Origin: an uncultured Gemmatimonadales bacterium
GTDB lineage: Bacteria > Gemmatimonadota > Gemmatimonadetes > Gemmatimonadales > GWC2-71-9
Direction: 5' to 3'
DNA: 64,000 nucleotides
Assembly: GCA_963821525.1 (NCBI GenBank)
Contig: CAWGED010000014.1
Coordinates: forward strand, 64,001 to 128,000
Shown one piece after another: positions 1 to 64,000 of the stretch. The translations under genes were made by a program, and so were the position numbers. Below the pieces are notes generated by a model that was not told the origin of the DNA, made no database searches, and worked only from the letters and a program-made list of their open reading frames with translations. Each line of letters begins with the position of its first letter. Positions within the stretch are counted from its first letter, which is position 1.

Positions 1-974
1 CCGAACGGATCGTGTTCAGCGGCGTCGGCAAGTCTCTCAGGGAACTCGACGCCGCGGTAGAGGCCGGTCTCGGCCACATCCATCTCGAATCGGCCGACGA
101 GCTTCACGCGCTCAGCGGCATCGCGGCGAGGCAGAAGCGGAAGGTTGTCGTCGGCATCCGGGTGAACCCGGAGGTCTCGGCCGATACGCATCCCTACATC
201 GCGACGGGACAGGGCGGCATCAAGTTCGGAGTGCCGTTCGATCAGGTGGTCGACCTGGCGTTGGCCGTCCATGCCGACGCATGGCTTCAGCTGGACAGCA
301 TCGCCATGCACATCGGCAGCCAGATCCTGGATGCCAAACCCTACCGGCAGGGGCTCGAACGCCTCACCGAGCTGGTGGGCCGGGTGCGGGACGCCGGTGT
401 CGATACCCTTCGCACCCTCGACATGGGGGGCGGCCTCGGCATCCGGTATCGCGACGAGACGCCGCTCACTCCGGACCGGTTGGTGCAGGCCATAATGCCC
501 GTGGCCGAGCAGACCGGTCTCACCATCGTGCTGGAGCCCGGGCGCTTCCTGGTCGGCAGCGCGGGCGTCCTGCTCACCACCGTGCTGTCACGTAAGCATT
601 CGGGTGGGAAGGAGCTGGTCCTGGTGGACGCCGGCATGAACGATCTGGTGCGCCCGAGCCACTACCAGGCGTACCACGAAATGGTTGAGCTGGAGACCAA
701 AGGCAGGCCGGGAGGGCTGGTGGACGTGGTTGGCCCGGTCTGTGAAACCGGTGACTTCCTGGCGCTGGACCGGGAGCTGCCGGGCCTGGTCGCTGGTGAG
801 CGGCTCGCGGTGCTGAGTGCCGGAGCCTACGGATTCGTCATGAGCTCCAACTACAACGCACGGGCTCGTGCGGCCGAGGTCATGGTCGATCAGGGTCGGT
901 GGGGGGTGGTACGAGACCGTGAGAGAGTGGAGGAGTTGTTTGCGGGAGAAAGGGCGGAGCCGGAATGGGAATAA
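1..974 (+). CDS. lysA: diaminopimelate decarboxylase (5' partial)
   Basis: Motifs HIGSQ, GGGLG, EPGR, GPVCETGD, GAYGFVMSSNYN; frame runs off the window start. Confidence 0.95.
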   Translation, partial: ERIVFSGVGKSLRELDAAVEAGLGHIHLESADELHALSGIAARQKRKVVVGIRVNPEVSADTHPYIATGQGGIKFGVPFDQVVDLALAVHADAWLQLDSIAMHIGSQILDAKPYRQGLERLTELVGRVRDAGVDTLRTLDMGGGLGIRYRDETPLTPDRLVQAIMPVAEQTGLTIVLEPGRFLVGSAGVLLTTVLSRKHSGGKELVLVDAGMNDLVRPSHYQAYHEMVELETKGRPGGLVDVVGPVCETGDFLALDRELPGLVAGERLAVLSAGAYGFVMSSNYNARARAAEVMVDQGRWGVVRDRERVEELFAGERAEPEWE

Positions 975-977
975 AAT

Positions 978-1084
978 CGAGTACCGAGTACCGAGTACCG
1001 AGTACCGAGTACAAAACGGCGGAGAATCGCTGCCCCGATGTCAGAAGTCGGTACTCGATCTCGGCTACGCAGTACTCGGATACT
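978..1084. repeat. heptamer tandem-repeat inverted element (CGAGTAC x5 / degenerate GTACTCG arm)
   Basis: CGAGTAC x5 at 978-1012 just after the lysA stop; GTACTCG at 1051 and 1072. Confidence 0.85.
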
Positions 1085-1105
1085 TTCTTATCAAATAGAC
1101 GGAGA

Positions 1106-2663
1106 ATGACCCACCACGCCGGCATCCTCATCATCGACTTCGGGTCCCAGTACACCCAGCTCATCGCGCGGCAGGGTGCGGGAGGCGCAGGGTCTACTGC
1201 GAAATCCATCCGCCATCTCGCCCGGTGGAATGGATTCGCGAGTGGAAGCCCAAGGGGATCATTCTTTCGGGCGGGCCCAATTCGGTGTACGGCGACAACG
1301 TCCCCACCGCCGAGCCGGCCCTGCTCGAGCTGGGCACGCCGGTGCTCGGCCTCTGCTACGGTATGCAGCTGCTGGCCCATCTCTCCGGGGGGAAGGTTGA
1401 ACGGGCGGCCCGCCGGGAATACGGCCGGGCGATGATCGAGATCAAGGGCGGGAAGCTGTTCCATGGCTTCGGCGACGGGCGAGGAAACCCCGGTCTGGAT
1501 GAGCCACGGGGATCACGTGGATACGGCTCCTCCGGGTTACCGGGTTACCGCGTCGAGCGCCAATGCGCCGGTTGCGGGATTCGAGCATACCACGAAGCCG
1601 CTCTACGGCGTGCAGTTCCACCCGGAAGTGGCGCACACCCCGCGAGGCGGAGAGATCCTCCACAACTTCCTCTTCGAGGTCTGCGGCTGCGTTCCCGATT
1701 GGACGCCGGGTAACTTCATCGAAGGAGAGATCGCCCGGATCCGCGAGCTGGTGAAGCCCGATCAGCGGGTGATTTGCGGCCTGTCAGGCGGGGTGGATTC
1801 CTCGGTAGCCGCGGTGCTGGTCCATCGTGCGGTCGGCGACCGGCTCACCTGCATCTTCGTGGACCACGGCCTGCTTCGGCTGCATGAGCGTGACCAGGTC
1901 GAGCACACCTTCCGCCGCCACCTGGGGATCGATCTCCGGGTCGTGGACGCCGGCGCCCAGTTCCTCGCGGACCTCGACGGCATCACCGATCCCGAGCTCA
2001 AGCGGAAGAAGATCGGGCACCGCTTCATCGACGTCTTCGAAGCCGAAGCGAAGAAGGTCGGCTCCGGCGTCGCCTACCTGGTGCAGGGGACGCTCTATCC
2101 CGACGTCATCGAGTCCATGTCCCCGCTGGGTGGGCCGTCGGTCACGATCAAGACCCATCACAACGTGGGCGGGCTTCCCGAGAAGCTTCCCTTCAAGCTG
2201 ATCGAGCCGCTGCGGGAGTTGTTCAAGGACGAGGTCAGGCAGGTAGGGCGCGAGTTGGGATTGCCCGACGAGATGGTGGGCCGCCATCCGTTCCCCGGAC
2301 CGGGCCTCGCGATCCGGGTGGTCGGCGACATCACGCCGGCCAACCTCGACATCCTCCGCCGAGCCGACCACATCTACATCGAGGAGATTCGCGCGGCCGG
2401 ACTGTACGACGAAATCTGGCAGGCCTTCGCGGTGCTGCTCCCGATCCGCTCGGTAGGGGTCCAGGGCGACGAGCGGAGCTACGACCAGGTGGTCGCGCTG
2501 CGCGCCGTCACCAGCCGGGATGGCATGACGGCCGACTGGTACTGCCTTCCCGCCCGAAGTCCTGGCCCGCATCTCGAACCGAATCGCCAACGAAGTGGAA
2601 GGGGTGAACCGGGTGGTGTACGACGTGAGCTCGAAGCCGCCTGCCACGATCGAATGGGAATAA
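1106..2663 (+). CDS. guaA: GMP synthase (glutamine-hydrolysing); about 4 frameshifts, probably sequencing indels
   Basis: [45 protein letters not shown] and C-terminal [11 protein letters not shown] spread over consecutive frames. Confidence 0.93.
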
Positions 2664-2676
2664 CGGGAAGCACCTA

Positions 2677-2787
2677 GGGAGATTTCAGATTGAAGATTTC
2701 AGATTGAGGATTGAAAACGGAGGTCGTCCTAGATCAGAAGCAGAGGCAGTTCAATCTGCAATCTGAAATCTTCAATCTTCAATCCCT
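2677..2787. repeat. heptamer inverted element (GATTTCA/GATTGAA x5, loop, TTCAATC/TGAAATC x5); probable bidirectional terminator
   Basis: 35-nt arms at 2681-2715 and 2750-2784 between convergent guaA and PTS IIA stops. Confidence 0.9.
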
Positions 2788-3239
2788 CAAACTCCCTTCT
2801 CCTCCAGCATCTCAAAAAACCCCTCGGCCGTCTGCAGTTTCGCCAGCCGTTCCGGGACATCGGGATCCTTGGCGAACTGGGCGATCTTGCCCAGGATCGG
2901 CAGGTACTGGTTGCTCACTTCGATAGGCGGGGCCACGATCAGGAAGAAGTGATGCACCGGCAGGCCGTCGATCGCGTCGTAGGCAACCCCGACGGGATGA
3001 TGGCCGTACGCGAGGCGGACATTGTTCACCACGAGCGAGCGCCCGTGAGGAATGGCGATTCCTCGTCCGACCCCGGTTGAGCCCAGCTCTTCACGCCGGG
3101 ACAGGATCTTGACCAGTGTCGCCGCCGAGCGCTCGTCGAGCTTCAGCAGGTCCACTAATTCGTTCAGGATATCTCCCCGGGTGGTGCCGCTCAGGTCGAG
3201 CCGCACGCTCTCCGGAGTGAAGAATTCATGTAAGCGCAT
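2787..3239 (-). CDS. PTS IIA domain protein (Ntr/fructose-mannitol type)
   Basis: REELGSTGVGRGIAIPHGR with the phospho-His motif. Confidence 0.9.
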   Translation of the reverse strand: MRLHEFFTPESVRLDLSGTTRGDILNELVDLLKLDERSAATLVKILSRREELGSTGVGRGIAIPHGRSLVVNNVRLAYGHHPVGVAYDAIDGLPVHHFFLIVAPPIEVSNQYLPILGKIAQFAKDPDVPERLAKLQTAEGFFEMLEEKGV

Positions 3240-3249
3240 GGAGGCAAAG

Positions 3250-3279
3250 AAGCTACATCGCCCTCTGGCGCACTGTCAA
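3250..3279 (-). promoter_or_regulatory. sigma70-type promoter of the PTS IIA gene
   Basis: Minus strand reads TTGACA-N18-TAGCTT, 10 nt before the ATG. Confidence 0.55.
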
Positions 3280-3368
3280 ACCAGCCCGAGATCAAGCGGA
3301 AGTCCATGCCGCCGCCCCCTCCATCGGCTCACTTTGCCCCTCCCAGTTCTTGTCGTATCTTATTGGCC

Positions 3369-4355
3369 ATGAAGCAGTTCCCCTATCCCTCCGAGCACAG
3401 CATCCCGCTGCTCCTGGCCCCGATGGCCGGGGTATCGGAAGCGCCGTTCCGCCAGATCTGCCGCGGGATGGGCGCCGATGTCGTGCTGTCCGAGTTCCTG
3501 AGCTCGGAGGCCATCCGCCGGCGGATTCGTCGCACCCTGGAGGGCGCCGAATTCGAAGAGTGTGAGCGTCCGATCGGCATCCAGATCTACGGCTCCGATC
3601 CGCAGGCGATGGCGGAGGCGACGGCGCTGATCACCGAGCATTACAAGCCAGAATTCGTGGACATCAATTTCGGTTGCCCGGTGAAGAAGGTGGTGCAGCG
3701 GAACGGCGGATCAGGTTGTCTCCGCGACATGGATCTGGTGGAGCGAATCGTCCGCGCGTGCATTGGCGCGACACACCTGCCGGTGACGGTTAAGACCCGG
3801 AGCGGCTGGAACGACGAGCTGCGCGATCCGGTCGGCATCGCCCTACGCATGCAGGACGCCGGCGCGCGCGCGTTCACCCTGCACGCCCGCACCAGGACCC
3901 AGATGTTCGGTGGGCGCGCCGATTGGGATGAAATTGCCGAGGTGACGGAGGCACTCGACATCCCGGTCATCGGCAACGGAGACATCCAGACCGCCGACGA
4001 TGTCGTTCGGATGCGGCAGCACACCGGGTGCGCCGGCATCATGATCGGTCGGGGAGCCTTTGGAAATCCCTGGCTCTTCCGCGATGCCCAGGCGTTGCTG
4101 GCAGGAAAGCCTCGGCCACTCGCACCCGACGCCGCCGAGCGGTTCCGGGTGGCGCTGCAGCACGCCCGCCTCGCGATCCGGCTTCAGGGCGACAGCCGCA
4201 AGACGGTCATCGAATTCCGCAAGCACTTTGGGTGGTACACCAAGGGCCTGCACGGTGCGAGCGATCTCCGCGCGCGGCTCTTCCAGGTCGAAACCATGGC
4301 CGAGGCCGAGGAAATCTTCGCATCCTACCTCGGCCCGATCGCTCAGGTGGCGTGA
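3369..4355 (+). CDS. dusB: tRNA-dihydrouridine synthase
   Basis: LAPMAG, DINFGCP, VTVKTRSG, TLHART, GNGDI, MIGRG motifs. Confidence 0.92.
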   Translation: MKQFPYPSEHSIPLLLAPMAGVSEAPFRQICRGMGADVVLSEFLSSEAIRRRIRRTLEGAEFEECERPIGIQIYGSDPQAMAEATALITEHYKPEFVDINFGCPVKKVVQRNGGSGCLRDMDLVERIVRACIGATHLPVTVKTRSGWNDELRDPVGIALRMQDAGARAFTLHARTRTQMFGGRADWDEIAEVTEALDIPVIGNGDIQTADDVVRMRQHTGCAGIMIGRGAFGNPWLFRDAQALLAGKPRPLAPDAAERFRVALQHARLAIRLQGDSRKTVIEFRKHFGWYTKGLHGASDLRARLFQVETMAEAEEIFASYLGPIAQVA

Positions 4356-5119
4356 CTCGCGACCAGCTCGAGCGGCTGTTGGGCGATGTGGCCGCTGGGC
4401 GCCTGGACGCCGCCGCAGCACTCGATCGGTTGCGGCACTTTCCCACGGAGCAGCTTCCCTTCGCCCAGCTCGATCATCATCGCAGCCTGCGGCAGGGGCA
4501 TCCTGAAGTCATCTTCTGCGAGGGGAAAACCGTCGAGCAGGTCGGGGCCATCGCCGAACGATTGGTCGCGGCCAGCGGCGGATTCCTGGGAACTCGCGCG
4601 ACTCCGGAACAGGCCGCCGCCCTCGAGGCGCGATTTCCCGAGCTGCAGTGGAATCCGCTGGGGCGGACCGTCTACCTCCCGTCTCCCGCTGCGGTATCTT
4701 CGCCGGGCACCGGAGACCTGCTCATCGTCTCGGCGGGAACCAGCGATCTCCCCGTTGCCGAGGAAGCTGCGGCGACCGCGACGGCATTCGGGCTCTGCGT
4801 TGGACGGCTTACCGACATCGGTGTCGCCGGCATTCACCGCCTCCTGAATCAGAGCCGGCGGCTTGCCCAGGCTGATGCAGTGATCGTCGTCGCCGGAATG
4901 GAAGGCGCATTGCCGAGCGTCGTGGGCGGGATGGTATCGGTGCCGGTGATCGCGGTGCCGACCAGCGTCGGCTATGGCGCGTCCTTCGGGGGTCTGGCGG
5001 CACTCCTCGCGATGCTGAACTCCTGCGCCGCAGGCGTCACGGTGGTCAACATCGACAATGGATTCGGCGCGGCGGTCGCGGCGAGCCGCATTCTGAGCAA
5101 GCGACCGCCGTCGGCCTGA
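4352..5119 (+). CDS. larB: nickel-pincer cofactor biosynthesis protein LarB (PurE-like)
   Basis: [54 protein letters not shown] overlaps the dusB stop. Confidence 0.9.
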
Positions 5120-5120
5120 T

Positions 5121-6041
5121 ATGCTGCGGACGATCTTCGCAACCGAGAATCCCAAATTCTGCTGGCTGGACCTGGTCGAGCCCACGAAGGCTGACCTCGA
5201 GGAGATCGTTCGGCGCTACGGGCTCTACCCGACCGCCGTGGCAGACTGTATGGATCCGGAGCATCTGCCGAAGTTCGAGCGCTACGATGGCACCAGCTTC
5301 GTCATCCTGCGGGCCATCGACGAGAAAGCGGGTCCCGGAGCGGTGAGCATCCAGGCCCTGACCAGGAAGGTGGCCATTTTCTTCGGCCCGGAGTTCCTGA
5401 TCACCATTCACCGCAAAGAGCAGGAGTATCTCCAAAAGCTCCAGGCCGCGTGGTCGGCCAAGTACTCGGCTCCCACCCCGCCCGCCCAGCCGATGCCGGA
5501 ATTGCTGGTCGATATCATGAACCAGGCGATCGAGACTTACGAGAAGCCGCTGGAGGAAGCCGAAGCGGGGATGGACAAGTTCGAGGCCGGGTTGTTCCGG
5601 ACCCAGAAGGTCACCCTCATTCTCCGCGAGATCTACTTGCTGAAGCGGCGGGTGACGCTGGCCAAACGCATGCTTTGGAAGATGCTTGCCACGACAACCC
5701 GGCTGGCGGCCGGAGCGGAGCGTGGTTCGACCTTGTTTCAGGATCTGCGGGAGAATGCCGAAAGCATGCACTTCTACGCCGACGAGCTGCTCGAGGACGT
5801 GAACAACCTGCTCCACATGCAGCTTTCTCTCGCCTCGCATCGCGGCAATGAGGTGATGCGGGTCCTCACCATCTTCTCGGCGTTCTTTCTGCCGCTCACG
5901 TTTGTGGTCGGGATCTACGGCATGAATTTCCATTTCATGCCGGAGCTCAATAAGACCTGGGGTTACCCCATGGTCTGGGGGCTCATGGTTCTCATTGCTC
6001 TCGGGATCTTCGTGTGGTTCCGGAGAAAGGGGTGGTTGTGA
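5121..6041 (+). CDS. corA: CorA family Mg2+/Co2+ transporter
   Basis: GIYGMNF signature and two C-terminal TM helices. Confidence 0.9.
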
Positions 6042-7489
6042 TGTCGCTCGCGTCCGGTGGCAATCTGGGCTGGTTCGCTGGCGGTGCGGTCGCGGCCGCG
6101 GTTCTCCTTCGCTTCATGAAGCGCTCCCGGAGTGGGATCGGACCCGGCACCGACCCTTCGCTGTTGCCCGAGCCGGGCCTCGACTGGTTGCGGCGGGCGC
6201 ATGGCGCGAAGGGTGTCTGGATATCGGAGCGGGCCCGGCCCGGCGAGGCGACCGTCTGGCATCGCGCCATTTCGGAAAAGATCCTTTCTCCGGCCCACGT
6301 GGCCGTGGTGGAGCAGCGACTCACCCAGGCGGTAGAGCAGGGAACCAGCGGCGCCGAGCGACTCGAGGCGGGGACCCTGCTCTTCGGTTCAGCAGGAGGA
6401 GTTGTCGCCGGAGTTCTCCTTCCCGCCGGCGCCCCACAGCCGAGCCTCGATCTCGCAGGTGAAGATCTGCTGCAGCTGCTGGAGGGAGCGGCCCGCCGTC
6501 CGATCCTGGCTCGCATCGAAGCCGAGAGCGAGCGGCCCATCGAGTCGCTCGGCAGCATCGCGCTCCGGCTGGCCTATCAGCTGGAACGGATTCTCGATGC
6601 CGAAGTGATCGTGGCTGTCGTGACGGGAGACGCCGTCAAGGTGATGGGCGTTTCGGGCCGTGCGGATCGCCGGCTGCTCGAAACCACTGCCGTTGCGGGC
6701 AGCCCGCTCGATCAGGTGGCCAGGGGAGAAGTCCGCCAGCTCTCGACGATCGCGGACCCACTGGGTGGCATCGTCCCCGACCGGCGCTCGCGCTTTACCC
6801 CGGCACTGATTCTTCCGATTCGGAGCGGGGAAGAGTTGTCGGGAGAAGTGGTCGGTGCCGTCGCCTTCTGGCCGGAAGACGACTCGGCCCCGGTAGGCCC
6901 CGTTATCGCGGAGGTGCAAGAGGCGATGCGGAACGCGGGACCGCGGATTGTGCGGGCGCTCGAATTCGAGGCCAAGGACGTAACCGCGATGTCTGATCCA
7001 CTCACGGGGCTCAAGAACCGGCGAGCCCTGGAAGACCTGATGGGACGGATGGGTGTGCAGCAGGCCAGTCTCATCTACTGCGACATCGACAAGTTCAAGA
7101 CGCTTAACGACGCGCTCGGCCATCCAGCGGGTGACGCGGCTTTGGTACACTTTTCCCGGCTCTTGAGCGACCAGATCCGCGGCGCCGACACCGCCGCGAG
7201 GATCGGGGGAGAGGAATTCGCCGTGTGGCTGCCGGGCGCGACCCTGGCGTACGGCGCTCGGATCGCCGATCGAATCAGGATCAAGCTGGGGACTACTCCC
7301 TGGGATTGGCAGGGCCGGCAGTGGCCCCTCAGCGCGTCGTTCGGTGTTGCGGCGGTGCCGGATACCTCGCGCAGCATCGGCAACCTGGCGGCCCAGGCGG
7401 ATGCGGCGCTCATGATCGCCAAGCGGGACGGGCGGAACCGCGTGGAGCTGGCGCGAAGGCTCGATCCCAGCCCGGCCGGATTGGCCTAA
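6041..7489 (+). CDS. membrane-anchored diguanylate cyclase (GAF-like + GGDEF)
   Basis: DPLTGLKNRR, DIDKFKTLNDALGH, RIGGEEF, AKRDGRN. Confidence 0.88.
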   Translation: MSLASGGNLGWFAGGAVAAAVLLRFMKRSRSGIGPGTDPSLLPEPGLDWLRRAHGAKGVWISERARPGEATVWHRAISEKILSPAHVAVVEQRLTQAVEQGTSGAERLEAGTLLFGSAGGVVAGVLLPAGAPQPSLDLAGEDLLQLLEGAARRPILARIEAESERPIESLGSIALRLAYQLERILDAEVIVAVVTGDAVKVMGVSGRADRRLLETTAVAGSPLDQVARGEVRQLSTIADPLGGIVPDRRSRFTPALILPIRSGEELSGEVVGAVAFWPEDDSAPVGPVIAEVQEAMRNAGPRIVRALEFEAKDVTAMSDPLTGLKNRRALEDLMGRMGVQQASLIYCDIDKFKTLNDALGHPAGDAALVHFSRLLSDQIRGADTAARIGGEEFAVWLPGATLAYGARIADRIRIKLGTTPWDWQGRQWPLSASFGVAAVPDTSRSIGNLAAQADAALMIAKRDGRNRVELARRLDPSPAGLA

Positions 7490-7520
7490 GCGGTTGATCA
7501 GGTTAGATTTGTGATCACCC

Positions 7521-7884
7521 GGGGGCGACTGGTTTCGACGGGTTTGAAGAAGGAATTGCTGCGTGCCCAGGTCCAGGTTCCTGGTTAAACCGCTTGGAAA
7601 CATTCAATTGCCAACTCTGAATTGGCGCTGGCTGCATAAGCTGAGCTAGACTCGCTTATCGCACCACCAGTGAGCAGAGCCCGCCCGGGGCGCTGACCGC
7701 TGGACGAAAATCCGGGCTGGCGTGCCGTGGTGCTCCACCACGGAGCGTGAGATCTCAGGAGATAGGTTGCGGGCAGGTCGGTGCTTCACCGGCCCGTGAC
7801 GACGGAAAGAAGAAGTGCCTACGCACGTAGATGTGGTTCTGGAAGCTGACTCGGACGAGGGTTCGATTCCCTCCGCCTCCACTG
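7521..7884 (+). ncRNA. ssrA: tmRNA (tag ANSELALAA* at 7610-7639)
   Basis: 5' GGGGGCGACTGGTTTCGACGGG; 3' T-arm GAGGGTTCGATTCCCTC then CGCCTCCA; internal tag ORF ending LALAA-TAA. Confidence 0.96.
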
Positions 7885-7890
7885 TCCAAG

Positions 7891-7936
7891 CAAAAGCGGG
7901 AAAACGGGAACCGGGGATCCCTGTTCCCGCTTTTTG
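7891..7936 (+). terminator. intrinsic terminator after ssrA, containing GGGAAC-type repeat units
   Basis: CAAAAGCGGGAA...TTCCCGCTTTTTG inverted repeat with T tract. Confidence 0.7.
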
Positions 7937-7945
7937 TTTGGCTCC

Positions 7946-7977
7946 CGTCATCCCCTCGTCATCCGATCCGCTACATT
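7946..7977 (+). promoter_or_regulatory. OmpR/PhoB-type tandem box plus -10, upstream of the efflux operon
   Basis: CGTCATCC twice with 11-nt period (7946, 7957), then TACATT at 7972. Confidence 0.5.
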
Positions 7978-8087
7978 GAAGTAGACGTGCGCTCACTCCT
8001 CCTAGCGGGACCTGGCATCGCCATCGTCCGACCACTCGCCTCCACTATTGGAGGCGAGTTTGTGCATTGCCGGGGAAGCGAGGCCTG

Positions 8088-9281
8088 ATGCTCTTTCTGC
8101 TCGCCGCAGGCTCGCTTCTGATTCAGGCGCCAATCCCCGATTCCCTCACTCTGGCCCAGGCGTTGAGCCAGGCGCGCACCGCGCGTGGGCAGGTCATGAC
8201 CGCAACCGCGCGTGTCGCGGCGGCGCGCGCAGGGTTCCGGCAAGCGGGAACGATTCCCAATCCGAATGGCAACTACGAATACACCGAAGATACTCCGCGC
8301 CAGCATTTGACGTTCGACCAGTCGTTCGATTGGCTCCTCACCCGCGGCCCCTCGCGGGACGCAGCCAATGCCTCGATCACCGGAGCCCTCGCCGACTCGG
8401 CCCAGCTCGAAGCCGATCTCGCGGCGGAGGTACGGCGTGCCTTCTACGCCCTGGTGGCTGCCCGGCAGCTCCACGCGCTCGTGGTAGCCCAGGCCGCCAC
8501 AGCCGATACGCTCGCCGGCATGGCGGAACACCGCTTCAAGAGCGGAGATATCTCCCGTTTCGAGGCCGATGCGGCGCTGCTCGAAGCACAACGGGTGCGG
8601 CTCAATCTCTCCCGGGCGCGCGAGGTCGAGACGATAGCGGGGGCCGAATTCAGTCGCACCCTGGGGCTGATGGAAGTGAGTCGTGCCCCGGTGCCTATCG
8701 CCGGGCTCGATGACGGGCTGGATGAGACTGGGCCCCGTCAGGCTCCGACCGAGGCGCTGATCCCGGGTATTCAACGGGCGACAGCGGAATCCACCGCCGC
8801 CACGCTCCGGGTTCGGGCGACCAAACGGGCCTGGATACCGATGCCGAGCGTTGTCGCCGGGGCGGAATGGTCTGATCCCGGCAGCCCGGGAGAAACTCTG
8901 GGTCTGATCGGCGTCTCTCTCCCCATCCCGCTATGGAATCAGGGCGGCGGCAATTCTGCAGCCGCACTCTCTGAGGCCGATGCGGCTGCCGCCGGCGCCC
9001 GGGAAGCGCGTCTCACCGCCAGAGCGTCTCTCGCCACTGCCGAAGTGCGCCTTGCCGAAGCTGCCGAGCGGGCTCGTCTCTCTCGAGACTCCCTTTTCCC
9101 TGCCGCCGGTCGCTTGCGGCAACAGGCGACTCTCGCCTACCAGGCTGGCGAGACCGGAATCCTCCCTGTGATCGAGGCGCTGCGCGCCGAGCGGGAAATC
9201 AGTGCCAGCACGGTGGATGAGCTTCTCTCGTATCAGGAGGCGGTAGCCGAATGGAATCGCCTGGCCGGGGTTGCCCGATGA
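8088..9281 (+). CDS. TolC/CzcC-family outer membrane efflux protein
   Basis: Signal peptide, Ala-rich helices, IPNP and SLPIPLWNQ, YQAGE motifs; first gene of an RND operon. Confidence 0.85.
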   Translation: MLFLLAAGSLLIQAPIPDSLTLAQALSQARTARGQVMTATARVAAARAGFRQAGTIPNPNGNYEYTEDTPRQHLTFDQSFDWLLTRGPSRDAANASITGALADSAQLEADLAAEVRRAFYALVAARQLHALVVAQAATADTLAGMAEHRFKSGDISRFEADAALLEAQRVRLNLSRAREVETIAGAEFSRTLGLMEVSRAPVPIAGLDDGLDETGPRQAPTEALIPGIQRATAESTAATLRVRATKRAWIPMPSVVAGAEWSDPGSPGETLGLIGVSLPIPLWNQGGGNSAAALSEADAAAAGAREARLTARASLATAEVRLAEAAERARLSRDSLFPAAGRLRQQATLAYQAGETGILPVIEALRAEREISASTVDELLSYQEAVAEWNRLAGVAR

Positions 9282-10309
9282 GGTGGCAAATTGGTCTCGC
9301 AATCGTGGCCACGGTTGCGGCCTGCGGCAAGAAAGCCGACGACGGGGCCGAACCATCTCCGCTGGTGCCGGTAGGGATCGGCACCGTGGCGAAGGATACG
9401 ATCTCCCAGGTCATCACGCTCACTGGCCGTCTCATGCCGCTCCCGGGCGGTTCGGCGCTGCTCTCGGCCCCGGCAGATGCCATGGTGCGCACGGTCGCGG
9501 TGCAGATCGGAGAACGCGTACGCCAGGGAGAACTCCTCATCGAGCTCGACGCACCCGACCTCGCGGCCAATGCGAAGGCCCTGGTCGCCACCGCAACAAA
9601 CGCCGAACATGAAGCCGCCCGGCAAGAAGATCTCTTCTCCAAGGGAATCACCTCTCGCAAGCAGGTGGATGAGGCTGCGGCCCAGGCAACGAGCGCCCGT
9701 TCCGCGGCTGAAGCGGCGGAGCGGCTGCTGGATCAGGCTCAGGTAAGGAGCCCGCTCGATGGCGGCGTTCAGCGGGTTCTGGTGCATCCCGGCGAACGAG
9801 TCTCGGCTGGAGCGGAACTGGTCGAGGTGATTCGGGGTGGCTCTCTGGATTTCGTCGCCCAGGCAACGGCCGATCAATTGGCCCGACTCAAGACCGGGCA
9901 ATCGGCGTTGGTCACCCCCGAGGGCTCCACTGAGGGACAGGAGGGCAGGGTGCATGCGACCGCTCCCGCGGTGGACATCGCGTCCAACGCCGGCGCGGTC
10001 GTGATCCGTATTGCTCGCGCGGGCCCTGGCCTGCTTCCCGGCGCTGGAGCATCAGCACGGGTCAACCTTGGCCGAAAAGACAGGGTGCTCGTGATCCCAG
10101 ACTCCGCACTCGTATTGGTAGGCGATGTGATGTCGGTGTTCGTGGTGGGCGCCGATTCGGTGGCTCACGCTCACCCCGTCACCGTCGGGGTGCGGCAGAA
10201 GGGACGCGCCGAGGTTTCCGGCGATATCCAGGCCGGGGATCGGGTCGCTACGACAGGAGCCTACGGACTCTCCGACGGGATGCGGGTGGTCCCCATCGTA
10301 CCTCAATGA
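9278..10309 (+). CDS. RND efflux periplasmic adaptor (MFP), lipoprotein
   Basis: Lipobox VAAC; GERVRQGELL, VRSPLDG, GDRVATTGAYGLSDG. Confidence 0.88.
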   Translation: MRWQIGLAIVATVAACGKKADDGAEPSPLVPVGIGTVAKDTISQVITLTGRLMPLPGGSALLSAPADAMVRTVAVQIGERVRQGELLIELDAPDLAANAKALVATATNAEHEAARQEDLFSKGITSRKQVDEAAAQATSARSAAEAAERLLDQAQVRSPLDGGVQRVLVHPGERVSAGAELVEVIRGGSLDFVAQATADQLARLKTGQSALVTPEGSTEGQEGRVHATAPAVDIASNAGAVVIRIARAGPGLLPGAGASARVNLGRKDRVLVIPDSALVLVGDVMSVFVVGADSVAHAHPVTVGVRQKGRAEVSGDIQAGDRVATTGAYGLSDGMRVVPIVPQ

Positions 10310-13300
10310 GTGTGGCCGGATTCGCGGCCCGCCACCGGGCTGCGGTCTATCTCGCGGTCGTCCTCCTTGCACTTGGCGGGGTGTATTCTCTCGTCACCCT
10401 TCCCGCCGGCACCTATCCCGAGGCCATCTTCCCCCGCATCGTCGATCATCGCGCCGGGTAGGCACCTTCGAACCGCGGGACATGGTGGTGGCAGTCACCC
10501 GCCCGCTCGAAGAGGAACTGTCGGGCGTCATCGATCTCCGGCGGATTCAGAGCCGTACCGTGCGCGGGGCGACGGAGCTGAGTCTCGACTTCCGCTCGGG
10601 CGCCGATATGCAGTTTGCCCTGCAGCAGGTGCAGGGCCGCCTCGCCATACTCCAGCCGGAATTGCCTGCCGGCGTTCACGTTTTCGCCGAGCGGCTCACC
10701 CCATCGGTCTTCCCGATGATGCAGTTCGAGCTGACTGGTGGGGATCCCATCCTGCTTCGTGACTTGGCGCAGTACACCATTCGGCCTCGACTCGCGCGGC
10801 TTCCGGACGTGGGCAGAGGTCGAAGTGCAGGGAGGGCTGGTTCGCGAAGTCTCAGTCGTGCTCGACCCGGCGCGCCTGGTGAGCCACCGTATCGGCGCCA
10901 AGGAAGTTGCGGACCGGATCCTCGACGCCAATGTGGTCGAGGCGACGGGTCGGGTGGATCGGGAGTATCGCCAGCTCAGCGTGATCGTTTCCGGTCTGGC
11001 GGCGACCGCCGATGCGGTTGGCGCGCTCGTGGTAAGACGGGATCGCGACTACCCGGTGCGGGTGTCCGACCTGGGCAGCGTCCGGTACGGGGCGCAAGAT
11101 CAGTTCCAGATCGCAACGGGGAATGGACAACCGGCGGCCCTGATCAATGTCTCCCGCCAGCCGGCGGGAAATATTCTCCGAGTAGAACGTGCCGTCATCG
11201 CGATGGCCGATTCACTCCGCCATGATCCTCCCCGCCAAGGTGAAGCTCGAGTCGGTGTACAATCAGGGCGAGCTGGTCCGCTCATCCATTGGCAACGTAC
11301 GGGACGCGATGATTGTGGGCGGTGTGCTCGCAGTAATCGTGCTGCTGCTCTTTCTCCATCAGCCCGTCGTCACTGTCGCCGCTGCCCTGACCCTGCCCGT
11401 CACGATTCTCGGGACCTTCGCCGGTCTTCGCCTCTTCGGTGATTCGCTCAATCTCATGTCCCTGGGCGGTCTCGCCGTGGCGGTAGGGCTCATCATAGAT
11501 GATGCCGTCGTGGTCGTCGAGAACATCGAGCGTCGTCTCGTACAACGGAGAGACGATCCGCCGGCGCAGGTGATCCAGCAGGCGACGGATGAGATCCTGG
11601 CGCCGGTCGCAGGGTCGACGTTGACCACTGTGGTCGTGTTCGCCCCCCTCGCTCTGCTCGAGGGTGTAGTCGGCCAGTTCTTCCGATCGTTCGCGCTAGC
11701 GCTCACCATCGCGGTTCTCCTCTCGCTCGCGCTCGCGGTTCTTCTCATCCCGCTCCTGACCACCCAATGGGTCGAGCGGCAACTGCGATCGGGGAAGGCT
11801 GCGCGAACCCGGGTCGAGACACCGCGGATCGCGCGGCTGGAGAACTGGTACGTCAACACGTGCCGGCGCGGCATTTCAGCGGCCGCGGGCTGGCCCTGGC
11901 CGGCGCAGGATTACTCGTGCTGCTCGCCTTCGGACTCTGGCAAGTCGTCGGCACCGGTTTTCTCCCCCAGATGGACGAAGGAGGCTTCATTCTCGACTAC
12001 TGGACTCCTACCGGCAGCTCGCTGGCCGAGACCGACCGGCAGCTCCATCGCATCGAAGGCATCCTCAAGGAGGATTCCGACGTCGAGCGGTTCACCCGGC
12101 GCACCGGTCTCGAGCTGGGATTCTTCGCTACCGCGCCCAATACCGGCGATATGACGGTGCAATTGCGTCCCAGGAGAGACCGTGCCTCGGTCTACCAGGT
12201 GATCGACCGGTTGCGTACCCGGATCGAGACCGAGCTTCCCGCGGTCCGGGTGGAGTTCATCCAGATCATTGCAGGATCTCCTCGGCGACTTGACCGGGCT
12301 CGCCGGAGCCGGTGGAGATCAAGCTCTTTCATCCTCAGGTACGGGTCGCCGAAGCGGCAGGCGCAAACCGTAGCGGGAGCGATCGAAGGTGTGCCGGGCC
12401 TGGAGGACCTGTTCGACGGCGTAACCGGTGACATCCCTTCGGTCCGGGTGGACCTCGATCCGGTCCGGGTCAGCCGGCTGGGACTCACCCCAGCCGACGC
12501 GGTCGCCCAGGTGCACGCCGCACTATTCGGAGAGGAAGCCGGTGCCGTACGGGAACCGGATCGGCTGGTCCCGATTCGGGTCCGGGTGTCGGACAGCGTC
12601 CGATTCAATCCGGCCGTCGCGCGAACTCTGCCAATCATCGGACCCAACGGGTGGGCGCCTCTCGGCGGATTGGGCACCGTGGCGGACAGCTCGGATGTGA
12701 GCGAGCTGTGGCGGGAAAACCTCCGGCCGATGGTTATGGTGACCGGTGCGGTCGATCCGGAAACCTCCAACCTTGGCCACGTGATGCGGGAGATTCGGAA
12801 CAAGCTTGCAGGGGTAGCCCTCCCCCCCGGTGTCTCGCTCGAATACGGTGGGCAATACGCCGGACAGCGTGAGTCGTTTCGTCAGCTGCTGCTCGTGCTG
12901 GGACTCGCGATCGGCATCGTGCTGCTGGTGATGGTCGGGCAGTTCGGCCAGTTCCGGGCTCCGCTTGCCATCCTGGTGGCCGCGTCCCTCGGGCTCACGG
13001 GCGCACTGCTCGCGCTGGTCATCACGGGAATGCCGTTCAATGTGTCGAGCTTCATGGGGCTGATCCTGCTGGTAGGACTCATCGTGAAGAACGGAATCAT
13101 CCTGTTCGATGCGGCCCAGAGGATCCGACGGACCGGGGCCACGCCAGAGGAGGCGCTTCGGGAGGCCGGTCGGCTCCGTCTCCGGCCGATCTTGATGACG
13201 ACACTCTGCACGCTGGCCGGTCTGCTTCCTCTCGCGTTCGGCATCGGCTCCGGTGCCGAGCTTCAGCAGCCGCTCGCCATCGCAGTGATCGGCGGGCTGA

Positions 13301-13410
13301 CTCTGTCCACGGTAATCACTCTGGTGCTGTTGCCGGCGGGGCTGCTTGGGGTCGGGGCCCTTGGGCGGAAAAGCGGGAACGGGGAACAGGGAACGGGGAA
13401 CGGGGGGTAG
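10306..13410 (+). CDS. RND permease (CusA/CzcA/AcrB family); several frameshifts, probably sequencing indels
   Basis: LNLMSLGGLAVAVGLIIDDAVVVVENI, FLPQMDEG, LRLRPILMTT, QPLAIAVIGGL across frames. Confidence 0.88.
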
Positions 13411-13470
13411 GAGGCAGTGAAGCTGTACAACCACCTCATCCCGAGTTCCCGTTCCCTTTTCCCGCTTTTC
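13368..13470. repeat. heptamer inverted element (GGGAACG/A x4, loop, GTTCCC-type arm)
   Basis: Left arm 13368-13407 overlaps the RND C-terminus; right arm 13440-13470. Confidence 0.8.
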
Positions 13471-13520
13471 TCACCCCTCTACCTTCAGAGTGTCGTGAAC
13501 CTGCGCCTCTGGAGACCGAA

Positions 13521-13976
13521 ATGAAAGCGTCTGCAACCTATACCGTGAAAAAGTGGGAGGAGAAGCCGTACGACGATATCTCCTCCGAGATGAAAATGAC
13601 GCGTGCCTCTGTCGAGTACGCGCTCGACGGCGAGATCAAGGGCAAGGCCGCGGTCGAATACCTGATGTTCTACAGCCACTTCGACGCCCAGGACCAGCAC
13701 AAGGCCGCGGCCGAGTACGTGGGACTGGTGCGCTTCAACGGTGCAGTGGGCGGGAAGTCAGGAAGTTTCGTGATGCAGGATACCGGGAGCTTCGAACAGG
13801 GAACCGCGAGCTCGGCCTTGCAGGTCGTCGAGCACTCCGGAACCGGAGAGCTGAAGGGGATCAAGGGTAAGGGAAGCTACCGGGCGAACAAGGAAGGGTT
13901 TCGGTTTGAGGTGGAGTACATCTGTGAATTGAGATGTCAGATTGAAGATTGCAGATTGAGAAGAGGTACTGTTTAG
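13521..13976 (+). CDS. DUF3224 family protein
   Basis: EYLMFY, YVGLVRFNG, GKSGSFV, SGTGELKGIKGKG; the C-terminus reads into a repeat element and the real stop may be near 13927. Confidence 0.75.
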   Translation: MKASATYTVKKWEEKPYDDISSEMKMTRASVEYALDGEIKGKAAVEYLMFYSHFDAQDQHKAAAEYVGLVRFNGAVGGKSGSFVMQDTGSFEQGTASSALQVVEHSGTGELKGIKGKGSYRANKEGFRFEVEYICELRCQIEDCRLRRGTV

Positions 13977-14030
13977 TCGCACCTCCTCACCAATCTAGCA
14001 ATCTTCAATCCTCAATCCGCAATCCCCATC
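13926..14030. repeat. heptamer inverted element (GATTGAA family)
   Basis: GATGTCA GATTGAA GATTGCA GATTGAG ... TTCAATC CTCAATC CGCAATC between convergent genes. Confidence 0.85.
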
Positions 14031-14031
14031 C

Positions 14032-14611
14032 TCAGCTCCCCGCCGTCACCGGAATCTTCACCCTCGTCGTCTCCCACTCCAACACCAGGAAGCCCGGTTC
14101 CGATGCGATGGTGAACATCTCGACCGGGGTCTTCAGCGCCTCGGGCTTCACCTTGCCGCGGCCGAGTTCCTGGGCCTTGACCGCATCGGTGTAGGTGTGC
14201 TCTTCGCCCCACTGGGTGATCGACTTGTTCACGATCACTTCCCACTCACCGGCATTGGGCACGGTGTACAACGAGTAGGAGCCCGCGGGAACCTTGATGC
14301 CCGCCACGACCAGCGGTCCGCTGGTGTGAATCATGGTCGGCTCGTTGGCACCGGTGCGCCAGAGCTTCCCATACGGCACATCGTCTCCGCCCAGCATGTG
14401 GCGGCCGCGCAGCGAGGGCCGGCCATAGCAGACCTTTACGTCCGAGGAGCCCACATTGAAGCTGAGCGAATCGAGCGGACTCTTCCGAGTGGCCAGAGGC
14501 AGCTTTTCGGTGTTCATCGTGATGCAGGCCAGCGGTGCGGGAGCAGGCCGGGCGGGTGAAACGGTCAGGGCGTGACAGGGCGGTCAGGGCGGTCAACGCT
14601 AGAAACGGCAT
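14032..14611 (-). CDS. DUF2911 family secreted protein (one frameshift in the signal region)
   Basis: YGRPSLRGR, VPYGKLWRTGANEPT, GSYSLYTVP; signal peptide MPFLALTALTAL in the adjacent frame. Confidence 0.8.
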
Positions 14612-14663
14612 AGAATCCTCTGGTTCGTGTACAGGGTGATCGCTGCTTCAGTCTTCTGCTATC

Positions 14664-14696
14664 CTAGGTACTCGGTACCCGGTACTCGGTACTTAG
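14664..14696. repeat. heptamer array (GGTACTC family) at the purK stop
   Basis: CTAGGTACTCGGTACCCGGTACTCGGTACTTAG. Confidence 0.75.
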
Positions 14697-15816
14697 TTCT
14701 TCAGCCTTTCCTTCGCCGCATGCGCTGCCTCCAGGGCCTCGCCCGGCGTGGCCGCCAGAACGGTCAGGTGCCCCATCTTGCGGCCGGGACGGGGTTCCTT
14801 CTTCCCGTAGAGATGCAGCTTCACGCGGGGATCCGCGAGGGCGCGGGCCCAGCGAGGCTCGCCATGGACCCACAGGTCACCCAGCAGATTGACCATCGCG
14901 ACAGGAGAGAGCAAGGTCGGTTCTCCGAGGGGCAGACCCGCCAGTGCACGCACCTGCTCCTCGAACTGATCGGTCACGCAGGCATCAAGGGTATAATGAC
15001 CGCTGTTGTGGGGGCGTGGGGCCATCTCGTTCACCAGCAGCTCACCGTCGCTCACGAAGAACTCGACCGCCATCGTCCCCACATATCCCATCGCCTGAGC
15101 CAGGCTCGCGGCCATTTCCTGCGCCTTCTTACTCAACGAAGAATCAATACGTGCCGGGACGACGCTGGTCTCCAGGATACCAGCGACATGGCGGTTCTCG
15201 GCGACGGGGAAAGTTACGGTCGCCCCATCTTCGCCACGCGCCAGCACGACGGAGACCTCGGTATCGAGTTTCACCCGCCGCTCCAGGATGCACGGCTGAT
15301 TCCCGAACTCGGCAAACCATCGGCGCAGCTCTTCCAGGCCGTTTACCGGGGCCTGCCCTTTCCCATCGTACCCCAAACGGTTGGTCTTGAGGAGGGCAGG
15401 GGGGCCGACCGAGGTGTAGGCCGCTGCAAAGTCGCTCTCGGAAGAAATGGCGTAGAACCCTGCGGTGAGGAGGCCATGCTTCCGCGCAAAGGTCTTCTCG
15501 GTGACCCGATCCTGAGTCAGTGCCACTGCCTCGGGCCCAGGGCGCACCGGGCAAAAGCGTCGCAGATATTCGAGACTCGCTGCGGGAACGTTCTCGAATT
15601 CGGTCGTGACGGCAGCCGCCGCTTCTCCCAGCTGCCTCAGGCCGCCTCGTCCTGATAAGCGGCCTGAATGTGCCGGTTGGCGAGAGTTCCCGCGGGGCTG
15701 AGTTGATCTGGATCAAGGACGACTATTTCATATCCCATTCGGCGAGCCGCGGCCGTGAACATCCTTCCCAGTTGGCCGCCCCCGAGCAATCCGAGGGTGG
15801 CCCCGGGAGAAATCAC
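14693..15816 (-). CDS. purK: N5-CAIR synthase; frameshift near 15640, probably a sequencing indel
   Basis: N-terminal [13 protein letters not shown] from GTG 15816; [32 protein letters not shown]. Confidence 0.93.
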
Positions 15817-16307
15817 TTGGGCTCCGGAAGCTTGAGGCCCATCACCTTCTCAGTCTGGGAGGCGCGGAACTGATCGAGCCTGGAGGCGAGTGCGGGGTCC
15901 CGGCGGGCGAGGATCGCGACGGCGAAGAGGCCGGCGTTCTTGGCTCCGGCTTCTCCGATGGCAAACGTCGCAACCGGAATTCCGCCCGGCATCTGCACGA
16001 TCGAGAGCAGCGAGTCCAGTCCGTTGAGGTGCTTCGAGGCGACCGGGACCCCCAGCACCGGGAGCGTGGTTTTCGCGGCGAGCATTCCTGGCAGGTGTGC
16101 AGCGCCGCCAGCTCCAGCTATGATGCATTGCAGCCCCCGGCCGGCGGCCTCCTCCGCGTAGCGGTAGAGCAGGTCCGGCGTGCGGTGCGCCGAGACTACT
16201 TTTCGTTCGTGGGGGACGCCGAAACCCTCGAGTTGGGTTGCGGCGTGCTGCATGGTATCCCAGTCCGAATCGCTGCCCATCACGATGCCGACCAAGGGCT
16301 TCGTCAT
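15813..16307 (-). CDS. purE: N5-CAIR mutase
   Basis: [37 protein letters not shown]. Confidence 0.96.
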
Positions 16308-16356
16308 CTGTGTCTCGGGGATCGGGTTGCGGTTCCGCGGCTGGGAGTAGGATAAC

Positions 16357-16392
16357 CGTCATACCGCTGTCATCCAACCCATCTACTATACT
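16357..16392 (+). promoter_or_regulatory. OmpR/PhoB-type tandem box plus -10, upstream of the response regulator
   Basis: CGTCAT (16357) and TGTCAT (16368) with 11-nt period; TACTAT/TATACT at 16384-16392. Confidence 0.55.
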
Positions 16393-16398
16393 TTCTTC

Positions 16399-17088
16399 AT
16401 GCGCCTTCTTGTCGTCGAGGATGATCCCGCCCTGGGCGAGTTCCTGGTCAGGGTGCTTCAGGAAGCGGCCTGGGCCGCCGACCTCGCCGTGACCGGAGCA
16501 GCAGCGCTTACCTTGCTCGCGGTCAACGAATACGATCTCGTCATTCTGGATATCGGGCTCCCCGGAGAAGATGGGTTCTCCGTCTGCCGCTCTTTCCGGG
16601 CCCGAGGCGGCACCACTCCCATTCTGATGCTTACTGCGCGCGACGCCTTGGCCGATCGCGTCACCGGCCTCGACGCAGGCGCGGATGATTACCTCGCCAA
16701 GCCGTTCGCGGTCGAAGAGCTGCTTGCCCGGCTGCGCGCGCTGGCGCGGCGCCCCAAGCCTGCCCTCGATGTGCAGCTGCGCTTCGCCGACTTGGAGCTG
16801 GTCCCCGCCGAGCGGGTGGCTCGTCGAGGAGAGAGGGTGCTGAGCCTGACTCACCGGGAGTACGCGCTCCTTGAGCACCTGCTTCGCCATCCCCGGCGGG
16901 TTCAGACCCGCTCCCGTATCCTGGAACACGTCTGGGACGACAACTTCGATCCGGTGGGGAATGTGGTCGAGGTTCTCATCGCGCGGTTGCGCCGCAAGGT
17001 CGATGCACCTGGCTTCGCCCCTCTCATCCACACGGTCCGCGGCGCGGGCTACGTCCTGACGGATACCCCAACAGCCGATGTTTCGTAG
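16399..17088 (+). CDS. OmpR-family response regulator (CusR/CzcR-like)
   Basis: LVVEDD, LDIGLP, GADDYLAKPF, winged helix NVVEVLIARLRRK, IHTVRGAGY. Confidence 0.93.
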   Translation: MRLLVVEDDPALGEFLVRVLQEAAWAADLAVTGAAALTLLAVNEYDLVILDIGLPGEDGFSVCRSFRARGGTTPILMLTARDALADRVTGLDAGADDYLAKPFAVEELLARLRALARRPKPALDVQLRFADLELVPAERVARRGERVLSLTHREYALLEHLLRHPRRVQTRSRILEHVWDDNFDPVGNVVEVLIARLRRKVDAPGFAPLIHTVRGAGYVLTDTPTADVS

Positions 17089-18450
17089 CCGGCTCCGGCT
17101 TCGGCTGGCTGGCTGGTTTGCGCTGGCCATCCTCCTCGGCCTGGCCGTGCTCGACCTCGGCCTCTTCACCGCCCTTCGCCGGGTTGCCGACCGCCAGCTG
17201 AGCGTCGAGGTGTTGACCGCCGCTCGCGGCTTGCGACTGGCGGTCAGGCGGGAAGCGGGAGATCAACAGCACTTCACCCTCGACGAAGCGGCGAAGGAAG
17301 CGCTCTCGGAGTGGCCCCCGGGGCACGAGGGCTTGGCATCTTTTCGCCCGACGGTAACATGATCGGGAAGCGCGGTCCCAAGGGACTGCTCGCCGCCGTA
17401 CCTCCACTAGACTCGCTGCCTCCTCCGGAACGGATTCTCGAGCTGCCTCTCAAAGTCGAGGGCAGTGCACGTATGGCGGCGGCGCGGGAAACCGGTGACT
17501 CCGGCTTCGTGGTGGTGGCCGTGGCTTCGACAGCCGAGTTGAAGTCACAGCTGGAGACATTAGCGTGGCTTCTCCTTCTCAGTGTTCCGTTAGTGCTGGT
17601 GATTTCGCTGCCGGCGGGATATTTCCTTGCTCAGCGGGCGCTGGCGCCGTTTCAGTCGCTCTCGGACGAGCTCGAGAGTATTCAACCTGGTGTACTCGAG
17701 CGCCGGCTGCCGATCGCCGAGCCGCCCGATGAGCTGGATCACCTGGCACAGCAGGTCAACTCCCTCCTCGACCGGCTCGCCGGCTCACAGCGGCAGACCC
17801 GGAAATTTCTCGCCCAGGCCGCCCACCAGCTTCGCACTCCGCTGACCCTGATCCGGGGCGAGAGCGACCTGGCGATCGATCGTCCCCGGAGTCCGGAGGC
17901 GCTCCGCGCGGCACTGGATCGCGTGAATCTGGCCTCTCAGCAGATGAGCCGGCGGGTGGATGAACTCTTCCTCCTCGCGCGGGCCGAGGCCGGTGAAGCC
18001 CTGGCGCGCCCGGAGGCGGTTGAGCTGGACGCCGTCGCGATCGAAGCCGCCGATCTCATGCGGGGACGGGCCCATGCGCTGGGACGTAAGATCTCGCTGG
18101 GGCCGATGGCGAGCGTGGAGGTCCTGGGAGACGGTTCTCTGCTACGGGAAGCGGCAGTGGAGCTGGTGGAAAATGCCTGCCGGCACGGCGCCGCGAGCGA
18201 GCCGGTGGACATTGCCGTGACCGAACACGACAGCACCGCCTGTCTGCGGGTTACGAGTGCCGGTCCGCCGATCTCGGAAAACCTCCTCCATCGCGGATCC
18301 GAGGACGACTCGAGCCGGGGGATTGGTCTCTCAGTGGTTCGCTGGATTGCGACTGCCCACGGCGGAAAGCTGGACTATGTCCAGGAGGCCGGGCGCAATG
18401 TGATGGTGATGTGCCTGCCGCGTAGTCAGCCGCTAGCTGTTAGCCGTTAG
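17078..18450 (+). CDS. sensor histidine kinase (HAMP-HisKA-HATPase); frameshift near 17340
   Basis: Two TM segments, AAHQLRTPLT H-box, ENACRH, GIGLS. Confidence 0.88.
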
Positions 18451-18569
18451 CTGTTAGCTGTTAGCCAAGGCCGTAAGCCATTAGCCCTAAGCCAGAAGCG
18501 CGAGAGCTTACGGCTTAGGGCTCCGTACTCGGTACTAACTAGGTACTCGGTACTAGGTACTAGGTACTT
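18428..18569. repeat. composite heptamer array (TTAGCTG, TAAGCC-type hairpin, GGTACTA/C)
   Basis: Three repeat types abut between the convergent kinase and aquaporin stops. Confidence 0.8.
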
Positions 18570-19191
18570 CTTGAATCTTGTACACGACCGCCGCCAACGC
18601 CCCTCCCACGAACGGCCCCACCAGGTACAGCCACCAGCTCGCGAAGGACCCTCCGCCGAGCAACGCGTGAACCACGGTTATGCCGGTTCCTACGGCGGGA
18701 TTGAACGCGCCACCGGAAATGCCTCCGCCGGCAAACGCGGCGACCACGATGGTAAATCCAATGGCCAGGCCGTAGAACGAATTGCCCTTCACGTCGGGAT
18801 GGGTCGCGACGTTGAGCACGACGAGCGCCAGGGCGAAGGTGAAGAGAATCTCGACCAGGAGTGCCGCCACCACGCTTGCGTTCGCCGAGGGGGCGATCGG
18901 GATCGTGCGTCCGAAGATCACCGAGGAGAGATACGCCGCAACGATTGCACCGAGCACCTGGGCCACCACGTAGGGGATGAAGTCCTTCCCCGGCATCTTC
19001 CCTCGGAGCAGCACCGCGAGGGACACCGCCGGGTTGTAGTGCCCGCCGGAAATGTGGCCTCCCATGTACACCATGACCATCAGCGAGCAACCGATCGCGA
19101 GCGGCGCCATGGGGACCTCGCCGGTCACGGTGAGGCAGACGGTGAACACGAGGAAGAACGTGCCGATGAACTCCGTGACGAGATTGCGCAT
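18553..19191 (-). CDS. MIP family channel (aquaporin)
   Basis: SGGHYNPAVS and SGGAFNPAVG (two NPA boxes). Confidence 0.93.
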   Translation of the reverse strand: MRNLVTEFIGTFFLVFTVCLTVTGEVPMAPLAIGCSLMVMVYMGGHISGGHYNPAVSLAVLLRGKMPGKDFIPYVVAQVLGAIVAAYLSSVIFGRTIPIAPSANASVVAALLVEILFTFALALVVLNVATHPDVKGNSFYGLAIGFTIVVAAFAGGGISGGAFNPAVGTGITVVHALLGGGSFASWWLYLVGPFVGGALAAVVYKIQEVPST

Positions 19192-19276
19192 GGTTGTCCT
19201 CGGTGGTCGGGGAACGGGAGGCAGCGCCGATAATCAGTGGGCCACGAGGGGATTTGGCAAGAGCGGGGAGGGGGAT

Positions 19277-19352
19277 GGTAATTGGTAATTGGTAATCGAT
19301 AATTGGTAATTGGTCATTGCCAATTACAAATTGCAAATTATCAATTACCAAT
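19277..19352. repeat. heptamer inverted element (GGTAATT / AATTACC)
   Basis: About 6 GGTAATT-like units followed by AATTACA/AATTATC/AATTACC; AT-rich in a GC-rich context. Confidence 0.85.
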
Positions 19353-19832
19353 CACCTTCTCTCCTTCTGATACGTCCCCATCAGCTCGCAGCTCACCACC
19401 ACGTGACCTTCCATGCTGGCGAGCAGTTTGGCACGGCTCGGCTGGCCGAGGTCGGGTAAGACGAGGTCGAGGGCGAAGAGCCGGAAGTAGTAGCGATGCC
19501 GGCCGATCGGTGGGCAGGGCCCGCCATAGCCGGTTCGTTTCCAGTCGTTGGTTCCCTCGCGAGTTCCCTGAGGCAGATCGGCTGCCTTGGTTCCTTCCGC
19601 GCAGCGTGCCGTCACTCGCCGGGAGATTGTACAGCACCCAGTGGGTCCAGATCGTCTTGGGCGCAGCGGGATCGGGAGCGTCTGGATCGTCTACGATGAG
19701 AGCCAGGCTCCTGGTATCTCCGGGAACACCGCTCCAGGAGAGCGGCGGGCTGATGTTCTTGCCCTCGCAGGTGTATTGAGCGGGGATACTGCTCTGATTG
19801 GAAAAGGCCTTGGAAGTGAGGGTGAGAGACAT
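19352..19832 (-). CDS. YbhB/YbcL (PEBP) family protein; one frameshift near 19600
   Basis: DDPDAP, THWVLYN, GYGGPCPPIGRHRY. Confidence 0.85.
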
Positions 19833-19839
19833 AGTCCAA

Positions 19840-20223
19840 CTACTCGATCTTGAAATGGGGATTCTGGATCACGCCGAGGATATTGCCGAATGGGTCACGC
19901 ACGGCACCGATCTTGATCTCGCCGCCGACGTCGGCCACCTTCTCGAAGTCGGTCGCCCCGAGTGAGATCAGCCTGCGATACGCGGCCTCGGCATCGGCGA
20001 CGCCCCAGTATGCAATTCCTGCCTCGGGTCGTTCCTTCGGCGCATCGGCCTCGGGTGTGATACCCAGCTCAAAGCCACCCACATTGAATCCGACATAGAA
20101 GGGCTCATCGAAGTACGGCTTGCTCTCCAGCACCTTCGAATACCACGCCTTCGCGGCGGCAATGTCAGGAGCGGAGTACTTGGCGGTACGGAGGCCCACG
20201 AAGGCGGTGTTGGACTGCGGCAT
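19840..20223 (-). CDS. VOC/glyoxalase family protein
   Basis: AKAWYS, PYFDEPFYVGFNVGG, DPFGNILG. Confidence 0.85.
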   Translation of the reverse strand: MPQSNTAFVGLRTAKYSAPDIAAAKAWYSKVLESKPYFDEPFYVGFNVGGFELGITPEADAPKERPEAGIAYWGVADAEAAYRRLISLGATDFEKVADVGGEIKIGAVRDPFGNILGVIQNPHFKIE

Positions 20224-20246
20224 GGCGACTGCTCCTGCGAAAGCGG

Positions 20247-20663
20247 TCAATAGGTTGCCCAGACACCCGGTGTCGCCAGTTCCACCGAATGACCATCGGG
20301 GTCGCGAAAGTAAATGCTTTCTCCTCCTCGGCTCCAGCGCACTCGGCTCTCGATCGCGATGCCATGCTCGGCGAGCGTCTTCTCCCACGCCGGAAGATCG
20401 TCCCGCCCGATCGCAAAGGCGACGTGAATCGGGCCGTGGCCATCATGGGGAGGGATCCAGCCTGAAGGTGTCTCCGCTCCGCTCGTGGTGGCGCCGCGAT
20501 GAAAGAGCAGGAGGACGGTTCCTTGCCCCGCGTCGAGCGACACCAGCCTGCTCCCCTCGTCGAGCACTTTGAGTCCCATCAGTCCGGAATAGAATCGCTT
20601 CGCTCGCTCCAGGTCATCCGAATAGAGCGCGGTCTCCAGCACCCGAGTGAGGGCAGGGGGCAT
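20247..20663 (-). CDS. VOC/glyoxalase family protein
   Basis: LETALY, HVAF, SIYFRDPDGHSVEL. Confidence 0.88.
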   Translation of the reverse strand: MPPALTRVLETALYSDDLERAKRFYSGLMGLKVLDEGSRLVSLDAGQGTVLLLFHRGATTSGAETPSGWIPPHDGHGPIHVAFAIGRDDLPAWEKTLAEHGIAIESRVRWSRGGESIYFRDPDGHSVELATPGVWATY

Positions 20664-20675
20664 GGTTCGCTCGGC

Positions 20676-21305
20676 TCAGTAGGAATTCTCGCGAAGCTCC
20701 GCCACGGCAGTCTCCAGGTTCTGGCGCGCCTGCGTCTCGTATTTGCGGCGGAACGGGCCGGTCAGGTAGATCGCCGGCCGGGCGAGGAATCCTTCGAGGA
20801 TCTGTAGCCGGGCCTCCCGGAAATCCGGTTCCGGTACCCAGGCATACTCCTGGCGGATCTGCCGGTCGTAGACCTGGAAGCGTTCGGGCGGCGCGCCGAG
20901 GATGGTGAGATCGATGTCTGCGACGAGGGCAGCATCACCCCGGATCGAACTGCTGTCGTGGCGGGTCGCGAGGATCAGGTCATTGATTCGGCTGGCAGAG
21001 GTAGGCGACCCACCGGATGATACCACGACCTCTCTCGCCCAACGCGCGCTCTCTTCTTCATTGTCACTCGCGCGGGTGTCGTAGATCGCGTCGTGAAACC
21101 AGAGCGCCAGGAGCACCTCGGCCGGATACCGGGCCAGGCCATGCACCTCGTCGAATCGCCGGAAGCAGTCCTTCAGGTGCTCCACGTTGTGGTAAGCGCG
21201 GTGCGGCTCCGAGTAACGGCCAAGTAGCTCGGCCAGTACCCGGGGCTCGGGATTGCCGGAGCCCAGATTGAACCAGGCCCCCTTCCAGCGCTCCTCAAGT
21301 TCCAT
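20676..21305 (-). CDS. HD-superfamily predicted metal-dependent phosphohydrolase
   Basis: YSEPHRAYH, WFHDAIYD, NEEESA, DIDLTILG. Confidence 0.8.
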   Translation of the reverse strand: MELEERWKGAWFNLGSGNPEPRVLAELLGRYSEPHRAYHNVEHLKDCFRRFDEVHGLARYPAEVLLALWFHDAIYDTRASDNEEESARWAREVVVSSGGSPTSASRINDLILATRHDSSSIRGDAALVADIDLTILGAPPERFQVYDRQIRQEYAWVPEPDFREARLQILEGFLARPAIYLTGPFRRKYETQARQNLETAVAELRENSY

Positions 21306-21894
21306 CTGAGGCTGCGGCCTCCGCCGCCTTCCGGCCGAAGACAATGTGGCCCGCCTTGCGGAACACCCAGAAGCAGAAAAGGATCGCCAGCGCCAGGCAC
21401 ACGAAGGGCAGCACGATCGCGAGAATGACGGTGCCGGTCGCACCGAAAAGCTCCACGGTGGACACGAGGGCGTTGGCGGCGCCTCCGGTCGCGGCGAGCG
21501 ACTTCAGCCGGAGCAGTACGGTGGCACCCTGCAGCAACCCGGCTGCGCCCCCGCCTCCGATCAGCGCCACACCCCACTTGAGGACTGGCGGAAGATCCAC
21601 CATGACCGATGCGCTGGCGACCATGCCGGCCACGACCGCGGCTGGGGTCGCAATGGTATCGAGGAGGTGATCGAACCAGGGGATGTAGTAGGCAGCGATC
21701 TCGAGCAGGGTCGCGGTGCCGAAGGCGATCGCGGCAGGTATTGTCCCGATCCACGCAAAGCCGGGCGATAGCGGGATGTGGCCGGTCAGCGCACCAAGGC
21801 TGATCGCGAAGAGCGGTACGAATACCCGGAAGCCGCATGCAGCAGCCAACCCCAGTCCCAATCCAACGCCGAGCAGAGGATCGATCGAACTCAT
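21295..21894 (-). CDS. DUF4126 family membrane protein
   Basis: GLAAACGFRVFVP, EIAAYYIPWFDHLLD. Confidence 0.8.
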   Translation of the reverse strand: MSSIDPLLGVGLGLGLAAACGFRVFVPLFAISLGALTGHIPLSPGFAWIGTIPAAIAFGTATLLEIAAYYIPWFDHLLDTIATPAAVVAGMVASASVMVDLPPVLKWGVALIGGGGAAGLLQGATVLLRLKSLAATGGAANALVSTVELFGATGTVILAIVLPFVCLALAILFCFWVFRKAGHIVFGRKAAEAAASDGT

Positions 21895-22376
21895 CAGTCG
21901 CAGGCTACTCGACGATAAGGGAATTCCGCACGCCGGCTGGCTCCGGATGCGACCCCGTCAATCCAGGCCACCAGCGAATCGGGGCCTCGGCGGACATACC
22001 CAACCCGCTGCGGAAAGTCGTGCTTGGGATCCTCGAAAATGACGGCCGTATCGGCGACCAGGCTCGACATGAAGGTGTTGGTCGCCTGACCTGCCGGATG
22101 CGCCTCATAAGCGAGGCGCCCGTCCTTCTCGGTGAGCAAGACCAGCTCGTAGTCGTGTAGCGTGTTGTCTCTGACGGTCCGGCCCACACCGATCATGCTC
22201 CCGCCCCTCGGGGCCATCCATCGCTCCTCTACGGTACGAGGGCCATTCGTGGCCTCCCAGCAGCCGGTGAGCCAGGAAACCTGATCCAGTCGTGGTGCCG
22301 CCTGGGCATGGATGTGTGGAGTCGGTAACAGTGCGACTGCCGCCGCCAACATTATCGGACGCAAACCTTCAGGCAT
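21894..22376 (-). CDS. DUF6265-like secreted protein
   Basis: Signal peptide, WLTGCW, EERWMAP, FEDPKHDFPQR. Confidence 0.7.
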   Translation of the reverse strand: MPEGLRPIMLAAAVALLPTPHIHAQAAPRLDQVSWLTGCWEATNGPRTVEERWMAPRGGSMIGVGRTVRDNTLHDYELVLLTEKDGRLAYEAHPAGQATNTFMSSLVADTAVIFEDPKHDFPQRVGYVRRGPDSLVAWIDGVASGASRRAEFPYRRVACD

Positions 22377-22749
22377 GGGTGAACGCCTCTCGTTCAAAGT
22401 GGTTGTCGTGATAGGGATCGCGTCCTTGAAGGAGCGCTAAGCCGCTCGCAGCCAGGTAGGCGGGGATGAAGAACGGTCCCCAGCGCTCGTACTGGCGGAC
22501 GTGAACCCGTTCGTGAGCTCTAGTCTTTTCCATCTCGGTTTGGCTGGTCGCCAGCACGACATGGCCGAGGGTAATCGCCACGACGCCGGTCGCTGCGGGC
22601 AACCGGGGCAGAATGCCTGCCAGCGCGCCGCCCCACGCCTCGAGCACTCCGTCATGGATCGCGACTTCGCCACCCGTGGTGCGGGCCAGAACCGCGCAGC
22701 CCACACCGAGGAGACTGTTGGGGCTGGTCCAGAGGTAGGCGAGTCGCAT
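22369..22749 (-). CDS. conserved hypothetical protein with HExxH motif
   Basis: AITLGHVV, HERVHVRQYERWGPFFIPAY, NHFEREA. Confidence 0.7.
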   Translation of the reverse strand: MRLAYLWTSPNSLLGVGCAVLARTTGGEVAIHDGVLEAWGGALAGILPRLPAATGVVAITLGHVVLATSQTEMEKTRAHERVHVRQYERWGPFFIPAYLAASGLALLQGRDPYHDNHFEREAFTHA

Positions 22750-23375
22750 CAGAAGGGAATCTCGGCCAGGATCCCCCACAGGGAGTTCCGGATATCCAAC
22801 CCCTGTTCGGTGATGCTGCGGAGTCCGAGGGAATAGCGGGCCTCGATTCCCAGCACGCTGTTTCCTACCCCAAACTCGAATCCTCCACCTACCACCGCGG
22901 TGGCGTCTATGCTCGGCACGGATGAAGCGTCGCAGGCCTGACGCTGACCGCCCGCGGTTCCGATGGCCTGCACATCACAGCCGATCAGAAACGCCGCGGC
23001 AGGACCGCCGAATGCAAAGGGTCTGACATACTTGCCCAGGCGGGGTCCTCGAAACCGGGCCAGGATCGGCGTCTCCAGGTACACGAATTCAAAATCGAGC
23101 GTGCCGCCCCCGCCGGGGAGTGGCGCGGTCTCACCCCCTTTACGGGCGAAGAGCAGCTCGGGCTCGACCGCAAACCAGCTCGCTGCCGGAATCCGTACGA
23201 AGGCGCCGGCCAGAGTCGCCGCGCGACTGGTGAGACCTGCCGCGTCGCTGCCGGTGAGACTTGCTCTGGAATAACCGATGATGGCGCCGAGCGACACGTT
23301 GCCGTGCTGCGCGGCACCCGGGGCAGGGAAGGCGATGACCAGCGCGGTGAGAATCTGGCTGGCGCGACGAATCAC
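22749..23375 (-). CDS. outer-membrane beta-barrel (porin-like) protein
   Basis: Signal peptide, EPELLFARKG, YLETPIL, EARYSLGL, terminal Phe. Confidence 0.7.
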   Translation of the reverse strand: MIRRASQILTALVIAFPAPGAAQHGNVSLGAIIGYSRASLTGSDAAGLTSRAATLAGAFVRIPAASWFAVEPELLFARKGGETAPLPGGGGTLDFEFVYLETPILARFRGPRLGKYVRPFAFGGPAAAFLIGCDVQAIGTAGGQRQACDASSVPSIDATAVVGGGFEFGVGNSVLGIEARYSLGLRSITEQGLDIRNSLWGILAEIPF

Positions 23376-23761
23376 CCGCGCACCTCGCTCATGATCGCGA
23401 GGATGTTGTCCTCGCTGTCCTGGAAGAATGCCATCCACAGCTCGTGATCGGGGAGTTTCGCCACTTCATGCGGGTCGCTGGTGAATCGAACCCCGCGTTC
23501 CTCGAGTGCGCGATGGCTCGACCGGATGTCGTTCACTTTGAAATAGAGGATCGAGCTCGGGTGGGCGAAGGCCGGTTGCTCCGGAGCCGACAGCATCAGC
23601 CGGACGCTACCGCACTCGAGGAACCCCAGTTGTCCAGCCTGGAACAGAAACTTGAGCCCCAGCACGTCGCGGTAGAAAGCGATGGCCCGGGGAACGTCCC
23701 GCGCCGTCAGCGCGATTTGTCCGATCTGCAGGAGACCCGGTGAGCCGTCTGCGTCCATCAT
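23372..23761 (-). CDS. VOC/glyoxalase family protein
   Basis: IGQIA, AIAFYRDVLGL, MAFFQDSEDN. Confidence 0.88.
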   Translation of the reverse strand: MMDADGSPGLLQIGQIALTARDVPRAIAFYRDVLGLKFLFQAGQLGFLECGSVRLMLSAPEQPAFAHPSSILYFKVNDIRSSHRALEERGVRFTSDPHEVAKLPDHELWMAFFQDSEDNILAIMSEVRG

Positions 23762-23872
23762 GCCGCTCCTCAGGCGGGTTATGGCGCATTGTAGGTGTGG
23801 ACGACCGGAATGTCGAGGAGGAGGTGAGCTCGGCTCTTGCGCGGGATGAGTCTGGAGGGATAGCGTAGGGGC

Positions 23873-24289
23873 ATGCGTACCCCCATTCTCCTGCTCGCCG
23901 CGCTTCTCCTGCCTGCGGCCGCAACGGCCCAGGCCGATTCGGCAAAGGCCGATTCCGCGAGCTCAGCTTCCGCTCAGCCGCAAGCGCCGGCCGAAGCGTT
24001 CAGCTACACGTTCACCAATCCCGTCGAATTCATCCGCGTCCAGTTGAAGGGGGGCGTGACCTACTCGGCGGAGCTCAACAACCCTGGTGTGGTCCTCAGC
24101 TTCAAGCCGCGGGACCCCGGAACCCAGAAGCCGGATATCCGGAAGGACATGATGGGGCCGCCCAGCGCGAGTGGCTCAATAACCTTTCTGGTCAAGCCGC
24201 GCGCGGACGGAGAGTACGAGATCCGGGTTCAGGGAATCCAGGCGGGTGCGGCGGTTACGCTCTCGATGAAGGCCAAAACTAAGAATTAG
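23873..24289 (+). CDS. secreted hypothetical protein (beta-sandwich-like)
   Basis: Clear signal peptide and GC-typical codon use. Confidence 0.65.
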   Translation: MRTPILLLAALLLPAAATAQADSAKADSASSASAQPQAPAEAFSYTFTNPVEFIRVQLKGGVTYSAELNNPGVVLSFKPRDPGTQKPDIRKDMMGPPSASGSITFLVKPRADGEYEIRVQGIQAGAAVTLSMKAKTKN

Positions 24290-24824
24290 CGATCTCTCCC
24301 AGCCGTCGATCGAGCCGCTTCTCGTAACACATCACCGCGACCGCGGGGTGATCGGGAAGCGGCACTGGTATATAGGTGACGCCTCGGGCCTGAAACCCGG
24401 CCCTCTCATAGAACGCCCGGACTTTGGGGTCCACCAGGGTTGCGTCCAGCCGGATCCACCGCCGTCCCCGCCGTCTCACCAGCTCCTCCATGTGGGTCAG
24501 GCACCACGCTCCGATTCCCTTGCTCTGCACCTTCTTCGTGATAGCGAACCGGTGGAGGTACACCGCGGATCCTGAGGGCTCCTCCCACTGAATTGGGGCG
24601 TAATAGTCATCGGGAATGTCGCACAGTGAGAAGGTCCCGATGATCTCGCCGCCCTCGGTCACCACGAAGAGGCGTGCCGCCGTCGCGTCCGCCGCAATGG
24701 TTCCTGGTATGCTCGGCAACAACCAGTCAGGCACGCCATGGCGGTCGCGCATCTCGACGCCACAGGCGTTCAGGATGGCGACCGCCGCTCCCGCCTCCGA
24801 CGGCTCCGCGAGGCGGATCTCCAC
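24279..24824 (-). CDS. GNAT acetyltransferase
   Basis: YLHRFAI, QSKGIG, IRLD, FYERAGF. Confidence 0.85.
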   Translation of the reverse strand: MEIRLAEPSEAGAAVAILNACGVEMRDRHGVPDWLLPSIPGTIAADATAARLFVVTEGGEIIGTFSLCDIPDDYYAPIQWEEPSGSAVYLHRFAITKKVQSKGIGAWCLTHMEELVRRRGRRWIRLDATLVDPKVRAFYERAGFQARGVTYIPVPLPDHPAVAVMCYEKRLDRRLGEIANS

Positions 24825-25258
24825 TACCGCACGTCGAATACGTAACTATTGAGCTGCGCGATTGTCGCCTGCTGCTCCGCGACCTGGAATGCCAGCACGT
24901 CCCCGCTGGTGATGACGCCGCACAGCCCATCGGGTCCCGTCACGGGCAGGTGCCGGATACGGCGCGAAGTCATGATGCTGCCGCACTCCTCGATGCTGGT
25001 ATCGAGGCTACAGGTGACCACGACCCGAGTCATGAGGTCGCCGACCTGGGTGCTGGCCGGGTCCCGCTCCTCTGCGACGACTCGGCGCATGATATCGCGC
25101 TCGGTGAAGATCCCCACCAGATGCCCGCCTTCCATTACGACAACTCCTCCGATACTGCGTTGATTCATGAGATGCGCGGCCTCCTGCACCGTGGTTGACG
25201 TCGGTACAGAGATTACCTCACGGCCTTTGCGCAGCAGGATGTCCCGAACACTTGGCAT
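24824..25258 (-). CDS. CBS-domain protein
   Basis: LVGIFTERD, RIRHLPV, GVITSGD. Confidence 0.9.
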   Translation of the reverse strand: MPSVRDILLRKGREVISVPTSTTVQEAAHLMNQRSIGGVVVMEGGHLVGIFTERDIMRRVVAEERDPASTQVGDLMTRVVVTCSLDTSIEECGSIMTSRRIRHLPVTGPDGLCGVITSGDVLAFQVAEQQATIAQLNSYVFDVR

Positions 25259-25345
25259 GCGAGCCTCCTTGCAAGTCTCCCTATAGTCGGCTGCGGTACG
25301 GCGGGCCGCAAGATGAGGTGGGAGGTGGAGCGTGAGCTGGCAGTC

Positions 25346-25431
25346 GGGGTCGGTAGGGGTCAGGGGTCAGGGGTCAGGGTTATAGATCTGGGTCGCTGTT
25401 CCCTGACACCTGGCACCTGATACCTGACACC
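25346..25431. repeat. heptamer inverted element (AGGGGTC / CCTGACA)
   Basis: AGGGGTC x3, loop, CCTGACA CCTGGCA CCTGATA CCTGACA, just 3' of the DinB gene stop. Confidence 0.8.
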
Positions 25432-25433
25432 TT

Positions 25434-25913
25434 CTAACGGTGGCTCCAGAGCCGCTTAAGCAACTGGATCTGCCCCGTGTGATACGCATCGTGCGCCAGC
25501 ACCCCGGCGATCAGGTCGCCGTAGCTCCATTTCCGGATGGTGGGTGGCCGGCGATTCAGCCGTCCCTCAGGGAATCGGCGCAGGGCTTCGGCAAAGGCCT
25601 CGTGTTCCGCCTTGAGCAGCAAGCGATCGGCCGTCCAGGACCCTTCATCGAGATGATCGGGTGGGGCGGGCCAGTTGGAGGGTGAGCGGGGGAAGCCGGC
25701 CTCCGTGGTAGGATCCACGTGACGGCGCACTGCGTACTTCCAGTACGCAATGTGCAATGTGAGTTCCCAGATCGAGTGCAGTCTTGGAGCAGGCCGCCAA
25801 TGCGCCTGCTTCGCACTGATACCGCGCACCGCGCCGACTGGAGTTACGCCACCATGCCAGGCGCGACCAGCCTTCGGAGCGATCGTGCGTGACAGCAGAT
25901 CGACCTGTGCCAT
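25434..25913 (-). CDS. DinB family protein
   Basis: HSIWELTLH, HDAYHTGQI. Confidence 0.85.
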   Translation of the reverse strand: MAQVDLLSRTIAPKAGRAWHGGVTPVGAVRGISAKQAHWRPAPRLHSIWELTLHIAYWKYAVRRHVDPTTEAGFPRSPSNWPAPPDHLDEGSWTADRLLLKAEHEAFAEALRRFPEGRLNRRPPTIRKWSYGDLIAGVLAHDAYHTGQIQLLKRLWSHR

Positions 25914-25936
25914 GATGGATCAGGAATCAGATGGGC

Positions 25937-26260
25937 TTAGTGGATCTGGAACGCGTCCACCCGCTTGGCCAGATCAGGCGGCTCGGTACGAAGCACCTTC
26001 CCGGTGAGACTTACGTAAATCACCGCCCGTTGCGCTCCCGGAATCACCGTGGGTCCGAAACTGAAAATCCAGGCCGGCGGATTACCCTTGATCTGCTTCG
26101 CGCCGCGTAGAGCCAGTACCGTTTTCTGGGCGCCCATCTTGGGTGGCGGTGCGCCCAGCATCGAGCCGACCGCGAAATAGGCCGCAGCCCATGAGGCACC
26201 GAGCAACAGGAGCAGCACAAAACCTGCATATATGGCAAGACGGAACAGACGACCACCCAT
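25937..26260 (-). CDS. hypothetical membrane-anchored protein
   Basis: N-terminal TM segment and plausible start. Confidence 0.55.
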   Translation of the reverse strand: MGGRLFRLAIYAGFVLLLLLGASWAAAYFAVGSMLGAPPPKMGAQKTVLALRGAKQIKGNPPAWIFSFGPTVIPGAQRAVIYVSLTGKVLRTEPPDLAKRVDAFQIH

Positions 26261-26369
26261 GAGGGCTCCCGGGGTACGAGTCAGATCTGCACGAAACAGT
26301 GCACTTCGATGGCGCCTGCTCGGCCTCGGGTCGTCCCGGTAGGTTAGAGGCGGAGAGCTGCGAGCGCGG

Positions 26370-26870
26370 TCAGCCGGGGGTAAGGCCGTGGCGAGCCAGC
26401 AGGGTGTCCACCGAGGCCAGGTCGAACTCGACTCCGTAGCCACGCGCCAGACCGGCAAGAGCGACGAGGTCCAGGCTGTTATGGTGTGTTGCGAGCGTGG
26501 CCAGCTCCTCGAAGAAGTGTTCGAATCCGCCCGGAGCTATCACTTCAAGAAACCGGACCGGTTCGCTGCCCGAATTCCAGAAGGCGTGGAAGACTCCCTT
26601 GGGCTTGTGAATGCAGCCTCCGGGACCGGCCAGCTCGATCTTGGTTCCCTGCTGCACGGTGAGGGTGCCTTCCAGCACGTAGGAAATCTCGTCCTCCCGC
26701 GAATGGCGATGCAGCGGAGCGCCGAGCAATCCGGGGCCCAGCGTGTGTTCCACGAGCGCGACGGACCCGCGACTCGCTTCGCTGAGGACTTTGAATGTCG
26801 TGCTGAAGGTACCCAGCGCAACGCGGCGCCCGGCACCCGGTGCCGTATAGGTGAGGAGCGACGGTCTCAT
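26370..26870 (-). CDS. cupin domain protein
   Basis: PLHRHSREDEISYVLEG, HAFWN, PGGFEHFF. Confidence 0.85.
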   Translation of the reverse strand: MRPSLLTYTAPGAGRRVALGTFSTTFKVLSEASRGSVALVEHTLGPGLLGAPLHRHSREDEISYVLEGTLTVQQGTKIELAGPGGCIHKPKGVFHAFWNSGSEPVRFLEVIAPGGFEHFFEELATLATHHNSLDLVALAGLARGYGVEFDLASVDTLLARHGLTPG

Positions 26871-26922
26871 GAGCCCTCCTGCGTAATCAGCCTTCTCTAC
26901 TAATGTGCCGTGCCAGGCGGGT

Positions 26923-27264
26923 CTACGCCACAGGCCCGCCCGGGGCCTGGTTTTTCCGGCCTTCTCGAATCTCGTAATGGGCCGAGCGCTGGTCGAACCG
27001 GAGCAGAAGCTCCCGGGCCTTGGGCGGTACGACCGCCACTTCGTAGTCCGCGCCGGCAAACCCTTGTACTGCGTCGATCGAATCGAACCACATCAGGGTC
27101 ACGAACTCCACCTCCTCGTCGCTCGGACGCCTGAGCAGCTCGATGCCGTGAAATCCCCGGAGGTTTCGTTCCACGATTCCCTGGAAAATCTCGCTGCGAA
27201 GCAATGCTTCGTAGGCGTCGGCGTTCGCCGGCGTGGTCCAGCCATGCCAGATGCGGCAGATCAT
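26923..27264 (-). CDS. antibiotic biosynthesis monooxygenase-like protein
   Basis: MICRIWHG, EFVTLMWFDS, FAGADYEVAVVP. Confidence 0.8.
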   Translation of the reverse strand: MICRIWHGWTTPANADAYEALLRSEIFQGIVERNLRGFHGIELLRRPSDEEVEFVTLMWFDSIDAVQGFAGADYEVAVVPPKARELLLRFDQRSAHYEIREGRKNQAPGGPVA

Positions 27265-27848
27265 TTCGCCCTCCCCACTTCCGCCGCGCGTTTGATTCGA
27301 CGCAGCATCACCTTACGGATCAGGCCGCTCGCGCCCCCGATGATGAACCAGTAGCGCTTGAAGGCTCTCCGACTCGCCTCGTCGTCACAGCGGACCCGTG
27401 TTTCGGTGGTGAGGCGAGTCGAGGCCCCCGCCGGGTCCAGCCGGAAACTCCAGACTCCCCGGGCCAGCTTAGGTGGTAGAGCCTCGAGAAAGGTGGCCGC
27501 CGAACTGGGCACCAGCTTGGCGGAAGGAGTCCAGAACCGTCCCGTCACGCCGAGCACCAGTTCCTCACCGGGAGACTCGGCCAGCAGCACGAATCCGTCG
27601 CCACCGAGAATGCCCCTTAGCCCTTCCACCTCTCGGTCCCGCCGGTGTTGCATCCGGCGCCTGGTGGCGCGCGGATGCAGGATCAGACCTGGCAGTGCCC
27701 GCAGGGTGAGCAGGGCGCGGATCAGCGGGGCGCGACGGAAGTCGGCTTCCCACAATGCACGATAGACCGCCTCGGGTGAAGCCCGAACGGTGATATCGTA
27801 ACTCGCGCTCACGTCGTAAACCGGCATCCAATGGTCGAGCAGGCTCAC
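27261..27848 (-). CDS. conserved hypothetical protein (DUF2867/SRPBCC-like)
   Basis: ELVLGVTGRFW, LTTETRV, FKRYW. Confidence 0.65.
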   Translation of the reverse strand: MSLLDHWMPVYDVSASYDITVRASPEAVYRALWEADFRRAPLIRALLTLRALPGLILHPRATRRRMQHRRDREVEGLRGILGGDGFVLLAESPGEELVLGVTGRFWTPSAKLVPSSAATFLEALPPKLARGVWSFRLDPAGASTRLTTETRVRCDDEASRRAFKRYWFIIGGASGLIRKVMLRRIKRAAEVGRAK

Positions 27849-27872
27849 TGGATAGACCGGTATGGTGTACGG

Positions 27873-28124
27873 CTACCCCTTCTTGACGAGCCGGACCAGA
27901 TACAGAAGGAGCAACGCCCCGACCAGGGCGGTAATCAGCGCGCCGATAATTCCTCCCGCGGCGATGCCGAGGAGGCTGAACACCCACCCGCCGATGAAGG
28001 CGCCGAGAACACCGACAACCAGGTCCCCAACCAATCCAAACCCAGAACCTTTCATAATCTTTCCGGCCAGGAAACCGGCAAGGCACCCAATTACGAGGAA
28101 GAGGATCAGGCTCTGCGTGGTCAT
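27873..28124 (-). CDS. GlsB/YeaQ/YmgE family stress membrane protein
   Basis: GFLAGKIMKGSGFGLVGDLVVGVLGAFIGG. Confidence 0.85.
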   Translation of the reverse strand: MTTQSLILFLVIGCLAGFLAGKIMKGSGFGLVGDLVVGVLGAFIGGWVFSLLGIAAGGIIGALITALVGALLLLYLVRLVKKG

Positions 28125-28370
28125 CGGAACACCTCCTGTGTGTGCACTGCGAGACCGTTTCGGCCGACGCACTGCCACGTGCACCTGACGGCAGCGCGGG
28201 CCGGAACGGATTGAAGGTGGGGCTCGCGTGGAGCGATGCTATCCCGCGTCACGAGCGGCCCTACCTGACAGAGACTGGCCACGCCGGGCGCGTCTCTCAT
28301 TACGACATTGACCTTCAGCCCATCGGTGTGCAGCCCGTTGGCGAGGTTGACCGGCTCGATCTGCCCCGGT

Positions 28371-28604
28371 TCAGGCGTGGTCCGCAACCGCGGTAACTCC
28401 CTCATGCCGGGCGCAGCTGGCACAACAGTAGAAAATGCCCTTGGCCTCGATCCCGTGGCCGATGATCCTGCATCCGCAGTGGTGGCAGGTCGGCGCCAGC
28501 ATGTGGATGGCGCACTCGAAACTGTCGAATGTATGGGTGCTGCCGGCCGCGACCACCTGGAACGAAAGGTGGTAGTCGTTACCGCAAACGTCACACTTGG
28601 CCAT
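28371..28604 (-). CDS. small Cys/His-rich metal-binding (metallothionein-like) protein
   Basis: CDVC, FDSFECAIH, CHHCGC, YCCASC. Confidence 0.75.
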   Translation of the reverse strand: MAKCDVCGNDYHLSFQVVAAGSTHTFDSFECAIHMLAPTCHHCGCRIIGHGIEAKGIFYCCASCARHEGVTAVADHA

Positions 28605-28687
28605 AACCCCTCCGAAATCGATGCGGCGCCCCGTGCGCCGTGCTCGGAAAGTGGCCAGTTATGCGGTGCGACGCCAGCCGCCGCCGG

Positions 28688-29023
28688 TCAGCGCCGCCGG
28701 CGCCGTTTCCTTGGTGGGGGCTCCGGCACGAACTGCAGGTTGACCGCGAGGAGCTGTCCCTCGAACCACGCCAGCAAGCGGCCAGTGAACTTTTCGGCCA
28801 GGTAGAACAGGTCGCTCTGGGTCTTGGGGCGAATGTGAGCGATCAAGACGCCGTTCGCCCGGCTCACCTCGATGTAGCCACCTTTGGGACGCTGGGCATG
28901 GCGCAAGCGGGTCTTCTTCTTGTTGGCCCAGGACCAGGTTCTGGCCTCTCGAATTCTGGCGCGCAGCAGCTGGTAGGCGTCGAGATGGCCGGCGGGAATT
29001 GCCTGGAGAACCACCATGGGCAT
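28688..29023 (-). CDS. hypothetical basic protein
   Basis: GGAG RBS, intact ORF, typical codon use. Confidence 0.55.
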   Translation of the reverse strand: MPMVVLQAIPAGHLDAYQLLRARIREARTWSWANKKKTRLRHAQRPKGGYIEVSRANGVLIAHIRPKTQSDLFYLAEKFTGRLLAWFEGQLLAVNLQFVPEPPPRKRRRRR

Positions 29024-29049
29024 GCTCCGCGTTGGGTGGAGAAGGGGCC

Positions 29050-29096
29050 AGGGAATTTCAGATTGAAGATTTCAGATTGAAGATTGCTGATTTCAA
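29050..29096. repeat. single-arm heptamer array (GATTTCA/GATTGAA)
   Basis: AATTTCA GATTGAA GATTTCA GATTGAA GATTGCT GATTTCA. Confidence 0.8.
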
Positions 29097-29170
29097 AGTG
29101 TTGAACATGAGCATGGAGCCGGATTTCCCGACTAGATTCAGGGGTCTTCACAACCGACTGGAGCTGAGTC

Positions 29171-29533
29171 ATGCCGTACTTGACCCACAAACTTACTCGC
29201 GCAGCCCTGCTGGCCGTTACTCTGGCTGCCTGCGCGTCCGGGAGTTCTCAAAAGTCCCCGAGCCCGGATCAGGGGTCGGAGCCGCACCTGGAAGTGATCA
29301 ATCGCTCATCCGCTGACGTGGATATCTATCTCGTCCGTACCGGTCAGCGGATCCGGCTTGGACTTGCTCCCAACAATCAGACCACCAAGTTCTCGCTGAC
29401 CCCTGCGCTGACGATCGGGGCCGGCACGGTGCGCTTCGAGGCGGTGCCTATCGTGGGCGGCAACACCATCAGCACCGACCCCACGACCCTCCAGCCCAAC
29501 GCCACGGTCACCCTCGACGTTCCTCCTCCATAG
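29171..29533 (+). CDS. hypothetical lipoprotein
   Basis: Lipobox LAAC and a beta-rich domain. Confidence 0.7.
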   Translation: MPYLTHKLTRAALLAVTLAACASGSSQKSPSPDQGSEPHLEVINRSSADVDIYLVRTGQRIRLGLAPNNQTTKFSLTPALTIGAGTVRFEAVPIVGGNTISTDPTTLQPNATVTLDVPPP

Positions 29534-29534
29534 G

Positions 29535-29615
29535 GTTAGCCGTTAGCAATTAGCCGGTAGCTGTTAGCTGTTACGGTCAGGAGGGTGGCATCACCCGACG
29601 GCTAACAGCTAACGG
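29535..29615. repeat. heptamer inverted element (GTTAGCT / GCTAACA)
   Basis: About 5 GTTAGC units, inner GGGTG/CACCC stem, GCTAAC x2. Confidence 0.8.
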
Positions 29616-29690
29616 CCTACGGCCCACTCTGTTTAATCACAAAGACAGACCGAGGTGACCCGCGGCAAGGGATCATCCGTGGCAGCGCGA

Positions 29691-30675
29691 TCAGTCCGAT
29701 TGAGGCGCCCGGACAATGCAGCGGAAGCCGACGTGACAGGTGGAGGTGTCGATCGGCTCGGGATAGCGCGCCGCAGGCCGGTAGCGGCGACAATAGTTGG
29801 GCGCGCAGAGATGGGATCCCCCTTTCAGCACCTTGCGGGGGATGCGGATGTTGGGCTGGCAGAGGTCGTAGCTCTCCTCCTCGCGCGGCCCTCTCGGATT
29901 CAGGGGAATACAGCAGGCCTTGGGCGCATCTCCCGGATGGCGAGGCACGTACCAGTCGGTGGTCCACTCCCAGACGTTTGCCGATCATGTCGTAGAGCCC
30001 GTAGCCGTTGGCCGGGAAGGACCCGACCGGCGAGGTGCTCTCGAACCCGTCCTCGACCAGGTTGCGCCAGGGGAATTCGCCCTGCCAGGTGTTGGCCATG
30101 AATCTCCCGCCCGGGAGGAACTCCTCGCCCCAGGCGAAGGCGGCCCCGTCCAGTCCGCCCCGGGCCGCGAACTCCCATTCGGCTTCCGTCGGAAGCTGCT
30201 TCCCTTCCCATCGAGCGAAGGCTTCGGCGTCGGTGTAGGCCACGTGGACCACCGGATAATCCGGCCCGGCGATGCTGGTCTCCGGCCCATAGGGATGGCG
30301 CCAGTCCGCCGCCTTCATGAACTGCCACCAGTTGGTGTAGTCTCGTAGGTCCACTCTCCCAGGCGGCATGGTGAAGACGAGCGAGCCGGCGTAGAGCATT
30401 TCCGGCTTGGCGCCCGGGTAGTGAGCGGGATCGGGGGGAATCTCCGCGAAAGTCTGATGCCCGGTTGCGGCAACGAATTTTTCGAACCGCCCGTTGGTGG
30501 TCGGGTAGCGGTCGATCCAGAACCCGGCAACCGTCACGCGGTGGACCGGACGCTCCTCAGGGTAATGATCTTGGGAACCCATGCGGAAAGTCCCGCCTGG
30601 GATCCACACCATGTCGGGAAAGGGTGGATCTCCGGGCGGGAGGGAAGATGCGGTGAGCGGACTCGATGCAGTCAT
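29691..30675 (-). CDS. formylglycine-generating enzyme family protein; frameshift near 29980
   Basis: LPTEAEWEFAARGG, NGYGLYDM, KGGSHLCAPNYCRRYRPAAR, HVGFRC. Confidence 0.9.
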
Positions 30676-30962
30676 GAACCTCAATCCAGAGCCGGGGACT
30701 GGCTGTTCAGTCTACGTCCCCTGCAATCGGGGTCAAGGGAATGCTACCAAGGGGAGGGAGGGTACGACTAAAGGGTAATCTTCTATTGGTACGACCGTGC
30801 CATATCTTGAAACAGACCGAAGAGCGGACGCGCAATGAGTGGGTAACGCGGCAGCCGGGTCCTCCCAAACAAGCAAGGAAGGGTTTTCTCCTTTCGCTAC
30901 GCCGACGCAGCGAGCGCCAGCGTGGGCTGACGCTTGTACGGAATGGCCAGACCAAGAGCGAC

Positions 30963-32299
30963 ATGAACGAGGGTAGCATGGCGGACGAGCTGGGCACCAT
31001 TGCTCAAGAGGCGTACATCTACCTGTACCCTCTGGTCACGATGGATTTGACGCGCCGACAGCTCACTAACATCGAGTTCGGCCGGGTGCCGGGTCGTGGT
31101 CCGATCAACACCTTCGCCCACATGCGCACCTTCCCCGATGGGGACTTTCGCGATGTGTTCGGCCGAATTTCGATACCCTGTATTCCACCGCCTGGCTCGA
31201 CGTGAGCCGGGAGCCGATGGTAATCTCCGCCCCGGAGGCTCAAGGCCGGTATTATCTGCTGGCGATGCTCGACATGTGGACCGACGTGTTCGCGGTCCCG
31301 GGGAAGCGCACGACCGGAACCTGTCCCGGCCACTGGGCGATCGTCGGGCCGGGCTGGACCCGCCAGCTGGCTGGTGACCTGGAGCGCATCACCTCGCCGA
31401 CGCCATTTGTCTGGATGATTGGGCGGACCCAGACCAACGGCCCGGAAGACTACCCAGCGGTGAAGGCGGTCCAGGACGGCTTCGTCATCACGCCGCTTTC
31501 GCAGTGGGGAAGAGAACGGCACCCGCTCAACGGCTCGATAGATCCTACGGTGGACATGGTGACGCCGCCGCTCGAGCAGATAAACAAGATGCCGCCGCTA
31601 CAGTTCTTCGCCTACGCGGCCGAGCTGCTAAAGATCAATCCACCCCACTTCACCGATCAGCCAATCATTGCCCGGATGAAGCGCCTCGGATTGGCGGTGG
31701 GAAGGAGCTTCGATACCGAGAAGGCGGATCCAGCAATCCGTCGGGCTCTCGAGCAGGGAGCGGCGGATGGATTCGAGGCCATGCAGGCGGCAGACCCGGC
31801 GATGGGGCGCCTGGTCAATGGCTGGCAGATCAACACGACAACGATCGGAGTGTACGGCACCAACTACCTGCAGCGCGCCATCATCGCGATGGGCGGTCTC
31901 GGCGCCGACCTGCCGGAAGACACGGTTTGTCCGTTGTTGCTCACCGACAGCGACGGGAAACCCATCGATGGCAGCAATCGATACCTGCTCCACTTCGACA
32001 AGAGGGATCTCCCTCCAGTCGATGCCTTCTGGTCGCTGACCCTGTATGACCAGAACGGCTTTCAGGTCCACAATTCGATCAATCGCTTCGCGATCGGCGA
32101 CCGGGACGATCTCAAGTACAACCACGACGGGTCGCTCGACCTGCACATTCAGCCGGAGAATCCGGGGAAGGACCAGGAGCGGAACTGGCTGCCCTCGCCA
32201 CCGAAAGGCGCGCTGGGAATAACGATGCGACTCTATTCCCCTCGCCCGGAGGTCATAGATGGCCGCTGGGCGCCGCCGGCGGTGAAACGCGTCGGGTAA
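30963..32299 (+). CDS. DUF1254/DUF1214 domain protein; frameshift near 31160
   Basis: EAYIYLYPLV, NFDTLYS, DMWTDVF, AFWSLTLYD, NWLP, MRLY. Confidence 0.85.
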
Positions 32300-32425
32300 T
32301 TTCAGATTGAAGGTGGCTTCGTCTTCCGCATTTCCGGGCCTTCCCGTCGCGTATGCGGAGTAGAGGAGGCAGGATCAGATCGTGGCGGAGGCTACACGGG
32401 GGTTTGTAGGAGCGGTGCTTCCGGC

Positions 32426-32845
32426 TTAACTCAGGGGCTTAACTTGACTGCCGCCCTGGCTCGAGGCCAATCCCCGTTCGATGGCGTCGAACAAGGCGTG
32501 ATCGGCAAACGGCTTCTGCAGCACCGTGACAGCCCTGGACCGCTTCAACCGTTCGGTGGTGCTGGCATCATCCAGCGCGGTAATCAGGACTACGGGAAGG
32601 CTGGGCGCAGAGCGGGCGAGATGGTCCTCGAGGTCGGTGCCGCTCATTCCCGGAAGACATACATCCGCCACGAGGCAATCGGTGTGGCCGGGATCGTTCG
32701 CGAGGAATTGTTCGGCGGTCTCGAAGGGAAGAACGGCGAAGCCCGCAGATCGCAGCAACCTGCCAAGCGCACGCCGAACTTCTTCGTCGTCGTCTACTAC
32801 TGCTATCAGGGGGTTCGCCCGCGGGCGCCCAGTGGCGCGATCCAT
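32426..32845 (-). CDS. single-domain response regulator
   Basis: IAVVDDD, DVCLPGMSG, ITA, LQKPF. Confidence 0.85.
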   Translation of the reverse strand: MDRATGRPRANPLIAVVDDDEEVRRALGRLLRSAGFAVLPFETAEQFLANDPGHTDCLVADVCLPGMSGTDLEDHLARSAPSLPVVLITALDDASTTERLKRSRAVTVLQKPFADHALFDAIERGLASSQGGSQVKPLS

Positions 32846-32856
32846 GGCATCAGGAA

Positions 32857-33561
32857 TTACTCCCCGACGCGCATGTCTGCCATTGGACCTTGGGGAAGCC
32901 CGCTCGCTCCGCTGTAACTCGGGCTGGGAAATCGAGCCACCGGAGCGGGACCGATTCCGAGTTGCGTGCCCAGTCGCACCAGTTCGGCGAACGATTCGAC
33001 TCCCAGCTTCCGCATGACTCTGGCGCGGTGAACCTTCACCGTGCGTTCGCTGGTGCCGAGCTTCGCTGCCACTTGTTTGTTGAGCAATCCGGCAACCACA
33101 AGCGCGAAGACCTGCCGCTCTCGTGGCGTCAGACGAGCGTAGCGCCGGCCTAGCTCGGCCTGTTCGGCGCGCATCGCCTGTTCGGCGCGATCGATCTGCA
33201 GGGCACGGCCCACCGCCGCGAAGAGCTGTCGCTCATCGACCGGCTTGATAAGCATGTCCACCGCTCCCCGTCGAATCGCCCGCACCGCGGTCGGCACATC
33301 GCCATAACCGGTGATGAAGATGATCGGCATGTGGCAACCGGCTTCATCCAGCGCCTGCTGCAGATCAAGGCCCGAGAGCTCGGGCATCCTGACATCGAGC
33401 ACCAGGCAACCGGGGTGTTGGCCCCGTCCGGACTCGATGAAGGCCTTCGCCGAGGGGAAGGCCCAGGCGGCATAGCCGGTCGACCGCAACAGGCGCTCGA
33501 GTGCGCGGCGCACTTCGGCGTCGTCGTCCACCACGCATACGACGGGCTGGTCGTCTGACAT
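32857..33561 (-). CDS. FixJ/LuxR-family response regulator
   Basis: VVDDD, LDVRMP, LTPRE, LLNKQVA, VKVHRARVMRK. Confidence 0.9.
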   Translation of the reverse strand: MSDDQPVVCVVDDDAEVRRALERLLRSTGYAAWAFPSAKAFIESGRGQHPGCLVLDVRMPELSGLDLQQALDEAGCHMPIIFITGYGDVPTAVRAIRRGAVDMLIKPVDERQLFAAVGRALQIDRAEQAMRAEQAELGRRYARLTPRERQVFALVVAGLLNKQVAAKLGTSERTVKVHRARVMRKLGVESFAELVRLGTQLGIGPAPVARFPSPSYSGASGLPQGPMADMRVGE

Positions 33562-33986
33562 CAGGCTGCTCCCTCCTTACCATCGAGAGGATGATCGGTA
33601 GACCCGAATGCCGGGTCGGCCAACACGATGAAGCTAAACTTGAGGGACTGCGTTCGAGCCCACGACACGAGGGGACGCTCGGGCAGTGGCTGGATGAACA
33701 CACAATTTTGAGTGGGAAACCCGGCTAGATCGGTAGGACTAGATCTAAACGCCGGCGCGGCAATCCTGCAGAGCACGTGTCCTGAAGATCCAGCTTCAAG
33801 CGCCAACCACGTGCCGAGGTACCTGGGCTCAGGGCTTACTCGAGCCACCCCACGTCGCAAACAATGACTCCGCTTGTCTAAGGTTTGGTACTATTACCCC
33901 AACGTCCCACAGTTCCAAGATACAACCAAACTCGCGTTTGCGCCTCCGTCCGGCTGCCCTGGGCACATAAAGGCCTTACCAAGCGT

Positions 33987-34592
33987 TCAGAACCCGCCTA
34001 ACACCCGGGGTACTACGGCAGGCACCTGACGGGCATATGCGTCGTAGGTTTCTCCGAAAGTCGCTCTCAAGAGCCGTTCTTCAACCCGGATTCGAAGTGC
34101 CGTCCCAGCCAGGAAAGTCAGCAAACCCGCCCCCAGCCCCAGCGGCCGGGAGAAGGCGACACCGGTCGCGAGGAAAAGGCCGAGCATCGCCGTGTAAATC
34201 GGGTGCCGCACAAAGCGATAAGGTCCGGTTGTGATCAGGTCGTGGTCTTGAGTGATGCGAGCCTGAAGGCTCCATTGCTTTCCCAGGGTGCGAATCGACG
34301 CGGCACCGAGCCAAGCCGATCCCAATGCTAAGGCTACGGCGAAGCCGGTGAGTACCAGCCATGTCACAAGCGACATAGGCACAATCGGCGTCCCGTCAGG
34401 TCGCCGAGGTCCCCAGACCATGGCAAACCCGGCTGCCTGGATCAGGATGCCGGCCAGGGACCCCCGGTCCCGCGCTCGGTCACCGGCGACGGGCCCTCGT
34501 CGCCGTAGCAATACACCGGCGCCGAAACCGAACCATCCGGCAAGGACTCCGAACCTGCCGACGGTAGACAGTGTGCCGGCATCCAGCGTCAT
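33987..34592 (-). CDS. isoprenylcysteine carboxyl methyltransferase family protein
   Basis: LITTGPYRFVRHPIY, EERLL...FG..Y..Y. Confidence 0.85.
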   Translation of the reverse strand: MTLDAGTLSTVGRFGVLAGWFGFGAGVLLRRRGPVAGDRARDRGSLAGILIQAAGFAMVWGPRRPDGTPIVPMSLVTWLVLTGFAVALALGSAWLGAASIRTLGKQWSLQARITQDHDLITTGPYRFVRHPIYTAMLGLFLATGVAFSRPLGLGAGLLTFLAGTALRIRVEERLLRATFGETYDAYARQVPAVVPRVLGGF

Positions 34593-34681
34593 TCTACAGT
34601 ACCCATCGCGAATCGAGAGCGACTCGGGAGACAAGGGATCGATGGGAGCATATGCCCGCGTGGGGAAGGGTAAGCACCTCT

Positions 34682-35155
34682 TCAGCTCACCTCGAACACG
34701 GCCTCGACTTCGACGGCAACGTCATACGGCAGCGCACTTACCCCGACCGCCATGCGGGAGTGGCGCCCGGCTTCTCCGAACACTTCCACGAACAGGTCGG
34801 AGGCGCCGTTGATGACCTGGGAATGTGAGAGGAATGCCGGTTCAGAGTTGACGAACCCGGCCACCCGGACGCAGCGAACTACCCGGTCCAGGTCTCCATC
34901 GAGGGCTTCTCGGAGTTGGGCAATCAGATTGAGGGCGCAGAGCCGGGCCGCCTGTTGCCCTTCGGCGATTCCGAATTCCCGGCCCAGCTTGCCGATGAAG
35001 CGCCGCTCTCCATTCCACTGTGACAGCTGGCCGGTCAAAAAGACGAGGTTCCCGGTGCGCACGAAGGGGACGTAATTCGCGCCGGGTTTGCTGGGTTGGG
35101 GAAGTTCGATTGTGAGAGTCCGCAGCCGTTCGTCGATTCGGGTGACCATGGTCAT
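34682..35155 (-). CDS. RidA family protein
   Basis: ANYVP, INGASDLF, GRHSRMAVG. Confidence 0.88.
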   Translation of the reverse strand: MTMVTRIDERLRTLTIELPQPSKPGANYVPFVRTGNLVFLTGQLSQWNGERRFIGKLGREFGIAEGQQAARLCALNLIAQLREALDGDLDRVVRCVRVAGFVNSEPAFLSHSQVINGASDLFVEVFGEAGRHSRMAVGVSALPYDVAVEVEAVFEVS

Positions 35156-35165
35156 CCGGTGGAGG

Positions 35166-35688
35166 TTAGTTGGTGCCGAACCATCGAACGACGCTGATGG
35201 CCCAGCGGGAACCCTTCCGGCGCAGCTCGACGAACCACTGGGTGTCGGTGCCGCAGAAGTCGCCGCAGGCGAGACCGAAATATGCCTTGGCGGTCAGCTG
35301 GTCCGCTCCGACCCCCAGCCCGGCGATCGAAATGAGCGGCTCCCGCGAAGCACATTCAGTGGCTGGTCGGAGAGTCACTTGCGGAGGTGGGGTCACTCCC
35401 GCCAGCAACTCGGGGTGGGGGTCGTGAGACCGATCGAATCCAGGAATCCGATGCAGAGGATGCCGGAAGCACTGGTCGGCCTGATCCACTCGGATCGCCG
35501 AGCACGATGGCGGTATCGAGAATCACGGTGAGGAGCTGAGGATCCTCGGCGCCGTCGAACAGGTGACTGAGGCGACCGGCCGGGGCGGATCCCATCTGCG
35601 GCAGAGTGTCCGGATACAGTGAATCGGAGCCCTGTGCCGCAAGGGTCTGCGCCGACACCGCCAGCACAAGCAGCAGACCGCGCACCAT
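35166..35688 (-). CDS. secreted hypothetical protein (one frameshift)
   Basis: Signal peptide ORF 35356-35688 continues in ORF 35166-35489 (CGDFCG). Confidence 0.5.
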
Positions 35689-35691
35689 ACT

Positions 35692-35844
35692 TCAGCCGCG
35701 CCGCTTGAAGTACTGTATCGCTCGCTCGTGGCGTTCCGCTGCTGCTCGAGTTTTGAAAGTGCCGAGGTTCCGCCGTCGGCCGGTTCGAGGATCCTTCCTC
35801 CGAGAATAGAGCCGGTAATGGCCCGAAGAGAGTTTTCGAATCAC
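35692..35844 (-). CDS. 50-aa basic small protein, not in the ORF track
   Basis: Manual translation from GTG: MIRKLSSGHYRLYSRRKDPRTGRRRNLGTFKTRAAAERHERAIQYFKRRG*; fills the gap between co-oriented genes. Confidence 0.75.
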   Translation of the reverse strand: MIRKLSSGHYRLYSRRKDPRTGRRRNLGTFKTRAAAERHERAIQYFKRRG

Positions 35845-35869
35845 GGGACTGCACCAACCAAAGAGACTA

Positions 35870-36154
35870 TTAGGTACCTGCGGTTACTCCAGACTGCCAC
35901 CGGCGAAGCGAAGGAATGTCTCGTGCGAAGCGCCGGGCCAGAAAGCCGGGAAAGTGCATTTCCCTGAGCTTCCCCTCTACCTTGGCGACCATCTGGGAGG
36001 CGGTGATGTCGGGTTCGGTGAATTGCCCCGCCCGGTAGCAATGGCTGCAATACTCGGCGCTCCTGGCACCGTTCGCCTCAGTCCCGCCCCCTTCCGGATC
36101 TTTGCCGAGGGGCATCCCGCAACTCTGACAGAAGGGTCCCTTGGGGCCGAACAT
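35870..36154 (-). CDS. putative zinc-ribbon protein
   Basis: FCQSCGMP, EYCSHCY, LRRW. Confidence 0.85.
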   Translation of the reverse strand: MFGPKGPFCQSCGMPLGKDPEGGGTEANGARSAEYCSHCYRAGQFTEPDITASQMVAKVEGKLREMHFPGFLARRFARDIPSLRRWQSGVTAGT

Positions 36155-36237
36155 CTGCGCCTCCCGCGCCGGGCGTTTCGGTGGTACATCGTGATCGCCG
36201 GTTCAAACATGGTGCGGCGTACTGTTGGCAGCAAGCG

Positions 36238-36474
36238 TCAGACGGAGCTCCGCAGTCGCACGAGGCCGATGAGACTGACAAGTGCCCAGGTTCCTTCGAG
36301 CAGGACGAAACCGTATTGCCGCTCCAGCACCGCGACCACGGTGAGCATACTGCCGCCAACCAGGTTGAGAAGCTGGTAGGCGAGCGACGTGGTACGCATG
36401 CGGCCGAGCTGACTGGCCGCGAAAGGGAACAGGATGAAGAGCGCTCCGATCACGGAGGCGACCTGGCGGGCCAT
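36238..36474 (-). CDS. CBU_0592-like small membrane protein
   Basis: [19 protein letters not shown]. Confidence 0.7.
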
Positions 36475-36517
36475 GGCAATCCCTCGGGGACAACGGTTGT
36501 ACCGGAGAGCCAGCAAT

Positions 36518-36919
36518 CTACTTGGTCTGGTTTTCTGCTTCGGCCTCCTTGGCTTCGATGCTGACGCGCTCATGGCGGATGTCGAGGCGGAGCCGGCCGA
36601 ACAAGCTCATGTACACATTCGCCACCCAGACCAGCGAAAAGCCGGCGATCACGTAACCGCGCCAATCGTCATACAGCATGGTGAACCGAGTGACGAAGAG
36701 CACCGCGATCGCGACGTAGTGGCTAAAGCAGTACTCGCAGGTGAACAGGAAGAAAAACTTGCGCTGCCAGAGATGGCGACAATCGTTGCTCTTGTTCAGA
36801 CACCATTCCCGGGGTTCCCGGAATACCTCTTCGTGAGTCACCGTCCAGGCGATGCACGCGACCGGTATTGAAAGGAGAAGCAGGTGGACGATCTGCGAAC
36901 CAAGGGGCATGAGGGGCAT
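36518..36919 (-). CDS. hypothetical membrane protein with CxxC
   Basis: [23 protein letters not shown]. Confidence 0.65.
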
Positions 36920-36965
36920 GCAGGTCGGGTGGGTCAGGCCGCCGTGGGTGCAACCGAACCGAGCG

Positions 36966-37616
36966 TCACGGCCGCATCAAGCGGAAGGCATGGGTCCAAT
37001 CGTTCCGCAGGAAACCCGGTACGCACCAGATCTGGGCCAGGATCTCGACGGCGCGCGCTCCGACCACGGTGCCCATGTCTTCCTTCTCCCAGCCGAACTG
37101 GTCGAGCAGCTTGGCGACCTCGGCCTTCGCGGCGGGGTCGTTTCCGCAGTAGAACATCGTCGGCTTCCCGCCCTTGAGAACCGGATTGACCATCAGGTCG
37201 GAGCCGACGCTGTTGAACACCTTCACGAACCGGGCGTCGGGATAGGCCGCCTGGAGCTGCTCCATGAGTGATGAGGTAGGGGTCGTGAAATACTTGAGGA
37301 CGCCGTCCTGGGGAGGATCGTCGGTGATGGGGTTGGTGGCATCCATCACCAGCTTCCCCTTGATGTTGGGACGACCCGCCTGTTCCAGAGCCGCCATGGC
37401 GCCGCTACCCGATACGGCCAGTACGAGAGTGTCAGCCCAGGCGGAAATTTCTTCGAATGTTCCGGCAGGGATGCCGGTGCTTTTGCTGAAGTCGCCAAGT
37501 TTGGCGGGCGTCCGGCTGCCGATTCTGACTTCGTAGCCGTGCTTCTTCAGTCCTTTACTCAGGGTCTGGCCGACTTCGCCGGAACCCAATACCGCGCAAC
37601 GCTTCATGTGCCACAT
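36966..37616 (-). CDS. NADPH-dependent F420 reductase-like oxidoreductase
   Basis: VLGSGEVG, DATNP, VKVFNSV, CGND. Confidence 0.85.
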   Translation of the reverse strand: MWHMKRCAVLGSGEVGQTLSKGLKKHGYEVRIGSRTPAKLGDFSKSTGIPAGTFEEISAWADTLVLAVSGSGAMAALEQAGRPNIKGKLVMDATNPITDDPPQDGVLKYFTTPTSSLMEQLQAAYPDARFVKVFNSVGSDLMVNPVLKGGKPTMFYCGNDPAAKAEVAKLLDQFGWEKEDMGTVVGARAVEILAQIWCVPGFLRNDWTHAFRLMRP

Positions 37617-37714
37617 CCTCCAAGAGCCTGTCCGCGCAAACTAATAGCCTCGGCTCCTGAGGCAACGGACCGCCGGGTCCGTTCCGTCAGCTCCACGTTT
37701 CGAGCGTCACCCGG

Positions 37715-38188
37715 CTACGAAGGTCGGGCGGTGGCGGTGCGCGCGGCCAGAGCGCTGGGCAACCCCACACCCACCAGGTGGATCAGCACACCATTGATGA
37801 TGACGGGAAGGGAACGGTGCTGCGACGCCACCGCCGAGAGCGGCAGCACGATCTGGGTCATGATGAGATAGACCAGCAGACCGTAGAGTGGCCCATACAG
37901 AAAGGGTCGCTGGACCAGCGCCGGAAAGCGGCGGCTTACGAGGTAGAAGGTGGTGACGATCGAGGAGGCGATGAACACATGAAGGATGAGGCCCAGCAGC
38001 GCGGTGCCCATGCCACCCTGAAAGGCGGCCTTTCCGAGGAGTCCCGAGGCGATGCTCTGGAAGATCAGGATCGGCTTGACACCCCGGAGGCCGAAGAAGA
38101 TCACCGCATCGAGACCATCGAGAAAAGCAACGGTGAGAGCGCCGAAGAGCAGCGCCTTGGCGGGGGAGAGAGGGTGGTCGGTGGGCAT
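37715..38188 (-). CDS. hypothetical 4-TM membrane protein
   Basis: FQSIASGLLG, LGLILH, GPLYG, HLVGVGLP. Confidence 0.7.
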   Translation of the reverse strand: MPTDHPLSPAKALLFGALTVAFLDGLDAVIFFGLRGVKPILIFQSIASGLLGKAAFQGGMGTALLGLILHVFIASSIVTTFYLVSRRFPALVQRPFLYGPLYGLLVYLIMTQIVLPLSAVASQHRSLPVIINGVLIHLVGVGLPSALAARTATARPS

Positions 38189-38195
38189 GGTACTC

Positions 38196-38230
38196 GGGGA
38201 ACAGGGAACACAGGGAACAGGGAACGGGGA
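38196..38230. repeat. single-arm heptamer array (GGGAACA)
   Basis: GGGGAACA GGGAACA CA GGGAACA GGGAACG downstream of the MerB-like gene. Confidence 0.75.
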
Positions 38231-38253
38231 GCCGGTCGCCCGGCGGTGCGGAG

Positions 38254-38931
38254 TTACCCAAACGTGTCCGCCTGCGGGTCCCAAAAGTCGCCGTGCAGGC
38301 CGATGCCTTCGAAGATGCTCCGTATCTCGGTTGGCGCGGGTCGTCGAGATTCTGCGCGGAGGCGGCTGGAGTACCAGGTCACCGCCATTTGCCACAATTG
38401 GTCCATTCGCACCGAAGGCCGGCGCGGCGTCGCTCGGCTCGAGCACCACTGGTCGATGAGCTCTTCCGACCGGAAGAAGAGCATAGTGCTTCAGGTGAAG
38501 ACGATGTCCTGCCACCACTTCGCGGCTGGCACCTCACAATGGAACAACCAGTCTGAAGACTCGGGCCCATCGAGCCCGACCGTGAGGCGGAGTGTTTCTT
38601 TCGACTGTTCGCAACGGGAGACCACCTCCGCCGGACGATTGAGCGCGGCGGGAATGCCGAAGGCGTCCCAGGCGCAATTCGCATAGTAGCTCACCCCTGC
38701 GGCCGTCACCCGATGTTGAGTGGGTACTCCGGAGAACGGAGGCGCCATGCGGATGGTTTCGCCGTCCGGCTCCAGTACCAGCAGGCGGCTCCGAGCCAGT
38801 CTCCCGTACGACTCCCGAACCAGGTCAACCGATTCTCCTACGTGTTTGGCCACCGCGTTAATACCGGGAGGCTGGCCTCGTTCGGCCGTGCTCCAGTAGA
38901 TCACGAGCTTCACCTGAGTGTCGAGATCCAC
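38254..38931 (-). CDS. MerB-like organomercurial/organometallic lyase with in-frame UGA (putative selenocysteine at codon 147)
   Basis: ORFs 38491-38949 and 38254-38484 share one frame, joined by TGA-AGC-ACT; YANCAWD motif; DIVFT-U-STMLFF at the second catalytic Cys position; GGAGGA RBS before GTG. Confidence 0.8.
38460..38482 (-). promoter_or_regulatory. candidate bacterial SECIS hairpin
   Basis: mRNA GCUC-UUC-UUCC-GGUC-GGAA-GAGC; G-starting apical loop 19 nt after the UGA. Confidence 0.6.
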
Positions 38932-38964
38932 GGTTCCTCCACCTCTCACTGAATCAGGGAGCGA

Positions 38965-39381
38965 TCAGGTCTTTCGCTGGGCGAGCCACTGATCTACGCT
39001 GGCAGGACCGGGGCCCCACGCCGCAAAGAGCAACCAGATGAACGAGAAGAGCATCACCATCTCGCCGCCGTTTTGCCACCACCACATTTTGCCGCTCCCA
39101 CCCGTGTGGATCCAGAAGTAGGCGACCGCCATCTCTCCCGAGGCGATGAACGCGAGCGGACGAGTAAACAATCCCAGAATCAATCCCAATCCGCACACGG
39201 TTTCGATGATGCCTGCCGCCCCGAAGCGGGTCGCCAGGTCGGCGGTGCCGTGATTGGGTCCGAATCCACCGAACCAGCCGAAAAGTTTGGAAGATCCGTG
39301 GGTGAAATAGACGAGTCCCGCCGCGATGCGAAGCGCCGCATGAGCGAACGAGCGGAACTGTAGTTGCGATTCTTCGGCCAC
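38965..39381 (-). CDS. DoxX family membrane protein
   Basis: HGSSKLFG, GLFTRPLAFIASGEMAVAY, NGGE, GPGPASVD. Confidence 0.88.
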   Translation of the reverse strand: MAEESQLQFRSFAHAALRIAAGLVYFTHGSSKLFGWFGGFGPNHGTADLATRFGAAGIIETVCGLGLILGLFTRPLAFIASGEMAVAYFWIHTGGSGKMWWWQNGGEMVMLFSFIWLLFAAWGPGPASVDQWLAQRKT

Positions 39382-39418
39382 AACTTTCTCCTCATGTCAG
39401 GGTAAGCGTGCTACGGCA

Positions 39419-39880
39419 TCACAAGCCGAACTGTTTCAGATGATAGTCGGTGTGGCGGCAGGCCCAATGACGCCAGTCCCGCGGCGTCATGGTACCGAAC
39501 ACCGCGTGATTCGTCGGAAAGGCTGCGTCGGGAGCCGACGCCAGGCTCCGCAGCCCATCAATCGCTCGCCGGCGATCCGATTCGAATTCCCCGGGTCGGG
39601 TGCCCGCCCGTCGCGGATCCACCGAGGCGGGTGTCCTCCTTCCCCGAGTCCAGGGGATAGGGGTATAGAGTGCCAGCCACTTGAGGATGGGACGGTGTTT
39701 GGCGGGGCGGTTGCTGTCCGAACGGCCGAGGATGCTGGTACTGCAGTCGGCGATGTGGCAGACCATCTCCCCCGCTGTCAGGGTCCCCCATTGTCGCTGC
39801 GTGTCCTGTCGCAGTCCGCCGAGGCGTGCGACCATCTCGTCGAGGATTGCCGGGGTCGTGATGGAGCCTGTTGCGGTCAC
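39419..39880 (-). CDS. DUF1569 (DinB-like) protein
   Basis: RQWGTLTAGEMVCH, HAVFG, HTDYHLKQFG. Confidence 0.8.
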   Translation of the reverse strand: MTATGSITTPAILDEMVARLGGLRQDTQRQWGTLTAGEMVCHIADCSTSILGRSDSNRPAKHRPILKWLALYTPIPWTRGRRTPASVDPRRAGTRPGEFESDRRRAIDGLRSLASAPDAAFPTNHAVFGTMTPRDWRHWACRHTDYHLKQFGL

Positions 39881-40830
39881 GAAGCGACAGCCTCGGGGAG
39901 AGCAGCCATGGTGCGGTTGTAGCGAGCCAGGCCGACCGCGAATCCCAGCGCGATCACACCACCTACTACCAGTGTGGCGGGTGATGCGCCCATCCGCTCG
40001 AAGTACTGAGTGTAGAAATGGAATGCGCCGAAGACGGCGACTGTGTTGACGACCCAGCGGCGGTTTTGCCGAACTGCCCAGATGCCGGTGCCGATCAATG
40101 CCACCGCCCACAACACGGCGAATACCCAGTCGGGAATCAGCTCGCCGCTTCCCAGCGACCAGCTCGGCGGGCGGAACCAAAGGGAGTCTCCCCAGAGCGA
40201 ACCCACCCAGAAACTGAAATTCACCAAAATCAGCGAGGTCCTCGACGCGATGACAGCGAGGCGTTCGGTCTCCGGGGGCAGCCTCAACGCCAGGCGATAC
40301 GTCGCCAGGGCGAGAACTGTGAACGCCACCACCGTCAGCGCCGGCTGACGGATCACCAGCTCGTAACTGGCGTGGTAATAGTTGGTGGCGGCACCGAGGC
40401 AGGCGGAAAGGCCGATCACCGCCATCGCGACCAGCATTCCGCTCCGCGCGACGATTCCCACTGCGGCACAGATGGCGGTGACCGCGACGTAGCCTTCAAT
40501 CCTGCCATCGGTATAGATCAGGATGCCACCCGAGACGGTCAGGGCTCCGACCAGGAGGAGGATCAGGCCGAGGGTGCCCCATTCGTGATGGTATCGCGCC
40601 GACAGCGTAATTCCCGCGGCCTCGAGGACGGCACCCAGGGCAATCGAGGCGGTCGCTGAGCGAATGAGGGCGAGGGCCCCGCCAGTCGTCGCCAGCACAC
40701 CGAAGCCAATGAGAAGGTTAAGCCCCTGGGAGCCGGTCTCCTGCGATGCCAGCTCCTTGAGTCGCACACACTCTTCCTGGGTGATCTTGCCTTCGCTCAC
40801 CAACCGGTCGACATCGAGAGTGATTTTCAG
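39877..40830 (-). CDS. multi-pass membrane protein (start possibly CTG)
   Basis: About 10 TM segments; frame extends upstream to (L)KITLDVDRL behind GAGGA. Confidence 0.65.
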   Translation of the reverse strand: MKITLDVDRLVSEGKITQEECVRLKELASQETGSQGLNLLIGFGVLATTGGALALIRSATASIALGAVLEAAGITLSARYHHEWGTLGLILLLVGALTVSGGILIYTDGRIEGYVAVTAICAAVGIVARSGMLVAMAVIGLSACLGAATNYYHASYELVIRQPALTVVAFTVLALATYRLALRLPPETERLAVIASRTSLILVNFSFWVGSLWGDSLWFRPPSWSLGSGELIPDWVFAVLWAVALIGTGIWAVRQNRRWVVNTVAVFGAFHFYTQYFERMGASPATLVVGGVIALGFAVGLARYNRTMAALPEAVAS

Positions 40831-40857
40831 GATGATCCTCGCGGCGGAGAGAAGGAA

Positions 40858-41667
40858 TCAGCGCGGCGTCCACTGCGGGTTTCCGCTCAAGAGGCCGCTT
40901 GCGACGCCCGTTTGATAGGCAACGAAGCACCCGAAGGCGAGGCTGAGCAGTCCCGAGGCGATCCGGAGACGGCCGTGGAACCGGCCGGACCGCTGCGAGG
41001 TGATGGCGAAGGGGACAGCAATCAGTTGGGTCAGAAGCATCATGCCGGCCAAAGTGCCCAATCCGAAGATCAACAGGTAGACCATCGACCATTGCGGATT
41101 CCGGATCGTGGTCAGAACCAGCAGCGCGACAGCGGCAGAGCCGGCCAGCCCGTGCACGATTCCTACGACGAGCGGACGGATGACCTGGTAAATGCCCGAA
41201 TGGCCGAGATAACCATCGAGCCACGCCACCGGGGTCCGATCGGCGCGGTGCGGATGCCGCTCCGGATCGTGGCCGTGGTGATGGCTGTGAACGTAGTCCC
41301 CGTGGCTGTGGGGATGCGAATGGGTGAAATCGGCACTCGCGTCGGACCCGGCGCGGTCGCTCATCCATTGCAGAACTCCGGTCAGATTCATGAGTCCAAG
41401 GATGATCAGCATCAAGCCGACCGAAAACTCCATGGAGAGTCCGACCCGAGGCGGAATGACCCAGCCAAACAGGATGATGCCGCCGCCCACAACGAGAATG
41501 GTGAGAGTGTGTCCCAACCCCCACACCGCGCCGATCAATGCCGCGCTCCTGGTAGAACGTTGCCGCGCAACGATCGTGGCAACCGCAATGACATGGTCGG
41601 CATCGGTGGCATGACGCATCCCCAGGAAGAACCCCAGGGCGGCGACGGCGACGAGGCCGGTATCCAT
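40858..41667 (-). CDS. high-affinity nickel/cobalt transporter (HoxN/NixA/UreH-like)
   Basis: GMRHATDADH, GLGHT, His-rich loop, HGLAGS. Confidence 0.88.
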   Translation of the reverse strand: MDTGLVAVAALGFFLGMRHATDADHVIAVATIVARQRSTRSAALIGAVWGLGHTLTILVVGGGIILFGWVIPPRVGLSMEFSVGLMLIILGLMNLTGVLQWMSDRAGSDASADFTHSHPHSHGDYVHSHHHGHDPERHPHRADRTPVAWLDGYLGHSGIYQVIRPLVVGIVHGLAGSAAVALLVLTTIRNPQWSMVYLLIFGLGTLAGMMLLTQLIAVPFAITSQRSGRFHGRLRIASGLLSLAFGCFVAYQTGVASGLLSGNPQWTPR

Positions 41668-41680
41668 CAGGCGAGAATCT

Positions 41681-42097
41681 TCACTTCTGCCGCGCCCGAC
41701 CCGTCCGCCCAGCCCGCCTTACCGGCGCTCCGTCTGCCAGCAGGGAGGCCAGACTCTTCGGCGCCACCGCCTGATAGCTCTCTTCCATCCAGGAGCAAAG
41801 AAGTGCCAGCGGAATCCGCTCCGAGCGCTGGAACCGCGCGGTAACCCAGCCGCTCTTGGCCAGGCCGTAAGCCGTGGGAGAGGCGAAAGGGAGGGTCAGC
41901 GCTACGCTGTGCGAGCTGGGGAGCTTGACCGACATGCTCAGCTCGTCTCCCTCCAGCGCGATAAAGATGAAAGCCTTTCCCTTCACCTTCAGGGCCCGGT
42001 GACCCCAGGGGAAGTCCTCGGTCGCTTCGGGGAATTTCATGCCGGCATCGCGCAGCGACTTCTCCGCCTTTGCAAGCGTGGTGGCTGACTTGGTCAT
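41681..42097 (-). CDS. MmcQ/YjbR family protein
   Basis: EDFPWG, KVKGKAF, YGLAKSGWV, ESYQAVAPK. Confidence 0.85.
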   Translation of the reverse strand: MTKSATTLAKAEKSLRDAGMKFPEATEDFPWGHRALKVKGKAFIFIALEGDELSMSVKLPSSHSVALTLPFASPTAYGLAKSGWVTARFQRSERIPLALLCSWMEESYQAVAPKSLASLLADGAPVRRAGRTGRARQK

Positions 42098-42624
42098 CCG
42101 GTGGCCTGCCGGATGCGTGCGAGCTGCCGCAAATGAACGATGTCATGCCCGGCGTAGACCCGCTGCAGGAACGCGAGACTTTCCTCCCCTCGCTCGGCAT
42201 GGACCCCCACGCGCTCCCTCTCGGTTGGGGTGCTTCGCTCAAAGAGGCGCACGTTGGTGGCGCGGATCGCGGTAAAGTCCTCCAGCGATTCGGCGGGATC
42301 GGCGAGATCGTAGTGCAACCGTTCGGCCCAGAGATCCTGATCGTAGGCCTGAATATCCGGGCGATCGTGAGCCAGGATCATGCGGAATCGGTACGCCCCC
42401 ACCAGCTCGGAGTCGGCCAGGTGCTGCAGCACGTGGGCGACCGACCACCGGTCCGGCGCCTCGCGACGATGAAGCTGGTCCTCGGAAAGGCCCTGGACCG
42501 CATCGCGCAATCGCGAAGGGGTGTGTCGAAGCACTTCGAGCGGGGCCTGGGTGCCGAGTGCCTGGAGCAGCCCCGCGATATAGGCTTGGGCGGCGGCATC
42601 GGGCTGAATGGTCGAGTTTGCCAT
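42094..42624 (-). CDS. DinB family protein
   Basis: WSVAHVLQHLADSE, YDQDLWA, GHDIVHLRQL. Confidence 0.88.
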   Translation of the reverse strand: MANSTIQPDAAAQAYIAGLLQALGTQAPLEVLRHTPSRLRDAVQGLSEDQLHRREAPDRWSVAHVLQHLADSELVGAYRFRMILAHDRPDIQAYDQDLWAERLHYDLADPAESLEDFTAIRATNVRLFERSTPTERERVGVHAERGEESLAFLQRVYAGHDIVHLRQLARIRQATG

Positions 42625-42769
42625 CGGAGAATGTCTGCGCTTCGATGTTGAAGGATTTCAATTGCGGGCGGCCCGATATGGCCGGCCGGCTCGAAAGGTA
42701 AATGAGAACGGCGGCCGGAGAAACAACAGCCCCCACGGCAATGCCGTGGGGGCGTTCAGGAGAAGGTAC

Positions 42770-43234
42770 TCAAGCCGCTGGCTTGGCGATCTTGCCCGCG
42801 ATCAATTCGGAGAGGAAACCCAGCACCGCCCCAGCGACCAGAGCAATGATCGTCTTGGTGTAGGTGCCGCTGGTACCGACCACGACGCTCACGGCCGTGG
42901 CGGCGCCGAGAAACGCGCCCGGGATGAACGAGAGGACGGCCACCTTCGACTGGAGGACCATCGCGAGAGCCACCACACCGACCAGCGCCGACAGGACCGG
43001 CAGCGTTCCGCCGAGGGTAGTGGAAAGCTTGAGTGCGACAAAGGCCCAGAACACGCCGCTCAGATTCGACGCGATGGTCTTGGTCAGGCCCGTCGTCTTC
43101 CCCCCAGCGGCGAAGAAGGTTCCCCACGCGACAATGCCCGCCCACACAGGGAGTGCGGCAGGGCCCAGCGCAACATAGGTCCAACCCGCGATCAGAACGC
43201 CAATGCTGAGAGCAAGCGCGAGGAGCATGTCCAT
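42770..43234 (-). CDS. DUF1097 family membrane protein
   Basis: WAGIVAWGTFFAAGG, IPGAFLG; upstream TTGACG-N17-TAGTGT promoter at about 43307-43335. Confidence 0.75.
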   Translation of the reverse strand: MDMLLALALSIGVLIAGWTYVALGPAALPVWAGIVAWGTFFAAGGKTTGLTKTIASNLSGVFWAFVALKLSTTLGGTLPVLSALVGVVALAMVLQSKVAVLSFIPGAFLGAATAVSVVVGTSGTYTKTIIALVAGAVLGFLSELIAGKIAKPAA

Positions 43235-43379
43235 GACGGCCTCCCAGACAGGGTCAACAACAATGGATCGGGTGGACCGCCCGGCGGGCATGGTGGGCGG
43301 CGCGATACACTACGTTGCAGGAGGAAACCCGTCAAGGGTGAAGCTGACGAGTACCCGGGGCAGGGCGGGGAAGTTGGTG

Positions 43380-43742
43380 CTACAGCGACTCGGGGGGAAT
43401 CGAGACCTGAAACGGTTCGTAGACGAACTTGAAGCTCTCGGGAGGCGTGAGCCAGGGCCGCGCGAGCAGCGCGCGAATGGCCCGACGCGCTGCCGCACGG
43501 ACCGGCGGCTCGAGAACGATCTCGCCGATCCGGCGGTCGAGTTCGGCTGCCAGCTTCAGGCGAGCCTGCCGTTCGGGCTCCGGTGCGTTACCCAGCGCCG
43601 CCTCGACATTGCTCCAGGCGCTGAGATACGGGTCCACGTCCAGCAGCGGAAGTAACACCGGGTGGCGGGACTCGTCCGGGAGGGTCGCCAGTCGCTCGAC
43701 GAACCGTCGAGCGACCGCGAGATCATCCAGAGCGGATGTCAC
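43380..43742 (-). CDS. hypothetical protein
   Basis: Intact co-oriented ORF. Confidence 0.55.
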   Translation of the reverse strand: MTSALDDLAVARRFVERLATLPDESRHPVLLPLLDVDPYLSAWSNVEAALGNAPEPERQARLKLAAELDRRIGEIVLEPPVRAAARRAIRALLARPWLTPPESFKFVYEPFQVSIPPESL

Positions 43743-43752
43743 CCCGAGCCTG

Positions 43753-44220
43753 CTACTGCGAGGCCTTCACGGGACGACCCGGCTTGTAGGCCCCGGTCGC
43801 CCTGCCGTGCAGGTATTCATACATCCCATCGAAATACTTGGGCTCGAGTCCCAGCGTCTTGACCGGCGGCATGCCCTTGTCGGGCCGGCCGGAAACCAGG
43901 AGCTGAACGAAAGCTTCCTTCGTCGGGATGCCGCCGTCGGGTTTCAGCGCGGCGAGAAGGCTGGGGCCGAAGCTCGAACCTTGGGCTTCTTCTCCGTGAC
44001 AGCGGGCGCATACCAGCTGGTACTGCTTCCATCCCTCATAGGTCTCGGGAGGGAGAGTATCGAGAGAGGTGTAGTGCGGCGCGTAGGCCACGGTTGCGAG
44101 AAAAGTTCGGGGGAGACTGCCGGTCTTCTGAGTGTCTGTCGTTCGCTCGTCGGCCACGCAGGCACTGAGCGATGCGAGCAGGCTCAGCGCGGCGCGGGAG
44201 GAAAGTGTGATGGCGGGCAT
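43753..44220 (-). CDS. cytochrome c lipoprotein
   Basis: Lipobox LSAC, CARCH heme motif, distal KGMP. Confidence 0.8.
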   Translation of the reverse strand: MPAITLSSRAALSLLASLSACVADERTTDTQKTGSLPRTFLATVAYAPHYTSLDTLPPETYEGWKQYQLVCARCHGEEAQGSSFGPSLLAALKPDGGIPTKEAFVQLLVSGRPDKGMPPVKTLGLEPKYFDGMYEYLHGRATGAYKPGRPVKASQ

Positions 44221-44274
44221 ATGAATAAGCTCATGTGAATGGGCGTGAGTTGTAGTCCGTAGTGAAATCTAACT

Positions 44275-44733
44275 TCAAGGCTCCCCACCCCGGATCGGCC
44301 GGATGATGATCGTGGACAGCATGGTTGCGACCGGCATGCGGTCCGCGCCGTCGATCGCAAACACCTCGGCAAGGCAAACGGTTAGGGTACGTCCGGGACG
44401 CAGCACCCGACCACAGGCAAGGAAGGTCGGCGCCTTCGCCGGTGCCATGAGGTTGATCTTGAACTCGACCGCGAGGACATCGGTGTCGGCGGCAGCCAGG
44501 CTGAAGGCTGCATATCCATTGGCGGAATCCGCGATACTGGCAACCACCCCGGCGTGGAGAAAACCGTTCTGCTGGGCGAACTGCGGCGAGTAGGGCAGAC
44601 TCAGGTGCACCTCGCCGGGAGCCAGATGGGCTATGCTCACGCCGAGCGTTTGCATCAGCGCCTGGCGACTGAAGCTCTCCTGCACTACCCGGACGAAGTC
44701 GGGATTGGCCGGGACAAACGGAGCGGAGCTCAT
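44275..44733 (-). CDS. PaaI family thioesterase
   Basis: QQNGFLHAG, DSANGYAA, EFKINL. Confidence 0.88.
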   Translation of the reverse strand: MSSAPFVPANPDFVRVVQESFSRQALMQTLGVSIAHLAPGEVHLSLPYSPQFAQQNGFLHAGVVASIADSANGYAAFSLAAADTDVLAVEFKINLMAPAKAPTFLACGRVLRPGRTLTVCLAEVFAIDGADRMPVATMLSTIIIRPIRGGEP

Positions 44734-44738
44734 GATGA

Positions 44739-45110
44739 TTATTGCCGTTCGTCTTCCCAATAGTTCGCGAGGTCTGCTCGGGCCGCTACTGCAAGGTCAT
44801 GGAATTCACGACCCCGCGCGGCGTCCCGCGCTGCGGCGTCATTCTCACCCTGGGCTTGCCTCAACGCGCTTCGCAAGGCCAGCAACCTGGCATAGCCCAG
44901 GATTCTTTCCGGATCATGGAGTAGCTCGCCGGCGGATCGGGCATCGAGTGTCGGAATCAACCGTGCCAGCGAGCCCAACAACGCCTCCACGGCAGAATCA
45001 ACTTCGATTTGGGCCAGTTCAAGATCGCCGGGCTTGCCGGACCCCAGCAGCCGGGCGATGACCCGGGCGGCTTGCTGGATCCAGCGGAGTACTACGTCGC
45101 GTTGAGCCAT
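44739..45110 (-). CDS. hypothetical helical protein
   Basis: MAQRDVVLRWIQQAARVIA, co-oriented ORF. Confidence 0.6.
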   Translation of the reverse strand: MAQRDVVLRWIQQAARVIARLLGSGKPGDLELAQIEVDSAVEALLGSLARLIPTLDARSAGELLHDPERILGYARLLALRSALRQAQGENDAAARDAARGREFHDLAVAARADLANYWEDERQ

Positions 45111-45133
45111 ACACCAACGGGTCTTGGTCAGAC

Positions 45134-45607
45134 TCAGGATCTGGCTGACAGGACAGCGCGTAACACTGCTTCCGCGAGAGCATGGATCCCCGGGTCCGTG
45201 CTGGCTCGCGGTCCCGCCACGTTGAGCCGGGATCCCGGAAGCGGGTCCAGCCATTCGTGAATCAGTGCAGCCGCTTCTATGGGATCGTTTTCCGTGAGGT
45301 TGACACCCAGGTGGGGCCGGCCGAGGCGAACGGCTTCCAGCTTGGTGAAGGCGGTTCCGCCCGTCAGCCGGTGGCGATACAGGATCAACGTGGCGTCGCT
45401 GTCTTCGACGTTTCGGGTGGTCCGCTCGGAATAGTCCGGCGTTTCCGTCTCCCGTAGCCCGGCATAGCGCTCGGGAATCGTGCCATCCTCCGCGATCCGG
45501 CCAAGCGGGACCCAACCGCCGGTGATGAGCCCCAGGTCGTGTGCCACGTCGAGAGCTGCGCGGTCTACCCCGGTTTGCGCGCCGGACCAGATCTCACGCA
45601 CCAGCAT
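45134..45607 (-). CDS. putative molybdenum-carrier / YpsA-like SLOG protein
   Basis: SGAQTGVDRAALD, RTTRNVEDSDATL, LNVAGPRAS. Confidence 0.85.
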   Translation of the reverse strand: MLVREIWSGAQTGVDRAALDVAHDLGLITGGWVPLGRIAEDGTIPERYAGLRETETPDYSERTTRNVEDSDATLILYRHRLTGGTAFTKLEAVRLGRPHLGVNLTENDPIEAAALIHEWLDPLPGSRLNVAGPRASTDPGIHALAEAVLRAVLSARS

Positions 45608-46148
45608 TCTCGGGATACTTCGCCGCCAGACGAGCGATGGTGTTCAGACCGCGCCACGTCGAATGGAGCTTAAGGGCCCGTTCCACCAGGCCTCCGGAAA
45701 ATCTGGATTCACTCTGCCTCTTCCGGCAAAGCCAGTACATCTCCCGCCCATTCACGTGAAAATCGTCAATCTCGGTCCTGAATCCGTGGACCACCTTGAC
45801 GCCCTCTGCTTCGAGCGTGTCGGCCAGGAATCCCACATTGAGAGCATAGGCAGCCTTCAACTGGGCCTTCGCAAATGGCTCGTAGCGGGCGATTGCGCAG
45901 ACCTCGGCGGTGGTGCGAAGGAAGGTCTTTACCTCGTATCCGAGATCGGCCTCGAGACGCCGCTCGATTTTGCGCTCCAGCGAGCTGGGGTCCCTGGCCG
46001 GCGAGCTGAAGATCACGTTGCCGCTCGCGATGAAGGTCTCAACGTCCTTGAACCCCAGCGCCTCGAACGTCCGGCGGAGCTGGTCCATGGTCACCTTGTG
46101 GTGACCGCCGACGTTGATGGCCCGCAGGAAAGCCACGTAACGGGGCAT
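45594..46148 (-). CDS. DUF1697 family protein
   Basis: YVAFLRAINVGG, TFIASGNV. Confidence 0.88.
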   Translation of the reverse strand: MPRYVAFLRAINVGGHHKVTMDQLRRTFEALGFKDVETFIASGNVIFSSPARDPSSLERKIERRLEADLGYEVKTFLRTTAEVCAIARYEPFAKAQLKAAYALNVGFLADTLEAEGVKVVHGFRTEIDDFHVNGREMYWLCRKRQSESRFSGGLVERALKLHSTWRGLNTIARLAAKYPENAGA

Positions 46149-46459
46149 CAGCCCACCTGGGTTGAAAACCACCAGGTATTGCCGCTCGGGTCCTTCACCC
46201 CTCCCCGGCGATCGGGATCGCCTGGTTTCTGCTCCGGCGCCTGAACGGCAACTCCTCCGGCCGTGAGAGCTCGGTTGTAGGTCGCATCCACGTCGGGAAC
46301 GTAGACATGAAGCCACGTGGGGAAGGGGGGCCAAGTCCCGCCACCCTCCGCGAGCATTACGACGGTATCGTCGATCCGCAGCTCGACGTGGGCGATGGTC
46401 CCATCAGGCATGTCGAATCGACGGAGCTCCTTCGCATCCAGGGTCTCTTTCAACTGCAT
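46148..46459 (-). CDS. VOC/PhnB-like protein, possibly N-terminally truncated
   Basis: HVELRIDDTVVML, YVPDVDA, GVKDPSGNTWW. Confidence 0.7.
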   Translation of the reverse strand: MQLKETLDAKELRRFDMPDGTIAHVELRIDDTVVMLAEGGGTWPPFPTWLHVYVPDVDATYNRALTAGGVAVQAPEQKPGDPDRRGGVKDPSGNTWWFSTQVG

Positions 46460-46968
46460 CCCTCGACGTACTCCACTTCGGGAAGCCTGCCCGCGCGATA
46501 CCGAGTGACCCGCTGGCTGTCGGTCTCGAAGATGACCTCGAAGCCGCTGTCCGCCTCGGTGCGAGGACCGACCGTCACATAGTGTCCCTCGGTGTACTTG
46601 TGCGGGGAGACCGTGACCCGCTCCGGATACACCTTCGCGATTTTCGCTTCGTCGTCTCCCACCGCCACCTTGTGGTTGGTCTGGATTCCCGGTCCGGTCA
46701 CATCGACTCGCGCGATCTTCCCGTCCACCACCATGAACAGCGGGCCTTTACCGCTGTCTCCAATCAGCCGGACCATGTGGCACCCGCTCTCCAAGGAGTC
46801 GGATCTCTCGAAGTCGCGTCCCCCAGCTTTCGCCGCCTCGGCGATCGTCATGCCTGACTCGATCGGACCGTAGCCCCGAATCCAGACTTCCCATGGTTCC
46901 CCGGACTGGTCCCGATGGCAGGCTGCGATGAGGAGCAGAGGGAACAGCGGGTGAATTGATCTGATCAT
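46450..46968 (-). CDS. hypothetical lipoprotein
   Basis: Lipobox IAAC, GYGPIESGMT, HKY, terminal EGCS. Confidence 0.7.
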   Translation of the reverse strand: MIRSIHPLFPLLLIAACHRDQSGEPWEVWIRGYGPIESGMTIAEAAKAGGRDFERSDSLESGCHMVRLIGDSGKGPLFMVVDGKIARVDVTGPGIQTNHKVAVGDDEAKIAKVYPERVTVSPHKYTEGHYVTVGPRTEADSGFEVIFETDSQRVTRYRAGRLPEVEYVEGCS

Positions 46969-47261
46969 TTTTCCGGTGATGGTCCTGCCCCGAGGCCAGG
47001 ACGGTCGCGAACCTGAGTCAAAACTCGCTCGGCGAAGTCGAGACGCTCCTGCACCTCCTGGAGCTGGGCGTCCTGGCTTGCCAGCGCGGCCTGCGCGTCG
47101 GTGAGGCGGTTGGCCTGATCTTCCAACTGGTGCCTGAGGTCCTCCAGGCCAGCCCGCAACTGCGTCGTCCCCGCCCGGTGCTTGACGATCTTTACCAGGG
47201 TATCGGCCAGAATGCCGGCCATGATGATGAGGAACAGGCCACCCATGAACTCCACTGCCAC
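46965..47261 (-). CDS. single-TM coiled-coil protein with ERLDFAER motif
   Basis: N-terminal TM, heptad coiled coil, GGAGG RBS. Confidence 0.65.
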   Translation of the reverse strand: MAVEFMGGLFLIIMAGILADTLVKIVKHRAGTTQLRAGLEDLRHQLEDQANRLTDAQAALASQDAQLQEVQERLDFAERVLTQVRDRPGLGAGPSPEK

Positions 47262-47335
47262 CTCCTGTCAGGCGTCCGCGAATCGGGCCGAAACCAAAGG
47301 TGCCCGGAAACCAATTCCTCGGCAATGACGGGAGA

Positions 47336-47692
47336 CTAGGCCCCCGGCCTGTCCTCGAGATCACAGTGCATAGTGTGGAGCAGACGGTGGACGACCGGTG
47401 CGAGCAACACTCCAGCGGTCACGATGAAAACCAGTCCGGAGTAGAGGGCGTAGAACCCGGCGAAGATTTCGCCGCCGGGACTGAGATCGGTCTTGATCGG
47501 CCCCATCCCACCGAGCAGCATCGCCGAGTTGAGAAAGGCTTCCCGCAGCCGCAATCTCTCGAAGTGCTCGTATCCCAAGATCCCGCCAAGCAGCGAGAGG
47601 CCGATGATAAGGGAGGCGATCAGAAGGTTCAGCAGCAGGCGGAGCGCGAAGCGATGGGCGCTCAACAGTCGATGAGTTTGGTGCTCGTACAA
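47336..47692 (-). CDS. small 2-TM protein with channel-like re-entrant segment
   Basis: AFLNSAMLLGGMGP, FAGFYALYSG. Confidence 0.65.
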   Translation of the reverse strand: MYEHQTHRLLSAHRFALRLLLNLLIASLIIGLSLLGGILGYEHFERLRLREAFLNSAMLLGGMGPIKTDLSPGGEIFAGFYALYSGLVFIVTAGVLLAPVVHRLLHTMHCDLEDRPGA

Positions 47693-47785
47693 GAGTTCCT
47701 CCTTCTCCTGCGGGTCAGGCCGGTGGACACACCAAAATGCCGGACGAGATCGTTGATCCGCCCGTCGCGGTGGAACCAGGTCGTA

Positions 47786-47935
47786 CTATTGCTTCTCGCC
47801 TTTGCTCTTGCGGCGGATGTCGGTCCGATGGGCCCGCTCGTAGGTTTGCATGTCCTTGAAGCGCCCCTTCGCGTCGCGAACGTCGTAGAGCTTCTTCGCG
47901 GACGAGGTGCGTTGTGTCGTGCGCCTGCTGGGCAT
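47786..47935 (-). CDS. 49-aa basic small protein
   Basis: AAGGAG RBS; KKLYDVRDAKGRFKDMQTYERAH. Confidence 0.65.
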   Translation of the reverse strand: MPSRRTTQRTSSAKKLYDVRDAKGRFKDMQTYERAHRTDIRRKSKGEKQ

Positions 47936-47983
47936 TGCTGTCTCCTTCCTTAAACGAACCGATGGCACAAGAGCAGTACAGCT

Positions 47984-48583
47984 TCACAATATTCTGCGTC
48001 CCTTGGCCGACTCGTCAATAAGCCTTTGGAGCCGTTTCACCCGAGTCTCCTCCTTCTTGGCGCTTACCACCCAGAAGGCCATGAGCCGCTGGTACCCGGG
48101 TGGTTGAGCCTGGAAAAAAGCCCAGGCCTTCCGGTTCCCTTCCAGCTTCTTCTGATGTTCAGGGGCGAGGCTGGCGGTATGCCGCTGCTCATAGAAATAG
48201 ATGCGGGACTTGTCGTCCGTGCGCTTGGCGAATGCGGCCAGACCTGCCTCCTGCATATGGCCCAGGCCGTCGAGTTCCCCGACCCGCTTGATATTGATGG
48301 AGCTCCAGTTACTTCCTGCCCGCCGCGGCGTGAAGCGGATGGTATAGCTCACGTCGTCAAGCCGTTTCCGGACTCCGTCGATCCATCCGAAGCAGAGCGC
48401 CTGGTCTACCGATTCGGGCCAGGTGATGCTGGGCTTCCCGGAGTCACGCTTGTAGAAACCGACCAGCAGTTCGGGGGCGGTGGCGTGATGCTTGGCGAGC
48501 CAGGCCCTGAACTGATCAGGCTCGGCGAAAAACGTGGGCTTGGCCAGTGACTTCTTCACCGGCGCCCGAGGCTTACTCGCCAC
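47984..48583 (-). CDS. YdeI/OmpD-associated family protein
   Basis: FRAWL, ALCFGWIDG, RFTPRR, SAKKEETR. Confidence 0.88.
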   Translation of the reverse strand: MASKPRAPVKKSLAKPTFFAEPDQFRAWLAKHHATAPELLVGFYKRDSGKPSITWPESVDQALCFGWIDGVRKRLDDVSYTIRFTPRRAGSNWSSINIKRVGELDGLGHMQEAGLAAFAKRTDDKSRIYFYEQRHTASLAPEHQKKLEGNRKAWAFFQAQPPGYQRLMAFWVVSAKKEETRVKRLQRLIDESAKGRRIL

Positions 48584-48830
48584 CTTGCGGGGAGCTTCCG
48601 GGATCGGCGGGCTGGTCGGGCCACTGAACCTGGAGGGCGCCGGAGGGGCAACGCGCGACCTGGTCAGCAACAACCTTGGCCGACGCGAGCTCAGGTCTCA
48701 CCCAGCGCTTGCGGCGGACATCGAACACTTCGGGCAACCCGCGAACGCAGACTCCGGAGTGGAAACAGCGATTCGGATCGAAGGTGACGGTGATTTCCGG
48801 GGTCTCGTATACCTGGAGTCGTTTTGGCAT
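48573..48830 (-). CDS. divergent 4Fe-4S protein (YjdI-like)
   Basis: CFHSGVCVRGLPEVF, CPSGAL. Confidence 0.85.
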   Translation of the reverse strand: MPKRLQVYETPEITVTFDPNRCFHSGVCVRGLPEVFDVRRKRWVRPELASAKVVADQVARCPSGALQVQWPDQPADPGSSPQGGE

Positions 48831-48850
48831 GACTGCCCTCCTCTAGTACA

Positions 48851-48929
48851 TCTCACCTTTCACTTCTTACTCAATTACTTCTTACTCCTCACTTCTTACT
48901 CCTCACTTCTTACCTCTTCCTCACTTCCC
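48851..48929. repeat. heptamer array (CACTTCT/TACTCCT)
   Basis: About 10 pyrimidine-rich units at the stop of the 48921-49265 gene. Confidence 0.8.
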
Positions 48930-49265
48930 ACCAACCGTCGGCCCAATCTGGTCCGCGATGGCGCGCGCCAGAGACTGCAGCTCAGCGTGTTCCGGATGCC
49001 GAATCTGTTTCTCCAGGCCGGCCTGGACCCCGCGAAGACTCTCGATCGCTCGCCGCAGTTTGAGCCGCTCCACCCGAAGCGGTGCGGTGGCGCCATAGCC
49101 GGCGGCGAGGACGGCCCACATGCTGGTCCGCAACGAGTCAACCGAGTTCTTCAGGTCCTCGAGGCCGGCGGGAGCGGCAGGCGCCCGCGCCAGCCGGGCT
49201 TCGACCTCGTTGAGCAGGGCGCCGAGTGCGATCAATTGCTGGGCCAGCGGTTCGTCCTGAGTCAT
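48921..49265 (-). CDS. hypothetical helical protein
   Basis: LEDLKNSVDSLRTSMWAVL. Confidence 0.6.
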   Translation of the reverse strand: MTQDEPLAQQLIALGALLNEVEARLARAPAAPAGLEDLKNSVDSLRTSMWAVLAAGYGATAPLRVERLKLRRAIESLRGVQAGLEKQIRHPEHAELQSLARAIADQIGPTVGGK

Positions 49266-49321
49266 GCGCAGCTCATCGGTGGAGATCAGGTTGACGCCAC
49301 AAGCACCGGATACCCATAGCA

Positions 49322-49498
49322 AACTACTTACCTCGGACGACGCGGGAACACGCGGATCACGCGGATTGATCTTTAGAGGCACCAGGCTCCTTCTTGATGC
49401 TCTGGCGCCTGCGAGGTTGCGCTTTCCCAGCTAACCTCCCTGAAAGACCAACATTACCACAATTTCCGCGTGCTCCGCGTCTTCCGCGGTAAGTAGTT
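49322..49498. repeat. MITE-like inverted element with 9-mer (ACGCGGA-type) subterminal repeats
   Basis: Perfect 11-bp terminal IR AACTACTTACC/GGTAAGTAGTT; CGCGG units at about 9-nt period on both arms. Confidence 0.7.
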
Positions 49499-49986
49499 AA
49501 GGGCGGTCGAGCAACGAATTCCTCGCTCCGGCGGGACTTGATGGCGCCACCGCCGGCACAATCGTGACGGATGCTCAAAAATATCCGTTTCCGGCTCAGC
49601 GCACCTCCTCTCCCCTCCGGATCCGGCCATCCCGATTGCATAGGGACCAGCGCGGTCAGCGGGAAGGGAGGTCGGGCCAACGGGCGCACCGCGAGAGCCA
49701 TCAGGGCGATGGGGTCATCGTCCCCCGCGATACGGTTGCGATTCAGCACGCCGCAGCGGCGACACTTGTGGACCAGAGTCCATTCACCGTCGGGACGGGA
49801 CGCGATCGCCAGCGGTTCCATGATCCCGCCACAGTCCGCGGACCGGTCTCCCGGTTCCAAATCGAGGTGACGACTCCAGAGACAAATAGGGCAGTGGTTT
49901 CGGTAGCGCGTACCGGGAGCGGCACGGGGAACCGAAAAGCTACAATGACCGCACGTGAAAGGGCGGTCGGGAGACTGAGACGACAT
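49357..49986 (-). CDS. RNHCP domain protein (true 3' end probably near 49600)
   Basis: FTCGHC, RNHCPICLWSRHLD, CGGIMEP, HKCRRCG, NRIAGDD. Confidence 0.85.
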   Translation of the reverse strand: MSSQSPDRPFTCGHCSFSVPRAAPGTRYRNHCPICLWSRHLDLEPGDRSADCGGIMEPLAIASRPDGEWTLVHKCRRCGVLNRNRIAGDDDPIALMALAVRPLARPPFPLTALVPMQSGWPDPEGRGGALSRKRIFLSIRHDCAGGGAIKSRRSEEFVARPPLTTYRGRRGARGNCGNVGLSGRLAGKAQPRRRQSIKKEPGASKDQSA

Positions 49987-50245
49987 GGGAAGAACCTCGC
50001 TCGACCAGGATTCGTGCGCCGGGTTAGTCGGCAGAAAACGACACGAAGCCCGCCCGGACGGGGAGCGAGAACACTCAGGCTTTCGGGGCTTTCGACCCCG
50101 GAATGGCTAGGGCTCTGCTCCGCGACGGGGCGGGAGCGAGGCAAGGCCGTGCAACGACAGAGGCACTCTCAAGCAGAAGTGGACTTCTGGGCGGGCACAA
50201 GATCGGGAGGAGGCCCGGAACCGTCAAGGTCTGAAGGGAGATCCA

Positions 50246-50779
50246 CTACCTGAGGAGAGCTTCGCGATGCAGCCGGAACAGCAGGAACGCCATCCCGTCA
50301 TAATCCACGATGCCCTCCGAGGTCATCCCGACCTTCTCCAGTACATGCTGGGATCCCCGATTCTGCGGAGTGGTGAGCGCGACCAGCGACCCGAGCCGTA
50401 GCTCCTCGAACCCGATGGCGACGCATTTCCGCGCTACCTCGGTGCCGAGACCCCGACCCCAGAAATCCGGGAGAAACCCGTATCCGATCTCGACCTCGTC
50501 GCGTCCTTCGATCTGGAGATGGCGGACACAGGCTCGCCCGGCGATCACGTCGGAGGCACCGTCGCGCAAGATCCAGAGTCCGAATCCGTAAGTGGCCCAA
50601 TGCGCCAGGTTGCGCTCCAGGTAGGCTTGAGTCCCCGCCTCGTCTCGCGGTCCGCCGAGGTGGCCCATCATCACCGGATCCTGGTCCATCAATCGCAGGT
50701 CCGGCCAGTGATCGCGCAAGAGTCGTTCGGCCCGGAGGCGGGTCGTAGAGAACCGTTCGAGGTTCATCGGCCGATCCAC
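50246..50779 (-). CDS. GNAT acetyltransferase (RimJ/RimL type)
   Basis: EIGYGF, WGRGLGTE, NRGSQHVLEKVGM. Confidence 0.88.
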   Translation of the reverse strand: MDRPMNLERFSTTRLRAERLLRDHWPDLRLMDQDPVMMGHLGGPRDEAGTQAYLERNLAHWATYGFGLWILRDGASDVIAGRACVRHLQIEGRDEVEIGYGFLPDFWGRGLGTEVARKCVAIGFEELRLGSLVALTTPQNRGSQHVLEKVGMTSEGIVDYDGMAFLLFRLHREALLR

Positions 50780-50787
50780 AAAGCCTG

Positions 50788-51243
50788 CTAGATGAGTCGA
50801 AGGATCAAATCGAGCTGAACGGCGGCACCGAACGGAAGCTGATTGACCCCGGTCGCGGTCCGGGCGTGCCGTCCCGCCGGGCCCAGGAGCTCGACCAGGA
50901 GGTCTGATGCGCCGTCGATGACTTCCGGCTGGGCGATGAAGGTTGGTGCCGAGCGTACGAAGCCGTGCAGGCGTTCCACCGAGACGATGCGGTCGAGGTC
51001 ACCGATGTCCTGCTTGATGATAGCCAGAAGATCGAGCATCACGTCCCGTGCGGCGAGCTTCGCCCTCGCGATATCGACCTCGCCGCCCACCTCCCCCCGC
51101 AAAGCACTGACTTTGCCGGAAACGAAGAGCAGGTCACCCGAGCGCTTGGTGCCGAGGTAATTGGCCACCGGCCGCTTCGGCGCGGGCAGTGTCAGGCCCA
51201 GCTCGTTCAGCCGAGCCTCCACTCGGCCGCCGCTAGAACTCAT
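50788..51243 (-). CDS. RidA family protein
   Basis: ANY, IDGASDLL, GRHARTATG. Confidence 0.85.
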   Translation of the reverse strand: MSSSGGRVEARLNELGLTLPAPKRPVANYLGTKRSGDLLFVSGKVSALRGEVGGEVDIARAKLAARDVMLDLLAIIKQDIGDLDRIVSVERLHGFVRSAPTFIAQPEVIDGASDLLVELLGPAGRHARTATGVNQLPFGAAVQLDLILRLI

Positions 51244-51314
51244 GCATCAAGGCAGGGAGATAGTTCCGTCTCGAGGGTCGACGCGGACTGCGGCCAACAA
51301 GAACACCAGGCCAA

Positions 51315-51542
51315 TCAGCCCAGACCCTCGACCGAAGAATCCCGGATCCGGCCGTCGATGATGCGGCGCCCGTGATTGCAGCACCCGGTGATGGCGGCCG
51401 CTTCCGTGGCGTAGGTGAGGGGCCCCGTGAAGACCCTCAATCCAGACGAGCCGCAGATGGACAGGTCGAGCGTCCATCGCCCCGAGCCGCGGATCTGAAA
51501 CGTCCGGGGCGTAATGGTAAAGCCCTTGTACCATACGGGCAC
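51315..51542 (-). CDS. small hypothetical protein
   Basis: YKGFTI...GRRIIDG, co-oriented ORF. Confidence 0.55.
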   Translation of the reverse strand: MPVWYKGFTITPRTFQIRGSGRWTLDLSICGSSGLRVFTGPLTYATEAAAITGCCNHGRRIIDGRIRDSSVEGLG

Positions 51543-51555
51543 AAAAGTCAGGTCC

Positions 51556-51915
51556 CTAGAATGCCGGTAGCACGGGAGGCAGCTGATAGACGTACTTTTC
51601 GGTGCGCTTGAGTCCGTTCAGGCGCCCCTCCTTGGTCAGCCGATCCTGGGCGAAGAACAGCACGGCCCTGACTTTATTCCCGTGGGCCAGGATCTCTTCC
51701 TCGGTACAACCGGATCCGGAAACGAGCGCCTCCAGCAACTTCGCGTAGCGGTTGCTGTTCTTGATCGCGAGGTCGGGTCCCGAGATCACATAGCAGAGAC
51801 GGTCGAACGAACTCTCCCACTGCACGTCGAGCATCCCGCAAGAGGGGGCGGCGCCGGTGGCGGGAGGAAATGCGGTCGCGCGCTTTCGCTTCTGTTCCTG
51901 GATCGTGGCTGTCAT
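51556..51915 (-). CDS. hypothetical protein
   Basis: RBS-like AGGGA and GC3-rich codons. Confidence 0.6.
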   Translation of the reverse strand: MTATIQEQKRKRATAFPPATGAAPSCGMLDVQWESSFDRLCYVISGPDLAIKNSNRYAKLLEALVSGSGCTEEEILAHGNKVRAVLFFAQDRLTKEGRLNGLKRTEKYVYQLPPVLPAF

Positions 51916-52278
51916 CGTTGTCCCTGCACGGATGGCCCGGCGAAAGGGGAAAAGTGGGGGTCCCGGGCGCCTCAGAGAAATCTAACCTGCCGCCCGCCTC
52001 GCATTCAGGGTTCCGTTTGAGGTTGTCGGTTGCGAACCAGGGTAGACCAGGTTATCATTAGGGGCGATCGATGCGCCAGTTGCGCGGACAAGTTCCGAGT
52101 AGACGTAAGGGGCCCAGACTTGCTGAGGCCCCTTTTCTCTTGCGATGGTCGCACACAGCGGCTGGGGGAGTCCCCATCGTTGCGGGAACACCCCCTCTCG
52201 TGAGGGTCTGTCACGAGGAATGGAGTCGATGCTCGCGGTCAAAGCGAGACACCGACTCGAATACCAAGGAGTTAGTAC

Positions 52279-52497
52279 ATGCGTACCACTGGAACGGTCA
52301 AATGGTTTAACGATGCCAAGGGCTTCGGTTTCATCACGCCGGAAGGCGGCGCCAAGGACTGCTTCGTGCATCATTCCGCCATCACCGGGGAGGGATTCAA
52401 GTCTCTCGCCGAGGGTGACCGGGTGGAGTTCGACGTGGTTCAGGGCCCCAAGGGTCCGGCGGCGGAGAAGGTGAGCCGGATCGGCGCGGCAAGCTAA
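52279..52497 (+). CDS. cold-shock protein (CspA family)
   Basis: [33 protein letters not shown]; long structured upstream region. Confidence 0.95.
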
Positions 52498-52523
52498 GAG
52501 CCAGGACCGCAGGATTTCCAGTT

Positions 52524-52940
52524 TCAGCCGGTCCGACTTCGGTCGGGCCGGCTGAGTCTTTTTGAGGGCCTCGCGCGTCTCGAACCCGATCGGGTGGGAT
52601 TCTTCACGCGCGACTCGGGAACCCGGGCTCGGGGCCAGCCGCGGGTGGTCAGATCGACGGTTCCCTGTTGGGAAAATCGGACGCCTTCGCTCTCGAGCCT
52701 GAGTCGCTGAGTAATTCCCGTCCCGCCCGGAATGCTGATGCTCCCGCGCGCGTTGATCACCCGATGCCAGGGCACCGCGGTACCATCCGGCAGTGCCGCC
52801 ATCGCATAGCCAACCTGTCGAGCACCGCAGCCTACCAGCTCCGCTATCCTGCCGTAGGTGGAGACCCGACCCTTGGGGATACGGCGGATTACGGCGTAGA
52901 TGCGGCTATAGAGCCGGACCCCGTCACTCGACTGCTTCAC
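52524..52940 (-). CDS. alkyltransferase-like protein (ATL, MGMT family)
   Basis: IPKGRVSTYG, ARQVG, PWHRV (Trp in place of the catalytic Cys). Confidence 0.88.
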   Translation of the reverse strand: MKQSSDGVRLYSRIYAVIRRIPKGRVSTYGRIAELVGCGARQVGYAMAALPDGTAVPWHRVINARGSISIPGGTGITQRLRLESEGVRFSQQGTVDLTTRGWPRARVPESRVKNPTRSGSRRARPSKRLSRPDRSRTG

Positions 52941-53359
52941 GGCAAGAGCTTCCCGTAGCGCCGTCCGGTCCATTCCCACCCCAGCCGCTCGTAGAACGCG
53001 TGGGCTCCACTGCGATGATTCGCCGTCGCGACCACGATCCGGGGGCACCCATGCTTCCGGGCGTAGTCCTCCGCAACCTCCAGGAGCTCGCGGCCCACGC
53101 CTTTGCCTCTTATCTCCTCGGCAACGACAAGGGTCGAGACATAAGCAGTGTCTTCCGAGCGAGTGAGCCCGGGTCCTACCTGCACCGAAATCAGCCCACC
53201 AACCTCACCAGCGACCACGGAGACGAAGACCTCACCGCGCCCTTCGCTGCGTATACGGCGGAGCCGTTCGGGAACCTCCGCGGCTGTGGTGGGATAGCCG
53301 AGTTGGTCGAGCAACTCGGCGATGACTGCGGCATCGGCAGGTTCGGCGGTGCGGATCAT
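52937..53359 (-). CDS. GNAT acetyltransferase
   Basis: QLGYP, RGKGVG, AHAFYERLG. Confidence 0.88.
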   Translation of the reverse strand: MIRTAEPADAAVIAELLDQLGYPTTAAEVPERLRRIRSEGRGEVFVSVVAGEVGGLISVQVGPGLTRSEDTAYVSTLVVAEEIRGKGVGRELLEVAEDYARKHGCPRIVVATANHRSGAHAFYERLGWEWTGRRYGKLLP

Positions 53360-53441
53360 TGTCGCTTGGCAGTAGTGGCTCGGGCTTCACTGCCAAGATA
53401 GACGGGATTATCTCGGAGGGGACCCCTTCCACCGGTGATGT

Positions 53442-53545
53442 GAGATTTCAGATTTAAGATGTCAGATTGAAAATCGAACGTTGCCAATTGAAAATCTGCA
53501 GTTCGAAATCTGCGATCTGAAATCTTAAATCTGAAATCCCCTATC
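53442..53545. repeat. heptamer inverted element (GATTTCA family)
   Basis: GATTTCA GATTTAA GATGTCA GATTGAA ... TGAAATC TTAAATC TGAAATC CCCTATC. Confidence 0.85.
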
Positions 53546-53550
53546 GGCCC

Positions 53551-54753
53551 CTACTGAATCGGTGTCGCGACGAAGACCAGCGTCTTGCGGGAGCTTTTCT
53601 CGAAGACCCTTCCAGTGATCTGTCCGGCCTCATTGATGTCCTGAGCGGAAACCAGACTGTCGGCGAAACCCGGCGCGACCAGATCGTTCAACTTCATCAG
53701 TTTCCCCTGCTGCCATAGGAAGGCGCGGTTTACGCCCGCTGCACTGGTGGAGAAACCCACGACCTGTCCTCGAGAGTTGATTCCCAGCGCCTGGCTCGTG
53801 GCATCTCCCGGAAGCGTCTTGAGATCGCTGATCCCGCCTGATTTGGTCCAGATGAAGGCATGGGCGATGAAGATCCCACCGGCGTCGCCCGGGGGGTTGG
53901 AGAACCCGACGATGTCGCCCTTAAGATTGATCGCCATGGGCGTGTGCCAGCTGGTGCCGCCGAGGTTTGCTATCTCCGTCACCGTCCCGTGATCCCAGAG
54001 CACGGCATGGCGGGCGCTGAATCGTCCCACGGCCACGTCGCAGTCTCCGGAAATTCCGACGGCCTGGCCCATTTCGTTGATGGCGGTCGCCGCGGAAGTC
54101 GAGTCACCGTGGAGCGGGGGGAGCTCAGTCATGGTGCCCAACTGGGTGTCCCAGAGGCTGGCACGGAACTGAAGGACCTGGGGAGTGTTGCAGGTGGGAT
54201 CGTGAATCGTTGTCTCAGCCCAGCCGACGACCTGCCCGCGCCCGTTGATTCCGGTCGCGAACCCCTGGTTACCGCCGAAGGTTGGTAGGGGGGTCATCTG
54301 ATCGGCTTTCCATACGAAGCCGCGGCAGATGTGCCCCGTGAGGCTGGGGAAGAACGCGGTGCAACTCCACGCTTCCCCCAGCGGATCGAGATCTGCGGTC
54401 TCCGCGATGCCTACTACCAGGCCCTGATTGTTGATCCCGGGCCAGACCACACTGCTGTTGCACTCAGGGCAGTTGGCCCCGCCGAGAGTGCCAAGATCGA
54501 CAATCGAGCCATCGCGAAAGAGCGCCGCATGCCGGGTCAGATTGCCGGCGAGGTTGGAGAAGCCCGCAACTACCCCGTCGTTGTTGATGGCGGTGCCTCG
54601 GTTCACCGTCCCGCCGAGTGAGTTTGGAAGTTTGGTGATCGTGTATTGCAGGGTTGCCTGGTTGACCGACGCCTCGGGTGGTTGGGTGACCTGAGGTCCA
54701 CTCTCACAGCCAGCGACGGCGGCGATCAGGGGGAGGTAGCAGACGGGTCGCAT
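53551..54753 (-). CDS. HAF-repeat extracellular lipoprotein
   Basis: Lipobox VAGC; repeated A.xIN..G.VVG, HAxLW/HAF and DLGTLGG units; GGAGG RBS. Confidence 0.85.
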   Translation of the reverse strand: MRPVCYLPLIAAVAGCESGPQVTQPPEASVNQATLQYTITKLPNSLGGTVNRGTAINNDGVVAGFSNLAGNLTRHAALFRDGSIVDLGTLGGANCPECNSSVVWPGINNQGLVVGIAETADLDPLGEAWSCTAFFPSLTGHICRGFVWKADQMTPLPTFGGNQGFATGINGRGQVVGWAETTIHDPTCNTPQVLQFRASLWDTQLGTMTELPPLHGDSTSAATAINEMGQAVGISGDCDVAVGRFSARHAVLWDHGTVTEIANLGGTSWHTPMAINLKGDIVGFSNPPGDAGGIFIAHAFIWTKSGGISDLKTLPGDATSQALGINSRGQVVGFSTSAAGVNRAFLWQQGKLMKLNDLVAPGFADSLVSAQDINEAGQITGRVFEKSSRKTLVFVATPIQ

Positions 54754-54819
54754 TGCGGTCCTCCGGTGTGGGGAGAGATGAAGCGCACCGAGCATCGTGA
54801 TCTGCTTCGGTGCTCCCAC

Positions 54820-54869
54820 ACCATAAGACCGGAATTATCGAGTAGCGCGCCGCAATCGGACCTGCAATC
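54820..54869 (-). promoter_or_regulatory. operator-like box copy 1 plus -10 (HAF gene)
   Basis: Sense GATTGCAGGTCCGATT-N28-TATGGT. Confidence 0.65.
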
Positions 54870-54922
54870 GGGTCGCAGGCAACTCGCCAAAGTCGGACTT
54901 GGAATTCGTCGGCAAGATTCTG

Positions 54923-55057
54923 GAAATGTCAGATTTAAGATTTAAGATTGCAGATTTGAACAAGGGAATTTCAATTTGCAAATCTGAAACCTGAAATCTC
55001 AGATCTGAAATCTCCAGAAATCTTCAATCTTAAATCATCAATCTGAAATCCCCTATC
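54923..55057. repeat. heptamer inverted element (GATTTAA / TGAAATC)
   Basis: About 5 left and about 10 right units, ending AATCTGAAATCCCCTATC at the Ada-AlkA stop. Confidence 0.85.
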
Positions 55058-56576
55058 AGCTTTCCTGTTGGCTCAGCCAAAGGTGGATGGCCGCGTAGGC
55101 CCGCCAGGGCCGCCATTGCTCGGCGCGGGCCAGGAGAAGGCGTGGGCTGGCGACTCCGGCCGCTCGCTGCAGCGCGCGGTCCGAGGCGGGAAAGGCGTCG
55201 GGCCAGCCCAGCGCGTGCATCACGATAGTCGTGGCGAGCCGGTCTCCGACGCCGTGGACCTGCAGCAGAGCATCGTGGGTTCCTGCGAGAGGACTGTGGG
55301 GGGCGAGATTCAACGACCCATCTTCAACTGCTCGAGCGACCGAAGCGAGAGCCGCGGCCTTGGGTTGAGGCACACCTAAGGCAACGAGGCCGCTAACTCC
55401 CGCCTCGGCGACTCGAGCCGAACTCGGCGAAAGGAGGGTGAGTTCCGGGTCGCCGGTCGGGAAGGATTCGCCTAGCTCCGCAACGACGCGGTGGATGAGG
55501 GCGGATGCCTTCGCCGAGCGGGCAGCTCCACGAAGGATGGTGCGCAGCGCGACCTCGAATCCTTCCAGCGCGCCAGGGAGGCGAACTCCCGGGTGACGAC
55601 TCACCAGCGGGCCCAGTCCTCCCTGGGCGAGGTGCGCGTCGATCACTGTTGGCTCGGAATCGAGGTCGAACAAATGGCGCAGCCGGGCCAACAGCGGCAT
55701 GAGCACAGGAACCAGCGCCGGTGAGATGTCGATGGTGAGATGGAATCGCGAATCGCGGCGGGAATCCCCGTTCTCTGTACCATTCCCCACGAAGACCACT
55801 CCACGCCGGCCATCCAGCTCCACCGTGCGGCCGTAGAGCCCGTCTCGCATCACCTCCATGCCCGGCACCGCTTCGCTGGCGATCGTTCTCAGCAGGACAT
55901 CCCACTCCAGCGGCGGGCGGTAGGCCAGAGTCAGCCGGACCAGATCATGGGCCGGGGCCGCGGCATCGGCTTCACGCGCGGGCTTGCTCGAATTTGGCCG
56001 CCGGCGCAGCGAGCTCGGACTCAGCCGGTATCGCTCTCGGAAGACCGAGTTGAATCGGCGCAGGCTCTGGAAGCCGGCGGCAAAGGCGATGCGGGTTACC
56101 GGGAGCGACGTGTCGGCGAGGAGGCGCTTGGCGAGCAGCAAGCGGTGAGTCTGGGCCAGTTCGACCGGGGATACGCCGATCTCCCGCTCCAGCGCGCGAC
56201 GCAGGTGGCGCTCGCTGACGCCGAGCTCGCTTGCCAGCGAGGCGACATCGTGTCCGTTCAGGGCGCCGGCCTCGATGCGGTACGCCGCCACTCGAGCCAG
56301 CCGGGGCACGGCATCCATCAGGGCCCGCCCCGGCGCCAGCTCCGGCCGGCACCGGAGGCAAGGGCGAAAGCCAGCCCGCTCCGCCGACGCAGCGGTTTCG
56401 AAGAACCGCCGGTGATCGTGATACGACACCCGAGCCGGACAGACTGGCCGGCAATACACCTTGGTCGTGATGATGCCGACGTAGAAGATCCCATCGAACC
56501 GCGGGTCGCGGGCGCCAAGTGCGCGCTCCCACGCGTCAGTAGTGGGCATCCTCGCCTGGGGGATCGGGCTGCTCAT
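55056..56576 (-). CDS. alkA: Ada-AlkA fusion (Ada Zn domain, AraC HTH, 3-methyladenine glycosylase)
   Basis: YCRPVC, FRPCLRCRP, AGFQSLRRFN, HLFDLD, GVG HhH, WRPWRAYA. Confidence 0.9.
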   Translation of the reverse strand: MSSPIPQARMPTTDAWERALGARDPRFDGIFYVGIITTKVYCRPVCPARVSYHDHRRFFETAASAERAGFRPCLRCRPELAPGRALMDAVPRLARVAAYRIEAGALNGHDVASLASELGVSERHLRRALEREIGVSPVELAQTHRLLLAKRLLADTSLPVTRIAFAAGFQSLRRFNSVFRERYRLSPSSLRRRPNSSKPAREADAAAPAHDLVRLTLAYRPPLEWDVLLRTIASEAVPGMEVMRDGLYGRTVELDGRRGVVFVGNGTENGDSRRDSRFHLTIDISPALVPVLMPLLARLRHLFDLDSEPTVIDAHLAQGGLGPLVSRHPGVRLPGALEGFEVALRTILRGAARSAKASALIHRVVAELGESFPTGDPELTLLSPSSARVAEAGVSGLVALGVPQPKAAALASVARAVEDGSLNLAPHSPLAGTHDALLQVHGVGDRLATTIVMHALGWPDAFPASDRALQRAAGVASPRLLLARAEQWRPWRAYAAIHLWLSQQES

Positions 56577-56582
56577 GTTGCC

Positions 56583-56633
56583 AATTTAGCTGTCGGAACG
56601 GGCTCCGGGCTCGCCGGAATCGGACCTGCAATC
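56583..56633 (-). promoter_or_regulatory. operator-like box copy 2 plus -10 (Ada-AlkA, probably leaderless)
   Basis: Sense GATTGCAGGTCCGATT-N29-TAAATT-N6-ATG. Confidence 0.65.
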
Positions 56634-56672
56634 GAGGGGACTCCCGAGCATCTCTCGGCTTCACAGGTTCGG

Positions 56673-56722
56673 GATTGCAGGTCCGATTCCGGCCAGCGTC
56701 GTGGCCCCTGAAGTCGTACGAT
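56673..56722 (+). promoter_or_regulatory. operator-like box copy 3 plus -10 (DUF4440 gene)
   Basis: GATTGCAGGTCCGATT-N28-TACGAT. Confidence 0.65.
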
Positions 56723-56753
56723 GAGACAGTTCCCGACTCCCAAGGACCTGACG

Positions 56754-57194
56754 ATGCGAATCAATTCACTCTTCCCGCGGGCCAGGCAGGTCGAATCCCG
56801 TCCTCCCGTCCAACCTCTACCCGGCGAGATCCCTTCCGAGCTTCGGTCGTTGAATCAGGAGTATATCGACGCCGCACGCACCAATGACACTTCCTGGTTT
56901 CAAGAGTACCTGGCGGACGATGCTGTGATCGTCCTGGGGAATGCCCGCCGATACCGGAAGCCGCAGTTCCTGGCACTGCTGAATGATGAGCCGATCCGGT
57001 TCAGCTCGCTCGTTACGCGGGATGTCACCGTGCGGGTCTTCGGGGGAACGGTTCAGGTTGATGGCGATGCGATCTGGGAGCTGACCGACGGTTATCAGGG
57101 GATTTCACGTTACATCGATACTTACATCTGGCGGGACGGAAGGTGGCAGGTGATCTCCGCGCAGATCACCCTGCTGCCCCAAAGGGCCGACTGA
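56754..57194 (+). CDS. NTF2-like (DUF4440) protein
   Basis: YLADD, VTVRVFG, RYIDTYIWRDGRWQVISAQIT; AAGGA RBS. Confidence 0.82.
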   Translation: MRINSLFPRARQVESRPPVQPLPGEIPSELRSLNQEYIDAARTNDTSWFQEYLADDAVIVLGNARRYRKPQFLALLNDEPIRFSSLVTRDVTVRVFGGTVQVDGDAIWELTDGYQGISRYIDTYIWRDGRWQVISAQITLLPQRAD

Positions 57195-57657
57195 ACACGG
57201 CGGACGACTTGGCGGGCGGACAAGTCCTCCTGAAGTAGGCATCCGCGTCGCACTTCTCACCGGCGGGAAGCACACACGTTCCGGTCTCCACCGCCGTGTT
57301 GCTCTCACCCGTCTGCGAGTATTGGCCGCCGGTGATCCCGCAGAAACGAGCGGCCGGGGTCACGTAGCCCGTCACCTTGATCCCGCCGACGGGGCAGTGG
57401 CCACGAAGCATGGCCCACTCCTCACACTGATGATTTTCGGGGAAGCTGCAGACCCCGAATTGCCCGCCGCTCGGATCCTGTTCGATAGCGAGAGTGCCTC
57501 CCTTATCGACGCAGTTCTTGGAGGCCGGATTGGCGAGCCGCACACCGGCTGTGTCCGATGCAGGTTTATCTGCGGTATCCGGCCTTCTCCCGCAGCCTGC
57601 CAGCACCGCGGTGGCGAGGACAAGCTGCACGGCAATCCGCGCTCGATGTCGCTTCAC
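57166..57657 (-). CDS. DUF333 (putative hemolysin) lipoprotein
   Basis: Lipobox LAGC; LANPASKNCVDKGG, CEEWAM, second Cys repeat. Confidence 0.8.
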   Translation of the reverse strand: MKRHRARIAVQLVLATAVLAGCGRRPDTADKPASDTAGVRLANPASKNCVDKGGTLAIEQDPSGGQFGVCSFPENHQCEEWAMLRGHCPVGGIKVTGYVTPAARFCGITGGQYSQTGESNTAVETGTCVLPAGEKCDADAYFRRTCPPAKSSAVFSRPFGAAG

Positions 57658-57658
57658 C

Positions 57659-58037
57659 TCACTTCTCACGGTTCCGCACTTGGTTACGCTCGGGATTCGC
57701 CAGCAGGCGCTCGGTGAAGTCCATCCGCTCGTGCAGCTCGGCCACTTCGGCGCGAAGGGCCTCGAGCTCCTGGAGGACCTCCTCAGAGAGCGACGCGTGT
57801 TGTTCGGGCTCGAACTCCCAGTTTGCCACGAGGCGACCCTCGGCGTCCCGGAAGCCACCCGCTGCTACGACGATGACATCGTACAGATACCAGATGCCCA
57901 GCTCCACCGAGCGTCGCCGCCATGAGAATGCCGGACTTGGTGCGGCCGGTATAGAACCGGTGCGCTCCGAAGGGGCCGAGGAGACTGGCAAGCAGGAGCG
58001 TGACGAGGCGAGACTTGTCAGAGTATTCCGAGCTCAT
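57659..58037 (-). CDS. TM2-domain protein with C-terminal ERMDFTER coiled coil; frameshift near 57905
   Basis: KSRLVTLLL, GAHRFYTG, GIWYLYD, FRDAEG, ERMDFTERLL. Confidence 0.8.
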
Positions 58038-58134
58038 GGCCTAAGAAAATGCCGCGGGCCGAGGCCCGCGGCTAGTCGTACCGGAACTCATGCTCCGGCA
58101 GACGCTGGGCGCCTGCCGGAGTTGAGCTGCGTTG

Positions 58135-60159
58135 TTACTGCGATGCGGACTGCGTGGTAGCCAGGTCCTTAACCGACCCGGCCAGGGTACGGACCTTGGA
58201 CTGATCGGTGGCGCCCGACACGTCCGCTTCGAGCTCGGTGGCGAGCTTGGTCAATGCATCCGACCGGGCCTGCCCGGTGAGCTTCTCGGCCTGATCCAGC
58301 TCGGACCTCGCGGCCGACAGCTTGGAGGAAGACAGCCCCTTGTTACGCTCCAGCTGGTCGAGATAGGCCCGGGTGACGGAGAAGCTGGCCGGCCAGGTCA
58401 GCTTGGGCTGATCCTGAACGTTCAGGTACTGCAGGTGGACCGACTTGGCGGCTTCGATCTCATTCTTGGAGATGAGACCGCTCGGGGTGAGCTCGAAGAC
58501 GTCCAGCCCGCGGGCGATCTCGGAGCTGTAGATGAAGCCGTTGTACCAGTACGCCGACCAGGATCCCGCCCCGACCATCTTGGTCGAATCCATCGGACCA
58601 CGATCGAAGTAGGCGATCTCCTTGGGATGCGCCGGATCGCTCCAGTCGAAGACCGAGATGCCGCCCTGATACCAGGCCTGAACCATGACGTCGCGGCCGG
58701 GGATCGGAATCAGCGACCCGTTGTGGGCGACGCAATTCTCGAACGGGGTCTGGGCCGCCGGCATCTTGTAGTAGCTGCCGAAGGTCAGCTTGCCGTCCTT
58801 GAGCGAGAAGATGGCGTCGGCTCCCCACTCATACTTGTCGGTGGCCCGGCAGCGAGGCTGGCCGCCGCCGCCCCATTCATCGGAGAACAGCAGCTTGGTG
58901 CCGTCGTTGTTGAACGTCGCCGAGTGCCAGAAGGAGAAGTTCGAATCGGACACCGCAAAGATCCGCTTCGGATTGGCGACGTCGTGGATATCCAGCAGAA
59001 GGCCGTAGCCGCCGCACGCGCCGCCGGCCAGTCCGATCGTTGGGTAGACCGTGATGTCGTGGCACTGGGTCGGGCCGGGCTTGGGAGCTCCCGGAACGGG
59101 AGGCGGACCGACGATCTTGGCCACGATGCCGGGGATGGCCTCGCGAAGCGCCGCGCTATCGGCACCAGTCGGTGCTCCGGTGCCCCCCCGCGCCTTCACC
59201 ACGCTGTCCAGCATTCCGTTGACGAATCCATTCGGCAGCACCATCTCCTGCCCGTTAACCATCGCCGTGAATCCGCCCTTGGCCTTGGCCTCGGCCACTG
59301 CCTTGGCCTGGGCTGCCGAATCTTCCTTGGTCTCGCCGTGACGCGGCGGTCCGACCAGTGAATCGAAAATCCTCGGCGAGCTCACAATCTTCGCGTCCTG
59401 CGGCGAAGCCAGCGGAATCTTGATGACCTCGATGCGGAAGAGCGAGCTGTTCGGATTGGAATCAGGTGGAGCGGAGATGCAGCCTGGCAGCTCGTTGGGA
59501 GACCGCACCGGAGCCGAACCGGAGACGTAGATGTAGACGTTCTCCGAGTCCTTGGGATCCGACACCACGGTATGGGTGTGCGAGCCGCGGCAGGTCTGGA
59601 CATTGGCGATGCTCTTCGGATTGGCGATGTCGCTGATGTCGAAGATTCGAATGCCGCGTAACCGCTCGGCGCTCACCGTGTCCTGCACGCCTTGCGTGCC
59701 GCAGTCCACCCGACTCCCCAGCCCTTCACCCGAGACGAACAGCAGGTTCTTGTAGACCGAGACGTCGCTCTGCGAAGCGGGGCAGAGGAAGGCATCCGCC
59801 AGGGTGGGCTGGGCCGGATTGCTCACGTTCCAGACCTGGTACCCGTTGTAGTTGCCTTGAATGACGTAATCCGCGTAGAACGTCATGTCGGAATTGGTGA
59901 CCCCCGCGAAGTGCTCCGAGGCGGGAGTGTTGGAGACCAGCTTCAGGTTCCAGGCCGCCGTGCCGGCGTCGGTCTCACCGGCCTTGAGTCCCACCCGCGG
60001 ATCGGGTTTCGGGGCTGTCGTGGACATGCCGGCGTTGGAAGCCGACGAAGAGGATCCGGCGCACGCCGAGAGAGTAACGAGGGCGAGCGTGAGCACGGCA
60101 CAGAGCAGAGCCGCGACCCGGCGAGCGCCCTGACGCCGGGATTTCGATAGACGAACCAT
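58135..60159 (-). CDS. LVIVD-repeat lipoprotein
   Basis: NSDMTF, QSDVSV, RGSHTHT, CHDI, WHSATFNNDG, NCVAHNG, SEIARGLD. Confidence 0.85.
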   Translation of the reverse strand: MVRLSKSRRQGARRVAALLCAVLTLALVTLSACAGSSSSASNAGMSTTAPKPDPRVGLKAGETDAGTAAWNLKLVSNTPASEHFAGVTNSDMTFYADYVIQGNYNGYQVWNVSNPAQPTLADAFLCPASQSDVSVYKNLLFVSGEGLGSRVDCGTQGVQDTVSAERLRGIRIFDISDIANPKSIANVQTCRGSHTHTVVSDPKDSENVYIYVSGSAPVRSPNELPGCISAPPDSNPNSSLFRIEVIKIPLASPQDAKIVSSPRIFDSLVGPPRHGETKEDSAAQAKAVAEAKAKGGFTAMVNGQEMVLPNGFVNGMLDSVVKARGGTGAPTGADSAALREAIPGIVAKIVGPPPVPGAPKPGPTQCHDITVYPTIGLAGGACGGYGLLLDIHDVANPKRIFAVSDSNFSFWHSATFNNDGTKLLFSDEWGGGGQPRCRATDKYEWGADAIFSLKDGKLTFGSYYKMPAAQTPFENCVAHNGSLIPIPGRDVMVQAWYQGGISVFDWSDPAHPKEIAYFDRGPMDSTKMVGAGSWSAYWYNGFIYSSEIARGLDVFELTPSGLISKNEIEAAKSVHLQYLNVQDQPKLTWPASFSVTRAYLDQLERNKGLSSSKLSAARSELDQAEKLTGQARSDALTKLATELEADVSGATDQSKVRTLAGSVKDLATTQSASQ

Positions 60160-60215
60160 GGAGGATTCCAGTGAGAGTGAGGAGGTCTGCAGCACGACGG
60201 GTGAAGAAAGGGTCA

Positions 60216-60896
60216 TCACGGGTTAGTCCCTCCCGGGGGGAGCGCCGCGAGCATTTTGGTCATGCGTTCGATTTCGATGGTCTGATCGGCGCTCATGTCG
60301 GAAGTGAACTTGAAAACCTGGTCATCCTGGGCCGCGCCCGGGGAGGCGTACAGCTGCTGCACCATCGTGAGCGCGCCCTGGTGATGCTGAATCATGAAGG
60401 TCAGGAAGTTCCGGTCGAAATCGACTCCCTGCGACTTGTCCAGCTGGGTCAACTGCTCAGGAGTCAGCATGCCCGGCATCATCATGCTGTGCGACATGCC
60501 CGGCATCATGTCGTGCGAGGCATCTGCCTCGGGGACCGGCTGTCCCCGCTCCCGGAGCCAGCGCTGCATGGTGGCGATCTCATCGTTCTGTCCCACCACG
60601 ATCCGCTCGCAAAGCGCGGTGAGTGACGGGCTGGCGCCGTGCGACGGAGCCCACCCGGCCATCAGTACCGCCTGTGCATGGTGGCCGATCATGCCGGTCA
60701 TGAAATGAACATCCGCCGCGGTGTAGCGCTGGCGGATGCTGTCGGAAGCTGGTTTAACCGGCGGTGCGGCGGCCTGTGATCCCGAGGATGCAGCGGGCGC
60801 GGGAGCCGGGGCCGCAGACCCGGTCCCGTGACTACAGGCCATACCGGTCAGTGCCATGAGCACCAGAGCGGTACTTCGTTGGCTCGAATTTGTCAT
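60216..60896 (-). CDS. DUF305 (ferritin-like) lipoprotein
   Basis: FMTGMIGHHAQA, MPGM, FMIQHHQGA. Confidence 0.88.
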   Translation of the reverse strand: MTNSSQRSTALVLMALTGMACSHGTGSAAPAPAPAASSGSQAAAPPVKPASDSIRQRYTAADVHFMTGMIGHHAQAVLMAGWAPSHGASPSLTALCERIVVGQNDEIATMQRWLRERGQPVPEADASHDMMPGMSHSMMMPGMLTPEQLTQLDKSQGVDFDRNFLTFMIQHHQGALTMVQQLYASPGAAQDDQVFKFTSDMSADQTIEIERMTKMLAALPPGGTNP

Positions 60897-61191
60897 GCTA
60901 TGAGTCTCCCATTGGACTGACCCGGCTCGCCGGTGGTTGCGAAGGGCTCAGGAAGGGATCTGGTTGTGGCGTGACCATATAACGCAGGGACCCACCGGGA
61001 GTTTCGGGGGAGGCAGTACCACCGCGCCTAGCCAAGAAAGTAAACGAGTGAACCAGTACTGGTAGCCATATGTACCGCGCCGCCACGCCAGAGTTCCCTC
61101 AGTGGCTCAAGGATCTGGGTCACCGCTCCAAATGACCAAGAGCTAGACATTGCAATGACTTAACCGAGCGGCCCAGCCGGCGTGCTTCCAC

Positions 61192-61218
61192 TGTCGATTT
61201 CAGGGCCCCTCATTCGAC
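61192..61218 (+). promoter_or_regulatory. ECF42-type promoter
   Basis: TGTCGA-N17-CGAC upstream of the DGPF/YciI genes. Confidence 0.65.
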
Positions 61219-61293
61219 GTGAAGGTAGAGCAGTGGATGAGCCGGTCGAGTCCGGCCACCCGGCTCCCAACCAAAACCATAGAGGAACCGACA

Positions 61294-61722
61294 ATGCGAG
61301 TCATGGTCCTGGTCAAAGCCGACAAGAAGAGTGAAGCCGGCGTCCTGCCGGATGAGAAGCTTTTGACCGAGATGGGCAAGTTCAACGAAGAGCTGGTCAA
61401 GGCCGGCATCATGCTGGAGGGGGAGGGTCTCCATCCCAGCTCCAAGGGTGCCCGGGTTCAATTCTCCGCTAACAGGCGCACCGTGATCGACGGTCCCTTC
61501 GCCGAGACGAAGGAGTTGGTCGCGGGCTACTGGATCTGGAAGGTGAAGTCGCTCCAGGAAGCGATCGATTGGGTGAAGCGTTGCCCCAACCCGACCGGAG
61601 CAGAGGGCGAAATTGAGATCCGGCCGATCTTCGAAGCGGGAGACCTTGGAGAGGGTTTCACTCCCGAGCTGAGGGAGCAGGAGCAGCGCCTGCGGGCCCA
61701 GATCGATGCCCAAAGGTCTTGA
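61294..61722 (+). CDS. YciI/DGPF family protein
   Basis: GLHPSS, IDGPFAETKELVAGYW, IEIRP. Confidence 0.9.
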   Translation: MRVMVLVKADKKSEAGVLPDEKLLTEMGKFNEELVKAGIMLEGEGLHPSSKGARVQFSANRRTVIDGPFAETKELVAGYWIWKVKSLQEAIDWVKRCPNPTGAEGEIEIRPIFEAGDLGEGFTPELREQEQRLRAQIDAQRS

Positions 61723-61763
61723 GTCAGGCCCACTCTCTTTTAACCGGAAACGGAGCAAGCACC

Positions 61764-62177
61764 GTGCGATTCATGATGCTGATGATCCCCAAGGGCTATG
61801 AGAAGGCTGCCCCCGGCACCGCTCCGGATGCGGCCGCCGTGGCCAGGATGATGAAGTACAACGAGAGTCTCCAGAAGGCCGGCGTTCTGCTCGCCCTGGA
61901 CGGTTTGCATCCTCCTTCAATGGGTGCGAGAGTCTCGTTCCCCGGTGGGAAACCCAAGGTGACCGACGGCCCCTTCACCGAGGCCAAGGAGGTGCTGGGT
62001 GGTTACTGGATGATCCAGGTCGGCTCGAAGGAGGAAGCGATCCAGTGGGCTTCACGCGTCCCGGCATCGGAGAACGAGGTGATCGAGGTCCGTCAGGTGC
62101 AGGAGCTGTCTGACTTCCCGCCCGAGGTGCAGAAAGTGGCCGCGGGATTTCCCGACATGCAGCGGAGGGGCTCGTAG
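61764..62177 (+). CDS. YciI/DGPF family protein
   Basis: TDGPFTEAKEVLGGYW, IEVRQ. Confidence 0.9.
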   Translation: MRFMMLMIPKGYEKAAPGTAPDAAAVARMMKYNESLQKAGVLLALDGLHPPSMGARVSFPGGKPKVTDGPFTEAKEVLGGYWMIQVGSKEEAIQWASRVPASENEVIEVRQVQELSDFPPEVQKVAAGFPDMQRRGS

Positions 62178-62240
62178 CCTCAGCCCCGTCCGGCGGTAAC
62201 GGCCTTGCACGGGAGAACCGGGCCGATCTGATTGGTGGCC

Positions 62241-63515
62241 ATGACGGCCACCGAGACCCATCGCACCATCAACGCGGTCTGGAGGATCGAATCCGCCCGC
62301 ATCATTGCGGGGATCGCGCGGATGGTGCGCGACGTTGGTCTGGCCGAGGACCTGGCCCAGGATGCTCTGGTGGCAGCGCTTGAGCAGTGGCCCGAGTCAG
62401 GCGTTCCGGACAACCCGGGCGCGTGGCTCATGGCGGTCGCCAAGCGACGGGCGATTGACCAGCTGCGCCGCCGGACCCGCCTCGATCGGACCGAGGCAAA
62501 GCTTGCCATCGAGGTGGAAGCTCAGATGGAACGGGCGGCCCCCGATCCCGATTCGGCGCTCGATGACGACATCGGCGACGACATGCTGCGCCTCATGTTC
62601 ACCGCCTGCCATCCGCTGCTCTCGACCGAAGCCCGAGTCGCCCTGACCCTGCGCCTGCTCGGCGGACTGACTACTCCGAGATCGCGCGGGCATTCCTGGT
62701 GCCCGAGCCGACCATCGCGCAGCGAATCGTGCGGGCCAAGCGCACGCTCGCCGAGGCCAAGGTGCCTTTCGAAGTCCCCCGGGGAAGCGAACGCGCCGAC
62801 CGCCTGGCCTCCGTTCTGGAGGTGATCTACCTGATCTTCAACGAGGGCTATACGGCCACCGCCGGGGAAGAGTGGACTCGGCCAGTGTTATGCGAGGATG
62901 CCTTGAGACTGGGCCGGATTCTGGCGGAGCTCGATCCGGCAGAGTCCGAGGTGCACGGACTCGTAGCGCTCATGGAAATTCAGGCTTCCCGCCTGCATGC
63001 GCGGACTGGTCCCGAGGGTGAGCCGATCCTGCTGCTCGATCAGAATAGGGCGCGATGGGACCAGCTCCTCATTCAGCCGAGGCCTTACGGCTCTAGAGCG
63101 GGCCGAGTCCCTCGGCGGAAACGTGGGGCCCTATGCCCTCCAGGCCGCGATCGCCGCATGCCACGCCAGGGCCCGCGAGGCCCCCGACACCGATTGGGCC
63201 CAGATCGCCTCGCTTTACGCCGCGCTTTACCGCCTCATACCGTCTCCCGTGATCGAATTGAATCGGGCCGTGGCCGTTGGAATGGCGGAGGGACCGGCGG
63301 CCGGTCTCGAGGTGGTGGACCGGCTCATGGATGAGCCGTCTCTCAAGAATTACCACCACTTGCCCGCGGTCCGGGGAGACCTGCTCGTGAAGCTGGGCCG
63401 CCTCGAGGAGGCGGGCCCGGAGTTCGAGCGAGCCGCGGCGTTGACCAGGAACGCTCGAGAGCGGGAGCTGCTGCTGGAAAGAGTGCGGGCCTGTTCGGCA
63501 GAATCCGGGAACTAA
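62241..63515 (+). CDS. ECF42-type sigma factor with C-terminal TPR-like extension; 2 frameshifts
   Basis: [48 protein letters not shown]. Confidence 0.88.
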
Positions 63516-63808
63516 CCGCCTGCCATCGCTCCAACGACCAGAAACGGCTCCTCCCCTTTCACCACCGCCTCGGGCAGGGGAGTGTCTGGGGTTTCGTGAG
63601 AGAGATCCTGCTCACAGGCGAAGAACCGGACAAAGGATCGGCGACGTTGCGTAGCCTGGTCTCGAATGGTGCCGCGAAGCACCGGGTACGAGGCCTCGAG
63701 TGCGTCGAGCACCTTCCGCTGGGTCGCCGGTTCGGCGACGCGCACGGCGACTTCGCCATCCACTTGCGCCAGGATCCGCAGATGCTGCGGTAGAATCACC
63801 CGGATCAT
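63512..63808 (-). CDS. MoaD/ThiS-like ubiquitin-fold protein
   Basis: C-terminal AMAGG. Confidence 0.85.
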
Positions 63809-64000
63809 GAGAGGGTCTGAACCTCGACCGAGAGTACCGGCGGGAGGTCCCGCACGATAGGCGCCCAGGTATCACCTGCGTCGGGAGAGGCGTAGACCTG
63901 TCCGCCGGTAGTGCCGAAATAGATTCCGCAGGAATCCAGCGAATCCACCGCCATCGCGTCGCGCAGTACGTTCACGTAGCAATCGCTCTGTGGCAGTCCC
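63805..64000 (-). CDS. BNR/sialidase-like beta-propeller protein (3' end only)
   Basis: Manual translation: [16 protein letters not shown]...[19 protein letters not shown]...[14 protein letters not shown]. Confidence 0.8.

Follow-up and report, generated by a model that had tools for sequence, protein, structure and literature searches.

A stand-alone gene for a MerB-fold protein with a predicted selenocysteine codon in an uncultured Gemmatimonadales bacterium

The window analyzed here is a stretch of 64,000 nucleotides from an uncultured Gemmatimonadales bacterium (assembly GCA_963821525.1, contig CAWGED010000014.1, positions 64,001 to 128,000 of the forward strand). It carries a gene for a MerB-like protein whose frame contains a single internal TGA, in the context DIVFT-TGA-STMLFFRSEE. 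The features of the locus are listed in Table 1. A DoxX gene lies upstream, a small membrane-type ORF and an F420-oxidoreductase-like gene lie downstream, and DinB-like genes are also present. A gene for a NicO-type nickel/cobalt transporter with a His-rich loop (40858-41667, minus) lies about 2 kb upstream on the same strand, an arrangement seen in close congeners only. Between the gene and the next one (38195-38230) are short GGGAACA-type repeats; their 13-mer, present in 55 copies genome-wide, reaches very high contig depth in soil metagenomes, and they are probably an intergenic repeat family. Elsewhere in the window, a gene with an FGE-sulfatase domain (29617-30684, minus) seems to have its C-terminal part in another frame (ORF 29691-29948), and a neighboring gene pair (30741-32299, plus) resembles one frameshifted gene.

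Table 1. Features of the MerB-like locus (positions are those of the window).
Feature	Position	Strand	Comment
Whole gene, MerB-fold (seleno)protein, 225 aa	38254..38931	minus	GTG start at 38931; TAA stop ending at 38254
In-frame TGA, codon 147, predicted Sec	38491..38493	minus	Column of MerB Cys159 and of the SaoL Sec
Cys86	38674..38676	minus	Column of MerB Cys96; 75/75 aligned members
Asp89	38665..38667	minus	Column of MerB Asp99 (proton donor); 75/75 aligned members
Cys107	38611..38613	minus	Column of structural MerB Cys117; Asp in some members
SECIS-type hairpin, 6-bp stem UCUUCC/GGAAGA, GGUC loop 38471-38468	38462..38477	minus	Family-conserved register
Purine-rich Shine-Dalgarno-like stretch before GTG	38935..38947	minus	Putative, by sequence inspection

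The initial annotation had joined two open reading frames of one frame into a 225-aa protein and supposed that standard gene calling cuts the gene in two. Translation confirmed the protein and placed it on the minus strand, which had been left unstated, and an ORF scan indeed broke the gene into two pieces, 38491-38949 and 38254-38484. The read-through product scored 100.8 bits against Pfam MerB (PF03243; membership threshold 27) and filled profile positions 1-125 of 126, while the halves scored 63.6 and 17.5 bits. The protein consists of an N-terminal winged helix (about residues 1-65), a catalytic domain and a C-terminal extension (about residues 196-225), and the break divides one domain through its active site. 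A plus-strand reading of 38254-38931 was rejected because its product is not family-like. A promoter and terminator scan gave results at chance level. Short-read contigs agree with the TGA at codon 147. One independent contig (X16 record 18) had 0 differences over 38451-38705, and a second contig spanning the codon (X15 record 10) had two differences, neither of them at the TGA. Both contigs come from RNA libraries of other samples and are uninformative on transcription, strand and level.

A protein search returned 3718 relatives at E≤0.001, and 116 of the best 120 terminate exactly at residue 146. One such shortened entry is HEY7029239.1, a 146-aa protein named 'organomercurial lyase'. The family is widespread, and databases hold its members as truncated proteins. 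Among the genome-collection relatives, TGA occupied the column in all of the best 80 of 128 loci (34-92% identity), and the frame stayed open for 72-89 codons past it in 79 of them. A second scan was seeded with 53 of 72 truncated representatives and so favors truncated forms by design; it matched at least 592 stretches of the genome collection, with Cys and Sec forms partly unseparated. Among the 79 new loci retained, TGA is present in 78 and the remaining contig ends at the site; the C-terminal profile was filled in 75 of the 78. Overall, 158 of 159 loci share the stop at this column, at identities as low as 34%. These 158 loci are spread over 12 named phyla; Chloroflexota (41), Acidobacteriota (36), Gemmatimonadota (31) and Actinomycetota (24) contribute most, and the nearest named relatives (86-92%) are Gemmatimonadales. 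A codon-blind profile search of 301 genomes of the organism's own phylum found 39 places in 38 genomes. One TGA was present at 33 of these places; five of the other six comprise four with TGC and one with the TGA plus a second, upstream TGA. Within the order, 7 of 41 relatives have the TGA gene.

Relatives that are not truncated were informative on the residue at this column. The 150 best 50%-cluster representatives gave 155 aligned stretches, of which 72 stop at residue 146, 64 are full length and 19 are partial. The full-length relatives have Cys (57), Trp (3) or another residue (4) at the column, so the expectation that homologues would show either Cys or TGA there was borne out. Every one of the 75 members of the family alignment has C86, D89 and U147, and H131 and C163 are nearly invariant. 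The counts of relatives, hosts, selA, MerA and hairpins, the family alignment and two rows of the tree described below include the unpublished genomes G018, G047, G068, G071, G674, G676, G683 and G706. No conclusion depends solely on these eight genomes.

These data bear on two ways in which the TGA might not encode selenocysteine. The gene could be a nonsense pseudogene, an assembly error or two genuine small genes. The assembly does have indel errors (its selB lies in three frames) and no selD was found in it, and a small number of family members (L092, L168, L204 and L367) are disrupted. One of these, a member on plasmid 1 of the cultured organism Rubrobacter radiotolerans (L204, 1456-1922) annotated as an 89-aa merB that terminates at the UGA, is also frameshifted and is thus a pseudogene. 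However, such a reading is refuted by the conservation of the stop over phyla with downstream homology and hairpin retained. The position of the break within a single domain and the agreement of the short-read contigs also speak against it, and we regard it as extremely improbable. Alternatively, a different residue could be inserted at the UGA, whether Trp, Gly or, by way of a UCA tRNA, Cys, or the genome could be recoded. The database proteins P0014 and P0084, in which the column is W or G, would fit this; four Trp, one Gly and a few other residues occupy the column in database proteins, and these probably reflect alternative-code gene calls or errors. Against it, TGA is also the terminal stop of 42 of the 80 genes in the first set and hence a functional stop in the hosts, the full-length relatives have Cys at the column, the only UCA tRNA detected is tRNA-Sec, and the hairpin described next fits the SECIS model. 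This possibility is likewise negligible in our judgment.

The initial annotation had described a hairpin after the UGA with GCUC/GAGC and UUCC/GGAA stems. The hairpin exists, and its GGUC loop begins after 19 nt as claimed, but the register conserved in the family is UCUUCC/GGAAGA and the proposed pairing is an alternative one. The hairpin overlaps codons F152-E157. Folding of the single sequence was modest (-10.7 kcal/mol for 37 nt; z -2.0, with 7 of 200 shuffles equally good), and the minimum-energy structure has an 8-bp stem and a 7-nt loop in a different register. Single-sequence folding was therefore rejected as proof of a SECIS element. The comparison among loci was more telling. All six stem pairs are kept in 146 of the 158 UGA loci and five of six in the other 12, the loop is GGTC in 142 of 158, and nine Cys-codon controls retain 1-5 stem pairs. 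In 44 sequences of less than 75% identity, codons 152-157 show the strongest synonymous constraint of the gene: R154 is CGG in 39/39 (background 0.35), S155 is TCG in 43/44 (0.37) and E156 is GAA in 40/44 (0.41). Every stem cell pairs in 55 aligned rows, with wobble changes and one compensatory change (C-G to A-U). Since this covariation is thin, the evidence for the hairpin is nucleotide conservation. According to the accessible text of PMC13188914, bacterial SECIS elements have a loop of 3-9 nt with G in the first two places, a spacing of 16-37 nt and a stem of 4-16 bp. The family hairpin resembles that model in its 4-nt loop starting with GG, its 6-bp stem, its 19-nt spacing and its energy below -7.5 kcal/mol; it differs from the model, as far as that text gives it, in being fixed to the nucleotide level across phyla. 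As judged by this conservation, the hairpin appears to behave as a SECIS element.

We looked for the selenocysteine machinery in the genome, which is 81% complete, and in the hosts of the family. The genome has selA above the cut-off and a tRNA-Sec with a UCA anticodon. Its selB (G000:C5:974880-976691) is split over three frames by two frameshifts, which are likely indel errors in the assembly, as the gene is whole in four congeners. No selD was found in the assembly. The 4-kb regions around selD of four congeners are also essentially without counterpart in it, which points to an assembly gap. Thus, a check for selA, selB, selC and selD gave selA and tRNA-Sec, a frameshifted selB and no selD in this incomplete assembly. 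In contrast, selA, selB and selD are intact in all four congeners, and selB and selD are above the cut-off in five of five relatives that bear the gene. In the first set of loci, 50 of 50 hosts have selA, 49 of them above the cut-off (50 of the 80 loci given). In the second set, 45 of 50 have it (50 of the 79 loci given), and the completeness of the five without selA is not stated. Within the order, selA occurs in 39 of 41 relatives irrespective of the TGA gene, so finding the two together in close kin is barely informative. TGC copies are present in two 99%-complete genomes that lack selA, and two other TGC carriers have selA. A pattern scan for further Sec genes in the genome gave 12 matches, of which only the present gene is protein-like; the pattern is too narrow to describe a selenoproteome. 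Taken together, the conservation of codon and hairpin, the Cys of homologues at the column and the presence of selA and tRNA-Sec support the earlier proposal of a Sec-coding UGA. We conclude that the gene is almost certainly an intact, stand-alone selenoprotein gene of a MerB relative in which UGA encodes Sec, a conclusion drawn from sequence comparison.

The structure of the protein was modeled with Cys in place of Sec from 75 sequences (AlphaFold, pLDDT 96.1). Foldseek gave 11 matches below E 0.001, all of them MerB; the fold match has an E value of 2.5e-11. In a wide structure search, the matches were MerB2 (5c17; Z 18.8, 187 residues aligned, rmsd 3.2) and MerB (3f2g; Z 14.8), and those that followed were winged helices only. 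The model thus assigns the protein to the MerB superfamily fold. Compared with MerB (EC 4.99.1.2; PDB 3F0O, 3F2G and 5C17; MerB3; the MerBA fusion), the fold is common over residues 1-195, at a structural identity of 16-20% to the solved enzymes, and residues 196-225 are without counterpart in solved MerB. An alignment with mer-operon proteins and a SaoL placed C86/D89/C107/U147 in the MerB columns C96/D99/C117/C159 (numbering of PMC8261052). The two assignments made at first sight, the YANCAWD motif as catalytic Cys and Asp and the UGA at the position of Cys159, were both upheld by it. Hence, the C96, D99 and C117 equivalents are kept and a chalcogen residue stands at 159, whereas the predicted Sec replaces Cys159, there is no equivalent of Cys160, and about 30 C-terminal residues are additional. 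The protein scored 49 bits against the NCBIfam MerB model NF033555 (cut-off 200) and 57 bits against NF009710 (cut-off 193). The characterized lyase MerB3 also falls below these cut-offs (60-62 bits), so activity is compatible with a low score.

Sec at the position of MerB Cys159 is already known from SaoL, as reported in the accessible part of 10.1101/2022.07.06.499078. The two proteins share the MerB fold, the Cys96 and Asp99 equivalents, Sec in the Cys159 column and truncation at the UGA in databases. Beyond this, they differ. The identity is 23%, and the window protein scored 38.3 bits on the SaoL model NF040728 against a cut-off of 140, while a true SaoL control scored 175 bits; none of the 75 family members was better than E 9e-17. 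The motif is TU or AU here and CU in SaoL, and 78 residues follow the Sec here compared with about 50 in SaoL. The hosts are Gemmatimonadota, Acidobacteriota, Chloroflexota, Actinomycetota and others, whereas the SaoL hosts covered in the accessible text are fermenting anaerobes. The nine-gene SAO neighborhood described there is absent here, with no conserved operon in its place, and the family occupies a separate tree branch. The SaoC marker had no match in the own genome and relatives, and the intended positive control was likewise without a match. An identity with SaoL was ruled out by the score, the TU motif, the separate clade and the missing SAO neighborhood.

The tree was built from 77 rows and 186 columns (LG+G4), with both catalytic chalcogen columns left out. 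The window protein lies in a 58-row clade (99/96) whose members all have the C-terminal extension: the Sec family itself, the Cys forms related to it and a sister group. Neither SaoL nor the mer-operon enzymes belong to this clade. Sec versus Cys at the 159 column requires 11 changes. Because the outgroup is not one clade, SaoL sits on a long branch and the root is unreliable, this number does not distinguish gain from loss of Sec. The related Cys forms are often without Asp99 and have C, E, S or G instead, which suggests that the clade does not hold to one chemistry. Cys forms on Paraburkholderia and Ralstonia megaplasmids (L120, L121; 98 Ralstonia records), annotated as hypothetical proteins, have Cys at the Asp99 place (C-x-W-C). 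The contexts of Cys forms were seen in two plasmid records, and no mer genes are present in the annotated one.

Other MerB-like genes with UGA codons were also found. A search for the DNA pattern of UGA plus hairpin gave at least 120 loci, and 99 of the matches listed reach at least 50 bits on the family profile. The sister group, which has Glu at the Asp99 place, is represented by 49 loci among the matches listed; a second TGA stands at the Cys96 column in 38 of these, and TGC or TGT in the remaining 11. Members of this sister family (L209, L233, L252, L257, L329-L332 and others) read Q-U-G-F-E, with another UGA 65-70 codons on. Their first UGA has its own conserved hairpin-like stretch, and Cys forms occur in Rokubacteria and Acidimicrobiia. 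A further double-UGA group, A-A-U-A-x-D ... F-U, appeared in a 301-genome sample around a Desulfobacteraceae genome, in the phylum of G091 (L334, L337, L339, L343, L347, L350-L354, L356 and L357). It forms its own tree branch (100/100) and looks unrelated to the Glu-type sister group. More single-UGA MerB-like genes with an L-U or T-U motif (L328, L333, L338 and L341) fall outside both SaoL and the present clade, and one branch of them adjoins MerB3.

We compared these groups with the literature. In a May 2026 table of 119 prokaryotic selenoprotein families, SaoL is the sole MerB-like entry (PMC13188914, Table 1, within its accessible text). Both MerB-type representatives of the deep-Sep supplement are CU proteins (PMC12013277), and the accessible part of PMC9312934 gives the same MerB-type accession. 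BSepDB covers 64,000 genomes by homology, and its MerB-like entry may include such genes, as far as the available part of PMC13326102 describes it. In the literature searched, mostly outside subscription journals and with PMC13745706 covered by a term search, no account of a MerB family of the TU type or with two Sec turned up. By sequence, the gene appears to represent a second, broader Sec-MerB lineage beside SaoL.

The gene context was then considered as a source of functional clues. The best neighbor recurring across phyla is a GNAT acetyltransferase at 9 of 158 loci, with none above it, and the neighborhood was rejected as a functional clue because it shows only lineage synteny. In Anaerolineales (L096-L109), the gene lies directly after an HMG-CoA reductase gene in 12 loci, which is lineage synteny only. 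The initial annotation had seen no merA, merR or merT in the window, and a wider search agreed. With eight query sequences counted, merA among them, no merR/T/P/E/D gene or MerA-level match was found at any of 159 loci, 102 of them at least 8 kb long. Within the own genome, searches for merA, merR, merT and merE at E≤1e-5 gave only oxidoreductase matches of 24-33% and a MerP-like match of 35%. The gene therefore differs from merB in standing outside a mer operon, and merA is rare in the hosts: MerA was above its cut-off (454) in 2 of 56. Many hosts have oxidoreductases at 200-402 bits, below that cut-off, among which divergent MerA may be present. The gene is a mobile-looking orphan, so its context yields no substrate.

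In the MerB mechanism, as given in the available part of PMC10114901, two cysteines bind R-Hg+, and Asp99, protonated with the help of Cys159 and water, cleaves the carbon bond; Cys159 gives the proton to Asp99. MerA next takes the Hg(II), perhaps aided by Cys160 (same source, same part). For the window protein, we propose that SelB on the hairpin would bring Sec-tRNA(UCA) to the UGA, giving the 225-aa MerB-fold protein. The metal site would consist of Cys86 as thiolate, Sec147 as selenolate and Asp89. Cys86 and Sec147 would bind an organometal cation, either R-Hg+ or an alkyl or aryl of a comparable soft metal or metalloid; the metal-carbon bond would be weakened, and protonation of the carbon by Asp89 would set R-H free. 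Cys159 supplies the proton in MerB, but a selenol would be deprotonated from the outset, and the proton must come from another source. Selenium might provide tighter capture at trace concentration. With neither a MerA partner nor a Cys160 equivalent, the protein would pass the metal to cellular thiols or keep it. MerB without MerA would free toxic Hg(II) (PMC8261052). On the basis of fold and catalytic residues, organometal or carbon-metal lyase chemistry is somewhat probable, and we lean to the same modest degree towards Sec and such lyase-type chemistry occurring together. Weighing against it are the structural identity to solved MerB, only about 19%, the rarity of merA in the hosts and the varied residues of related Cys forms at the Asp99 place. 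That mercury is the natural substrate seems rather doubtful.

The higher affinity of selenium for mercury means that the protein could equally be a one-shot trap. More broadly, the selenoprotein may be a binder and not a catalyst, namely a high-affinity scavenger, chaperone or sensor of soft metals or organometals, with the winged helix possibly linking metal binding to DNA or to a partner. The 54 hosts without merA and the missing Cys160 equivalent are consistent with this, and so are MerB variants that bind other metals and the barely active MerB2 (PMC8261052 and PMC10114901, in their available parts). The N-terminal domain also resembles regulator winged helices (Z 7-9.6), though MerB has the same domain. 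However, the proton donor Asp89 is invariant in 75 of 75 members, and no regulator-like or transporter-like gene recurs in the context; we consider a binder unlikely. Another possibility is that the MerB fold serves a selenoenzyme with a different chemistry, such as Cys-Sec redox cycling or C-S, C-Se or C-As cleavage in ordinary metabolism. The patchy distribution over at least 12 phyla with no tie to mer genes would agree with this, as would the 38 carriers among 301 own-phylum genomes, which are too many for polluted sites alone. The sister groups with U...E...U or C...C...C sites and the clade-specific C-terminal extension point in the same direction, and most selenoproteins are redox enzymes, according to the accessible text of PMC13188914. 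Nevertheless, no metabolic operon indicates such a substrate and MerB is the sole full-coverage fold match, and this alternative is also improbable in our estimation.

The lyase reading, in its mercury form, has consequences for how the family is counted. A survey that required Cys159 counted a single MerB genome for Gemmatimonadetes and no MerB genome for Acidobacteria (PMC8261052); because of that requirement, genes like the present one are invisible to mercury-cycle gene counts. The same survey found more than half of merB genomes to be without merA, and the activity of these is unreported. One tentative reading, which we consider doubtful to unlikely, makes the window gene the type member of a large, hidden clade in uncultured soil, sediment and sponge-associated bacteria, whose proteins would be selenium-armed organomercury demethylases acting without MerA. 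If it were true, surveys requiring Cys159 would discard the members and undercount methylmercury-degrading capacity, and the MerB fold would be one in which Cys and Sec were exchanged repeatedly, with recoding of one metal ligand or of both. The natural Cys/Sec series in one fold (C/C, C/U and U/U) lets the role of orphan MerB proteins be tested, together with the effect of selenium on carbon-metal cleavage.
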